From Marsupella aquatica (Eukaryota > Plantae > Marchantiophyta), in contig OZ316895.1 in NCBI GenBank assembly GCA_973895155.1, positions 6,684,184-6,748,183 of the forward strand: a DNA stretch of 64,000 nt. The letters run 5' to 3'. The notes beneath the pieces were generated by a model. It was given only the letters and a program-made list of their open reading frames with translations. It did no database searches and was not told the origin of the DNA. The position numbers were made by a program, and so were the translations under genes. This document shows, piece after piece, positions 1-64,000 of this stretch; positions within the stretch are counted from its first letter, which is position 1; each line of letters begins with the position of its first letter.

Positions 1-1379
1 GGCTTGACAACATTAATAATGGGGTGGGTCAAGCTCTGCATACTATGAGTGAACTCGAAAACTTTGATTAACTTTTTAGACATCAGAACAATTTTTTAAT
101 ATAAAAGTTACATCTTTGGATTCTTTGAATTGAGAGGTACAACAGTTTAGCGCATAGTCAGACTAAAATGCAACTTAATTAAGATGGTCAATTGGATATA
201 AAGCCAATGTAAGAACTTAAAAACTTTCTGTATAAAAAGTGGCGTTGCATACCAGGGCAAGGTGTATATTTGGTAGACAATCAATGCTCTCAAAACTACA
301 AAGCCAAACTCATGAAAATCCTCACAAATAGTATAAAATCCTGTCTATGTGGTATTGTGTGCCAAATAGCAAGAAAAACAAGGAATTTAGCTAGAGTGCT
401 CTTTTGAACAGTTATTTTTGTTTTTTCAATTGAAACAAGACTTTAATTAGCTCAGACAAGTTTTGTTTTGAGCAGTGAAAGTGGCATATTAGGTGCGACA
501 AAGTGTAGGTGCATTTAAATGGTTTTGGCTACTTAGTAAGTTATCAATGGGAGTATAGGATTGTTTAATTGCAAAATAAAAATGTCATCAAGTGATTGGT
601 GTCATAAAACTTTACATAAAGTGACTCAGGGGGGTCATAAATGACCCAACCATTGCACTTAATGTATTGCCCTCCATCTAATGACCCCCTTCCCCCCACC
701 CCCGAGCTAGCCTTGCCAAAATGGACACAAAGATGATAAAAATATTGAATCCTAATTTTTATTCCAACATGTCTGAAAATCAGGAAGAGAAACATCATGA
801 AGGGCATTAAGGTTGTGAATTGCCATCGACATCTTGTGTCTTGTTTGACTGGAGAAGTCATTGTATGTCATTGAAGAGTGATTCCAATTTTGATTTCAGG
901 TCATGTCTATTTAAAGAAGGTCCATTTTCCTGTGAGACAAGTTCCTTTTTTTTTTGGTCTTGCACTGAAATGAGGAAGAACACTTAGTAGACTCTCCCCA
1001 TCCAATAGTGACACTTTCTTTGTAGGGAAGTCAACCCATTTCAAAGTCCCCATCTCAAAGTCCAATAGGGACCCACACCGCGAGGAAGAGAGGATTAAAT
1101 CAGGGCCACAAAGTGGACAACCAGGGGCCGAGTAGATAATCAGAACTCCATCCACTACCAACAATAACCCATCCCACCCACACACATGGGGTCTTTGTAA
1201 CTACAAATCAAAATATGACATATATGGTGTACTACATCCCTCCATACCATGATATTCCTCATTATTGTCTTTAAACCAATGAGTGCACACCTCATATTAC
1301 CATATTTTGATGTGTGATTACTGCAAGGCACACACATGACAAGACACATGATTGACCCTCCACACCCTGTGTATGGAGG

Positions 1380-1456
1380 GAGGGGGGGGGGGGGGGGATT
1401 GAACCTGGGATCTGTCAGTTCCAGGGTAACCCCCTAGCCAGCTGACCAAAGCCAGG
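1380..1456 (-). mobile_element. Possible tRNA-derived SINE head
   Basis: Minus strand shows an A-box-like TGGTCAGCTGG and a B-box GGTTCAATCCC; no convincing full cloverleaf. Confidence 0.35.
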
Positions 1457-2493
1457 TGGTTGACAAGTTTCCTTCAATCCCTCTTCACCCTGCTGGACCC
1501 TGTTGTTGCCGAGCAACAAGGATCATAGGGAGGCTGTTTGCTTTGTCATGATACAAGTCTGGGCTTAATCTAAATAAAGGTTTCATGACTTTACTGAATG
1601 ATTAGCAACAGGTCTCCACCTGTTATATTGTTTTTGGCCAAAACTACAGCGGGGTAGTGGTTTTGGGCACGCATAACCAAAGGGGGAGGAGTGCACTTTG
1701 AGAGGGCTCGTTGCGAGTAGGCCTGCAGTGTGCAAAGAATTAAAAGCCTGGTGTATTGCACATTTTAGTTTACGTCCCACACCGCAAAGTCTTGGCCTGA
1801 CTAAAAGCCCGCATCTTTTAACGTTTGTGAGACACCCTAGTAAACTAGGAAATACAGGTTGGGGACCCACTCCACCTGAACCTGTGGCGTTTTTGGGCTA
1901 GAGCTTTTGTAGCTCTGACAACAATAAATCCTATCAAGGACTTGTGGGTCCATATTTCATGCAAGTCACTCCAAATAAGAATGGACCAAGGGGCCGGAAG
2001 GGGGGGCAGAAGACAGACCTACAAGAGAAGTGGTATAAACTTTGGGATAAAAATGTGCTCTACATAAGCAAAATTGGGCCCCACTTCATTCCATGTAAAG
2101 ATCTGCAACAGGTTAGATTTAAAATGCCCCCAACCGTTTGTAAAGTAAACAACAAAAGTTTTTACCCCAATTGATGGTCACGATCATATCTTGAAGACAA
2201 AAAAACAGTGAAAACTGCCACCAACTTCTTGTAAAGCCACCTTTACTTTGGGAACCTCTCGTGCCTTCTTGTTAAGCCACCCTTACTTTTGGCAACCTCT
2301 TTTGCCAATTTGCACTGACTACTTTCTGTGATGTTTGTGAATACCTCACATCAGACTATGCCGATAAAATTCCTGTCTAAACGTTCTAGGTAGATTGGCT
2401 GTTGGACTGAACCCCGCCAACAAAGAAGTCTTGATCTGAGACCGAGGTGCATAGAGCTAATCAACAAAGACTACTGGACTCATTTCAATCACC

Positions 2494-2500
2494 TATATAA
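2494..2500 (+). promoter_or_regulatory. Candidate TATA box of MTPSL1
   Basis: CTATATAA followed by GAGCTCAGAGCTA, conserved at the equivalent position upstream of all three intact paralogs, about 520-580 bp before the ATG. Confidence 0.6.
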
Positions 2501-3015
2501 TAAATTGAGCTCAGAGCTAGAAGCACTCTGAATGTCTTTCACCACTCTTGAGTCTGTGAAGCTTGTTGGTGTCTCCATTCACAGACTTAAGTTCCTGTAC
2601 TTTGCTTTGAATTTCTGTAAGAACATTTTTCATCTTTACGTCTCCTAGCTTGACCAGTGTGCATTCCAGACAGTCCACCCTTGGCGTCACTGTTTGCCAT
2701 TTGACGAAAAAATTCCCCGATATCCACTGCTGCCAGTCAATCGTTCCACCTTGTCACATGTGCTGTTCAGCATTCAGATTTGCGATCTTCACTTCTCTTC
2801 CGCGCTTCCAAGTCTCATAAACTTCTCATGCCTCTTCGTCCAGGGTTTATTCAGAGGACGCCTGGTCTGGACAGCATTTCATTTGTAAGTATATTGGCCT
2901 CATATATGGTTTGGTAACCTGCTTTGTGTCCAGACAAACTCATAAACGGTAAATAAAGCAGGTTGAATCGCTTCCATCGAGAAGTTGGTCCTACGTCTCT
3001 GCTTGCACAAGAAGG

Positions 3016-4917
3016 ATGGCACCGGTGGAAGGTCCTCGCAGTGGCGACTCTGATAAGTCCGGCCCAATACATTCCACAGAAGCCTCAAAGGTTGAGCTGT
3101 GGAGTGAGAAAGACAGGCAGCAGCAACTACTTCATTTTAAGCCTCAGTTTACGATCCCGTACCCTGTCGGCATCAACACCTATGCGGCCAAGGCTAGCAA
3201 GGACACACACGACTGGCTGCTTGAGCACGGCATACGTGAAGTCCTTTCTCCTGAAATCTTCGCCAAGTTTTTGGAGTGGAACTTCCCGGAGCTGCCGAGC
3301 AGGATCTATGTCGACCATGGGCCGAACCTCCTTGACTGGGCTTGCAAGTTCTTCACCTGGCTGTTTGTCCTTGACTATCAGATGGACGAAACAGCCCTCG
3401 GGATGAAACGTGGGTCTTCGGTGCCGGTGTTTCTCGAACTGCATCTCGTGCTTTTGTGGAACTTCCCCGATGAACCAGTTCTGCACGAAAACCTGATGAG
3501 GTTTCTCGATGAGTTTCCGAATTCTGAGCTTCGGGAGAAGAATCGGGACTTCATCAACAATACCTTAAAGAAGGCAAAGACGTTCCCCGTCAACACAGGT
3601 TGGTTGTCAAACTACATCTTAACGTCGAGAAACTATCAAGTTTTAGCGAAACGTCACCATCTAAGCGAACTTTCCGTGTCAGTTACTCCCTTGAGAATTA
3701 GCTAGCATGACTACACCAGTGTTTGGATCCCCATGAACTTAATTCCTAATCGTTGAATGAGATACGGATGGCAGTGTATGATGGACAGCTGGAGCCAATA
3801 GCATCGGCCTTACGCGACTTATGGACTAGCTCTGTGAGGACGATGCCACAAGAATTCAACCTCCGATTAGCACAGACGATCCAAGGATACTTTCTTGGCA
3901 ATCTTGATGAGGCGAGAAATCGAGAAGATGGAACTATTCCTTCACTCGATGATTATACGGACATCCGTAGAAAGACGGGCGCTGTCGAACCTACGATTGT
4001 AAGTGGTCTTCGTGCGTGACGATTACTTTGTCCAAGCTGGAAACCCTTCTGTGACTTCGTCTGACATGTAAAATGACCTCACTCATAAAGATCTGGAGCA
4101 TTTTAAGTAAGTGAAACCACATAAGTAATTGTAGATTAAGAGCTTGAATGATTTCTCTTCAACAGAGATAAATGGCTTCATTTCTCCATACACCCTGCAG
4201 ACGACTTGAGAGAAGAACTGTAAATTATGTTTTTAAGAGATTCTATCATTTTGATTTCAGGTAATTATCGACCTTTTCGAGGACCAGTATATGCCCAGCT
4301 ATTTGTTCAAAAGTCCTTCAATGCAGCAGTTGATGGACGCAACCAACGACGTCGTTTGTTGGCATAATGATATATGGTCATTCAAACAGGTGTGCATCAG
4401 TTATAATAAAATACACATCCAGATGATTTGGCAATTTCTAATATCCTTCACCTAATCAACGTGGACACCACACATGTAAAACTCAATTAGTTTAATTCCG
4501 GCGCCGACTGCAACGAGCTCATATGCTCTTGTATTTTTAATTTGAGCAAGTACGCACGAGCGGAATGTTTATTTGGTTCCATGGAAAACTTTACCCAGTT
4601 GAGGCTCAGTGTAGCCGTGGTGGTACCATGGACACAATATGACGATGTGGTTACTGCAGGAATTGCCAAGAGGAGATATCCACAATTTGGTCATTTTAAT
4701 CAGCCTCGAACGTAAGTACAGTACCTACCAAGAGTGTGCAATCGTTGCCGAGAAGATGCTTTACGATAGGATCACCGATATTGAGAAAGCAGCTGCAGAT
4801 CTGCTGGCCATCGCTCCTCCAGCTTATGAGAATGTCGTGCGGAGGTACATTAAGACATGCAGGTATTGGGTTTCAGGCACGGAAGCTTTTCACAAGACAT
4901 GTGCTCGTTATCAGTGA
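3016..4917 (+). CDS. Microbial-type terpene synthase-like protein (MTPSL1, class I terpene cyclase fold), about 397 aa, 4 exons
   Basis: Exons 3016-3598, 3775-3998, 4261-4389 and 4660-4917 join in frame with GT-AG introns. Motifs: aspartate-rich motif altered to DYQMDE, RRKTG effector region, NSE motif NDIWSFKQE split across intron 3, C-terminal FHKTCARY (WxxxxxRY variant). Confidence 0.92.
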
Positions 4918-7055
4918 TTTCCCGATACCTAACCTCACTGCTGCCGAAGTATTGATCGGTCTAAGATTCTTAGTCAGTTCCATCCATCTTCGATCAATCC
5001 ATTGTCCTGATAACGTTTCCCTAGAAAAGAAGACCCTACGTACGGATACGACATGAAGCTAGTCTGCAGAATGATGCTTCAGGTCGTATCCGTACATACG
5101 ACCTGAGTATATGTACTGAGTGAACAAGGTGAAAGCATGGTGGTGGGATCCTAGAACTCAGTCTGTATCGGAGGGTAGGGTAATGTGATTGAGAAATATA
5201 TGATTCTATTCGCAAGTACGTACAATGATGGGACGACATGATGAGAAATAAAGTGCAGATGGTCAATGGCTAAATTTCGCTTTACCATGACGGACCCTGC
5301 ATATCGAGACCTGTCTGTGGGCGATCCAAAGTTAAGAGACGGGAGTAGAGTCTCGAATTCTCGTAGCGAGATGTAATTCATATTCATGGGCTATGCTGAT
5401 TTATTCATATACCTCCTCAGAGTATATGTTAATGCTGTACGTTAACTGGTTAGAGTTCAGCTCCAGTTGTCTCGAAGTATAGCAACTTATTATCCGTTCA
5501 TCATGATCTAGAAATGGATCATCTTTGTATCATGCTGGTAATCACACATCAAAATGTGATTACATTGATTGAAAGAAAAAAACTAGTATTATCATTGTAT
5601 GTAAGGGTGTCATACATAGTATATGTCATATTTTGATGTGCAAATTACCGAGATCCATCTTTGTATGCGTGTACCCAGATTCTTAAAGTATAATATATTG
5701 ACGTTATGACAATATAAAGTACTCGATCTCTTCATTGCTGTTGTCCCATGTCGGCATTATTTCGCTTCTCTTGCTCCTTCTCGAGTACATCCACATCCGA
5801 GTAATCCAGCTACCCAAAACATCCGAGCAATTGCACAAACTGTACACCACAAGAGAATTCATTCTGCGTCTCCTCGGATCTTGGCATTTGCTGGCTTCAC
5901 CCCGGGCGCTTCAAGGGCTGTCTCCATTGACATTCGAATATAGAGTCCACAAACTCCATGAGGAAAGACCCGTGCAAAAGCTTCCAAAGGAAACTATAAA
6001 GAATGATAATAACATCATGATGACTTTTTAGTTGCCACTCCATTTCCCCCGCCATGAAAATCCCAACAAAAGATATTGCTCAATTTGTTTCTTTACTCCG
6101 ATAAAATGGAATTCTTTCAATTGTAATATTTGGGAAAGACACTTGTTTTCTATGACAACCCATCGGGCAACCGATAGACTATGAAAAAACCAAAAGTATG
6201 CTAGTTTGGAGTAAGGGAAGGGTTATGAGTCCCTTGATTTATAAGGAGACTAACCTGATGCCCGTGCTTCTTAGAAGATGTGGAGGTGAGATCAGGGGCA
6301 AGACAATGATGTTGAGGTGAGGCAAATTAAGATGTGAAGGGGAGGCAAGAAAATGCACAGTACGTAAAAACAAATGCAAGTGATGCAAGGAATATGGGGA
6401 GTGCAAATAAATGCATATCAGGCAAGGAAGCTCTTAAGGCACCCTATGTGTCACTATGGTTACATTCCACTAGGTGAGGCACGGAAGTTTTTCCATCTAG
6501 CTTGTCCCCTCTCCTTTTCATCCTCTATGCTTCGCCACACACCCATTTCTCTCATTTTGCTCTGACTTGCTCCCTCCCTCTCCCCAACCTCTTCTTCCGC
6601 TCAATGCAATTTTAAAAAAGGGAAAAGAAATGGAGAAAAATCAAAATCAACCCAAAGGAAAAAGAAAATTCTACCTCTTGCTAGCAAAAAGTAAAAAAAA
6701 ATATTTCATGGCAATTTATTCTCATTCTAGGAGCTATATGCCATGAAGTAAAAGCTTTCAGACCAACTTACTTCTCATCTATGGGCTATCTGTCATGTAG
6801 AGTACTTTGTAGAGTGCTAAATTGATATTGGCAATAGGTATGTTTCGTGTACCTACTTACCTCAAAATCAAGTAGATGCCTTGGGCATGCCCCTTTTGAG
6901 TCAATCCAAAGATGACAAAAACATACCATTGATAGTGACTTGTTCCCTGACTCCCTTTTCAATTTGTAAGCAGAGGATTGCATGGGGACATTTTGGCGGG
7001 ACATATTAAATGGTGATTGATAAGGACCAAGTAAAGTGGGTTAACAATCTGAGGG

Positions 7056-8113
7056 TTGCCTTACACAACATTGGTGGCAGTTACTTTCCAGTTTTTTCGT
7101 GTCTTCAAAATGCAATCAGGGCAATCCATTGGGGAGACTCTACTAGGGAAACGATTCAATTGTTATGTGAAGAGATACAAGGAGGCCTTGGCAATTAAAT
7201 CTGATTCAGGTGCATGGGTGACCTTGGGAGAGCTTCGTGTGAGAATCACATTGGAGGATAAGCTTGAAAATATCTGCCCTCATTTTGATTGTATGCATGC
7301 TCTATATGGATCTGAGCATGCCAATGTTCAACCTCCAAGCACAGGAACAACAGTCTTACCAGAAGTGCCTGAACTTTACATCCACCCATCCGATGATGAG
7401 GATGAAACTGCCAAAAATGATGAGCATATAGGTACGTTTACTGTCCAAGAATGTTGCTGTTTGGGGTATTTCTTGATGAGCATGAAGTGTGTCATTTACA
7501 ATTTCTTAAAAATGGACACCTTAATTTGTTGTGCAGATTGAATTGATGAATGCAGAAGAGCCTGATTCCGAATTTGATTTCACATTGGCTTTTGAGGTTG
7601 AGTCTGAGGATTTGCACTCACGGCCAGAACCGGACATTAGCCAGGCCACTGAAGAGGCTCACCCAGCTGCCTCTGAGCCATGCCAATCAGAGCAAACCAC
7701 TCAACAGCCAGCTGTAGTGCCCCGGGGTAGTGCCAACAGCCAATTCAGAAATTCCAGGGTCGGATGGTGGTCTTGTTCCAAATCCCACTGCACAATAGAA
7801 CACTTATGCCTAAAGGAGACCAGGTAAGAGGCCTGCCAATTTGCAAGCAACTACAAGGCCTAATTTGGCTGAATTATATGCAGACAAGATTGCAGAGAAG
7901 AACTCATATCGGCAACATATGATTAAAGTGAAGGATAAGTGGAGAACTGAAGAACTTGCTAATAGGCGAGAGGCCAAGGAGATTGTAGCACTTCAGACAC
8001 TGAAGAGAGATTGCATCCAAAGAAGAGCAGACAAGAAATGGGCTAGAGCGGACCATATATGTACACCAATTGGCTATGCTGCAAATGCAACAGTCAGGCC
8101 AATTTCATGTTAA
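7056..8113 (+). pseudogene. Harbinger-associated Myb/SANT-like protein, decayed
   Basis: RFNCYVKRYKEA...KLENICPHFDCMHALYG...NVQP, then an acidic linker and a coiled-coil C-terminus; convergent with the Harbinger transposase. Intron about 7432-7537. Confidence 0.6.
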
Positions 8114-10037
8114 CTGAACTGTCTTTGAAAGTCAATAGGAGTCAAGACAAGATCAGAGACCTGATGAGCCGGGCTGATGAGTTTAATTCATCGAGCTCCA
8201 ACTGCAAACAATATTCGTGACACAGGAGCTGTGTTGCAGGAAGAGCTCAAGATGTACCGTTTTGAGATGCAGTTTGGGCATCATGTTCAGTGTGCAAAAC
8301 TTTAAGTTAATTGCGGGCGCCTTTGGTAACAAGTACAAGGGTACGCTTGTAGAACACATATTGCACTTCACTAGTGTGGGAAGTCCTATTAGTCTTTCAA
8401 AGAATATTGACTACTGTCTGTCCTGCTTTTCCTCAACTCTTGTTCAATGCCTTTACACCATAAGTGTTGTACATTCCCATGAGGAAAGTAGGGCATCTAT
8501 AAATGAAAATTTCCTCTAGCTTCCCATGCCCATTGTAGGTATATATGACATTGTTGATGTGAGCGGTGTTGCAGTGCACACCACTTCAATGCACGCAGTT
8601 TGTTGAATGTGTTTTTTTTGCTTGTAGTGCAAGTTTGTGTATTACATTTTGCCTTGATTAATGGCCATATCAAAGATGTGCTGTAGTCATTTTAAGGAGG
8701 GCATCCCTCCGCCTCGATCTTTGGAGCCGGCCGATCTGTGGCCTATGCAGGAGGCCGGAGGCCCCAAAGGGCAAACCAAAGGATGTGTGTCAGATTTTGC
8801 AGAAGGATGCCCCAAAATTGAGACCAAAGCTTTTGTGCAGCAGAACTTGTTGCTCCTCCATTGTGTCGTTGGCCTCTACAGACGTGATGGACGAGGATCA
8901 GCCTAATCGTACCGCATCTGCCCCACTAAAGGAAGAGCAGGTTACCCGCTGGACGGGTCAATACACGGAAAAAGCATATTTGGGTTATGGCGACAACAGC
9001 TGCTGAAGTCCAGGACTCCAACCATTGCCGAACTTGATCAGGTGCGCTTGTGGTCGTGGGAGGCAAGAAGAAGTATCGACTTGGTTGAAGGCAGATGCAA
9101 AAGTCCATTCAGACTTGGCACAAAAAGTTTGCAAAAAATGGAGGGACGCCATCAGAACCATAGATTATGCCAATGTACTATGTGAACAATAATCATCATT
9201 AGGCCCTGAATGTAGAGTTTGTGTTAGTAGCACAGGCTACTTTAATTCCAAACCTCTGCTAATTTTGAATGCGCCACTTTGCAATTTTGCCGATTAATGT
9301 GAGACATTCACATTCATTGTACCTTGCGCTATTGCATTAAGTTGACTACTGCAGCTTTGCCATACTCTGTGTGCTGTCCCGTATGCCTTTGTATGATGTG
9401 CCTCAGTTCACATTCATGTTATTCACAAAGTACTTCAACAATCTGCTGTCCCAAAGTGCAGACACTAGAAGCCAAATGCATGCGGGAAAGAATGTACTAC
9501 ATTCATGGTAAAATCAGTGCTCACTTGATAATTGTTGGCAAAAATGCTGCTTGCATGAAGGCTCTTTATTAAATACTCCATTGTCTTTGCGCACAGCTGA
9601 ACACTGGCGAGAACCATCAAAACTTGCATGGCAAACTATATCCTAACCTAATTTGAAATGGGAGGTCTTATATATCTGTCTAAGCATAGGACTGTGCTGC
9701 CCTGTCTGCATATCAAATATGAATACTCCTAAATGGAATGTAGGGACTGAATGGTCCTAAGTAAACAGTTTCAAGTACCATTCACATCCACTCTGACTGT
9801 AGGCACCTCTAATTATGTTTAGGCACGACCGGGCTCAACGTGCACAAGGCCAGAAGGCTCAAACAATTAGACATTCACATTGTTACAACATATCATGTAC
9901 GTAACAAATCATCGGCAACACTTCCAAAATAAAACAAGTACTGGAGGGTATAAAGGTTTCAGTATGTCTACCCCATACCTCATTCAGAGAACAAAAAACC
10001 CAGAGGTCTACGATGAAGTTTGAGAGCCTCATCCATG

Positions 10038-10324
10038 CTCGGGGGGTTAACTAAATATATATTTTGGGGTACCACGTGCGATCCTAGCCTAATATAAATA
10101 CACATATTTTATAAAGAGAATATTCCAAGAATATTCTCTATTTTCAATATTAATAACCTATTTTACTTTATAAAGGGTATATATTAAAGAATATTCTATA
10201 AACATGAGTTTATAATACCTTCTTTTGCCTCCTACGCTTTTTAAAAATTTAGTTAAAATCTGCCAAAAATACCTATTTTGGATCACACGTGGTTCCTAAG
10301 ATTTTTGATAGTCAACCCCCCGAG
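10038..10324. mobile_element. MITE, 287 bp
   Basis: TIR CTCGGGGGGTTAACTA / TAGTCAACCCCCCGAG; 8-bp TSD CATCCATG (10030-10037, 10325-10332). Confidence 0.9.
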
Positions 10325-10445
10325 CATCCATGACCCTCACTAGCAGAGCATTGCCCACAACGGTAACTCCATGCCTAGAAACACATCCAAGGTTTAGACC
10401 CCTCCCCTCATGTGTCATGTCAATTTCTGCGTCGTAACTACTGGT

Positions 10446-11720
10446 TCATTCATCATTTTGGCTCAAAACATAGTTGTGGAGTTTTCCACAAACCTTGACC
10501 CATTGCACCATTGATGCACTGTCCTTTGTTTCATTCAGCTGAACTCTGACTTCTTTCAAAGAATGCCAACAAGATTTAAAAACCCCAATGCAATGTTCAT
10601 TTGTGACACAAGCTTTAGCAACACATGTTTTGAATTCTTCTTTGTCAAACACAAGGTCTGCCCTCTTAAAAGCACAAACAAAATGAGGCAATGCTTGATA
10701 ACCAGAATCCCCAAGCAGGTTTTGGTCTTCTTAAAACATGTGGGTACTTCCAACACCAGAGCAATAACCCCACAGGTGATTTCCTCAAACATGTGAGGTC
10801 GAAGCAGGAACCAAGCATTCTTGCAAAACAAATATAGAGCACAATTTGCACTACAACCTTTTAAACCCAAAGTAGTAATTAATAATACATGTAAACACAA
10901 AGTGGAAGTACTTACCTGTGAACATGAAGAGAATCTTCCGTCCGCGGTCACAAATGACTTGAACTTTCATGGAATACCTGCATTTTTTTTTCATAGTAGC
11001 AGCCACTCTCCGTGGTGGTGTGGTCGTTGAGTTAGTGGTAAGAGCGGTGCATCTATGAGGCCCAAACATCCACAAAAGCCAAGTTTGGCAAATGCTTCCA
11101 GGATCAGTGCACGGTCCCTCCTGGTTGGCCATTGAATCTGGTCTTTCTGTGCATCCTCAAGTGCAAGAAAGCACCGCTTAGAGAAATGCACCAAAGTTCC
11201 ATTGCTGACGCCCCAGTTTGGGAAAGGTGATTCAGGCAAGCACCATTGCCATCATGCCCAAGATGGTCGAGACAGACAACCAGCGGGACAACCAGCTGCC
11301 TCACAACAGGTGCCTGCTCATGTCTAGACTCATTCTTGAAGATTGGGTGAGGCTCTATCAATTCGAGGAGGTGGAAAAAGGACCTCTTGTCCATCCTTGT
11401 CATTTGTCTAAACAATCGTTCAGGCAAGTTGTGAAAAAACTGTGTTGCCAACTCATTTGACTTTAATTACAGTTATGTGATGAGGAACTTTATAGGTAGC
11501 AAGTGTTATACATCAAAAAATAAAGCTCAGAAAGGTCAGCTACATTTTGTGCCTCTAGCTTCAGAGTCATATTTTCTGTTTGAGTAAGAGGAATCATCCA
11601 CATTTGCTCCTGACCCATTGCTGCTGGAATATTGAGGAGGGTTGATGCAATGAAAGCACTCGAGCTACTTCCACCATCGGATTCGCTCCCAAAGCTATGC
11701 AACATGATGTTTAATTGCAC
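10446..11720 (-). pseudogene. PIF/Harbinger DDE transposase, decayed
   Basis: FRQMTRMDKRSF, GVSNGT, IQWP, GCLGLID, KKCRYSMKVQVICD, NEHCIGVFK, KLHNY, spread across frameshifted ORFs. Confidence 0.85.
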
Positions 11721-13009
11721 TTTTGCTTCACCTGTCTCAAGTGTTTCTCAAGGCATGATGCTGACAATCTTGGAGACAAGGCAGTGGTATGTCATAGAGG
11801 ACATACTTTACAACACAACACAGTATAATTGCTAGCCATATATGTTTGTAAATTTGAGAGGTAATTAAAGCACAAGAATGCACATGACTCACATTCACAA
11901 CAAAGCAATAAAGAAATGTTGGAAAAATTCAATTTCATTCAAAGGTCTCAAAATAGTACATACTATGTAACTACACAGATATGATACTACGTTTAGCTTC
12001 TAAGTCTGTGTCCTGCAAGGCCACAATCAGATCAACCTAGATCTACTTTGCACTTTTAGGTTTCTATGGGGCGCGAGAAGTCTTTGCCTTGGCAGGAGTG
12101 AACTGATCGAGTAGGACTTGCTGGTGTCTTGTGCCTGTACTACACAGGACTTTGGCATATATCATCAAGGATAGAAACTCTCTAGATGTGCAACTCCAGA
12201 TCCTTCACAGACATGGTAACATGCAATCTAGGGCATTTTTGCACAATTGCTTTGACTGTCCCCATCTGAATGTGTTCAGACATTGTTGAAAAGTTGAGTG
12301 CAGAGGAATTGAGTAGAATGGATGCACTATCCCATGTTTGAGCTCGCAATGGCTTGCAAGCAACGTGCACAACATCAAACAAAATCAATTGGAACCTGGA
12401 ATTATGGACTCCTGGCAGGTTATGGCCACATCAGGGTCCAAACTCCAAGGATTTTCCGCAAGGAACACCAGTAGGGATAAATAAGCAAATTTCCTAGGGG
12501 AGGGATTTGGGGCAACATAGTTCCCAACCCAAACATTAGCTCTAAAATATTCAACTTTCCCTGGCTGAAACCTGTTCTCCTCGATGTCTGTGAGTGAAGT
12601 CCATTAAGCCATTGCCTGGAGGAGCAAAAGGAGAGTGGACATTGAGCAGAGCATGAGTGACAGAGCATGAGTGACAGACATTTGAATACACTGAGCAGAA
12701 CAAAGTAGAGCATTCAAGTATTGGAGAATCAAACAGCCCCAGCGATGAACAAAGTGACTTTTAATCAAAGTGGGTCCCAGTGTCTTTGTCTTCTAGCAAG
12801 TTATTCCAAACTGATTCCTTCAGCCCTTGCTTTGGTAAGAAAAAACACTCAAAGCTGCCTAGTGGTGAGAGTTGGGCTCATAAAATACTACAGTAATACA
12901 GTCACTCACTAAATACAAACTAGTTCCTATGTGGTGACGTTTGTTGTCGGGATGTATATAATAAATGGTGTAAGGCCAAGAGTTTTACAGAATAATGGGG
13001 TAAGATAAC

Positions 13010-14120
13010 TGGAGATGCTTGACGACCGCTACCCGAAGTTTGAGTGATCTGCTGCTGCTAGCCAAACCACCTACAAGCTAGAAAAAAAGAAGCCCAGACA
13101 GCAACGTATTCATTTCAAGATTACAACTACGGTAGCAGATGATTTGGGTTTTGCGTTGCTGGCAACCAACTACCATGTGGTCAACTGTGATACTATCTCA
13201 ATCAATCATCTATGTTTGGTTCATTACGGTCTTTTGTCGCAAATCTCTTGCAAGCCAATATGCGGGCGGACAATTCGAAGCAGCCTTAAAGCTTCGACCA
13301 GCAGAAGTGGCAGCTTACGCCTTCTGACGTACAGCGTTGCAATGTCTTTGTCTGGATACTAGACTGAGGTATGTGCACTCAGGATAGTGGAAAACTTTCA
13401 ATTCAATTGTGATCCAGATATATGTTCAGCTACACAAATTGCGTACATCTTTGCGAATAGGCCGACTCTATGGAATTGAACAGTTGTTTACTGAGACGGC
13501 ATATCCACTGCATATCCACTGTCAAATTTGGTAGACGAACTTGTTCTCGTTTGCATGCCTGTGCATATATATATCACGCGCTTAGAAGGCACTGAGAATT
13601 GTACGTTGGGCCTCTACCTTAGTTATGACATAAAGTTACCTGCGAGGTTCGTTCTAGATTCTAGCTCAAGTGATTTGAGTATTAAATTTTTGACAAGATC
13701 TTGGGATCTTCAATTCTAGTCCAAACCAATATCGGATGGAAATTTTCCAAGAATGAGAAATCTGGACTCAGTTTATGCGAGATAGAGACAAGAAGTGGTC
13801 GAAATGGATTCTGTATTATGAAGCATTTGCTTCTCCTAGAATGTTTTCTAAATGTCAGGGCGGTCAGTACGTGATCTGCTGGGCCAGTCTCTGTGTCGTT
13901 GCAAAGTCTACCCAGATAGAGAAAATGAAAACTTCCTCTGAAATATTCACTTAGTATGAGACCCATGCTACCAACAAATCACAATGCATTTTCCATCTAA
14001 GATAGTAATTCTGCTATAAACGAGGGTCTCATTTTCTTAAACTGCACTGAAATTTCCTTTCAATGATCTGTGATGACCTGGACAAATCATCGACATTTTG
14101 TGAGAATGATGGAATGACAT
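13010..14120 (+). repeat. Segmental duplication copy A, paralogous to 53808-54985
   Basis: Collinear high similarity over about 1.1 kb; the spurious minus-strand ORFs 13682-13966 and 54532-54822 are near-identical. Confidence 0.92.
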
Positions 14121-15644
14121 GTTGCAGTTCTAAGTCCAAGCAGGAGACGGCTACAGGCAAATTCTTTGTCTGTTAACAAATATACATTCAGTTCTTGATC
14201 CCATCGATCGAAATATGTTTAAGTCTCTTTTGGTACAATGGCATGATCAACACTTATCTTCTAGCAATATTCTGTCGAGCTAAGCATAAATCAAATTGGA
14301 AAACTCGTGCCTTCGATGAAAGTGTCGAATTGTACTTAAAGAAGAGGAACGAGAGAACAGAAAATATATACGCAAAGTCTACAGACTTGGCCGTTAATAG
14401 TGACGTTGAGGAAAAACAGCTCAATCTGTCCTCATCCTGTCTGCAGGTTTGACTCTAGGTTTGGAGGCTTTTGTTCTTTAGCAGTGCTACCATTATATAT
14501 ACTCACACACAGCTGCCCTTGTTTCAAACAAACATTGAATTGCGTGTGACTTTGCAAAGCAATTTGATCCAATGGCCCCCTTTGGTCAAACCTACCTAAT
14601 TATTTGATTCATTGATGACGTTTTCCCCCGCTGTCCACAGGTATACGGAATACCAAATGTTGCAGAGTGTTTTTCCTTCAAAAACAAAAATATATTGTTA
14701 AAAAGAAGAAACATATTGGTCAATGAAGAAGGGGTGACCAATATTTTTATAGTTCATAATTAATTTTTTCAAAAGTTCTTAAATAACATCTGAACAAATT
14801 TGACTGATTAAAATATTAAATTTCCTCATTTATGAGTTAAATAAATGTTATATCATTAGTTCATTTTTGAATAAATCTTATTATTCAAGACTTAAATAAA
14901 AAATTGTCATACAACAAAACAATTTTTTGTGGACTTTTCTAGATTTATATTTCTCACATTACCGAGGAGATGACAAAAATTAAGCCTAATATTTTAGGAA
15001 AAAAAGCTTACCTCAAAAACGTAGAAGAGGAATGGGAAATAAAAAGCCTCAACAATGGATGTGAGTGTGTTTTTATTTTCTTTCTAAGTTACAAAGTTTT
15101 TGAACGGCCAAGTTTAAGAGGCAGACGCAAAGTTTTCTCAAGCACTTCAAATATGTGCAAATATTTGGAAGTACTTTGGAATGAGGTGTAAATTTTTAAA
15201 TGAGGCGCAAATGATTGAGATTGTAATTTTTTACACACACTTGATATGCGTGCGTAAGTTTTTTACACACGCTTGATTGACATGCATGATACAGTGCAAA
15301 TTTTATTGGAGGTACGGTTTAACCAAGATGGAAAAAATATAAACACCCGTGCAAACATGGAGCCAAAGAGAGTTCCTGAATTTTTGTCAACATACCGTGG
15401 TTAGAAGTGAACTTATGAATGACACATATGTAGCGTACAACATTAAAGAAATATATGTATAATCTTAAATAATACGTAATAGGGTAATCTATCAACAAAG
15501 GTTAACTCTTGGTATAACACATCAAGTTTCGTGATGTTTTGTAATTCTTGGTGGGTTTTTTCTTTCCTTAACCAATGAGTCTTCATTCCAGATGCCAAAA
15601 ACATTTTTGGATAGCATTTGCTTATGGACAGTTTGCAGACTTAC

Positions 15645-16150
15645 CCTGGGTATTTGGGTAATAGGGTACTCTATGATTTTTGGTGACATTTTGGGTACCC
15701 TTTGGTAATCTAGAGTACTCTTAGGTACTCTATGATATTTGGAGTACTCCTGGGTACTACGGAGCCCTCTATGATATGTAGGGTGCTATGGGTCACTCAA
15801 TATATGATATAAGGGACATTTTGAGTACCCTTTGGTAATGTAAAGGACTATGGGGTATTTTATGATATTTGGGGTACTCTAAGACACTCTAAATATTCAG
15901 AGACATTTTGGCTACCCTTTGGTAAAGCAGAGGAATGTGGGTCATTTTATGACATATGGGCGGGCATATGGGGTACTCAAAGATTCATCCTCTAGATATT
16001 CAGAGACATTTTGGCTACCCTTTCATAATCTATAGTACTTTGGAGTACTCTAAGACAGTGTGCTATGGGGCATTTTGGGTACAATTTATTAATCTACAGA
16101 ATTAGTCTTGTATACTCTATAATATTTGGGGAACTATGGGGTACTGGATG
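15645..16150. repeat. Degenerate tandem repeat region
   Basis: Recurring GACATTTTGGGTACCCTTTGGTAA and GGGTACTCTATGATATTT modules. Confidence 0.75.
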
Positions 16151-16684
16151 ATATGCAAAGAGCTCTGTTTTTAATTGCTGAGTATTGTACTCACACGGTT
16201 AAGATCATGCCTCAATTGGATGAAACAAACTGAGAATTGGATCTGTCCTAACCAGAAGAGAAGGCGCAACTTGCCCACTTGGGCTTTTGAGGATTCACCA
16301 CTCAAAATGAACCAGCACAGCATTAGTGTTGCTATTATGTCCAAAATGATGATACCTAGCTATTTGCATGGAATCCAGTAAAAGGTGGTATGATTTATGT
16401 GCTTTGTTATGGCTTTGTAAAGTCTTTACTACAATGATGACCGTTCTGTGGCTTGCAAAAGTGAAATACAGGCTTGTGAAGCATCAGCAGAACAAATAAG
16501 GCCGCAATGGTGTATGTGCTAATGTTTGCAATATACTTTCTTTTTTCCTAGACAGTATAAACCTAGTCTATTCTCAGTTGCTCAATATATCATGCATCTT
16601 TCTCAAAAGTGAACCCAAACATTTTGGGTAATTCTCGAAAGGACCCATTGATAATTTTTATTGTTTAAATAATTTTCTAGTTAC

Positions 16685-17720
16685 TTTTTTTTATAGAAAA
16701 TACATGTTTATTAGAGAAGCCACCACGACGAAAACCAGCAAGGGAGACAACAAACCACACAAAGGGCCACACACACCCCAAACGACCACTAAATGCCAAA
16801 AACCACCCCAACAGAACACAAGGTCACCTCCTAAAGAAGCGCCAAGGGGGGAGAAAGCAAAAAAACTAAGTTACACTGACAACAGACAAACAAGGCACCG
16901 CCCGCAGGCAAAGGGGGGCCTCCACACTGGAATGAGCAAGGTTCCAACAGCAAAGACCTAAGCTATGGGGGACTAGTGCCAGTAGAAGCCCTAGCAGTCA
17001 GTTCAATGAGTTCAAGAATGGTTTGATGTAGCCGTCTGGCCTTCTACACACTGTGAGTCTGCTGAAGGCTAGCATGAACTTGAACATCAACATCTTTGAG
17101 GATGATGTGCAATGGAAACCTGGTAGAGGTAGCTTCTCATGGATGAGGAGAAGGACGCCAGGGTTGCGCTTTTGCATGGGACCTAATAGCAGTGTCAATC
17201 TTGCCAAAGAAGGAGCATCCAACAGCCTTGTTCAGACTGGTGGCAATAGCAATGATTTAAAGATGGGTCCACTGGGATTGCAGCCTAGGACAGTCATAGA
17301 ACATGTGCTCAATGGGGTCTCCATGTGTCCTTGGCAGGCGGTGCAATGGCCATCACTCACTTTCCATTTCAAAGCATGCAAATTAGAACCCTGGATGGAG
17401 CACCTTCCAAAAGACAAGTTTAACACTAGGTGAGGTCCAACCTTTCCATAGATGCGTCCATCGCTCCTCCAGAGGTCTTGTCCCGGGTCTTGTGTGTCAA
17501 GAGAGAACCACCTACGGTTGAGTTGGGCCGTGGGGTAAGTTGGGGTTGCACCATTGCCGCCCACGTCTTGGTAGGAAGGTGCCATCCTCTTTTCACACCA
17601 TTGGGCCATTTCCAAACCCACCCCTCTGATGTGAGGAGTCTCCCTGTTATTTCCTCTTGTATCTTTGTACAAAGCAATCCTATTTGCATCTTTCTTCTTA
17701 GAAGACACATCTAACAAAGG
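16685..17720 (-). mobile_element. 5'-truncated LINE 3' fragment
   Basis: zf-RVT-like segment GHCTACQGHMETP; T-run at 16685-16692 consistent with a poly(A) tail. Confidence 0.65.
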
Positions 17721-18734
17721 AATATAACTAGAGTTATAGCTTGCACTGAGGAAAGTAAATTAGTCTACGTTCCAACAGCAGCATCCAAATCAAGTAGGAG
17801 ATTTCATACTCAAGTTAGGCCTTGATTGCTTCTCAACTTTGTCATTTTATAGATCATAGGTGCAACAAATAATAATTCATCATCAATTATAGCAAAAGAC
17901 CCTCTAAGTATGGGTTCTTGTGTCAATGAAAGTAGGGTTAAAGGGTAGTGATGTTGTTATGGCTCAAGAGCTATGATAATTGCAAAAATGGCTTTGAGAT
18001 CCTCCAAAGCGAGAAGTAATGCCCTCAAGTGCATAATGTAAGAAATTATGGTTAATCAATCTACAACATGCTCACCATAATTTATTGGTTATTCTTGTGA
18101 GCCAATTAAGAATTTGTCCCATTCTGGATACTTAAGAGCTCCAAGGACATATGAGCGGGTATGAGTTGAATCTTCTCATCTTCATTTCCTTATTGCAATG
18201 GTAGATTGTAGAAAGGGTTTGATCAACACTTAAGGTCTGCAAATTCAGTTCTTCATGTCTTTCAGTTTCAAGTTTATCCTCTCTTAATTGGTACCATAGT
18301 AGGATTGGGGAAACCGCCGGGGGGGGGGGGCACCTCTCAGTACTAGGTGCAGATGAATGAAATCCACTACTACTTTCATCTGCCAATTAATATCACCTTC
18401 ACTCACATTGTTCCTCGTCTTCTATATATGAACATTAGTAGCTAGGCCAAGTAGGACTAGATTCAAAGATGTTTTGGACTCTACCCTAGGGAATCATTGG
18501 CAAGTTAGATTATTAGAATGTGATGCAAAAAGAGAAGGCTAATCTTTTAAATATAGTTGGGCTACTAATCATAACCAAAGACTTGACTGTACCAAAGATA
18601 TTTAATAATCTAATTTTGACAAAATTATGAATTAGCAAGGTACTCATTTTTTTTCAAATTTGTATAAAAAAGATGCAAATGGTTTTTAATTTAATTGATA
18701 CATTTTTTTGTAGAATAATTGTTTATTCTCACAT

Positions 18735-18905
18735 ATTTGTGGGGGCTTTACATTAAGCAACTCCCCAAATGGGCTCTGACCTCTCAAATTGGCAACTATA
18801 GAGTCTACTTCCTAGCAAAATTTGTGGTGGCTTTACATTAAGCAACTCCCCAAATGGGCTCTGACCTCTCAAATTGGCAACTATAGAGTCTACTTCCTAG
18901 CAAAA
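18735..18905. repeat. 85-bp tandem duplication
   Basis: TTTGTGG...CCTAGCAAAA at 18736 and 18821. Confidence 0.93.
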
Positions 18906-19129
18906 TCTTGAGATACTTCATCACTGGTTCATTTTGGTGAAGTCTCTCCATTGGTAGTCTCTACATCCAATTTGTCCCTCTCATGTCACTAAGCAATTGT
19001 AACCTCTATCACTTATTTCTTCACTGGTATATGCAATATTCATGCCAATAAGCCTAAGTAACACAAATAATTGGCCAAGCAAGTAAGTAGGCTTGGTATT
19101 CTTTCACCAAATAACCACAACATGTTCGA

Positions 19130-19239
19130 TGTCATGGAATGAATGAGAATAAGTAAGTGTGTAGTCATGAATGTGAGTACATATAGTGTGGTTGGGTGAT
19201 CGGCTGGTCCGGTCGTCCGGTCAGAGGTAGAGTCTAACA
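19130..19239 (-). repeat. 3' LTR of the copia element
   Basis: 110 bp, identical to 25285-25394. Confidence 0.97.
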
Positions 19240-19669
19240 CTCCCCTTTGGATATATAGTGACAACTATATAGACAACATAGACTATACCTATTATATCAT
19301 GTTCATAGGAAATACATGATATAAGTACAAGCGAGCTCGTTAAAAAACCTTTATCAACTCTAGCTTAGTAAAAACTCTACCAGTGTAGCAGAGAAAAAAT
19401 ATGAGTGCTAAAGGAAAAAGAGTGCAGCCTAACAGTCCTCGTCTTAATAAATGTCAATGTTAAGTAAAGTTAGATGTTATAGTAAATCTAGCTTGAACAT
19501 CTGTCCCAACAGTAGGTCATCAACATCATGTCATCAGCATCATGTCGTTAGCATCATCAAGCATTATGTGGAGCAGCAGCCTCAACGGTCATCATGCGTC
19601 GCACGCTCCGCAGTCCAATCGCCTGGCAATGTCGGTGGTGAACTGATGGCGATAGTGATTTGGTGAAGA

Positions 19670-22600
19670 GATCCGCACAGTTGTCTGCACTTGAAATCTG
19701 CAAAATGTTGATCTCTTTTCCATGTAACTCGTGGGTGTAGAAAAACTTCGGAGCTATATGCTTCACGCGATCGCCTTTGATGAATCATTTCGTGATCTGC
19801 TGTATACATGCTGCGTTATCCTCAAAAATGTTAGTAGGCTTCATTAGTGGTGGTAGGCTGCATTTGGTGTTGATGTGATTTATAAAGGATCGTAACCAAA
19901 CGGCTTCACGACTAGCCTCATGTAGAGCTAAAATCTCTGAGTGATTCGATGAGGTTGCTGTTAGGGTCTGTTTCACGCTTTTCCAAGAAAAAGTGGTACC
20001 CCCAATAGTAAAAACATATCCGGTTTGGGATTTTGCGGTGTCAGTGTCGGAAAGATATCCGGCATCCGCATATCCTATGAGTTTGTGGTTTGCACCGAAT
20101 GGGTAAAATAACCCAACATCGGTGCTGCCACGCAGATACCTAAATATGTGCTTAACTCCGTTCCAGTGTCTGGCTGTGGGAGTTGCACTGTGTCTAGCTA
20201 GTAAGTTAACTGCAAATGCAATGTCTGGTCGAGTCTGATTTGCTAGGTACATTAATGCTCCTATCGCAGAAAGATACGGAGTTTCTGGTCCTAATATTGG
20301 TTCATGTTTTTCGTGCTTGCGAAAAACATCAGTATTGTTTTCTAATGAACGTACAACCATTGGTGATGTCAATGGGTGTGCTAGGTTCATATTGAACTGT
20401 TTTAGGATCTTTTTGGTTTGTGTGGTTTGATGGAGCATCATGCCACTAGGTAAGATCTCCAGTTGTAAGCCTAAGCAAAAGTTTGTATGTCCAAGGTCTT
20501 TCATCTCAAATGTTGATTTAAGACGGGTAATTGTATCTTCTGTAATTTGGGGTGTCCCAAATATATTTAAGTCATCAACATAGATAGAAACAATGACATA
20601 TTCGTCATCCATATGTTTAATAAATAAACATGGGGTAATGGCATCATGGGAAAAACCCATGGCAATCATTTCATCAGTAAATCTTTGATACCATACTCTG
20701 CCACTTTGTTTCAGGCCATATAATGCCTTCAACACGCGGATAGCTAGTCCACGGCGAGTATTCCGTACGATTGACACAGAGGTGTCGTTGTTATGAGTTA
20801 TATGTGTAGATGACACATGAGGTATAACTTGAGATAATTGTTTTATAATCTTATGTAAATATGGGATATGCGATTTAGCGCCTTGAGCTAGAGCTCGGCG
20901 ACGTTGCTCCAACTCGGGAGGTGATCGCATGTATAGACAAGTGTTTAAAGTTCCGTATAGATATGCGGTCGCAACATCCAGTTGTCGTATCTGTAGTTTA
21001 TGAAAAATGGCAAATCCGATAAGGTATCGGAATGTTGTGCTATCCATAACCGGTGAGTAAGTTTCATCGTAATGAATTCCCGGTTGTTGGGTAAATCCTT
21101 TCCCTACCAGACGTGCTTTGTAGCGTACAACTTGGCCTTTATCATTTCTTTTGCGGGCGAATGTCCACTTGTAGCCAATGAGGTGTACGTCTTGAGGTGT
21201 TGGCTCAACTAGGCCAAAAGTGTGTCTGCTTAGTAGGGAATCTAATTCTCCGTTTATAGCTTTTTGCCCAATCTGGTCTGTTTTGGCATTCTAATATGGA
21301 TATTGGTTCGGGTGTTTCGTCTGTGATATGTGTTGCCACCATTAATGCAAAAGTATCATCTATTGAAGTAGTATTTCTATCCCACATTGCACCGGTGTGT
21401 GCGTAGTGGATAGAAATCTCTTCATGAGTTGTGGATTTGGTATGATCGACATCAGGTGAAGGTGGTATAGATGAACCACGCCTTCTTGGTTGTTTATCCT
21501 TTGATCCCAAGGGTCTGCCACGTTTGGCACGAGGTTGGGATGTACTTGCTGGCTCACTTGATAATTTGATGCGAGCAGAAGCTCTCGCAACTGAAATATG
21601 TGAGCGGCTAACTTGTGATGTATCGACAAAAGCGTCGAGAAGTTCTTCCACAATCTTGTGGAGTTGTAAAATTCTTTGAACTTCTTTCTCCCCTTGACTG
21701 GTTCGAAGGTCTTGCCAAAATGGCGAATGTCTTTCCCACTCCAAAGGTGGTTGTGGGTGTTCAGGGGTTATTAATGATGGATAAACGTGTTCATCAAAAT
21801 GGCAATCTAGGAATCTAGATTTAAAAACGTCGCCAGTTGTAGGCTCCATATATTGGATTATGGACGGTGAGTCGAATCCGATGTATATCCCCTTCTGTCA
21901 TTGGGGTCCCATCTTGGTTTGTTTGGGTGGAGTAATGGGGACCATTACTTGACATCCAAATGAACGAAGGTGGGATAGGTCAGGTTTAATACCATTAGCA
22001 ATTTGGTATGGGCTATAGGTATTAAAAGCCGATGGATGGTATTGAATTAGTGCAGTAGCCTATAATATGGCATGTCCCCATGCTGAGACGGGGAGTTTCG
22101 ACTGCATTAGTAGTGGGCGTGCGATTAACTGAAGGCGTTTAATGACAGCTTCAGCTAATCCGTTCTGAAAATGCACATGAGGTATAGGATATTGTACGTC
22201 GATGCCAAGTGAAGTGCAAAAGTCATCAAATGTTTTGGATGTGAATTCCCCTACATTGTCCACCCTTAGTGTCTTAATGGGGTGATCTGGGAATTGTGCT
22301 TTCACGCGCAAGATTTGCGCCAAAATGCGAGGTATAACCATGTTCCTTGTTGAAAGCAGGGTCACATTTGACCATTTAGTTGATGCGTCGATTAATACCA
22401 TAAAGTAGCGGAAAGGTCCGCTCGGTGGGTTAATTGGCCCGCAAACATCTGCATGGATGATTTCCAAGAATTTGGGTATTCTGGTTGGCAATTTTGATGC
22501 CGTTGGCCTTGTTATTAATTTGCCACGTGAGCATGCAGTGCATGGGGTGCTCGCTGGAATGTGGCGTGTATTGATTGGAATGCCTCTTGAATTCTTAATG

Positions 22601-24233
22601 ATTTTGGTTAGCATTGATTGGCCGGGGTGGCCGAGGCATGCATGCCAAAGCGTAGGCAATTCGCTTGTGTTAGCATTGTTATGCAGGCATTCAATATGAG
22701 TTACATAAAACCCGCAAGGGTACAAGAAAAGGGTTTCTTTAATGATTTTCCCTGTAGGGGTATTTTCAACCAAGTGGATGACTTCTTGGTCTCTTGTATC
22801 GCCTGTTTGGACGTGTAGTCCATTTGCTCGTATATCTCTAAAACTGAGGAGATTACGAGTTGCATTCGGTGCGAAAATAGCAGATTCTATGTGTATTTCT
22901 ATACCCTGCAGGAGTCTAATAGAAGCTGGGCCAAAGCCCTCTTCTATTTGGCTAGGGCCATTTATGGTGGTCAAGGACCTACGTGAGGGTGTGATCTTGT
23001 GGAAAAGGTGCCTATCCCGGAGGATAGTATGCGTCGTCGCACTGTCGATAATACATGTGCTTGGACTATTTAGATCTGGTGTAGTGGAGCTACTTGCCAC
23101 TAAGTGTGCCTCGGGTTGGGCAGGTAGATCTGAAAAGTCTTGGAATGGGTCACTAGACTCCATAAACGCCCCGTGGGTTTCACGGGGTGTTGCCCTAGAG
23201 GTTTGTCCATCCTGGAGGGACCGTTGATATAGTTCTCTAAGGTGTTGCGGGATTCTACAGTTTCTCGCTAGGTGGTTTGTCATGCCACATTCGTGGTATT
23301 TCGGGCGTTCCCGTTGTTGTCTGGATTGTGACCAATCATCTCTGCGGTTGTTGTTATATGTTCTTCCACCACCGCGTCCACCGCATCCACCACGTCCGCC
23401 ATGTCCTCCTCGTCCTACTCGTCCTCCACGTCCTTCTCGTCCACCACGTCCTCCACATCCTCTAAAGGTCCGTTGGGAGTTATATTGTGGACGTTGGTTA
23501 TAGAAACTCCCCATGTTGTGGGTGTTTCTCCGGTTGCCATTCTTAGTGCGCTTTATGCCTTGCCTCGATGTGGAGGGTTCAGCGTTTTCTATATTATGGG
23601 TTTCATTCTGTGGTCCTGAGGCAGTGTGCCCGCAGGGCATTTTCTAGAGTTTACTAAAAGGAGCTCTTGGTTTCTTTCGGTGACTAGGAGGTGGGCTATG
23701 AGCTCGGAGTATTGCCCGAACTTCATGTTTTGGTGCTGTGTTGATAGTAACACATTCGATGAATGAAACGTCGACAAGGTCTTCTCTAGCAGATCCTTGT
23801 CCGTGACTTGCTCGCCACATAGTGCGAGGGTTGATGTTATTCTAAAGAGTTCGCTATTGTAGGCTAAAATAGAGGTAAAGTCCTGGACTCGTAGGTTTAG
23901 CCAGTCTTGCCTGGCTTTAGGTAGTTCGACCAGTTTTTGGTGGTCGAATCGGGTCTGGAGCGATGTCCATAGTTCACGAGGGGTTGAGAGGTGCATGTAT
24001 TGTCTTTGTAGGAATCTATGGATATGACGTCTAAGGAATACTAGAGCCTTAGATTCATTGGCTTTAGTTAACGGGTCTGGTTGGGGTTCGCCAGCTAGTA
24101 TGGGTTGGGCCATCCCTATAGCTGGGAGTAGGGTTAGCGAGGTAAGGTTCTCTCTGAGGTTCATCGACCATTCCAGGTAGTTGCTACCATCGATTTCTAG
24201 GGCTGGAAAAGTTAATTTCTCGAGGTTGGTCAT
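19670..24233 (-). pseudogene. Copia gag-pol polyprotein, interrupted
   Basis: ORF pieces 24233-23589 (Gag), 23640-22060 (RGG, Zn knuckle, protease, integrase), 21849-21205 and 21047-19785 (RT, RNase H). Frameshifts near 23620 and 21260; stops at about 22060, 21898 and 19785. Confidence 0.93.
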
Positions 24234-25284
24234 CGGGGTGGTGGCTTGATTCCTTTTAATGGTAGTTGAGGCTTATATACTAGTAAGTATAGTGAGAAAC
24301 GACAAAGCACATTTCTGCGGTGGGGCTGGGTGGAGAGAGCATGTAAATCCGAAATTCAATTTTAGGGTTTGCACTTAGGATTTAGGTTTTCCTTGGTATT
24401 TGGTTAACTGCAAAGTTTCCTTTGTATGTGCTCTTTCCTTTGTTGAATTGTGCAGTAATGAAGTTTTTCAGTTTGTGCAGTTATGGGTGATTATTTACTG
24501 GTGCCCTGGTTAAGTGCACATTCGGCTTTGTAACTAGAATCTCTTTGACAGATGTTGCAATTAAAGAGGGTTTGCGGTTATGTGCGGTTATGGATCGTGC
24601 ACTTAGCGGATTTTGATCGGGCTCGACGTTTTGTCGATGAAATGTGGTGCAATCTCCCTTCTTGGTGGCCCCCTTGCTGGTGCTCCTTTGACGCCTCTTG
24701 TCCTTATGAATTCAGTGGTTCTTCTCGGTTCTGCGCTGCTCCCACCGGTTCTGCCGCTGCTATCCTTTTCGAAATCTTCTTAGGTCATGTCGCTTCGGCC
24801 TGCTTGCGAGTGTGTTTGATCCAATCACGAAGGCTATTCGGATCTTTTTTTTTTATGGGCGATCAGTCTTGGTATTAATCAATTGTGTCCTCGCTCCCTA
24901 TTTCCTTCGTATGGTGCTCCGCTGTTTCATGTTTCACAGGTGCCTCCTCTCGAAATTAATCCTTTGTCTCTTTGGTCGTGTTTGCCCTATCATTCCGCAT
25001 AGTTGTGGGATTCTTAATCGAAGTGCCTCGAGTTCTCTTTCTCCTTTGTCATCATCGATCCATCCCAATCGCAAACATGGCTCAACTTCTGCTGCGCATT
25101 CCTTGTGCTTCGCAAGCTTCTTCATGCGATGTCTTCTAGCGCCGGGTCCATGTCCTGCGCAGCTTCTTCCTTCGATTTTCGAAAAAGCTTACGTTTGTAT
25201 CAGCCATGTTCTTTTTTCAACGTGCACTCTCAATTCGCCATAGCCTTGCTCAGATCCTCGGAGAGACGATTCGTGCTGATAACG

Positions 25285-25394
25285 TGTCATGGAATGAATG
25301 AGAATAAGTAAGTGTGTAGTCATGAATGTGAGTACATATAGTGTGGTTGGGTGATCGGCTGGTCCGGTCGTCCGGTCAGAGGTAGAGTCTAACA
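25285..25394 (-). repeat. 5' LTR of the copia element
   Basis: 110 bp, followed on the minus strand by the PBS. Confidence 0.97.
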
Positions 25395-26508
25395 TTCGAG
25401 AAATAATGCATTGATTCCATTATCGCAAAGAGGTACAATGTATACAATACTATACAATACAATGTCTAGTGAAATCCATGTCATGTAACCATAGTAATCA
25501 TTGGCTATCTCCCCATTGGTCCCTGAATGTTAGGGTGGGTGGTTTGTTTTTTTGCGCTTAGAAATAAAACACATTGAGTAAAATTATCATCCCAAAATTT
25601 ATAGGTTCACATGCACATATTTTTTGATGGGGCGGGTTTTTTTTTAGTGCGAGTTTTGTGTGCAAACTTTTTTTTGTATGGCGGTGCAATTTTTTATTTG
25701 GTGCACTGGTCAAAACTTTAATTTATTTGTGGTTTTGCGGTCACATACTCTTATTTTTGAGGTTTCTTTTGCATAAATATTTTTTTGTGAATTTTTTTTG
25801 TTGGAAAGTAAAATATTCATACATCATTGTATATTGTTAATTTGTTTTTGATGTGACTCTTTTTAAACCTTTTGTTTTGAATTAAAAGTCACCCTATAAT
25901 TCTCCTTGATGTTTCCTTGCCATCTTCACTTCTTCCATAAAAGTGATCCGCACTTCCAAAACATAATATGTCCAACATTTTCACAAAATTTTCAAGCCTA
26001 AATCTAAAAAAACAAACTTTTATTACCCACCATTGAACCCTATGAAATTGTTTTGTCCAACCTATTATTCATAGTCCCTAAATATCTCCCCTTTTTTAAC
26101 AAAGGAGAGTGATTTTTTTTCTTGGAACTTGTATGATTTCACAATTTAAATAAAATACAATACCCTTTATCTTATATATTTTGTAAAATATGAGTGTTTT
26201 ACTAAGAAAAACAATGTGCAACATTTGGTATTCCGTACCGGTACCGTCGTTGGTGCATGTATGTATTCCTTTTGTGGTTGAACTCGATCTGGTGATGTAT
26301 GAAATACGACTATATCTATTTATTTCTGATCCCATTGTCCAAGCTTTTGAATCTTCTTTGAACACGGTAAATTAATCGTAGTTACTTTGGTCTTGGGTCA
26401 GCTTACATTTGAATCAGTGCTCGTCCCCCGTCCCCCCCTCCCCAATTGCTAGATTTCTGTGTCTTTTTGCGTACTTTCGTTTGAGTATTTTTTTAAATTA
26501 TTAATTTA

Positions 26509-27570
26509 ATTTTTTTCAAAACGGGAAACATTATTCCAAGAGACAAAACAACAATAGCTGCCTAGGAGATAGAGACAGGAGAAATAAACAAATAAGGGGA
26601 AGGAGCGCACCCAGGGAAGAGAAGGAAAATCGGCCCCGAACCATCCACCATGAGAAAGGAGGCGTATCAGAGTTGGAAGGAGACAAGGATCGGACAACCT
26701 ATCAAATACCAACGAGCAAAGTAACTACCAACAAATTATTCCAAACGGCAAACCAAACCGAGAGCACCCAAGGTCCAGTCCAGTCCAAGGCAGACCCAAA
26801 CTCCACTGGAACCGTGACCCACGTCGCGGATCCACCAAACCTTCATATCCATCCGCTTCGATTATTCCCTGTCTGCACCAGAAAATCTATCACTCCATCA
26901 CTCCGGACATCGTTAATCCATTGAAGCAGGGCCAGAGAGCAAAACCGCAGCACCTAACTCGCCCTATAGCGGGAGTACCACCGGAGGCACCAACCAAGAT
27001 GTAAAAAAGAGATGCAATAAGTCCAGTCATCTGAAACCTGTTGAACATAATAGGCGTAGGCTATCTGGTGGACCCTGAATCAGGGGAGAGGACGATGATG
27101 GGCATCGAGAGCACTATTCCAGGGGGAATAACTGGTGACATCACCTCCTGAAGAGCCCAGGGCGCTGGGCTCTGATATATTCCTTGTATAGTGCACTCAG
27201 CAGCGAATCAGTAACACCCACTTGAATTGGAATCAGTAACACCCCCTTGAATTGGTTCCCCGATATCCATTCCCATAACTTGCCTTCTTCTCACTTTGTC
27301 TCCAACTGTTAATAGGTAAGACAGTAGAATAGTGGCCCTTCCTAATATTCTTCGACCTTTTGCTCACCACAACTGCAGATATGTATGTCCCCTATTAATA
27401 GTAACCCAGATTCTTCAGTTCTTGTCTTCTCTCATTAACGCCTCACCTATCGAAAGGTCTGCCCAGTGGAGAATGGAAAAACAAGTCCCAGATAAAGAAC
27501 CGAGGAAGACTCCCAATCCCGAAAGCTGTTTATGGACAATCCAAAATAGACACCTACGATAGCAAAATGT
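26509..27570 (-). mobile_element. Decayed LINE 3' fragment
   Basis: T-run terminus, HLFF-type zf-RVT remnant near 27000-27050, and a 3'UTR-like tail that is pyrimidine-rich on the minus strand. Confidence 0.45.
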
Positions 27571-30500
27571 ACCAACCAAATGTACTACACTTAGATTACC
27601 AGCCAATAGGTACAAATACCAGTCAAAAGGCACAAATGCATCTCTCTGAGGAGACTAATAAGTAACTTGATACTATCATTACTCAAGGAGGAGATACAGG
27701 GGGGTTTAAATAGGTTTATACTTTGTGGCATATGACCTGCCACTTTTGTGTATATGACCCCCCTAGAAGTGCACATAACTCTGTTTCCATGGTTGCTCCC
27801 AGTTGGGCTTCCAAGTTGTCATTTGTCAAGTCTTCATCTTCCCCTGGTGTCTTGGAATCCAAGAATATTGCACAGTAACCAAAATGTGACATGGAATGGT
27901 TAGTATTCTTTGGAAAAGATTCAAAGCTAAGATCTTGCATGCAGAATCTTTAAAAGTGTATAACATTGCTGGAAGTGCCCCCATCATTGTGGAAGTGTGT
28001 CCAACTTTTTTGGGACGGTGTTTTTACTAAATATATTATTTTACTAATCAATACTTTTGCTCTTCTCTACTGTTAACTAACAAATCCTGTGTTTTACTTG
28101 GCCGTTTAGCTAATTTGGTATTTGGCCATTTTCTACCGCTAGACGCATTTGATTCCATGCACTAACCTACTGAATAACTTGTCATTTTCGGACAGAAATA
28201 AAAACAAATGATATTGCTGAAATCAAGGTCAATCACGCAATCTATATAAGTAATGGCAATGCGAAGCTAGACTTGGGTGCATTCTTCTAGGGTGAATGCC
28301 TCTAGACCATGACCTAGGGCCCCACCAAAATTTATGATTTAAATATATATTAATGTCCTGGTTAGAGTGCATTGTAGCATATAAGGGCTGCTTTACAAGA
28401 ACTTGGGGGCAACAATTCCTTTTTTTTGTAAGTGAGCGATGCAATCCTAGCCGTTCATATGTGGGAACTGGCCACACTTCACTATCCATGAACCTGGGGG
28501 CACAATCAACCCAAAAACATTATTTACATAACCTAGTCATCTGTTAGTGGGCCCCTTGTGGGTTGACTTCCCTTATTTGCTGATGTGTGCAAGCTTTTTT
28601 TCCAAAACTTAGACCTCCTCTTGAGATGGTCTAAAAACCTGGAGCAAATGGCAGCTTCTTTTCAGTGAATTTGCATTGATTACTTCTAGACCTGACTGAC
28701 CCATTTTGGCTCAGACATTTTAAGTTTTGTGGAAGCCAGGAAGTGGCCAGCAGCTTTGCTTCAATTGGATGGAGAGACACTAAGGGCCCCCACCTTCTTG
28801 TAAAGCCCCCCTAATATTGCCCCCAAATAGGAGGACACTAGCCCAAGATTTGAGGGGCTATATTATGATAATTATGACAGTAACTAGGACATTTAACAAT
28901 AAAGATAAATCAAACCTGTGAAACTTCAACAAGCCATGCTACAATTTGTTGCTACACAATTGGGCTTAAACCACCACTATCCACCAGGTTTGGGAGGACA
29001 AAATAGAGCATTTTAAAATTATTTTGAGCACCTGAATCCATGAGGTTTTGCTTTGGGGTAGTGGCACTTCAAAGAGCCACTAGCCAGCCATCACAACAAC
29101 CTTGTTCGACCAAATTTCATCAGTTTTAGTATTTTTTTCTGAAATTGTGAAACTTTCACAGTAAAGGAGAGTATTGTGAAAAAGGGAGAAATCTTTTACA
29201 CATCTCCATTTATATGCGCCGGCGGTGGTTTAAATGAAAGAAGTCAAAATTGGAGTTAGAGATTCTCTACAGAAATATACTAAGCAGTTGCTGCAACACT
29301 AGGGTCCTTGAAATTTCATTTATGACTCTCAATACCTGCTGCCCCAACACTGCCCAAAGTATGAAGAATAATAATACGTTCATGGGGCAGCAGACAGGCA
29401 TACATTTCTGACAGCCATTAATGACTACCTAGGGACTTGTGTCCTGAGTAGTAGGGATCTAGTATCTTTGATTCTGGATATAATCGTTTATATCATTTTA
29501 TGTGGTAAGACTACTTGTAGCTTTTAGATTTTACTAGATGGTATCTTCCAGAATCCCCTACTCAAAGAAAGGGAGATATTCTAGGTAATAATTAATGCCA
29601 AAACAAAGTGAAAAATGACAAATTCACTTATTTATATACGTCACACTGTTGTTCATGCATGATAATTTCTGTCATTATATATCAATTATAAGTTCAGTAA
29701 CTCTGGAATATTATTGTCTTGAACATCATCTAACAAGTTGGAGGGTACGTATGCTTGAAAGTTATTATTAGATGTGAAAATAGGCTGCTTTCAGACATAT
29801 CCGTGATTACAACGACTTGTTGCTGGCACTAAGTATCGCTCAGGTTTGCTACAATATGGCTCAAGTAACATGTAAGTAAATAAAATGTTTTTCCTATCTT
29901 GCATGGGCAGGTCAATGTTGGTAAAGCTTGCTTACCTTGTGCGTCGCCGTATAGTAGGTTCCTGGATTGAGCTTGTAAAGCTGTTGGACAGTCGTGCAAA
30001 CCTCACTGCAAACATGGCATTGTTTGGCACTATGTTGGCTAGTCCCTGGGCACTACTTCTTTTTATACCAGGAGGATGTGAGAACCATTTAAGGGTGCAT
30101 GTTATCCATTATGGGGTTATTTTCACAATTAGCTTACAAGTAAATAACCTCTATAGACATTCCAATATGTCACCTTTATAATTAGGCAAGAATCAACCAA
30201 ATATGCAGCAAATTATGGCAACCCCATGAATGCATGGGATAACCTAGACCATTCAATATGAGGACGAAGCAATGTAGGCACTTGAAAAATCAATATGTGC
30301 CTTGAAGGTCCACTTGAATACTTTAGGCTTTTATTAGGGTTCATGGACTGAAATTTATAATGCAAGAAGGGTCAAATTAATCCTTTGGAGTAGTCTTTTA
30401 TAAGATTCCCAAGAGTCTATAGTAAGATAAGAAACTAAGTTTTTACAAATAGCAAGGGTATTCTCTGTGGCCAAATAAAAGAAGAGTAGGGGTACTAGGC

Positions 30501-31224
30501 ACGAGATGGTTCACAAGAGTTCACATAGGATTTACAAATAACAAGGGTATTCTCTAGCTATGGCCAACAAAGAATAATTAGGGGAACCAGGCACGTACGG
30601 GTGGTTCACATGGGCTCACATGAGCATATTTTTTTAGGTGCTAATTCTAGCCAAACTCCACCTCCCCCAAAAGTGTTTGCCACTTTGGCAAAAACTCTCT
30701 AGGTTCTATGTATGTCAATTGCCACTTTTTCATCGAACCATGGATTCTATTTGCCAGAATCTAACTGTGTTCCATAATTCTAGTGATATTTGACGGTCTT
30801 CCATAAATCTAGTGATATTTGACTGTCAGTACATAGTTTAGGAAAACAAGAGTTTACGAAATTATTCCTAGCATCTCCTCCATTAGAAAGGCTGGCATTC
30901 GCAAACTGGCTTAAAACAAAAAAACATTACGTCCTGGTTCACAGACTGTGGTTTACTAAGAGTGGGGGCCCACGGGTTCTCCAACTGTTGCTCTAACTTT
31001 TGGCAAGTGACCCCTCTTGTCTTAATGCACGACTTTCTGTGCTTCGGCCTCTGTGAGATTCGTCGATACCTCACAATCTCACATCAGACGGTGTTGGTTC
31101 TAAGTTTTGTTCAAAAAAGGTTCTACCTAGTTTGTTTAAAAAAGGTTCTACCTAGTTTGACTTTTGGCCTGAATTGAGCTACGACAAACAATAACGACTG
31201 CTGGACTAGTTCCCAATCATCATC

Positions 31225-31231
31225 TATATAA
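31225..31231 (+). promoter_or_regulatory. Candidate TATA box of MTPSL2
   Basis: Same conserved TATATAA...GAGCTCAGAGCTA block. Confidence 0.6.
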
Positions 31232-31809
31232 TAAAGAGAGCTCAGAGCTAAAAACATTCTGAATGTCTTTCACCACTTGGCGTCTCCACTCACAGACTTC
31301 GGTTTCCAATACTTTGAGATTCTGTCTGACCGTTTTTCACCGTTGTCTTTTTCACCGTTAAGTCTCCAAGCTTGACCAGGGTGCACTCGGGTCCACCCTC
31401 GGCCTCCAGTTTTTGCCATTTGACGAACCCGATATCCACTGCTCCCATTCAACCGTTCCACCTTGTCACATGTTCTGTTAACGTTCAGATTTGCGATCTA
31501 TTCATCGATCTCCACTTCTCCCATTCAATCGTTCCGCCTTGTCACATTTTCTGTTCAGCATTCAGATTTGCGAAATTCACTTCTCTTCCGCGCTTCCAAG
31601 TCTCAAAAACTTCTCATGCCTCTTCGTCCCGGGTTTATTCAGAGGAAGCCTGTCTGGACAGCATTTCACTTGTAAGGATCTTGGCCTCATGGTTGGGTAA
31701 CCTGCTTTATGTGCAGACAAACTGAGTAAGGCAGGTTGAATCGCTTCCGTCGAGAAATTGGTTCTACTTCTCTCCTTGCACAAGTACAAGGAACCCCGTT
31801 GGTCGGAGG

Positions 31810-33792
31810 ATGGCACCGGCGGCAGATACTCGCAGTGGTGACTCTGATATGTCCGGTCCAACAAAGGGTGAGGTGTGGAGTGAGATAGACAGGCAGCAGC
31901 AACTCGTGCACTATAAGCCTCAGTTTACGATCCCGTATCCCGTCGGCATCAACAGCTATGCGGCCAAGGCTAGCAAGGACACATACGACTGGCTGCTTGA
32001 GCACGGGATAGGTAACGTCTTTTCTCCTAAAGTGTTTGCCAAGTTTGTGGAGTCGAACTTCCCGGAGCTGCCGAGCAGGGTCTATGTTGACCATGGGCCG
32101 CAGGTCCTTGACTGGGCTTGCAAGTTCTTCACCTGGCTGTTTGTCCTAGACGATCAGATGGACGACACAGCCCTTGGGATGACACGGGGGTCTTCGGTGC
32201 CAGTATTTCTCGAACTGCATCTGGTACTCTTGTGGAACTTACCCGATGAACCAGTTCTTTACGAAAACCTGATGACGTTTCTCGATGAGTTTCCGAACTC
32301 TGAGCTCCAGGAGGAGAATCGAGAGTTCATCAACAATACGTTAAAGAGGGCAAAGACGTTCCCCGTCGACACAGGTTGGTTGACGAACTACATGTTATAT
32401 ATATAACTTCTACAAACTTATGCCAAGTTCCAGCCAATTAACCTCACAGTCTAAGCGAACTTTCCGTGTCAGCTACTTCCTTGAGAATTAGCTAGCATGT
32501 CTGGCTACACCAGTGTTTAATCCAATCGGTTTGGATCCCCGTGAACTTAATTCCTAATCGTTGAATGAGATATGGATGGCAGCGTATGATGGACAAGTGG
32601 GGCCAACAGCATCGGCCTTACGCGACTTGTGGATCAGCTCTGTGAGGACGATGCCACACGAATTCAACCTTCGATTAGCACACACAATCCAAGATTACTT
32701 TCTTGGCAATCTTGATGAGGCGAGAAATCGAGAGGATGGAACTATTCCTTCACTCGATGTTTATACGGCCCTCCGTAGGAAGACGGGCTCTATCGAGCCT
32801 ACCATTGTAAGTAGCCTTCTTGCGTGACCATTACTTCGTCAAAGCTAGAACCCATGTGTGACTTCGTCTGACATGTAAAATGAACTCACTTATAAGTATC
32901 TGAAGCATTTAAAGTACGTGGAAGCACTTACTTGATTGTCGATCAGGAGCTTAAATGATTCTCCTCATGCAAGAGAGATAAGTGGCTTCATTGCTCCCTA
33001 TACCCTCCAGTCGACTTGAGCGATAAACTGCAGAGTCGGCTTCTTGGATCCTCACGACTCTAGTCTTCTAGCTTGATCCAGATACTGCTGATTTGGTGCA
33101 AAGCATGCAAATTAAGTTTTTCAGAGATTCTATCATTTTGATTTCAGGTAATTATCGACCTTTTCGAGGACCAGTACATGCCCGGCTATTTGTTTAAAAG
33201 TACTCCAATGCGGCAAATGATAGACGCAGCCAACGACATAGTTTGCTGGCATAATGATACATGGTCATTCAAAAAGGTGTGTATCGGTTATAATAAATTA
33301 CACATCCAGATAGTCTCGGCAATTGCTAATAATGCTTCAGTTAATCAACGTGGATAACGTACTCAATTATGAACATGTTGGACTCAGTTCCGGCGCCGAG
33401 TGCAATGAGCATATATAGTCTTGTGCGCAAATACGCACTTACGGAATGTTAAGTGAGCTCCATGGAAAACTTTATCCAGTGGAGGCTCAATGTAGCCGTG
33501 GTATGGACACAATATGACGATTTGTTTACTGCAGGAATTGTCAAGAGGAGATGTCCACAATTTGATAGTTTTGATCAGCCTCGAACGTAAGTACAGTACC
33601 TACCAAGAGTGTGCAGTCGTTGCCCAGAAGATGATTTACGAGAGGATCGCCGATCTTGACAAGGCAGCTGCAGATCTGCTGGCCATCGCTTCTCCAGCTG
33701 ATGAGAAGGTCGTGCAGAGGTACATCAAGACATGCCAGCATTGGGTTTCAGGCACGCAAGCTTGGCACAAGGCATGTGTTCGTTATCAGTGA
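31810..33792 (+). CDS. MTPSL2, about 391 aa, 4 exons
   Basis: Exons 31810-32374, 32583-32806, 33148-33276 and 33535-33792 join in frame with GT-AG introns. Motifs DDQMDD, RRKTGS, NDTWSFKKE, WHKACVRY. Confidence 0.94.
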
Positions 33793-34284
33793 TCTCCCGA
33801 TACCCTGACCTCACTCGTGCCGGAGCATTGGCCGGTCTTTGATTCTTAGTCAATTCTATTTGATTATAGGCTATACTAAATTTCTGGGGGGTTCCCTGGG
33901 GAACCTGATTTAATCACCATTGAATCAGAGCGAGTACAGTTGTTTGTGTTGAGCCTGGGAGAGATGCAGAATGATGCTTAAACCGCCACTGTCCACAACA
34001 AAAACCTGGTTATACCAGGTTTCTTAATTTAGGGAGATATTTCAGGCCCGGGCATTCCCGCTTGTTTCTGGTGTCACTTTTTGGCCCGGTCAGCTTGACA
34101 CCTGTCCTGTGTCCCTGCTCGTTTTACGGAGGGGCGTGACTTCCAAAAGCCTAGGTGGGCAAGTCCTCTCGCCCATGAAGCACCTGTGTCCAGAGCACAG
34201 TAGTGCTTTTCCTCCTCCCATGCTGCGAGTCAGCAAGTGTAAACCATTGCAGAGTCGATCGAAATTGTGTTCACAAGCCTACTC

Positions 34285-35917
34285 GAGCAATGTATTCAGC
34301 TTTGCAAGTTTACTTCCTGGACAGACGTGATTTCCCCCGGCGAATGGGAGATACGTTCCTGGTCTAGGAGCTACCGTGAAGCGAGCGGCGTCAAGAGCTA
34401 TGGGTGAAGGGTAAATTGCAGGATCCAGATGGATGCAAATAGTCATGACGAAAACTCTCCAACCCTTAGGAATGAGATAACCTTTTTACTCTACATCTTG
34501 CGTTGCAGCGCGACTGGTGAATTGCAAAATTGTTGGATCTCTCAATGTTTCTTGAATAACCTGATGTGTAAAAGGCATTTTTTGAGTGTCTTCCCAAGTC
34601 AGAAGGCTTGCCTGGTTCTTTCAGTCTCACGATTTCGTCTTGCTCAGCCGCTAGATTCTTTCAGTCTCAAGATTTCGTCTTGCTCAGGCACTATAGCTTT
34701 CCACATGTCAGGATTCTCAGTAAGAAACTTGATAATCCACGTAAAGTGAAGTGGCTGTTGTATCATGTACGTGCTCCAAATAAAGTCCCAATGAGAACAT
34801 CTATAATTTCGTCTTTCTCCATGGCTATTGCCGTTCTCGTCTATGGCAACCACCAATGCTCACTATACGCTATTACACGGTTTGCTTTCTTCTGCATCTT
34901 TCCTACTTTCGGTAATTAATGTGTCCAAATACTTGCATGCTCGCTGCTTGCTCTGCCAGACAGGTCATTTGAAACTATCAAATTGATCGCCTCTTTTGAA
35001 CTTCAAGCAGATTGAGTCATACATCATTGCTTTGTTCAATCCAATTAATAATTAGATGTGATTACTTCTACACGTGATGACAATGAGGGGACCAAACGCA
35101 GCATCCATTCACGGACATCTATATCCTTCTCAACTATGAGCAGCGGTCTACACAAGCTTCAACAACGTGATCTACCTCACTGAACATGCAGCTGTCCGTG
35201 AAAAAGGAAGCTGCGTACCTGCAAAGCTTTATACCAAGAGAAGCTCCATACCTGCAATCCATTTAATTGCAAAAACTTTCAGAAATTATCACACCTTGGC
35301 CCAGCTGACATTCTAAAGTGAAGGCTCTTATGGCAACAGGCCATTGGGGGATTGGATCTTCAATCTCTCTTTGCTTCAATTTGACAGTATCTGATTTTCG
35401 TGTTAGAGCTGGAAGGTGCACTCTCTCTAGATCCGCTATCACAGGGTGGGAGAAAAGGAGTAACACCCCCTGGCAAAGGGACGGGAATCGTTCGGCAGCC
35501 ACAGCCCAAATTTCTGGAGAAATATTTGTCGACCTATTGACTTGAAATATAGTGCAAAAAATGAATGAGCTACTGCACAATTCCTTCAGTGAATTTATCC
35601 ATTCCTTGCGTCCATACGTTCATTCATTCATCGGTCTGTCAGAATGAAAGAAGTTAATGTGCAACAATGGTCTTACTTCTTCACGCGAGGCATGGCTGAC
35701 TCGACAGGATCGGCATTTGCAACAACCAGTGTTTCTCCGGTCAGGGGCCACCCATTGGACCCTCTGGGAATTTTAGGCTTCGAGCTCCCGTAAATGCTTT
35801 GTGGCAACGCATGATTTAGGACCACCCATAAGAAATGGAGAACAAGAGCTCCCAACACGATTGGCACTGCCACAGGATATGTGCTTACATTAGGCCAATG
35901 AAGCTCATCTAATTTGC
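34285..35917 (-). pseudogene. Cytochrome P450, CYP85-clan-like, truncated pseudogene
   Basis: Membrane anchor plus PRGSNGWPLTGETL; I-helix GA(H)DTT disrupted by a 4-bp insertion; LTWEDTQKMPFTHQVIQETLR (ExxR about 34540-34551); GYLIPKGW; heme motif FAGGNHVCPG (34315-34344). In-frame stops, frameshifts, a roughly 40-bp internal duplication (about 34616-34687), no ATG, and C-terminus lost shortly after the heme Cys. Confidence 0.9.
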
Positions 35918-35942
35918 GCTACTGTGGCCAGTGACGCTCACC

Positions 35943-36030
35943 GTCCGCGCCCATGCCTATTGTGGCTCCGGGTGTGGCTCACAATCCGCGCCCATGCCTA
36001 TTGTGGCTCACAGTCCGCGCCCATGCCTAC
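35943..36030. repeat. GC-rich short direct repeats, 3 copies
   Basis: TCCGCGCCCATGCCTA three times, interspersed with TGTGGCTC. Confidence 0.85.
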
Positions 36031-36257
36031 CGTCAACGTTCACAGCTCATAGGTTCTATACTTCTATAAGTGGTTCTCGCTTTTTCGGTTTACAATCAAA
36101 ATTGTGTACTTGCGCTGCTTCTCATTTTTCGGGTTTACGACTCCGGTAAGAAGCGCATGCTTCAACTACATTTGCACCTCATTTTCTCTGTTCCTTGGTT
36201 TGAATGAGCTCAAGGCCGAGTTAGAAAATTTTCTCTGTTCCTTCGATCAAACGTTTT

Positions 36258-36383
36258 GCAGTTCGTTGTTCTTTGATCGGCCATTCAATAGTTCGTTGTT
36301 CTTTGATCGGCCATTCAGCAGTTCGTTGTTCTTTGATCGGCCATTCAGCAGTTCGTTGTTCTTTGATCGGCCATTCTGCAGTT
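36258..36383. repeat. 30-bp tandem repeat, 4 copies
   Basis: GTTCGTTGTTCTTTGATCGGCCATTCAGCA units start at 36261, 36291, 36321 and 36351, with a degenerate copy at about 36421-36460. Confidence 0.95.
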
Positions 36384-36894
36384 GAGCTCGACAGAACAGT
36401 TTGCAGAGAAAATTTCTTCCCGCAGTTGGTTTTGTTCTTCCATCGGCCGATTGCAGTTCAGTTGTTCTTGGAACATCATAATACACTTACCCTAGCAGAT
36501 ATTGACTGGATTCTTGATACCTTGGAGTTATTGACTGGTTTCTCAATCACCCTTATCGGCATGAATAATGCCAGGTACATTAAATTATGCATGCCTACAA
36601 TTTTTAAATATCTCTTCCAATTGACCCAATACCTTCAATTATGTATGCCTAAAACTTGGTACTTACCCTTCATTTTCTTGTTGGTCATGTTTGCATTTCA
36701 GTGTGGCCAATTTGCATGCATATACTTTGCCTATACTTTGCCTACCTTAGCAAATATGTTAATTTTTTTTCAATTAACTTTGCTTGCTTGCTCTTGCTTG
36801 TTCTTGCTCAATATAACCTCCATCAAACAATAATTACCTTGCCTAGTTTTGTAGGGATACTAATTGCACTTGTTCATTTTCCTATGTTTTGTAG

Positions 36895-37297
36895 GAGCTC
36901 CGAGCATCAGAACAGACCGGCTGAGCTAACCTCCTATGGAGATGACATATATCACTTATCATGGCCAGTTCCTCCGCCGGGACGTCGGAAATTTCGATTG
37001 TTGAGACATGCTGACATAGTTGCTAGATTCCCGGCATTTTGCACGGCAATAGACGACAACCTTCAGGACCTCAACTCTGCCCAGATTCTTTCCCCCGCGA
37101 CAGCTGAAGCTTTTCATATGTGTGCCGCATGGGCATACACTGAAACAGTTCCTCGTCGACAGAGGTATATTGTGTATCGCAAACTAGCATATGTTGCTAG
37201 CTTTGCAGAGAGAACACCTTTCCCAGCAGCAGTCACAGCTACGGTGCAGTCTACTTGGGAACTACCGGGCGAACAACATGTGGGTTTCCGATTTTAG
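36895..37297 (+). CDS. KolX-like accessory protein, last exon (P2X7 C-terminal-like motif)
   Basis: Acceptor TTTTGTAG ends at 36894. C-terminus RRQRYIVYRKLAY...ERTPFPAAVTATVQSTWELPGEQHVGF resembles the RYxAYR...RxPLPxCV..IR..FP..GxYxGF motif of KolX and the P2X7 C-terminus. Lies tail-to-tail with the transposase. Upstream exon(s) not identified. Confidence 0.6.
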
Positions 37298-38221
37298 GTT
37301 TCTATGTTGTGTTTTTTTTTCACCATTGTTGTTTCATAACTTGAGTTATGATTTCATGGGTTCTTTATTTCACCATTTTCTTCATGTTTATTTCACATGT
37401 GCCTCCTTTCCTTTCCCAACCTCAAGTGTAAATAACCTGGGAGTTGCTAAGCAGTCACCATGTTGGTGTATGTCTTTAGTGCTCTAAAGCTGTGTAACTA
37501 TGTTTCCATCTATGTTTACTTATTGTTCCAAGGTTTCTTTGTTATACTAGCTATACTATTTCATTTTCCTTGTTTGGCATGTGCCTCTTTTTTTCTCCCA
37601 ATTGCACTGCAAAATCCTTGGGAATTGCGAGGCAAACACCATCTTGGCTTTTGCATTTGGTTTTTGAAGTTTTTGATTTTAATGTGTCTGTATTTGTTTA
37701 TTCCTAGTATTTTCATTGTATGAGTTATCTGTGCTTCTTGTTTTGTTGTGTTTGTTTGGCTTGTGCCTCCTTCCCCCTCCTTTGGGTTGGAACTCCTACT
37801 GGATGGCAGCACGAGGGGTTCAATTCCCCTTTGGAGTATTGTTAGATTGTGAAAAATATTAGTAATGTATCCCCTAAGGTTTTTTGCAATGCAATGTCAT
37901 GCTGCATCTTACTCTTAGCTCATAGGCAGGGCAAGTAAGCGACACTTGGTCCATGGCCATCACTCACAGTTGATATACAAGGACATAACTCACAACTATC
38001 ATCGATGGTGCTAAGCCCTAATATAACTTTCACATCCTACAAATATATATTCTATTACAAAAACAAACATAAATGGCAAGGCTAGGTGATATATGGGACT
38101 ATTAAGATAACAAATGAATATTATAAAACCTACAACTCACATGTGTCCCAAATGTCAAATGCACGACAAGGATGAAAGTTTCCAACCAAAATAAAAGTTT
38201 TGACCAAGTATCACAAATCAT

Positions 38222-41200
38222 AGTCTACACCTCTTCCAAATATGACATGGCCCACATCTTTCTTCCATCTGATGCTTCTAGGAACAAGGTCACGAACCCT
38301 TGATGTACGCTGACGGGTACATGTATTACTAGGCTGCCGTGTTCAAACTCGGACCACCTCTCGACCAATGTTTTCATTCCAACACATTGCAGCACATGCC
38401 ATGCGGGCTTCATGAGTCATGGAAAAATGAATCCTCTTCATAGCATATTTGTTGATGTTTCCATGAAATGTTTCACTGAAAAAGTTAGCTCGGGCTCTAG
38501 TGTAGAAGCGAACATTGATTGCAGTGACATTCTTAAGCAACCACTGCTTCAAAGCTCTATGTGTAGCACCCCCTGAAAAATCCACAAGATTCCATGTATT
38601 TGAAAATATTAGAAATCCCAAAAGATTGGGTAACAATCCAAACACATTATCCATCTCATAACTAAATACACAACCAAATTTAATAATCAATACACAATAC
38701 CTGCCGCATAGTATGGCATATAAGTTGCACCTTCCTCACAACACTTGCGAGGAAGAAAGCTTTTGCAAGGTTCATGGTTACCAGCCCAATGATCAGCTGC
38801 TGTGATGATCTCTTCAACCAACATGGTAGCATCATCATTTCCCCTGCTAGTAAGTAGTCATTACAATATAATTTGAGAGTTAGCTTAGTTCAAAAAATGA
38901 AAGAGTTCATTGCTCAAGCTAATTTCAATGCAATTTAATATCGTAGTTGCCAACCTACGTACCTTTCTTTTGCATTGCAGCAACAATAGTAGAACCAGCT
39001 CTTCAACTTATCACCAAGCTATTTTCTGTCAGTTCTGGATACTTCAATTGCCTCCTGGTGCGCAATGTGATGTCCTCCTCCGGAAACCCTTTGTCTTCCT
39101 ATGCGGTGCACCAACTCTGTCTTATTACCTGTATGCCTCAAATTTTGATTCTTGCACCAATTTGACAACACTTGAACTGTGAATCTGCCCAGTTCTTGCA
39201 AGGATATTGCACTATCAATCCCACCTGCAGGTGCTGTTTCTTTCACATTTGCTAGCTCTTTGTTAAACTGCTTCAGAAGATTCTTACATTTGTGCCATAG
39301 ATCCTTCTGGTTATCAACATTGAGCTCACGAAGAATAGCATCAACTGTGTTGTTATCATCGTGAACAACCTCACTAATTGTAACTCCAACATCCAGAAGA
39401 TGCTGCAGGGCACGACGAACACCAATTGCTTCAATAGCGCCTGAATTCCCAGCCTCAACTCGGTCAATTGTTACAAGCTCTACTACCTTACAAGTTGTCA
39501 TGTCTATGACAGGAACAGTGCCATGATATCCAGAACGTGATGAGTCCCAACGACAATCCACATATAAAATCATTGGAGTGGAACCTACAATTATCATAAA
39601 TCCATAAAATAATATTTAGAAACCAACATGTACATGCATCATGCTCTAACAACCTAGTATGTAATAAATTGATAATTCACCAATCAATCTGCTAACTAGA
39701 AAATGTTTAACTACAAAGAAGATTGACATACCATCTCTTTCTGCTAGGCTTCGTTGCAACCTTTGTTTCTTATCATTCCAAACTTGTAGTACTGCTGCAA
39801 TCCATCCAATGTCTCTTCGGGCTCTATTTTGAAATCGAAACCAATGGGTGTTTCTTGGAACATGAATTTTAATGTAAGAGAATAGTTCACATATGACATT
39901 GTGTGTTAGACCAGCAGAGAGAGCAGAGTGATAAATTAGTCCAGTGATTGCGGGTACACCTGTATTCACCAATAAAACTAGATGTCATACAAATATTAAA
40001 AGGAAACAAACAATATTAAATCAATTCAATACAAAAGTGAAAAACAATATTAATTTGAGCAGCTGACATACCTCTATGAAGTTCATTCTCTCCAGTCATG
40101 AAAGATTGTGTATGGCCTGATGGGCATTTCAACTTCAATATCCACAATTGATGATGGGTCACAATGTCCTCGACTGAATACTTACCAATGCAACCTTCAA
40201 CACGACAATCCACACGAAATTCCTGGAAAAATTCGCGAACCTTGCTTTTTTGCCAAAAAGCATACTCCACTAGAATCTCAGGGTCTGACTCATTTGTATT
40301 TTCTTGAGACGATGGCTCGTACTCAGAACTCGGGGGGGTCACTTCCACGGAAGTGACACATCACGTGCGACGAAGTATAGGCCCATTTAAATGGGTGTGG
40401 CGGAAGACTTCCAAAGTTTGGTGGAAGAACACATAGGGCATGTTTTATTGATTGGTCGACTTTAAAGAACACATAGGCCTATTTAATTGCAAAAAATACT
40501 TTCTATAAAGTTTTTAGGGGTTTTTTAATAAAAAATGACAAAATTTTAAGAAAGAAAGGGCTTTGCAAAAAAATATTTTTCACTTTAAAGTTAGGGGGGT
40601 CAAACCCTAAAACGTCGCACGCGATGTATGACCCTCCATATAGTGACCCCCCCGAGACTCAGAATCCAAATGAGAGTCAACTTCTACTTGCTCCAAAGAA
40701 GTAGATGCCTAGAAAAGCACACAATATTTAGCAAACTATGTAAAGATGCAATAAATAGAATATATATAATTAAAACTATGAATTGATGCCAATGACAGTC
40801 AATGGCAACATTGTGAAAAAATACAATACCTGAGTGTGATTCTCTTCAAATCCAGAATCCATGAAAACCATATTGTCTAACCCAAATGTAGTTGGATCAG
40901 CCACTTCTAGCAAACGAATGGCTTCATCTTCATTTGACATCTGTTAAGAGTTTAGGGTTCAACATTGTTTCTTAGTTGAAGGTACTAAGGTTTACATAAA
41001 ATGAATGCATTGTTTTATGTAAAGTAAAGGAACTTTCATCATTTGCATGACTTGTCATTTTATGGAACAAATGTAATACAAGCAAAAGGATTAAATTAAA
41101 CCCCTAAACAAAGTTACCTGGGAATTGGACATCACATAACCATTTTCCACGTCTATGTTGGAATCCGGAATGTGGTCTACATTCTCCTCTCCAGACTCCA

Positions 41201-41854
41201 TGTGGTCAAATAAATTAGTGTCCAAGTTTGAATCACCTTCCTCTTTGTCTGAAGGTGATTCCTCGTTAGGAATGGACTCGTCACCATTTGGAATGGCTGA
41301 CAGTGCACCACAAGATGGCTGCAAGAAAAATTAAAATAAAAACATGTGTCGACAATGATACTAAATCAGGATGTCCCAAAGACAAAACCTCTACATTTTG
41401 GATAACCCCAATTTTTAAAATACAGAAAAAAAGATGCTAGAAGAGGTTACTTGAATGAAAACCTAGAAAAACGAGGATTAGTGAAAGAAAGCAATATTGA
41501 AAGTAGAATGATAAATGATATCAAAAGTACCTCGGCGATGATCCCAAATGTTCCCAAGTCCTCTTCATTAGCAAGATGCTCATTATTTATCCATCCAAAA
41601 TCATTAGGACCCTCAAATACTGTTACTTCCTCTTCATTCCGTCTATGATGAGCGCTAATAGCAGCAGAGATTTGCATGGACATACCATCCATCAACCAAG
41701 CCACCACCTTCCCATGGGACATATTTAGGGCACCCTGTAAGTCATGGTATGTATGTATATGACTTACAGGAAGCCTAAATGCAACATTGCCCCCAACTCG
41801 GTGATAATCAATCCTTTGTGGTTGACGGACCATTTCTCCTACTCTGGCAACCAA
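38222..41854 (-). pseudogene. Kolobok-type DDE transposase, multi-exon, disrupted
   Basis: CxxxxC...CPSGH zinc-finger-like segment; YVDCRWDSSRSGYHGT (first D), VVHDD (second D), KDLWHKCK, SETFHGNINKYAMKRIHF (E), ARMACAAMCWNEN. These match the GDGRCDSPG / TDRH / DxWH / LExFH...KY.PKR pattern I recall for Kolobok transposases. Frameshifts near 39000-39100, a premature stop at 38343-38345 and a MITE insertion. True 5' end uncertain. Confidence 0.75.
40329..40656. mobile_element. MITE, 328 bp, inserted in a transposase exon
   Basis: TIR CTCGGGGGGGTCACT / AGTGACCCCCCCGAG; 8-bp TSD ACTCAGAA. Removing it restores the frame ...VDSHLDSEYEPSSQE. Confidence 0.92.
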
Positions 41855-43439
41855 AACAATACAATGTCAACATTATTTTGCAAATTATAAGTCGTTATAT
41901 TTGTCTAGTACCATGCTCACAAGAATGCACTTATGGAAAAAGATGCAAGAATTTAGTTAGTAGGTTCATACCTTCCCTTGCAACAAATGCAAATGCTCTA
42001 TGTGTAGCACCCAAGTGAGTGCCTTGCTACATGGCAAGTCCAAAACCAAATACCTTGCCAGACGGGAGGTCGCAAAAAAAAAAGTGGACCTTAGTCTCCC
42101 TCACCAAATCAGCATTTGACCCACACAAGTGTTCTAAAAACAAATTTGTGAGACTTATCACCCTCTAGGACGAGTCGAGGCTCCTTCCCTTTCCATGCCC
42201 ATCATAGTTCTCAATTGTCACGTCAACGGATTTGTCCTACATATCTTGCCACTACCGTGTACATTGTGTGTAAACCATGCCATCTTGCCCCCGATCTCGC
42301 CCCGACCCTGTACGTTGCCCCGACCCTGTAAGTTCTGTGTAAACCTAGAAATGCACGATAGAACTGGCCGACTCCCGTTTAGTGTAAGCCATGTTGACCC
42401 TACCGAAGTACGAGTCATTGTGTGTAAAACGATCGATCATTGCACCTGGAAGCTTCCTTCGTCATCTATGACTAACTTGAAGTGCATGGCCAGGAAGGAG
42501 AAGCATTGCCAATTCGCGATCCTCACAAACATTGTGATGGCTAGAGAAGGTTAGGAAATTTAGGTTCTATGAAACCGATTGTTTTCCCCTATCGTAGAGG
42601 GAGGATGTTCAGAGGTAGGATGTTGAGTATGAATCAAAGAATCAGCCGGCTATTGTGCTCAGTCACATCATGTGGTTTGAGTTGAATGTTCAAAAGTAAT
42701 GAAGCACAATGTTGCGGCCTTGCGAAGCTGTCATATCTTCTGGTTAGCAATGTGCAAACATCATTGGTCAATGAAAATGAGCAGATACGTAAATCAAGCA
42801 CAATCTGGCGGTAGAGACTGGAGAGTGTGACAGCTCGATTGCGCAATCGCAGCTTATATTAGAGCAATCCATAATATCACAGTAGCAGTTGTGCTTTGCT
42901 TGTCGGCTTTTGCCATTTCTGTCTCTAAATATACGGCAGCGCATGTCCAGTTTTTAGTTGGCTTTGACATTGTGAAGGTTCTCTATCCAAGTGACCAGTA
43001 AGCTTTGGCGATGGCGGGCAATAGCAAGTGAACGGAGTCTCTCCCAAGATCGAACGAGGATTGGTGATTGTTGATCATGGCAGACACCTAAAACATATCT
43101 CCTCTCCTCCTCTGCTTGACATGTCGGAAGTCCAGTCTACTTCTCTTTGAGTTGCTCTGTTTGAGTTGCCATTCTCACAACATATAATCAACTTCATATA
43201 GAGATCTCTCGACCAGAGTGGATTCTATTAGGGACTGCGCTTTCTATTCTTCTTTTCCCCGCTCATGCTCACCCATACGCCTTCATCAAACGTGGTTGAC
43301 TTGCTGTGATCTTTCAATCCGTGTCCGCAACCTCGATTACATGTTGAGTAGCTTGCAATCCGTGGCATTTGAATCTCCGGCTTGAAACGAAAACTTTACT
43401 GAGAAATGTGGGGGCTGAAGGTAGCAGGGAATTCGGATC

Positions 43440-44230
43440 TGAACAGTAGGGAATAGGGGAACAGCTCTCAGGATTTCGAATGGACAGCGGAAAAGAAATG
43501 GATATTGAAGTTTACAAATCCCGTTCCCTGCTGTTCAGACACCACTGGAGGCATCAGTGCGGGCTTGAATTGCAGGCTCAAATTGCGGGATCTGTCGGGC
43601 AGAACCCACTGTATTTTCAAAGCTTTGCCAGATAGACAGAGAGAGGATGCCAAATTGCCAAGTTCGCAGGACAGAGAGCTTCTTGAGAATCTTGAGGGAG
43701 CGCAAATGTTGATGAGTGTCGAGAGCAATTAGAAGCAAAGTAAATGCAGAGTTTGGATAATTATGGAGAGCTTTAGGCAATACTCCACAGGCAGAGTTCT
43801 TCCTTCATGTTCCGGTTATACTGCTATTGGCATGAGCCATTGCTCTTGTTCATATACTTGTCACTATGAATCAAAACGGGGAGACTTGAGTTTGCTTTTC
43901 CAGGTATCTGTACATATGCTCAATCGCAGCAGAGCAGGGCAGGGAGACAAGAAATAACAATGTAACCTTTTCGCCTTCTTGCTATTGAGACTGTGTCTTG
44001 CTGGACAAATTTGTGATCGATGTCATAAGAAGTGTAAACTTTGAACATAACAATAAAAATTGCTGGCTATAAACACCTCTGCGATCGACCTGTATTCCGG
44101 GACAATTTCAACAAGCGATGGACAATGTCCCATGTGCAAGAGCTGCTGGGAGTTATTGTGTGCCAAAGGATGACCCAATTTTGGTCGCGATACATTTTGG
44201 AGTTCAGAGAACACATGTGGCGATTCCACT
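43440..44230 (-). pseudogene. Probable degenerate leucine-rich-repeat gene fragment
   Basis: Plant-LRR-like pieces (LAHNNSQQL..MGHCPSLVEI; CELGNLASSLCLSGKAL...LPDRSRNLSL) in broken frames. Confidence 0.35.
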
Positions 44231-44685
44231 ATTCATTCAGCCGACAAACAGAATCCCCCATGTTGATTACAATAGCCTTTGAAGCCCAGCCCACTCACGA
44301 ACCTCCATGGCTATGGCAGCAGCCCACCACACTAACGAGCCACGGATAAGGAGGCCTTCACGCGAACAAGATACTGTTTGGTAAACCCAACTTGCTTTTT
44401 GGTGGACCCAGCATGTATTGCGGAGCCTGGCTGGGGCTACGGGCTCTGGCTGGGAGGCAGGAGCTGAGCCTTTGCTGGGCACCTCGTCAGAAAATGACCT
44501 GACCGTTACTTGGCTTATGTGGTATTTATACGGACAGTGGCGGTTTAAGGTCTCTCTGTATAGATATTCAATAAAACAAGGTGAAGGCAGAGTATAGGAG
44601 GGTAGGGTAAGGTCACTCAGAACAATATGATCACTGCTGACTGTATAGATATTCAATAAAACCATTGCGGAGAACAATATGAAAC

Positions 44686-44808
44686 AGTCACAATAGTTTA
44701 CTTTTACTTTAATTATTCATGCATGCATACTTCCAGGTTGTGCCAAAGTCACAATAGTGTACTTTTACTTTAACTATTCATGCATGCATACTTCCAGGTT
44801 GTGCCAAA
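44686..44808. repeat. 61-bp tandem duplication
   Basis: AGTCACAATAG...GTTGTGCCAA at 44686 and 44747. Confidence 0.93.
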
Positions 44809-45039
44809 CTTGAGCAAAATGTGACAAACAACACTAAATTATATATTTTGTGACTAAAAGACTTGCACTACTGGACCTACCGGTAGCTTCACTCCACCAA
44901 TGGCCAAATTGAACACTAGATTTAGATAGAATAATTATTTGTTTGCAAAGGAAATAGAATCTTTATTTTTCTCCATAAATAACAAATGAACATTAAATTT
45001 AGATAGTATATTTCTTTGCAAGGAAAACATAATCTTTCT

Positions 45040-45530
45040 TTTCACTTGATTGAAAACTATATACTATGTATCACAGTGCCCAAGGGGAAAAAAACACCTA
45101 ACCTGGCGAAGATCCCAATGGCAAAGCAGCCCCATGAAGGCCTGGGAGGAAAGAGGGAAAAGAGCCCAACACAAACAAGCCAAGGGGTCCCCAACCAAAA
45201 GCCAACAAAGGAACCAAGACAAAACAGTAACCTACAAAGGAACTATGAAAACTAACACCTTACTGAACGGGGGAATTGAAAAGTAAGGTAAAGCTCCAGG
45301 AGTAAACATTGAAAAGTAAGGTAAAGCTCCACGAGTAAACCACATAGGAGGGTCATAGGTAAAATTCCAATTGTAAACCACATAGGAGGGTCACAAAGCA
45401 GAACCTGCAGGGAGGCCGTAAAACAAATACTTGCATCAGCCCTATGAAGGAGGGTGAGAGCCTGGGCCCGCTGAAGAGCCACAAACACTTGCTGCCGAAA
45501 AAAGGTGGTGAAAATAGAAGAGGGGGAAAG
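45040..45530 (-). mobile_element. Probable LINE 3' tail
   Basis: Composition and organisation similar to the 16685-17000 tail; contains short internal tandem duplications. Confidence 0.35.
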
Positions 45531-46139
45531 GCCTTGGTACTCTCAATACAAAAAACCGCACACTCAGGCCTAAATCTGATTCAAATTCAGGACGGTAGGA
45601 TATGAATCATGTCCACTGACAACCTAAATCTTTGTTTTAACTTGAGTCTAGGAAGAAGTGTGGTTGTTTTCTCTAGCCTCTAGTCTATCACAAAAAATGA
45701 TATACAGCTAATTAATTGATTTCCAGATCATTAGTTTAGCTCTAAGCTTAGCTCCAAAAATGCCAGCATAAGTAATGCAAAAACTTATCAGACCATTTCT
45801 TAATTCTTTTGCAAAAACGTTTGTTTTGATGAAACAATCATTCAGGATCACCATTTTTTGCAAAATCTGAACAAGCTTATATATCATTCGTAGTCACACT
45901 TCTATTGTGATTCATCAACATGTTACTCCAAACTGTCCTCCTGACAATACTAATTGGATAAGTGCATAAATTACTATATGATGTTGTCCATGACACTTTT
46001 CAGCACATGTTTTTCATGTAACAATGCAAAATTGTACTAACTGGAAAGTGCATGTGCACACTTATGATGAAATAGCCCCCCCAAAAGCACTTACATATTT
46101 TGTCCTTTTAGCGATGTCAATTTGCACTTAAAGATGGTG

Positions 46140-47745
46140 CATAGCACACAAGCCCCGAATGTTGAGGTGTGGAGTGAGAAAGACAGGCAGCAGCAACTCC
46201 TTCATTATAAGACTCCTGAGTTTACGATGCCGTATCCCAACGGCATCAACACCTATGCCGCCAAGGGTAGCAAGGCCACACACGACTGGCTGGGTCTACG
46301 TCGACCATGCGCCTGTGGCCCATGAGTGTGCAAGTTCTTCACGTGGCTGTTTGTCCTGGACGATCAGATGGACGACACAGCACTCGGGATGAAGAGGGGG
46401 TCTTCGGTGCCACTGTGTTTCTTGAACTGCATCTGGTGGTCTTGTGTAACTTCCCCGATGAACCAGTTCTGCACAAAAACCTGATGAGGTTTCTCGATGA
46501 GTTTCCCAACTCTGAGCTCCGGGAGCAGAATCGGGAGTTCATCGACAGTACTTTATATTAAAGAGGGCAAAGACGTTCCGGTCGACACAGGTTGGGGGAC
46601 GAACTACGTCTTAACGTCTAGAATTAAAGTTATATATATCAAGTTCCAGCCAAACCTCAGAGTCTAAGCGAAACTTACTATTTTCAGAGTTAGCTAGCAT
46701 GACTAGAGGAACGTCGATCCAATCTGTTTTTGGATCCTAATCGTTGAATGCGATATGGATGGCAGTGTATGATGGAAAACTGGAGCCAACAGCAGCGGCC
46801 TTGGGCGACTTGTGGGCCAGCTGTGTGTGAGGACAACGCCACACGAATACAACTTTCGATTAGCACACACGATCCAGGATTACTTCCTAGGGAATCTGGA
46901 TGAGGCGAGAAATCGAGAGGATGAAACTATTCCTTCTATTGAATCTTATACGGTCATCCGTAGAGAGACGGGCGCTATCGAACCGACAATAGTAAGTGGG
47001 CTTCTTGCTTGATCATTAGTAGCTTTGTCGAAAGTTGAACCCTTGTATATATGCTAGCTTCACCATTCTTGACATCTAAAATGAACTCACTCATAAAGAT
47101 CTGGTGCAGTTTAAGTAAGTGGATCCACTTACGTAATCGTCGATCATGAGCTTAAATGATTTGTCCTCGAGAGAGGTACATAGCTCCATTGCTCCATCTT
47201 CCCAACAGACGACTTGAGCTTAAAACTGCAAAACCTTGGCTTGTAATGTCACTTCTTGGAACCTCACGACTGTAGCCAGCATCTAGCTTGATTGAGACTT
47301 TGGTGATTTGGTGCAAACAATGTAGTTAAGGACTTCAAGAGATTTTATGATTTTGATTTCAGGTAATGACCGACCTTTTCGAGGAGCAGTACTTGCCCAG
47401 CTAGCGATTTGTTCGAAAGTCCTCCAATGCAGCAAATGAGGGACGCAAGCAACGACATGGTTTGCTGGCATAACGATATAAGGTCCTTCACTAAGGTGTG
47501 TATCGCTTATAAATTACATATGCTGGATGGTTTTTGTAATAGCTAAAAATCCTTCATTTGATCAACATGGACAACTGAATTTGAGACATGTAGGACTCAC
47601 AATTAGTTGAAGTTTCGGCGCCGTTTGCCACGAGGTCATATAGTCTTGTATTTTTAATCTGAGCAAGTGTGTGCAGACTGTCAAGTTGGCTCCACTGAAA
47701 AAGTTAGTTAGTGGAGATTAGGTGTAGCCGTCGTGGTGGTCGTTC
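46140..47745 (+). pseudogene. MTPSL3 pseudogene
   Basis: Homologous to exons 1-3 and the introns of MTPSL4. The paralogous promoter and first codons are missing. About 83 bp are deleted near 46292, there are further small frameshifts, exon 3 (47363-47495) is 133 nt rather than 129 nt, and exon 4 is absent. Confidence 0.92.
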
Positions 47746-47808
47746 AGCCAATCAGGTTTTTCAGGGAAGCCCACATAGGTTTAGTATGTCGACTGGAGTC
47801 ATAATCAA

Positions 47809-47937
47809 ATGGAACTGACGAAGACCGATCAATACTTCGGCACCAGTGAGGTTAGGTATCGGGAGATCACTGATAACGAGCACATGTCTTGTGAAAAGCT
47901 TCCGTGCCTGAAACCCAATACCTGCATGTCTTAATGT
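47809..47937 (-). pseudogene. Inverted fragment of an MTPSL1-type last exon and 3' UTR
   Basis: Reverse complement reads IKTCRYWVSGTEAFHKTCARYQ* plus 3' UTR, nearly identical to about 4848-4983. Confidence 0.9.
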
Positions 47938-49499
47938 CAGAGCAAACCAAGGGACTTCATGCCCGCCTGGCTGCCGGACAGGAAAGCCATCGAGGTCTAG
48001 TGGGAATTGCGAGACTTGCTCATCGAGGAGAGGAGGAAAGCTCTTCAGTCAGGGAAGACAGAGCATCAAGCCACATCTGTGGACCCTCTGTTGGGGCTGC
48101 GAGATGGGAAAATCCAGAGCCCATTCGAGATCTTGAATGCAGATATTGTGTTGATCGATAGGCATTGAAGTTCTCACCTGTCGACACACAGGAACCGATC
48201 GAATTGCACTGAAATTGGAATATCGCACTGCAAGCCTCATCAACAATCCGCAGATCCACGAGAAGTTGGCAGCCCCGTTGATGTCTGCCGTTGTGGGCGA
48301 GAGAGTAGGGCAATTGAGGTGTGTCATCGTCAATTGCCCTACTTAGAGCTGTATCCAAAGAAGGTTTGTGGATGCAGCACTTCACGATTTGGCACTTCCT
48401 AGACGGGCGCTGGCAGCTACCAAGCTCGCAAGCTATGACATTCCGGATGCACCAGGACCACAAAGATCAGTTCAGAGAAGCTTTTTTTTTTCCTGGAATC
48501 GGGATGGAGGGGAGCGAGGGAGCGAGGGATGATGGAGGCGATAGGATTGATATATGCACGGGAGGGTAAGCAGCGATGGTGGGAGCGAAGGGGAGAAGAA
48601 ACCAAGAACGTTAAGGAAACCACAAAAAGGGAAGCAGCTAGCCAAAGCACAACATAAGGAAGACGGGACGACAGGTCGTCTCAAGACGGAACATCAGACA
48701 GTCAAACAGATAAGTATCCACACTCAGTATTTGAAGGCTGCAAGGATAACAATAGAATAAGCAGTGTCAGATCACGTGTATACACATCCAAAGCCAAAAT
48801 TGACTAAAACATGTTGGTGACTACAGGAATGTTGACGCATTCAAAAGGATAAGACGCAAACAACATTCAAACCTTCACAAACATGACAAGACATAGACAC
48901 CAAGAATTGACACAGCGGGAGCATCAGAAACAAACAAGGAAAGTGACTATTGAGTGGACAAAGGACAGTCAGAAAAGCAGACAAAGGTAAAAAACACAAA
49001 ACCAACAAAAAAAAACCACACCATAACACGCAAAAAATAGAGAGTTAAAATGCTGCAAAATGTTAGGTACAAACGAACACATACTCAGGGAAGCGGTTCT
49101 ACAGAAGATAAAAAACAAAATCAAAACAAGAAAGTAAAAAGGATACGAGAACAAAAATATCCCATGCATGGAGCAGACACGGAACTATTCAAGCATATTC
49201 AAGAAACTTAACATACAGACGCGCGCGTGGTTTATTCTAGCTAACGATAAATGTCAGACAAACTAATCAGACAAAAAGTACTGACGATCCAAGAACCGGA
49301 GGGGTAGAAAACAACAACACCAGGTTAAGAAAGAAACATACACACAAAGAACAAATACGCACAAAGCAATCATTCACCAGAAAAGCTAGAAGAGTGAGGC
49401 AGAAAGTCATACGAATCTAAGCGAAATTTTCAGAACGGAATGTGAGCTAGTAATCAGACTCATCGACTATGGACACAATTCCATTGACGTAGAATCTTC

Positions 49500-52061
49500 T
49501 TGCGAGAATCCTTTCTGAGGTCGGTTATTTTTATAGAGCACTCTATTCCCCGGATGCTCCTCAATCAGCACAGAATACCAATGCCAGGGAAAAAATTCTT
49601 CGTCTTTCCTGCCCCCGTATTTCTGCTGCTGACTCCCACCTTCTGGACTCTATCCCAACTATTGAGGAACTCTTTTTTGCAGCAAATTAAGACTCAGAAG
49701 AATAAGGCCCCATGCATCGACGGTCTTACTATTGAAGTGTTTTTAAGCTGTTGGAAATTTATTGCTCCGACCTTTCTAGCAATGATAGTCTCCTTTTGGC
49801 ACGATGGACCCTGTTAAACATAGCTTCAAAAATCATCTCCAAGCTAATTGCAATCAGAATAAGTAGGGTGCTGCCTCATATGGTAAACAAACAGCAAACC
49901 GGATTAGTTCCCTGTAGGCAAGTTCTTGATAACATATCCTTAGCATGGCTAGCTTGTGATTGGCTAACCATTAACAATGTTCCTACCCTTTTTCTCAAGA
50001 TGGACTTTGCCAAAGCCTTTGACCGAGTTGACCACAGCTACATCCGTGAAACATTGTTAATTATCATTGGGATTAAGTATCATGCTCACCCGTAATATAA
50101 TGGGACTTATGACCAATGTATTTGCTAAGGTCCATGTGAAAGGACAATTCACTGAACCCATTCCTCTTCTACTGGGAGTTCATGAGGGGTGTCCTTTGGC
50201 CAATTGATCTATGCACTATCGACTCAGCCTGTTGGCTGGAAAGGCACATGGAATAAAAATAAATGGCAAACTCACTCTTTTCCATAAATGTTTTCTGACG
50301 ACCTCGAAGTATTCACTCCTGCCAGTGAATCATGTTTCCAAGAAATCAGACAAATAATGGAATTATACAAGCTAGCTGCAAGAGGGCGCCTTAACCTAGA
50401 AAAGACCCACGTGATCATTTATTGTCTAGATGCTCCTCCGCAGTGGATGGCCGACTCTAATTGTATCATTATTTCTAAGGGTCAATTGTCCTCTTATCTT
50501 GGTGCACCAATCGGGCAGTCTCGAACGAGACTGCAGCTCCAAGAATATTGTATGAAAAAATTGCTTAAGAGATTAGCCAGTTGGTCAAACAAAAGCTTCT
50601 GTTTTACCGGTCGTGTAATTCTTATTAAATAGGTACTGCTATGGATGACAGTCTATCATATGATGTATTCTCAGTTTGCCCATAGTTTTAATTATAGATT
50701 TGATTAGGCAGACCTGTAAGGACTTCCTTTGGGGGTTTAACAAAGAAGGAGGAGGGAAAACTCTCCTTGTCTCTTGGGATCGTTTGTGCAGACAGAGGGA
50801 TTGGTTGTAAGGACATACAGGCATGGGCGTTGCTAGCTCGTTGGTCGGTTCATACGATCTCAAACCCAGAGTTGGATTGGGCTATTCTCTTCTCAGTCTG
50901 CCAATCTTTGGTTGGCTGCCTGGAAAAATTCCATTCTGCTCAGGCAATCGAATTACTCAACTATGGACCGTTTCTTGTTCTCCTCTCCATCTAGCTTTCG
51001 GGGAATGTCTTACACGGCGGGAATTTGGAAAGCATGGGCTAAGATCCAGAGCAACATGCTATGGTCATCGGGCTCTCTTGCTATCCCGGCTAGATGGCGA
51101 AAAGAAGATCTTCTTAACAAATCTTTTCGCTCACTATGTTTCCCTATTTCAGCTATACCAAAGATCATCACACTCAGCATGCTCACTTAAAAATATTAGA
51201 GCAGTCTCGAATTTGTGGAATTGGCAATCTTCTGAATGGATTGACTTCTCGTCCCGTATCTCTAGGTTGAGAGGGTATAGTGAATTAGAATTGGCTGTCT
51301 TTTCCAGAATAACTTACTTCTCCAGTCAGGTTCGGCCACCTTCCCAATCTTTATCCTTCGTTCAATCTCAATGGTTCTGGAAGGGTCTCCAGAATCATCG
51401 ATCCCCACATTTTTTGAGTAGCACATACGCATACAAACTATTGGACAGGTCTGAAGGTGACTTCTGCACATTAAATACCAGATGGGGCACATCCGACTCT
51501 GCTGCCATCTGGCAGAAGCAATGGAGGAGACTTTGGAGTTCTGATATTTCAAATAGTGGAAAGATATTCTTATAGAGGCTAGGGTCCTAGCAGCTGGGCT
51601 ATTCTCTGGCAAGCGCGCACAACAATGTGGACATGGAGATGGAAGGTGCCCAGCTTGCCGTCAAGGAGTTGAAGATAATCAACACATTTTCTTCTCTTGT
51701 CACCAAACAATTATTGCGGCCACATTTTCTTCTCTTGTACGTCACCAGTCACCAAACAATTATCGCCTGGAACCGAACCGTACGGTTCTTTGAGAGAATA
51801 CCAGCTCTCTCTCATCTTCTGGGGCCCCATTCCTTCCCAAGTACCTTGGATTTGGCCCTTGGGCATTCTCCAAAGCACACTGCTCGGATTCATGTAATAT
51901 ACGAAACAGTGTGGCTTCTTTGGAAAAATTGTAACCTTCGTTTGTTCCAGAGCATATTTGTTGTATATTCCCCCTTTGCTGCGGCTTCTACCGTTGTTCA
52001 GCATCTCCACTCGGTGGCATATTGCTCAGACGCTGAGAAAAAAAAAAGCGGTTTGCACTAG
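49500..52061 (+). mobile_element. L1-type LINE ORF2 remnant (RT plus zf-RVT region), 5'-truncated and frameshifted
   Basis: KAPCIDG, KQQTGLVPCRQVLDNI, LKMDFAKAFDRVDH, GVHEGCPL, FSDDL, YLGAPIG, WRRLWSS. Confidence 0.9.
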
Positions 52062-52689
52062 GCAGAAAAACTAAGCTCAGGCCCTCTTGCTCATTGCTCT
52101 CATCGTTAAGTTGATCCTCATTTTGTTTAGCCCAACTATTCTCGATCATTGTTCTTGGTACCAATAGTCTATTATTATATTCCCATACAGATAGTTTCGT
52201 AAGGTTTCCCGCTGTTTGTTCCAGGTTATTATAAATATCCTTATTTTCACCTGTTCCCCGATGATGGTTCCTGGTCCCTATTAATCAGTTCCTTTGTCTA
52301 CCCTTGTTCATTCCCATGGCCAAATAGTCCCAGATTCTGTCACTGAAGTAGTGATGTGTTAATGGTGTCAGGTTTTGCAGCCATCTAGCTGTTGGCTGCT
52401 TCTGTTGGGTGTTGAACCCCACTGTTCAGGTGGCTGTGTGGTTCTCCGGTGCCCTCTCTAGTAGATTTTCACCTAGCCCCTTTCCCTGGGCTCATTGGTG
52501 GCATTTGTCTACTACTATCAACTATTATAGGCTTCCTATTTCTTTCTCTGAATCAAAGAAACAAAACAAAAAATAATATCTACAGCTATAGAGGTGTTTT
52601 CTATTCTTCTGAAGCATAAACTCTCCAGGGTTGGCTTTGGAATCTTCTCTCGTAGCATGCATTATTAGAAGTCCTTCTGTTCACTTATT

Positions 52690-53635
52690 CTCAATCCAGA
52701 CATGATTCAGTTATAAAGTTTTAATTATCTCCAGCTACCCAGGAATAAGATGATCTCGATAGTTCTGGGAATTGTTTGACTATAGATATGAGACAAAGTA
52801 GCCAGTGACAGTCTGAGTTAATTTTCTGGTGTGCGCTTTTGGCAGTATTCATGGCAGGGATTCTGACCAATACAATCAATATGATAGACTCTCTCTGAGC
52901 TATCCTTCCTCCTCTGAGCTGGCCATTTTGTATGTTGGAGATCTATTGGGCTCTGGATTATTTGGATAAACGGCGGTTGCTCCCTGGATGCAGGATATTC
53001 TTAGTCCCAAATGGGTGGTTTAGACAATCAGGAACATACTTCCGGCTATCCAAATAATTGGCTTCAGACAAGCACACAGGCCACAACCCTTCTCCAATCT
53101 GCTCAATCTTCCTCACTTTCTATCCATCTCTTTCGTTATTCTCTTCATACACTGAGTAAGAATATTTAGTCCTCTCCTCGGGATTATCTTTTGCTACCCA
53201 CATGATATTGGGAAGACTAGGCTGGCAGGCGCAGATTATTTATTGCATCCACCCAGGAATCTCAAACAATTTGTCTTCTGGGAGACTGATGTATTGGGGG
53301 CATGATTTAAGGCGAGGAAGTGATGGGAGAGAGTAAACATCGGTGGCAAATATTCGGCTCAACGGACATTTTTTGTGTGGTCTGCCAGTAGAGGAAGGAG
53401 CTTGGTTGGCGATCAGTTGGATGTCTGGTTGCAGGTTATGCTATTTGTTTGCTGCTTCTGGTTCATTCTCGTTCTTTGTTAGTTTTAGGTAGTTTCTGCC
53501 ATCTGGCTTTGTTTGGCCCCCTCCTGCCAACTTTGACTAGCCCCTCTCTCCTCCTTTCAGGCAGATGTATTATTTTGTTGCGGGTCTCCCGGGTGGAATA
53601 AAGTCCACCCTTTTTGAAAATAATAATAATAATAA
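52690..53635 (+). mobile_element. Decayed LINE 3' fragment
   Basis: KHTGHNPSPICSI...IHLF zf-RVT remnant; ends in AATAAA followed by (AAT)n. Confidence 0.45.
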
Positions 53636-53807
53636 ATTTAAATTTAAATTTTTAACCCTACAGAGTCCGGATATTATTGGAATGTTCTAATAATTGGTTA
53701 GAAAGACATTAATATTCTTGTAAGTATCAAAATTGGATTAAAAAAATCTTATTGTTTTTTTGATAAAAAATTTAAATCTTCCCTTGAACCAATAAAACTA
53801 TTCTATC

Positions 53808-54985
53808 TGGAGATACTTGACAATCACTACCCTGAGATTTGAGTGATCTGTGGCTGCTAGACTAACCACCTACAAGCTAGATAAAAAAAATAGCCCAGAC
53901 TGGAGCGTATTCATTTAAAGATTAAGGCTAGCAGATGATTTGGGTTTTACGTTGCTGACAACCAACTACCATGTGGTCAACTGTGATACAATAGTCAATC
54001 AGTCATACTATGTTTGGTTCGTTACGGTCTTAATTTTGTCGCGAATCTCGTGCAAGCCATTATGCGGGCGGACAATTTGAAGCAGCCTTAAAGCTTTGAC
54101 CAGCAGAAGTGGCAGCTTACGCCTTCCCTCTTTTCGCCGGGCAAATTGTGGATGCTCTGACAGCGTTGCATGTACTTTGTCTGATACTAGACTGAGGTAC
54201 GTGCAGTCGGGATAGTGGAAAACTTTCAATTCAATTGTGATCCAGGTATATGTTCAGTTACACGAATTGCGTATATATTTGCGAATAGGTCGACTCTATG
54301 GAACAGTTGTTTACTGATCGAGACGGCATATCCACTATCAAATTTGGTAGACGAACTTGTTCTCGTTTGTATGCTTGAGTGTGCATATGTATATCACGCG
54401 CTTCGAAGGCACTGAGAATTGTACGTTGGGCCTCTACCTTAGTTATGACATAAAGTTACCTGCGAGGTTCTAGATTCTAGCTCAAGTGATTTGAGTATTA
54501 AATTTTTGATAAGATCTTGGGATCTTCAATTCTAGTCCAAACCAATATCGGATGGAAATTTTCCAAGAATGAGAAATCTGGACTCAGTACGTGATTCCGG
54601 AGAAAATAAATGTACGTGGTCCAAAAGTTTAAGCGAGATAGAGACAAGAAGTGGTCGAAATGTATTCTGTATTATGAAGCATTTGCTTCTCCTAGCATAT
54701 TTTCTAAATGTCAGGGCTGTCAGTACGTGATCTGCTGGTCCAGTCTCTGCGTCGTTGCAAAGTCTACCCAGATAGAGAAAATGAAAACTTACTCTGAAAT
54801 ATTCACTTAGTGTAAGACCCATGCCACTGACAAATCATAATGTATTTTCCATCTACGATAGTAATTCTGCTATAAACGAGGGTCTCATATTCTTAAACTC
54901 GCACTGAAATTTCCTTTCAATGGTCTGTGATGACCTGGACAAATCATCGACATGTTGTGAGAACGATGGAACGATGGAATGACTT
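53808..54985 (+). repeat. Segmental duplication copy B, paralogous to 13010-14120
   Basis: Collinear with 13010-14120; lies upstream of MTPSL4 as copy A lies upstream of MTPSL2. Confidence 0.92.
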
Positions 54986-55994
54986 GGGATTTGCGGCTTG
55001 GAGCCGCGTGGAGCAAGTAAGAGGTTTTGGCGGGACGAGGTTCAGGGTTTAAGCATTAAACCCTGGTCTTTGGCCCTATCCCCACCCAATTCAGTGTTAA
55101 TTGACAGTCAGTAGAACACAGCCAGCATAGTCTGGTTAAGCTACCAGTTTTTTACACCCTTGATGCGCAAACAATCTGCTTCCCACGAGTGTATAGAGCA
55201 AGTTTTTGAGCATTGGAACACTTTGGAAACGAACACATTTATGTCAAGAGTATTGGATCAGGCTTGGCAGATTGAAGGTTGCGGGAAGCTGTCATTGTTG
55301 GTTGAATGGAGGCCAAACAGGAGGTCAAACTTGAATCAACAGATGCAGAAAGCACAAAGGAATGGGACGATGAATAAGTCTAGAGGGAGGCAACCAAATT
55401 AAATCACTAGTCCTACGGCTTTGACAAATTGCAGCAACTCAGAGTGAGAGGGGCGTAAGCCAGGAGGGTCAAGACCAGGCAGGCAAGAGGAGGAACATTG
55501 ATGGAAAGCAAGGCCATGAAACTTATTTGGAAGGATTCTTTCGCTAAAACAACAATTATTTATAATGTCAGGGAGGCACTCCAGGAGGAGATATAGAATA
55601 TATGAGAGACCCATTTTTCATGAACTCAATCATGATGCAGTTAGCTCTGAACTGCAGGCAACCAACCTAGTTTCGATGACTATTTCATCAAAAATGACAT
55701 GCGGCAAGGGTTCTTAGGCTGTCTTTGATCTAGAAAAATGTTGCAACTCTACGTCCTACTATACTTGTGCTATCATTGTGAGTTTCAGCTGGTGCCTTGG
55801 ATGAGTCCAAGTAAAGTTAGTGAACCCCCCTCTGATCTTGACCACATTGCTATTACCGTTGTTATTTTTGTTTTTCTACTTTAGTTCAAAATGTTTAAAA
55901 ATCAACCTTCACACGTTCTTTGCATATTATTTACAACTCAGGCCCAGGGTTGTTTCTACTTGTTAATTGGTAACTTGTTAATTGGTACTAACTA

Positions 55995-57336
55995 TTGTCT
56001 TCCCCCGAACACAGCGCCCTGGCGCTCTGTTCAAATATGGTCAAAACAAGGACTTTAGGCAAAAAAGACGTTTTCACTCGAACATAACGCCATACTAACA
56101 CAGCGCCCGGGCATTGTGTTCGAAATTGACTTTGTTCAAAATGTGCACAAGTGACTATAGGAGAAAGGTAACCGGGTTGCAACTACAATACGTTACTTAA
56201 AATCGTCCGACACATCCGCTCTTTCGACTTACAAAATTCATCATCCTTTGAGAAATGTAAGCTAATTTCAAAATCCTTCATTCTCAGAGAAGTGTGCGTT
56301 GTTTCCAAAATGTTAAGCAGCAATCCGGAAGTATCGATATATTCTTCTGCTGTGTGAACTTTCAACGGACTTTCACATCAACCTCTGAGTGATGCCACAG
56401 CGTCTCGTCAAAGAAACCCATAGTGCATACGTGCATAATTAGGTCTGACGACTCACTTTCTATATTTTCAATTTTCCATTGCCCTCAAGATCCAAGCACT
56501 CCAATAGAAAAAAAGCAGTCTTATGAACATTCCAGATTGCATGAAGAAAGGTTAAATAATAGAAACAAACAAATTGGCCACAATTAACCAAACAACTCTG
56601 AAAAGCTTGGGGGTCTCACTATATGGAGACCTCCCTATCACCTGTGACGTTTTTAGGCCTCGGACACCCTAAAATGTAAGTAAAAGAATTTATTTTTTAA
56701 CCCCTATAAAGTTATTTGATTAAAAAAACTCTAATGTTCTTATAAATCTCAAAATTGGATTCCAATGACCCTATTGTTCTTCTACAAAACTTCTTAAGTC
56801 TTCCCTCAATCCAAACCAATAAAACAACCCTATAGTTACTTCGTCGTACGTGATGTGTCATTTTTGTGAAAGTGAAACCCCCGAGCTGAAAAGTGGGCGA
56901 ATATGTTTTACTAAGTGATAATTGTACACTTGGTACATATGGTTTGTCGGGTTTTGTTTTTTGTATTGCAAATTGATTTCTCCCCTTGTGTAATTTCAGT
57001 GGTTCAATTATTTAGCTACACATCCTTTGACCTGAGCAAATATTGTTGGGAAGTCAAAAAAACCTAAACTTGAACACACTCCCTCTTTAATACACATAAT
57101 TTCTATGCCTATCATTCTTACTTACAGCCTACATGCATCTCACAATGCCAAAATTCAAGCACATTACCTTAAATTTGAACACAATGCCACATTCCTAACA
57201 CAGCACCACAAGTCCAAAAAATGAAAACATTGACTTCAAACTCAAACACAACACCTTGGGCGCTATATTTGAATAGAGCGCCCCTTGGTTCACTATTTGA
57301 ATATAGCGCTCGGGCCTTGTGTTCAGGGGAAGATGG
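55995..57336. mobile_element. Non-autonomous TIR element, pogo/Tc1-mariner-like ends, hosting a MITE
   Basis: Imperfect TIR of about 40 bp, TCTTCCCCCGAACAC...GCGCT..TTCAAATA, with TA on both sides. An alternative reading is (A/C)ACTA...TAGTG with an ACT TSD at 55990-57341. Confidence 0.6.
56606..56885. mobile_element. MITE, 280 bp, same terminal type
   Basis: CTTGGGGG...CCCCCGAG termini; 8-bp TSD CTGAAAAG (56598-56605, 56886-56893); resembles the 40329 MITE in reverse orientation. Confidence 0.88.
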
Positions 57337-59084
57337 TAGTGACTGATAACTGGTAACTATTACTCGCTATTGAACTGCACATAACTTTCCTGGTTGTTCT
57401 CCCATTGGTTCTGGTCCCAATTCCGCTTACAAAGTCATTCTCAATGCGTTCATCTTCCCCTGGTGTCTTGAGCTTGAGTTCTCCTATACCCCCACCTATA
57501 CCCGTCTCCATATTCTCTATCTTTCCCCCACTAATAGTTTCGCTGGTCTCTTTTCCTTTTTGTCTATATGTTGAACTTGTTATCATTGTATGAAACCCTA
57601 ATTATATCTGTCAAGTACATTTTTGTTTTGTTTTCCACTACTTTTATTGCCCAACATTCATTCATGGCAAGTTTACAATTTCTCTTTTGATCTCTACTTT
57701 GCTCATGAAAATCCTGTTTATTCATGCCAAACAACTGAGATCCAGCCTCTTCCCATATATACTTGGTAGATTAATCTCATCATTCACTTGTACATGGAAA
57801 TTGAACATATATCACCTTGATCCAATTGGCCGACATTGATGGTTAGCAAGATTCTGCTTTTGTGTCATCACTATGCTCTTCTCTACTCTGTCTAGCTATT
57901 CGCGCACTTGGCCCTAAAGCACAAAACTTGAAACCTTCCAACAGGACATTGCAGCCTTAGTGAATCAAGGTGCTGCCATACATGCCCCACATTGCTGAAA
58001 TGGTGACTCCTATTAATCTGAAGAGTCCTGACTGATCCATTGCACCACTAAGATCTTCCTACTCCTGTTTCTCAAAATCAAGTCTCTACTGAAAATGAAA
58101 ACTCTTTCCCGTTTACAGATTTTATATACTATTCTGCTAACCAATACTTTAGTTGTTTCTCTATAATTGTTAACTAACAAAACCTGTGTTTTACTTAGCA
58201 GTTTAGTTAATTTGGCACTTGGCCATTTTTCTGTCGCATACAAGCCTTTGATCCTATGCATTAACCTAGACCATTCTATATGAGGAAGAATTAAGCTCAG
58301 GAAGAAGCAATTAATATAGCCCCTTGAATGATCAATCTGTGCAATGGTCCACTTGCATACTTTAGGGTTTAGGCTTCATGGATTGAAATTTATAATACAA
58401 GAAGGGTCAAATTAATCCTTTGGAGTCCTCTTTTATAAGATATATAGGAGTCTATAACAAGATGAGAAACTGAGTATTCTCTATGGCCAAAAATAAATAT
58501 ACTGCAGGGGTACATACCAGGCACGGGGTGGTTCACATGGGTTCACACAGTATTTACAAATAACAAGGGTATTCTCCACCTATGGCCAAAAAAATAATAA
58601 CTAGGGGGACCCTGCATGTAAGTGTGTCATTGTAAGACAGTGTGTCATTGTGTGTCATTCTTCACTATCCCATCAAATCATGGACCCCATTTGCCACAAT
58701 CTAACGGTCTTACATAAATCTAGGGATATTTGTGGGATATTTGAGGGTCAGAAAATAATTTAGGAAAGAGAGAATTTTCTAAGTTATTCATAGCATCTCC
58801 TTTAGAGAGGCACACTGGCTAAAAAAAATACCTTAGAAAATACTTGTTTACATAGTTTACTAAGAGTAGGGGCCCAGGGGTTCTCCTACTCTTGCTCTGA
58901 ATAACTTTTGGCAAGCCCTCTTGCCTTCATGCACCACTTTCGGCCTCTGTGAGATTCGTCGATACCTCACATCAGACGTTGTTGGTTGGTTCAAGTCCTT
59001 TTAAAAAATGTTCTACCTCGTTTGACTATGGCCTGAATTGAGCAAAGTCAAAAAATGAAGACTGGTGGACTTGTTTAATTCACC

Positions 59085-59093
59085 TATATATAA
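59085..59093 (+). promoter_or_regulatory. Candidate TATA box of MTPSL4
   Basis: Same conserved TATATATAA...AGCTCAGAGCTA block. Confidence 0.6.
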
Positions 59094-59657
59094 TAAAGAG
59101 AGCTCAGAGCTAAAAAGTCTGAATGTCTTTCACCACTTGGCGTCTCCACTCACAGACTTCGTTTTCCATACTTTGAGATTCAGTCTGAGTGGTTTTCATC
59201 GTTACGTCTCCAAGCTTGACCAGTGTGCATTCCAGTCCACCCTTGGCCTCCAGTCTTTGCCATTTGACGAACCCTATATCCACTGCTCCCATTCAACCGT
59301 TCCACCTTGTCACATGTTCTGTTTAGCCTTCAGATTTGCGGTCTATTCCCCGATCTACACTTCTCCCATTCAATCGTTCCGCCTTGTCACATTTTCTGTT
59401 CAGCATTCAGATTTGCGAACTTTACTTCTCTTCCGCGCTTCCAAGTCTCATAAACTTGTCATGCCTCTTCGTCCCGGATTTATTGAGAGGAAGCCTCGTC
59501 TGGACAGCATTTCACTTGTAAGGATCTTGGCCTCATGGTTGGGTAACCTGCTTTATGTGCAGACAAAGTGATTAAGGCAGGTTGAATCGCTTCCGTCGAG
59601 AAATTAGTTCTACTCCTCTGCTTGCACAAGTATTGAAGGAACCCCGTTGGTCGGAGG

Positions 59658-61690
59658 ATGGCATCGGCGGCAGATCCTCGCAGTGGCGACTCTGATAAGT
59701 CCGGTCCAATAAAGGTTGAGGTGTGGAGTGAGATAGACAGACAGGAGCAACTCCTTCATTATAAGACTCCTGAGTTTACGATGCCATATCCCAACGGCAT
59801 CAACACCTATGCCGCCAAGGGTAGCAAGGACACACACGACTGGCTGCTTGAGCGCGGCATACATACAGTATTCTCTCCTGAAGTCTTTGCCAAATTTGTG
59901 CAGTCGAACTTCCCGGAGCTGGCGAGCAGGGTCTACGTCGACCATGGGCCTGCGGCCCATGACTGGGCTTGCAAGTTCTTCACCTGGCTGTTTGTCCTGG
60001 ACGATCAGATGGACGACACAGCCCTCGGGATGAAGAGGGGGTCTTCGGTGCCACTGTTGCTTGAACTGCATCTGGTGCTCTTGTGGAACTTCCCCGATGA
60101 ACCAGTTCTGCACAAAAACCTGATGAGGATTCTCGATGAGTTTCCCAACTCTGAGCTCCGGGAGCAGAATCGGGAGTTCATCGACAATATTTTGAAGAGG
60201 GCAAAGACGTTCCCCTTCGAAACAGGTTCGTGGACGAACTACGTCTTAACGTCTAGAAAGTTATATCAAGTTCCAGCCAAACCTCAGAGTCTAAGCGAAA
60301 TTCCTTGTTAGTTCATTACTATTTTCAGAATTAGCTAGCATGACTGGAGGAACGTCGATCCTATCTGTTTGGATCCCCATGAATTTAATTCCTAATCGTT
60401 GAATAGGATATGGATGGCAGTATATGATGGAAAACTGGAGCCAACGGCAGCGGCCTTGCGCGACTTGTGGGCCAGCTCTGTGAGGACGATGCCACAAGAA
60501 TACAACCTTCGATTAGCACACACGATCCAGGATTACTTCCTAGGAAATCTGGCTGAGGCGAGAAATCGAGAAGATGAAACTATTCCTTCTATTGAATCTT
60601 ATACGGTCATCCGTAGAAAGGCGGGCGCTATCGAGCCGACAATTGTAAGTGGGCTTCTTGCGTGATATCACTTTGTCGAAAGTTGAACCCTTGTATGCCT
60701 AGCTTCACCATTCTTGACATCTAAAATGACCTCACTCATAAAGATCTGGAGCAGTTTAAGTAAGTGGAACCACTTACGTAATCGTCGATCAAGAGCTTAA
60801 ATGATTTGTCCTCGAGAGAGGTACATAGCTCCATTGCTCCATATTCCCTCCAGACGACTTGAGCTTAAAACTGCAAAACCTTGGCTTGTAATTTCACTTC
60901 TTGGATCCTCACGACTATAGTCAGCATCTAGCTTGATTGAGACATATATTGCTGATTTGGTGCAAACCATGTAGTTAAGGATTTTAAGAGCTTTTATGAT
61001 TTTGATTTCAGGTAATGACCGACCTTTTCGAGGAGCAGTACTTGCCCAGCGATTTGTTCGAAAGTCCTCCAATGCAGCAAATGAGGGACGCAATCAACGA
61101 CATGGTTTGCTGGCATAACGATATATGGTCCTTCCCTAAGGTGTGTATTGCTTATAAATTACATATACTGGATGGTTTTGGTAATAGCTAAAAATCCTTC
61201 ATTTGATCAACATGGACAACTGAATTTGAGACATGTAGGACGTACTCACAAGTAGTTTAAGTTTCGGCGCCGTTTGCCACAAGGTCATATAGTCTTGTAT
61301 TTTTAATCCGAGCAATTAAGTGTGTGCAGACTGTTAAGTTGGCTCCACTGAAAAACTTAGTTAGTGGAGACTCAGTGTAGCCGTCGTGGTGGTTGTTCTG
61401 ACAGAGTATATATGACGATTTGTTTACTGCAGGAAATGGCACGAAGAGATGTCCACAATTTGGTTTTTTTGATAAGCCTCGAACGTAAGGACAGTCCCTA
61501 CCAAGAGTGTGCATTCGTTGCCCAGAAGATGATTTACGATAGGATCACCGATCTCGAGAAAGCAGCTGTAGATCTGCTGGCCATCACTCCTCCAGCTTAT
61601 GAGAAAGTTGTGCGGAGATACATCAAGACATGCCACTATTGGCTTTCAGGCACGCAAGCTTGGCACAAAGGATGTGCTCGTTATCAGTGA
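59658..61690 (+). CDS. MTPSL4, about 392 aa, 4 exons
   Basis: Exons 59658-60225, 60421-60644, 61012-61140 and 61433-61690 join in frame with GT-AG introns. Motifs DDQMDD, RRKAGA, NDIWSFPKE, WHKGCARY. Confidence 0.94.
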
Positions 61691-63528
61691 TCTTCCGATT
61701 CCAATTATACTAACCTCACATTGACCTAACGAAGAGAAGGCACAGTGGTGGAATCTTAAAATTCGTTCTGTATCGGAGGGTAGGGTACGGTAATTGAGAA
61801 TAATATGATTATATTCGCATGATGAGAAATATAGTGCAGACATTGAATGGCTTAATTTAGCTTTGGAAGGCAGCCACATTCTATGGAGACCTGACTGTGG
61901 GCGATCCAAAGTTAAGGGACAGGAGTTGGGCCTCGTAGCGGGATGTAGTTCATATTCAAGGGCTACGCTTATAAGACAAAATGCTACGTTTATAAGACAA
62001 AATGCTCCTATGTGTTTGTCATTTGTGGTGAAAATCTGCACTTGACTGTGCATTTTTGGTGCATTTATAAGCAAAGCACTGGAATGTTAGTGATTACAAG
62101 ACTGGCCTGCAGTTGTCCATGGAATGCACTTATACACTGTGCACTCGTGCACAATAGCCTGTATTATGTCTGGTGCACTACCACCTTTCAATCCTTAGAG
62201 AATTGTGTAGCAGTGATTTTGCCCACTGATAAGTTAAAGCAGCCTGAAATAAAAGCTTCAACCAGTGTTGTGGTCGCAGCTTAATATGCCTTCCATCTTT
62301 TAGGCCAAATTGTGGAGCTTAGAGCATTCCAACATTTTTCTGGATACTAACATTTACCCAAAACGTGAAGAAAAACAACTTGGTTCATGTACACCTATGG
62401 TCTCACTACTTATACAACTGACTTTGAGCACGGCACAATACTGGTACCAGTGGTGGGGACACTGAAGGGGAGGCCTTGCATCCTGCATCCAGGTTTCATC
62501 TCAAAATGAGAAAAGATTGCAAATGATGTCAAATAGGAAGGCTACCTGTTGTTGAAAGTTGCTGCTGCAAGTGGAAATCCTATAAGGCTACTGAACTCTA
62601 AAGCATTAGTGAGAATCTTACTAATAAAGTGCGATACAAACTAAGCCACTTTCCAGGGCTACATGGTCTAGAGGGAAGCCTCTAGAGTAACTCTCAATAA
62701 GGACAAAATTGAAAGTATTGGAATTTACTACATTGCCACAATGTTTTGGCCATAATATATACAATCATCACCACATATTTTCCCCTATTTATCACAATGT
62801 CATTATAGGGGCCACTGTTTTTAATTGTGGGTTAAAAAATTTAATCCAGGTTAGGTCCTTCACATCAGATGGCTATCATCGCACCCAATTTTGGGATGGA
62901 ATCGCACCCAATTTTGGGATGGAATGGCTTGGGTCTCCCTCAACTAAGGTGGCTTTGACCAGTCACCGTTAGATCAGTTGACTAAGGGCAGGTTGGGTGG
63001 TCCTGTCATCCCATCCTACACATGGCCTTTGTCAAGGGCCAGCCTGTCCCTATGCATAGCCTTTGCTTCTGTCCTGCTGAGGGTGATGAAAGTCACAAGG
63101 AAGGAGACTGGAGGTATCCGATCCCAGGACTGGGTATAATGATAGCCATTGGATGTGTAATTTTTTTTTACCCATAATCAAAGACAATGGCATCGTGATA
63201 AATAGAAGAAAATGAGTGACAATGCCTATAATATGCCAAAAAGAGTGACAGTGTGATAAATCCCAGAAATTTGAAAATGAAATTAAACAAAAAAAACATG
63301 AATGGGGCAAAGATGAACTAAAACATAGCATAGAGCTTCTTCTTCTTTTTGCAGGATCCTTTTTTTATTGTTCTCTATGTTATTGAAGGAACCAGTAATC
63401 AGCGAGTTGTCACCAAAAGGACAGAATTCACATAGACTTCCAATTCATAGATATAGAATTCATGAGATCATTGTGCCCTGAAATCGTTCTGAAATAGTTG
63501 CTGGTTGCTGAAATCATTGCATTGAAAT

Positions 63529-63755
63529 CTTGGGGGCCACTTTCCAAGGGGGGTCCCATATCACGCGCAAAGTTTTCAAATAATATACACCCTAAAACTT
63601 AATAAAATAAAGTAGGTATTTAGTATTTTTTAATCCCTATAATTCTTATAAGTTTCAAAAGTGGATTAAAACACCTCTATATTTCTTCAACAAAACTGTT
63701 AAAGTCTTCAGCGCAATTGAATAAATAACCCCTAACTTCTTTGTGCGCAATGGGT
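63529..63755. mobile_element. Truncated member of the same MITE family
   Basis: Starts CTTGGGGGCCACTTTCC...ATCACGCGCAA, with an AT-rich core similar to 56660-56840; no right terminus found. Confidence 0.5.
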
Positions 63756-64000
63756 CGAAAGAAAAGAATTGAGGACCACCGGGTTCTACTGCTGATTTGA
63801 ATCTTGGACCTCATTCATGCTTATGATTGGAGGGTGCTACCAATGGAATTGAAAATTTGTTGAGTGACAATTTAAGTGACACATTAAATATGCATAGTTG
63901 TCACTTTGATATGAAAGGCCCACCAGTTTCTTTGGAGGGCTCACACTCTTTTATAAAGCAGTATCGTTTCCAAAAGAAAGTGCTACACTCTCCATCTTGA

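What the first reader, a model, noticed from the sequence alone, without database searches (positions are those of the whole stretch)
33978..44548. Cargo-carrying Kolobok-like transposon (TTAA-flanked, 10.6 kb) in a land-plant terpene synthase array
Seen: perfect 13-bp TIRs, TTAA on both sides, and an empty site that is collinear with the MTPSL1 3' flank, which fixes the boundaries. Inside are a DDE transposase and a small convergent ORF, with a P450 fragment on one side and LRR-like debris on the other. Known: a TTAA TSD plus a transposase and a tail-to-tail KolX ORF is the Kolobok architecture, described mainly from animals, fungi and protists. Gene-fragment capture in plants is known for Pack-MULEs, CACTA and Helitrons. 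Inference: this is a 'Pack-Kolobok' in a non-seed plant, which I am not aware of having been described. Caveats: the terminal AC does not fit the usual RR consensus, a TA TSD with AACC termini rebuilds the same empty site, and the transposase core could be nested in a separate non-autonomous element, although I found no inner TSD or TIR.
Basis: partly seen in the sequence, partly recalled or inferred. Interest (0 to 1): 0.9.

Follow-up and report, generated by a model that had tools for sequence, protein, structure and literature searches.

The report
Land-plant Kolobok transposon carrying P450 fragment
This is a 10.6-kb jumping gene inserted at TTAA just behind a terpene synthase gene, with a broken transposase that most resembles the Kolobok group known mainly from animals, fungi and protists; it belongs to a lineage found here in liverworts and their algal relatives and carries a decayed piece of a cytochrome P450 gene that it likely picked up from its host.

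Summary
The boundaries are real: TTAA 33978-81, perfect 13-bp TIRs, TTAA 44545-48, and the rebuilt empty site matches a paralogous flank at 20 of 21 bases. Public contigs show many other copies whose left end starts at the same TTAA. The transposase splices into nine GT-AG-bounded pieces (756 codons, D391/D457/DxxH/E670) but is dead here: two stop codons and a 328-bp MITE. It aligns over the whole core with a Kol0-type Kolobok transposase (hhalign 99.3%). Its nearest Atlas models carry KolobokD- and KolobokE-type architectures, so weak Pfam 'Mutator' hits do not indicate MULE. The small convergent ORF looks coding and matches only the cysteine-free tail of KolX. The P450 fragment is confirmed (E 2e-24); the LRR debris is not. 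The termini are AC..GT, so the RR..YY rule fails. My paper searches found no described land-plant Kolobok, but Repbase and Dfam could not be searched. Verdict: new variant of a known kind; capture by the element is likely but not shown.

The parts
33978..33981 (.). Left target-site duplication, TTAA, 185 nt behind the stop codon of a terpene synthase gene
   Evidence: Sequence. Other copies' left flanks diverge before 33978 or 33977.
33982..33994 (+). Left 13-bp terminal inverted repeat, beginning AC
   Evidence: Perfect match to the right TIR. Depth rises from 14.5 to about 315 here in run X2.
34002..34022 (.). Subterminal palindrome (9-bp arms, 3-nt loop), left end only; candidate transposase-binding site (inferred)
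   Evidence: Read from the sequence; function not tested.
34294..34611 (-). Decayed cytochrome P450 fragment, K helix to haem-binding loop, without introns, CYP85-clan-like. By eye it extends to about 34960 (not significant).
   Evidence: Pfam p450 E 2.1e-24; best PDB hit CYP90B1, E 9.3e-10; upstream part had no P450 hit; stops, frameshifts and a short duplication.
36258..36383 (+). 30-bp tandem repeat, about four units, in the presumed intron upstream of the small ORF
36896..37297 (+). Last exon of a small convergent gene (133 codons after an AG acceptor), KolX-tail-like and cysteine-poor; start exon not resolved
   Evidence: 4 of 5 listed variants synonymous, the fifth I to V; core-level depth; C-terminal spacing motif shared with a KolX-like protein in PMC9587614 Data S6.
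38211..41833 (-). Kolobok-type DDE transposase pseudogene, 756 codons: D391, D457, D476xxH479, SAP insert, E670; nonsense codons at 39019-39021 and 38343-38345
   Evidence: Splicing; positions; 43% identity to Riccia sorocarpa P0001 over 567 columns; hhalign with Kol0-type P0175, probability 99.3%.
39100..39192 (-). SAP domain inserted between DxxH and the catalytic E
   Evidence: Pfam SAP E 1.7e-4 in the window exon (below cut-off); above cut-off in P0002, P0003, P0020, P0023, P0033; gap in Kol0-type P0175 at this place.
40329..40656 (.). 328-bp high-copy MITE of another family, 13-bp TIRs, 8-bp target duplication (40321-28 and 40657-64), inside a transposase exon
   Evidence: Sequence; joint 40320 to 40657 in other copies and very high depth.
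42096..44531 (.). Right arm, shared by a subset of copies; no protein family identified
   Evidence: Depth about 4-13 times single copy; joints 37591 to 44003 and 43348 to 43732 in other copies; no Pfam or PDB hit.
44532..44544 (-). Right 13-bp terminal inverted repeat, ending GT
44545..44548 (.). Right target-site duplication, TTAA
   Evidence: junction spanned without differences by a contig of run X3 (record 21).

Best explanation
This is one TTAA-flanked DNA transposon with 13-bp inverted ends and a broken DDE transposase, likely a copy of a Kolobok-related lineage of liverworts and streptophyte algae, whose left arm holds a decayed P450 fragment that was likely captured from the host. Shown: the ends, the empty site, the spliced transposase, its two stops and MITE, the SAP insert, the P450 fragment, and many other copies that share the TTAA left end and the two-gene core. 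Inferred from the known chemistry of C/DxxH transposases (hAT, P, IS256): the enzyme binds the TIRs, cuts the element out and inserts it at TTAA. Inferred: the SAP domain adds a DNA-binding surface inside the insertion domain, and the small protein is a reduced KolX-like accessory factor. Inferred: one sub-lineage gained the P450 piece next to its left end, and this defective copy was moved by an intact relative (about 55%) rather than dying in place.
For: Left-end loose ends of other copies fall at 33978 (7, 9, 7 contigs in runs X2, X3, X4) or 33977 (5, 7, 6) with unrelated flanks (agreement 0.46-0.52). Rough depth over single copy, X2 and X3: terminus 20 and 33, core bins 16-24 and 23-33, arm bins 2.5-6.8 and 4.7-13. 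A profile of 18 family members retrieves P0175 (E 2.2e-28 in 1.84 billion proteins). P0175 is by eye a close match to Kolobok_1_XT1p and Kolobok_1_BF1p in PMC9587614 Data S5 and aligns from the N-terminal Cys/His motif to past the catalytic E. Atlas structural neighbours include PF20700 with RNase_T and PF20700 with YqaJ (TM 0.70, 0.72), the architectures that define KolobokD and KolobokE. The window protein groups with 12 Riccia proteins (SH-aLRT 97, quick tree). In run X4 a contig matches the left flank exactly up to TTAA and goes on for 84 unlike letters (record 17), as an empty allele would.
Against: Termini are AC..GT, not RR..YY. Only one Kol0-type sequence, unnamed and assigned by eye, was in my tree, on a long branch, and no MULE, P or hAT outgroup was in it. 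The best solved-structure match is the IS256 transposase ISCth4 (Z 13.7, against Hermes 12.3); IS256 is the MULE relative. The small ORF has no Pfam, PDB, Atlas or homologue hit. Only the left end was examined across copies. Summed contig depth is not a true copy number. P450-like contigs may be host genes. The letters after TTAA in the X4 contig were not displayed.
Confidence: 0.8

Rival explanations
1. Same element, but the P450 fragment was not captured and carried: a P450 pseudogene or retrocopy landed in this copy, or in its parent, after insertion.
For: The fragment has no introns over the matched stretch. Its bin has the lowest depth in the element (2.5 times in X2). No second TIR-bounded copy with the P450 was seen.
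Against: No poly(A) tail is visible at the 3' side of the fragment, which abuts the subterminal region. The fragment is more decayed than the perfect ends. Depth is above single copy in X2 and X3.
Confidence: 0.25
2. The two-gene core is a separate element nested in an unrelated non-autonomous TTAA element, or the 10.6 kb is a hybrid of two neighbouring insertions.
For: Arms are at lower depth than the core, and many copies leave the left-arm sequence within 50-210 bases.
Against: Terminus and core depths agree. A diverged copy joins 37591 to 44003 in three runs. There is no TTAA between 41419 and 44544, so no inner TTAA-flanked end exists on the right.
Confidence: 0.08
3. The transposase is a MULE, or founds a separate superfamily next to Kolobok.
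For: Weak Pfam 'Mutator' PF20700 hits in 10 of 27 relatives scanned, one of them P0175 itself; one UniRef label 'MULE transposase domain'; IS256 is the top fold match; termini break the RR..YY rule.
Against: The Kol0-type P0175 scores PF20700 above cut-off (46.6 bits), so that model covers Kolobok. The MULE model PF10551 hit only P0175, weakly, of 27. MULEs make 8-11-bp non-specific duplications (recalled), not TTAA.
Confidence: 0.07
4. The enzyme recognises TTAA but makes a 2-bp TA duplication, so the element is 14-bp-ended with AA..TT termini, which would fit RR..YY.
For: Sequence cannot separate the two readings if TTAA is an obligate target; both rebuild the same empty site. KolobokP families have duplications of 3 to 5 bp.
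Against: A free TA target is excluded: no loose-end row at 33979 is among those shown, while 33978 and 33977 dominate (38 weaker rows not shown). A 4-bp TTAA duplication is the described Kolobok state.
Confidence: 0.1

Closest known systems
Kolobok superfamily, Kol0 lineage (type Kolobok-1_XT; Kojima and Bao 2022, PMC9587614)
   Same: TTAA flanks, short TIRs, DDE core with DxxH, Cys/His motif between DxxH and E, and a second small gene with a KolX-like tail.
   Different: AC..GT termini; SAP domain inserted after DxxH; no THAP hit; small protein lacks most ballast cysteines; 10.6 kb with a host gene fragment; land-plant host. By eye the NQKDLWH region is as close to Kolobok_16_CGi, 1_OwFu and 1_MyEd as to Kol0.
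Kolobok_1_KlNi in PMC9587614 Data S5 (my reading of the suffix: Klebsormidium nitens)
   Same: If the suffix is read correctly, Kolobok is already recorded in a streptophyte alga.
   Different: It has the CCHC finger after the first D, which the window protein and Klebsormidium P0023 lack, so it is another lineage.
Pack-TYPE transposons (Pack-MULE, Pack-CACTA and others; PMC8903248 abstract, PMC13317346 passages)
   Same: Host gene fragment inside a TIR element that cannot move itself.
   Different: Pack-TYPE elements are defined as non-autonomous elements without the transposase; this copy keeps a broken two-gene core. The 2026 review does not contain the word Kolobok.
'SAP domain-containing proteins' annotated in Riccia sorocarpa and R. 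fluitans (for example KAL3694745.1)
   Same: Homologous from the N-terminal motif to the C-terminus; 43% identity over 567 columns.
   Different: Annotated as hypothetical host proteins; their flanking DNA could not be read here.

Membership tests
Kolobok superfamily | Transposase homologous to described Kolobok transposases (DDE with C/DxxH) | tested here: met
   D391, D457, D476xxH479, E670; hhalign 99.3%, E 4e-20, 380 columns against P0175; P0175 assigned to Kol0 by eye against Data S5; Atlas neighbours.
Kolobok superfamily | TTAA target-site duplication | tested here: met
   Both flanks, empty site with one copy; left flanks of 12, 16 and 13 contigs of other copies. Right ends of other copies not examined.
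Kolobok superfamily | 5'-RR..YY-3' termini | tested here: not met
   AC..GT under the TTAA reading; other copies match from the same place. For this reason filed as a variant, not a plain member.
Kolobok superfamily | Cys/His finger between DxxH and the last E (all but Kolobok1) | tested here: met
   H..C..C motif after the SAP insert, conserved across the family; feature as described.
Kolobok superfamily | Placement inside the Kolobok tree against MULE, P and hAT | not testable with these tools
   No Repbase or Dfam; the paper's alignment could be read but not loaded. My tree had one Kol0-type row and no outgroup.
Kol0 lineage | KolX accessory protein with P2X7 ballast fold and 7 conserved cysteines | tested here: inconclusive
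   C-terminal spacing motif present once in the window and 0 times in 60 shuffles, but chosen after seeing the match; two cysteines only; no Pfam hit at E<=1; model pLDDT 47, no fold match; first exon unresolved.
MULE/MuDR | MULE domain PF10551 and 8-11-bp non-specific duplication (latter recalled) | tested here: not met
   No PF10551 hit in the window exons or in P0001-P0003 at E<=1; TTAA flanks.
piggyBac | TTAA duplication with CC[C/T] termini (recalled) and piggyBac transposase | tested here: not met
   Termini AC..GT; no piggyBac Pfam family; DxxH-type core.
Pack-TYPE elements | Host gene fragment between the TIRs | tested here: met
   P450 fragment, E 2.1e-24.
Pack-TYPE elements | Fragment carried to new sites with the element, parent gene identified | tested here: inconclusive
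   Depth 2.5 and 4.7 times single copy in that bin; no assembly, so sibling copies and host paralogues cannot be told apart.

The most novel reading that the evidence does not exclude
An undescribed SAP-bearing Kolobok lineage has been inherited through streptophyte algae into liverworts, uses non-canonical AC..GT ends, is still being mobilised in this species, and moves fragments of specialised-metabolism genes (a P450) into terpene synthase clusters: a Pack-Kolobok and a TIR superfamily new to land plants.
Probability: 0.4. Interest if true: 0.72.

Novelty: new variant of a known kind. Interest (0 to 1): 0.56.

Why it matters
Kojima and Bao list Kolobok in plants only for a chlorophyte and rhodophytes. 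A screen of 1007 plant genomes that included Kolobok among 17 superfamilies reported recently active clusters in seven others only (PMC12973397, passages). A multi-copy family in a non-seed land plant, with 27 relatives annotated as ordinary proteins in two Riccia genomes, would add a superfamily to the land-plant inventory and show that these genes are mis-annotated transposases. The SAP insert and the AC..GT ends give testable questions on how Kolobok enzymes read their ends. A TTAA-specific system native to bryophytes could become a tagging tool. Gene capture itself is expected, and this copy is dead, which limits the surprise.

Tried and rejected
No whole genome is held, so no genome-wide TIR search. 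Locus searches with the family alignment found no confirmed relative in metagenome contigs (0 of 79 pattern matches) or viral contigs (0 of 54); a terminus pattern found 0 in metagenome contigs. No RNA holder listed. Run X5 had no contig on the left end, which proves nothing. LRR cargo rejected as unsupported. A second P450-like stretch that I suspected by eye near 35266-35619 had no hit. The upstream extension of the P450 was not significant. Small ORF: no homologue among 19 candidates, no PDB sequence hit below E 1, no Atlas hit, low-confidence model without fold match. An exon-like stretch at about 42240-41972 does not splice in frame to the transposase by my reading and was left out. The wide structural search did not run. 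The careful tree did not finish; the quick tree is quoted. Paper searches: Kolobok+KolX 1 paper; +liverwort 1; +land plants+transposon 3; +plant genome 34; +bryophyte 0; +Marchantia 1; PF20700 0; with streptophyte terms, none of the 15 listed held Kolobok. Several angiosperm genome papers mention Kolobok once (spinach, lupin, Bischofia, Stellaria, Dracaena); I saw only the listing and take these for repeat-library labels, unchecked.
Full report
Boundaries. The sequence reads TTAA at 33978-33981, a 13-bp repeat at 33982-33994, its perfect reverse complement at 44532-44544 and TTAA at 44545-44548; similarity between the ends stops after base 13. Such a pair alone is weak: the window has 217 perfect 13-mer inverted pairs, 8 with a flanking 4-mer repeat, mostly from an inverted gene duplication. 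The empty site decides it. Removing the element and one TTAA gives a junction that matches the 3' flank of the first terpene synthase paralogue at 20 of 21 bases, with collinear blocks on both sides. The site is 185 nt behind the stop codon of a gene with a Terpene_syn_C_2 domain; three such genes hit Pfam and a fourth copy is seen by DNA similarity. The MTPSL label follows from that domain without an N-terminal terpene synthase hit among 96 ORFs of 85 aa or more; I did not test it further.

A family, with TTAA at its left end. No genome is held. Six public runs hold part of the stretch. On the left end, depth in run X2 rises from 14.5 to about 315 at the TTAA. Contigs of other copies leave the window sequence before 33978 (7, 9, 7 contigs in X2, X3, X4) or before 33977 (5, 7, 6) with unrelated flanks; 38 weaker rows were not shown and X5 had none. 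A free TA target would put most ends at 33979. The runs are up to four samples of two studies and share insertions, so the counts are not independent. As rough ratios to single-copy depth (X2, X3): terminus 20 and 33, five core bins 16-24 and 23-33, nine arm bins 2.5-6.8 and 4.7-13. The tool warns that summed depth is not a copy number. Other copies show internal deletions, including a joint from 37591 to 44003 in three runs that ties the small-ORF side to the right arm. No TTAA lies between 41419 and 44544. Together these argue against a nested core. In X4 one contig matches the flank exactly up to TTAA and continues for 84 unlike letters, as an empty allele would; the letters were not displayed. 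Right ends of other copies were not examined.

The transposase. Eight coding exons with GT-AG introns, one split by a MITE, splice in phase from 41833 to a stop at 38213-38211: 756 codons with nonsense codons at 570 and 713. The 328-bp MITE at 40329-40656 has an 8-bp duplication and is absent from other copies. This copy cannot make the enzyme. Catalytic positions are D391, D457, D476xxH479 and E670. A search with P0001 returned 31 proteins: 22 Riccia sorocarpa, 5 R. fluitans, 1 Klebsormidium nitens, 3 unnamed. A profile search found 1494 representatives at E<=0.001. Of the 150 listed I looked up 20, chosen for length: 12 Chara braunii, 5 Closterium, 1 Riccia, 1 unnamed, and 1 cluster labelled both Pyramimonas and Prorocentrum. 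In a quick tree of 27 rows the window protein groups with the 12 Riccia rows (SH-aLRT 97) on a long branch, 45% identity at best. A liverwort or other bryophyte host is therefore likely, not shown.

Which superfamily. The predicted fold of P0001 (pLDDT 71) matches IS256, P and hAT transposases, the C/DxxH group, and does not separate Kolobok from MULE. Sequence does. The profile retrieves P0175, which by eye is a close match to Kolobok_1_XT1p and Kolobok_1_BF1p in Data S5 of PMC9587614, and aligns with it over 380 columns (probability 99.3%); the window protein itself gives E 1e-16 pairwise. Ten of 27 relatives hit Pfam PF20700 'Mutator' at E<=0.01, but P0175 scores highest and above cut-off. 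Atlas neighbours pair PF20700 with a DEDDh or a YqaJ exonuclease or THAP, the first two being the KolobokD and KolobokE architectures. So PF20700 marks Kolobok-type proteins here. Against plain membership: the ends are AC..GT, not RR..YY, and no tree with named references could be built.

What is new in the enzyme. A SAP domain sits between DxxH and the Cys/His finger: E 1.7e-4 in the window exon, above the Pfam cut-off in five relatives, SAP structures as all but noise in the PDB profile search, and a gap in P0175 at that place. 'SAP domain' does not occur in the four supplements of PMC9587614. SAP binds DNA (established knowledge); a role in gripping the ends or target is my inference.

The small ORF. 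It follows an AG acceptor, has no in-frame start in this exon, and shares the depth of the core. Four of the five variants listed in it are synonymous and one is I to V (only the 40 best-supported rows were shown). Its C-terminus repeats the spacing R-x3-P-x10-W-x6-H/Y-x-G-F of a KolX-like protein in Data S6; the motif occurs once in the window and never in 60 shuffles, but was chosen after the match was seen. It lacks the cysteine cluster, like the piggyBac-borne versions the paper mentions. All database searches were blank. KolX-like tail: plausible, unproven.

Cargo. The P450 fragment at 34294-34611 is certain, closest to CYP90B1 among solved structures, without introns and with stops and frameshifts. 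It lies in the lowest-depth bin, so a minority of copies at most carry it. The LRR claim failed every test.

How it most likely works. An intact family member's transposase would bind the TIRs, excise the element and insert it at TTAA, perhaps preferring C-TTAA-G (18 of 41 left flanks share the C; P 0.03-0.09 per run). One sub-lineage likely gained the P450 piece near its left end and kept moving in trans while its own genes decayed.

Literature seen. PMC9587614: abstract, background, section 10, passages, supplement 1 part 1, supplement 3 parts 104-106; Figure S6 is a picture and could not be read. PMC12973397, bioRxiv 2021.09.26.461848, PMC11735767 (no 'Kolobok'), PMC13317346: passages. PMC8903248: abstract. 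Data S5 includes Kolobok_1_KlNi, probably from Klebsormidium but of another lineage. Ten searches found no paper describing a land-plant Kolobok element; the library lacks most subscription journals, and Repbase and Dfam may already hold an entry.

Verdict. Real element, Kolobok-type, dead copy, one real cargo. New variant of a known kind; interest 0.56.

Noticed in passing
window:19130-25394: Young Copia LTR retrotransposon with short LTRs of about 110 bp (99% identical) and a 5-bp target duplication; gag, integrase and RT domains hit Pfam.
   Followed up: partly
window:40329-40656, 10038-10324, near 56769-56885 and 706: A very high-copy MITE family with CTCGGGGG ends and an 8-bp duplication; depth hundreds of times single copy. 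Autonomous partner unknown.
   Followed up: partly
window:41419-44544: No TTAA in 3.1 kb, the longest such gap in the window; about 5 expected in 41900-44544. Seen after the fact; unexplained.
   Followed up: partly
window:38554-38571 and 41995-42012: An 18-bp exact repeat links the last transposase exon with an exon-like stretch upstream of the gene; possible trace of an internal rearrangement.
   Followed up: no
window:47750-47937: The 3' end of the third terpene synthase copy is inverted and is 98% identical over 116 bp to the first paralogue rather than to its own nearest copy.
   Followed up: no
window:10449-10730: Fragment of a DDE_Tnp_4 (Harbinger-type) transposase.
   Followed up: no
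window:49736-50092: Reverse transcriptase (RVT_1) fragment.
   Followed up: no
window:13006-14117 and 53804-54974: A 1.1-kb dispersed repeat, 85% identical, with no Pfam hit in the ORFs scanned.
   Followed up: no
P0175: Pfam PF20700 'Mutator-like transposase' scores Kolobok-type proteins, including exonuclease-fused ones; the label may mislead annotation.
   Followed up: partly
P0096, P0114: Closterium relatives have a long low-complexity expansion inside the insertion domain after the SAP-like segment.
   Followed up: no
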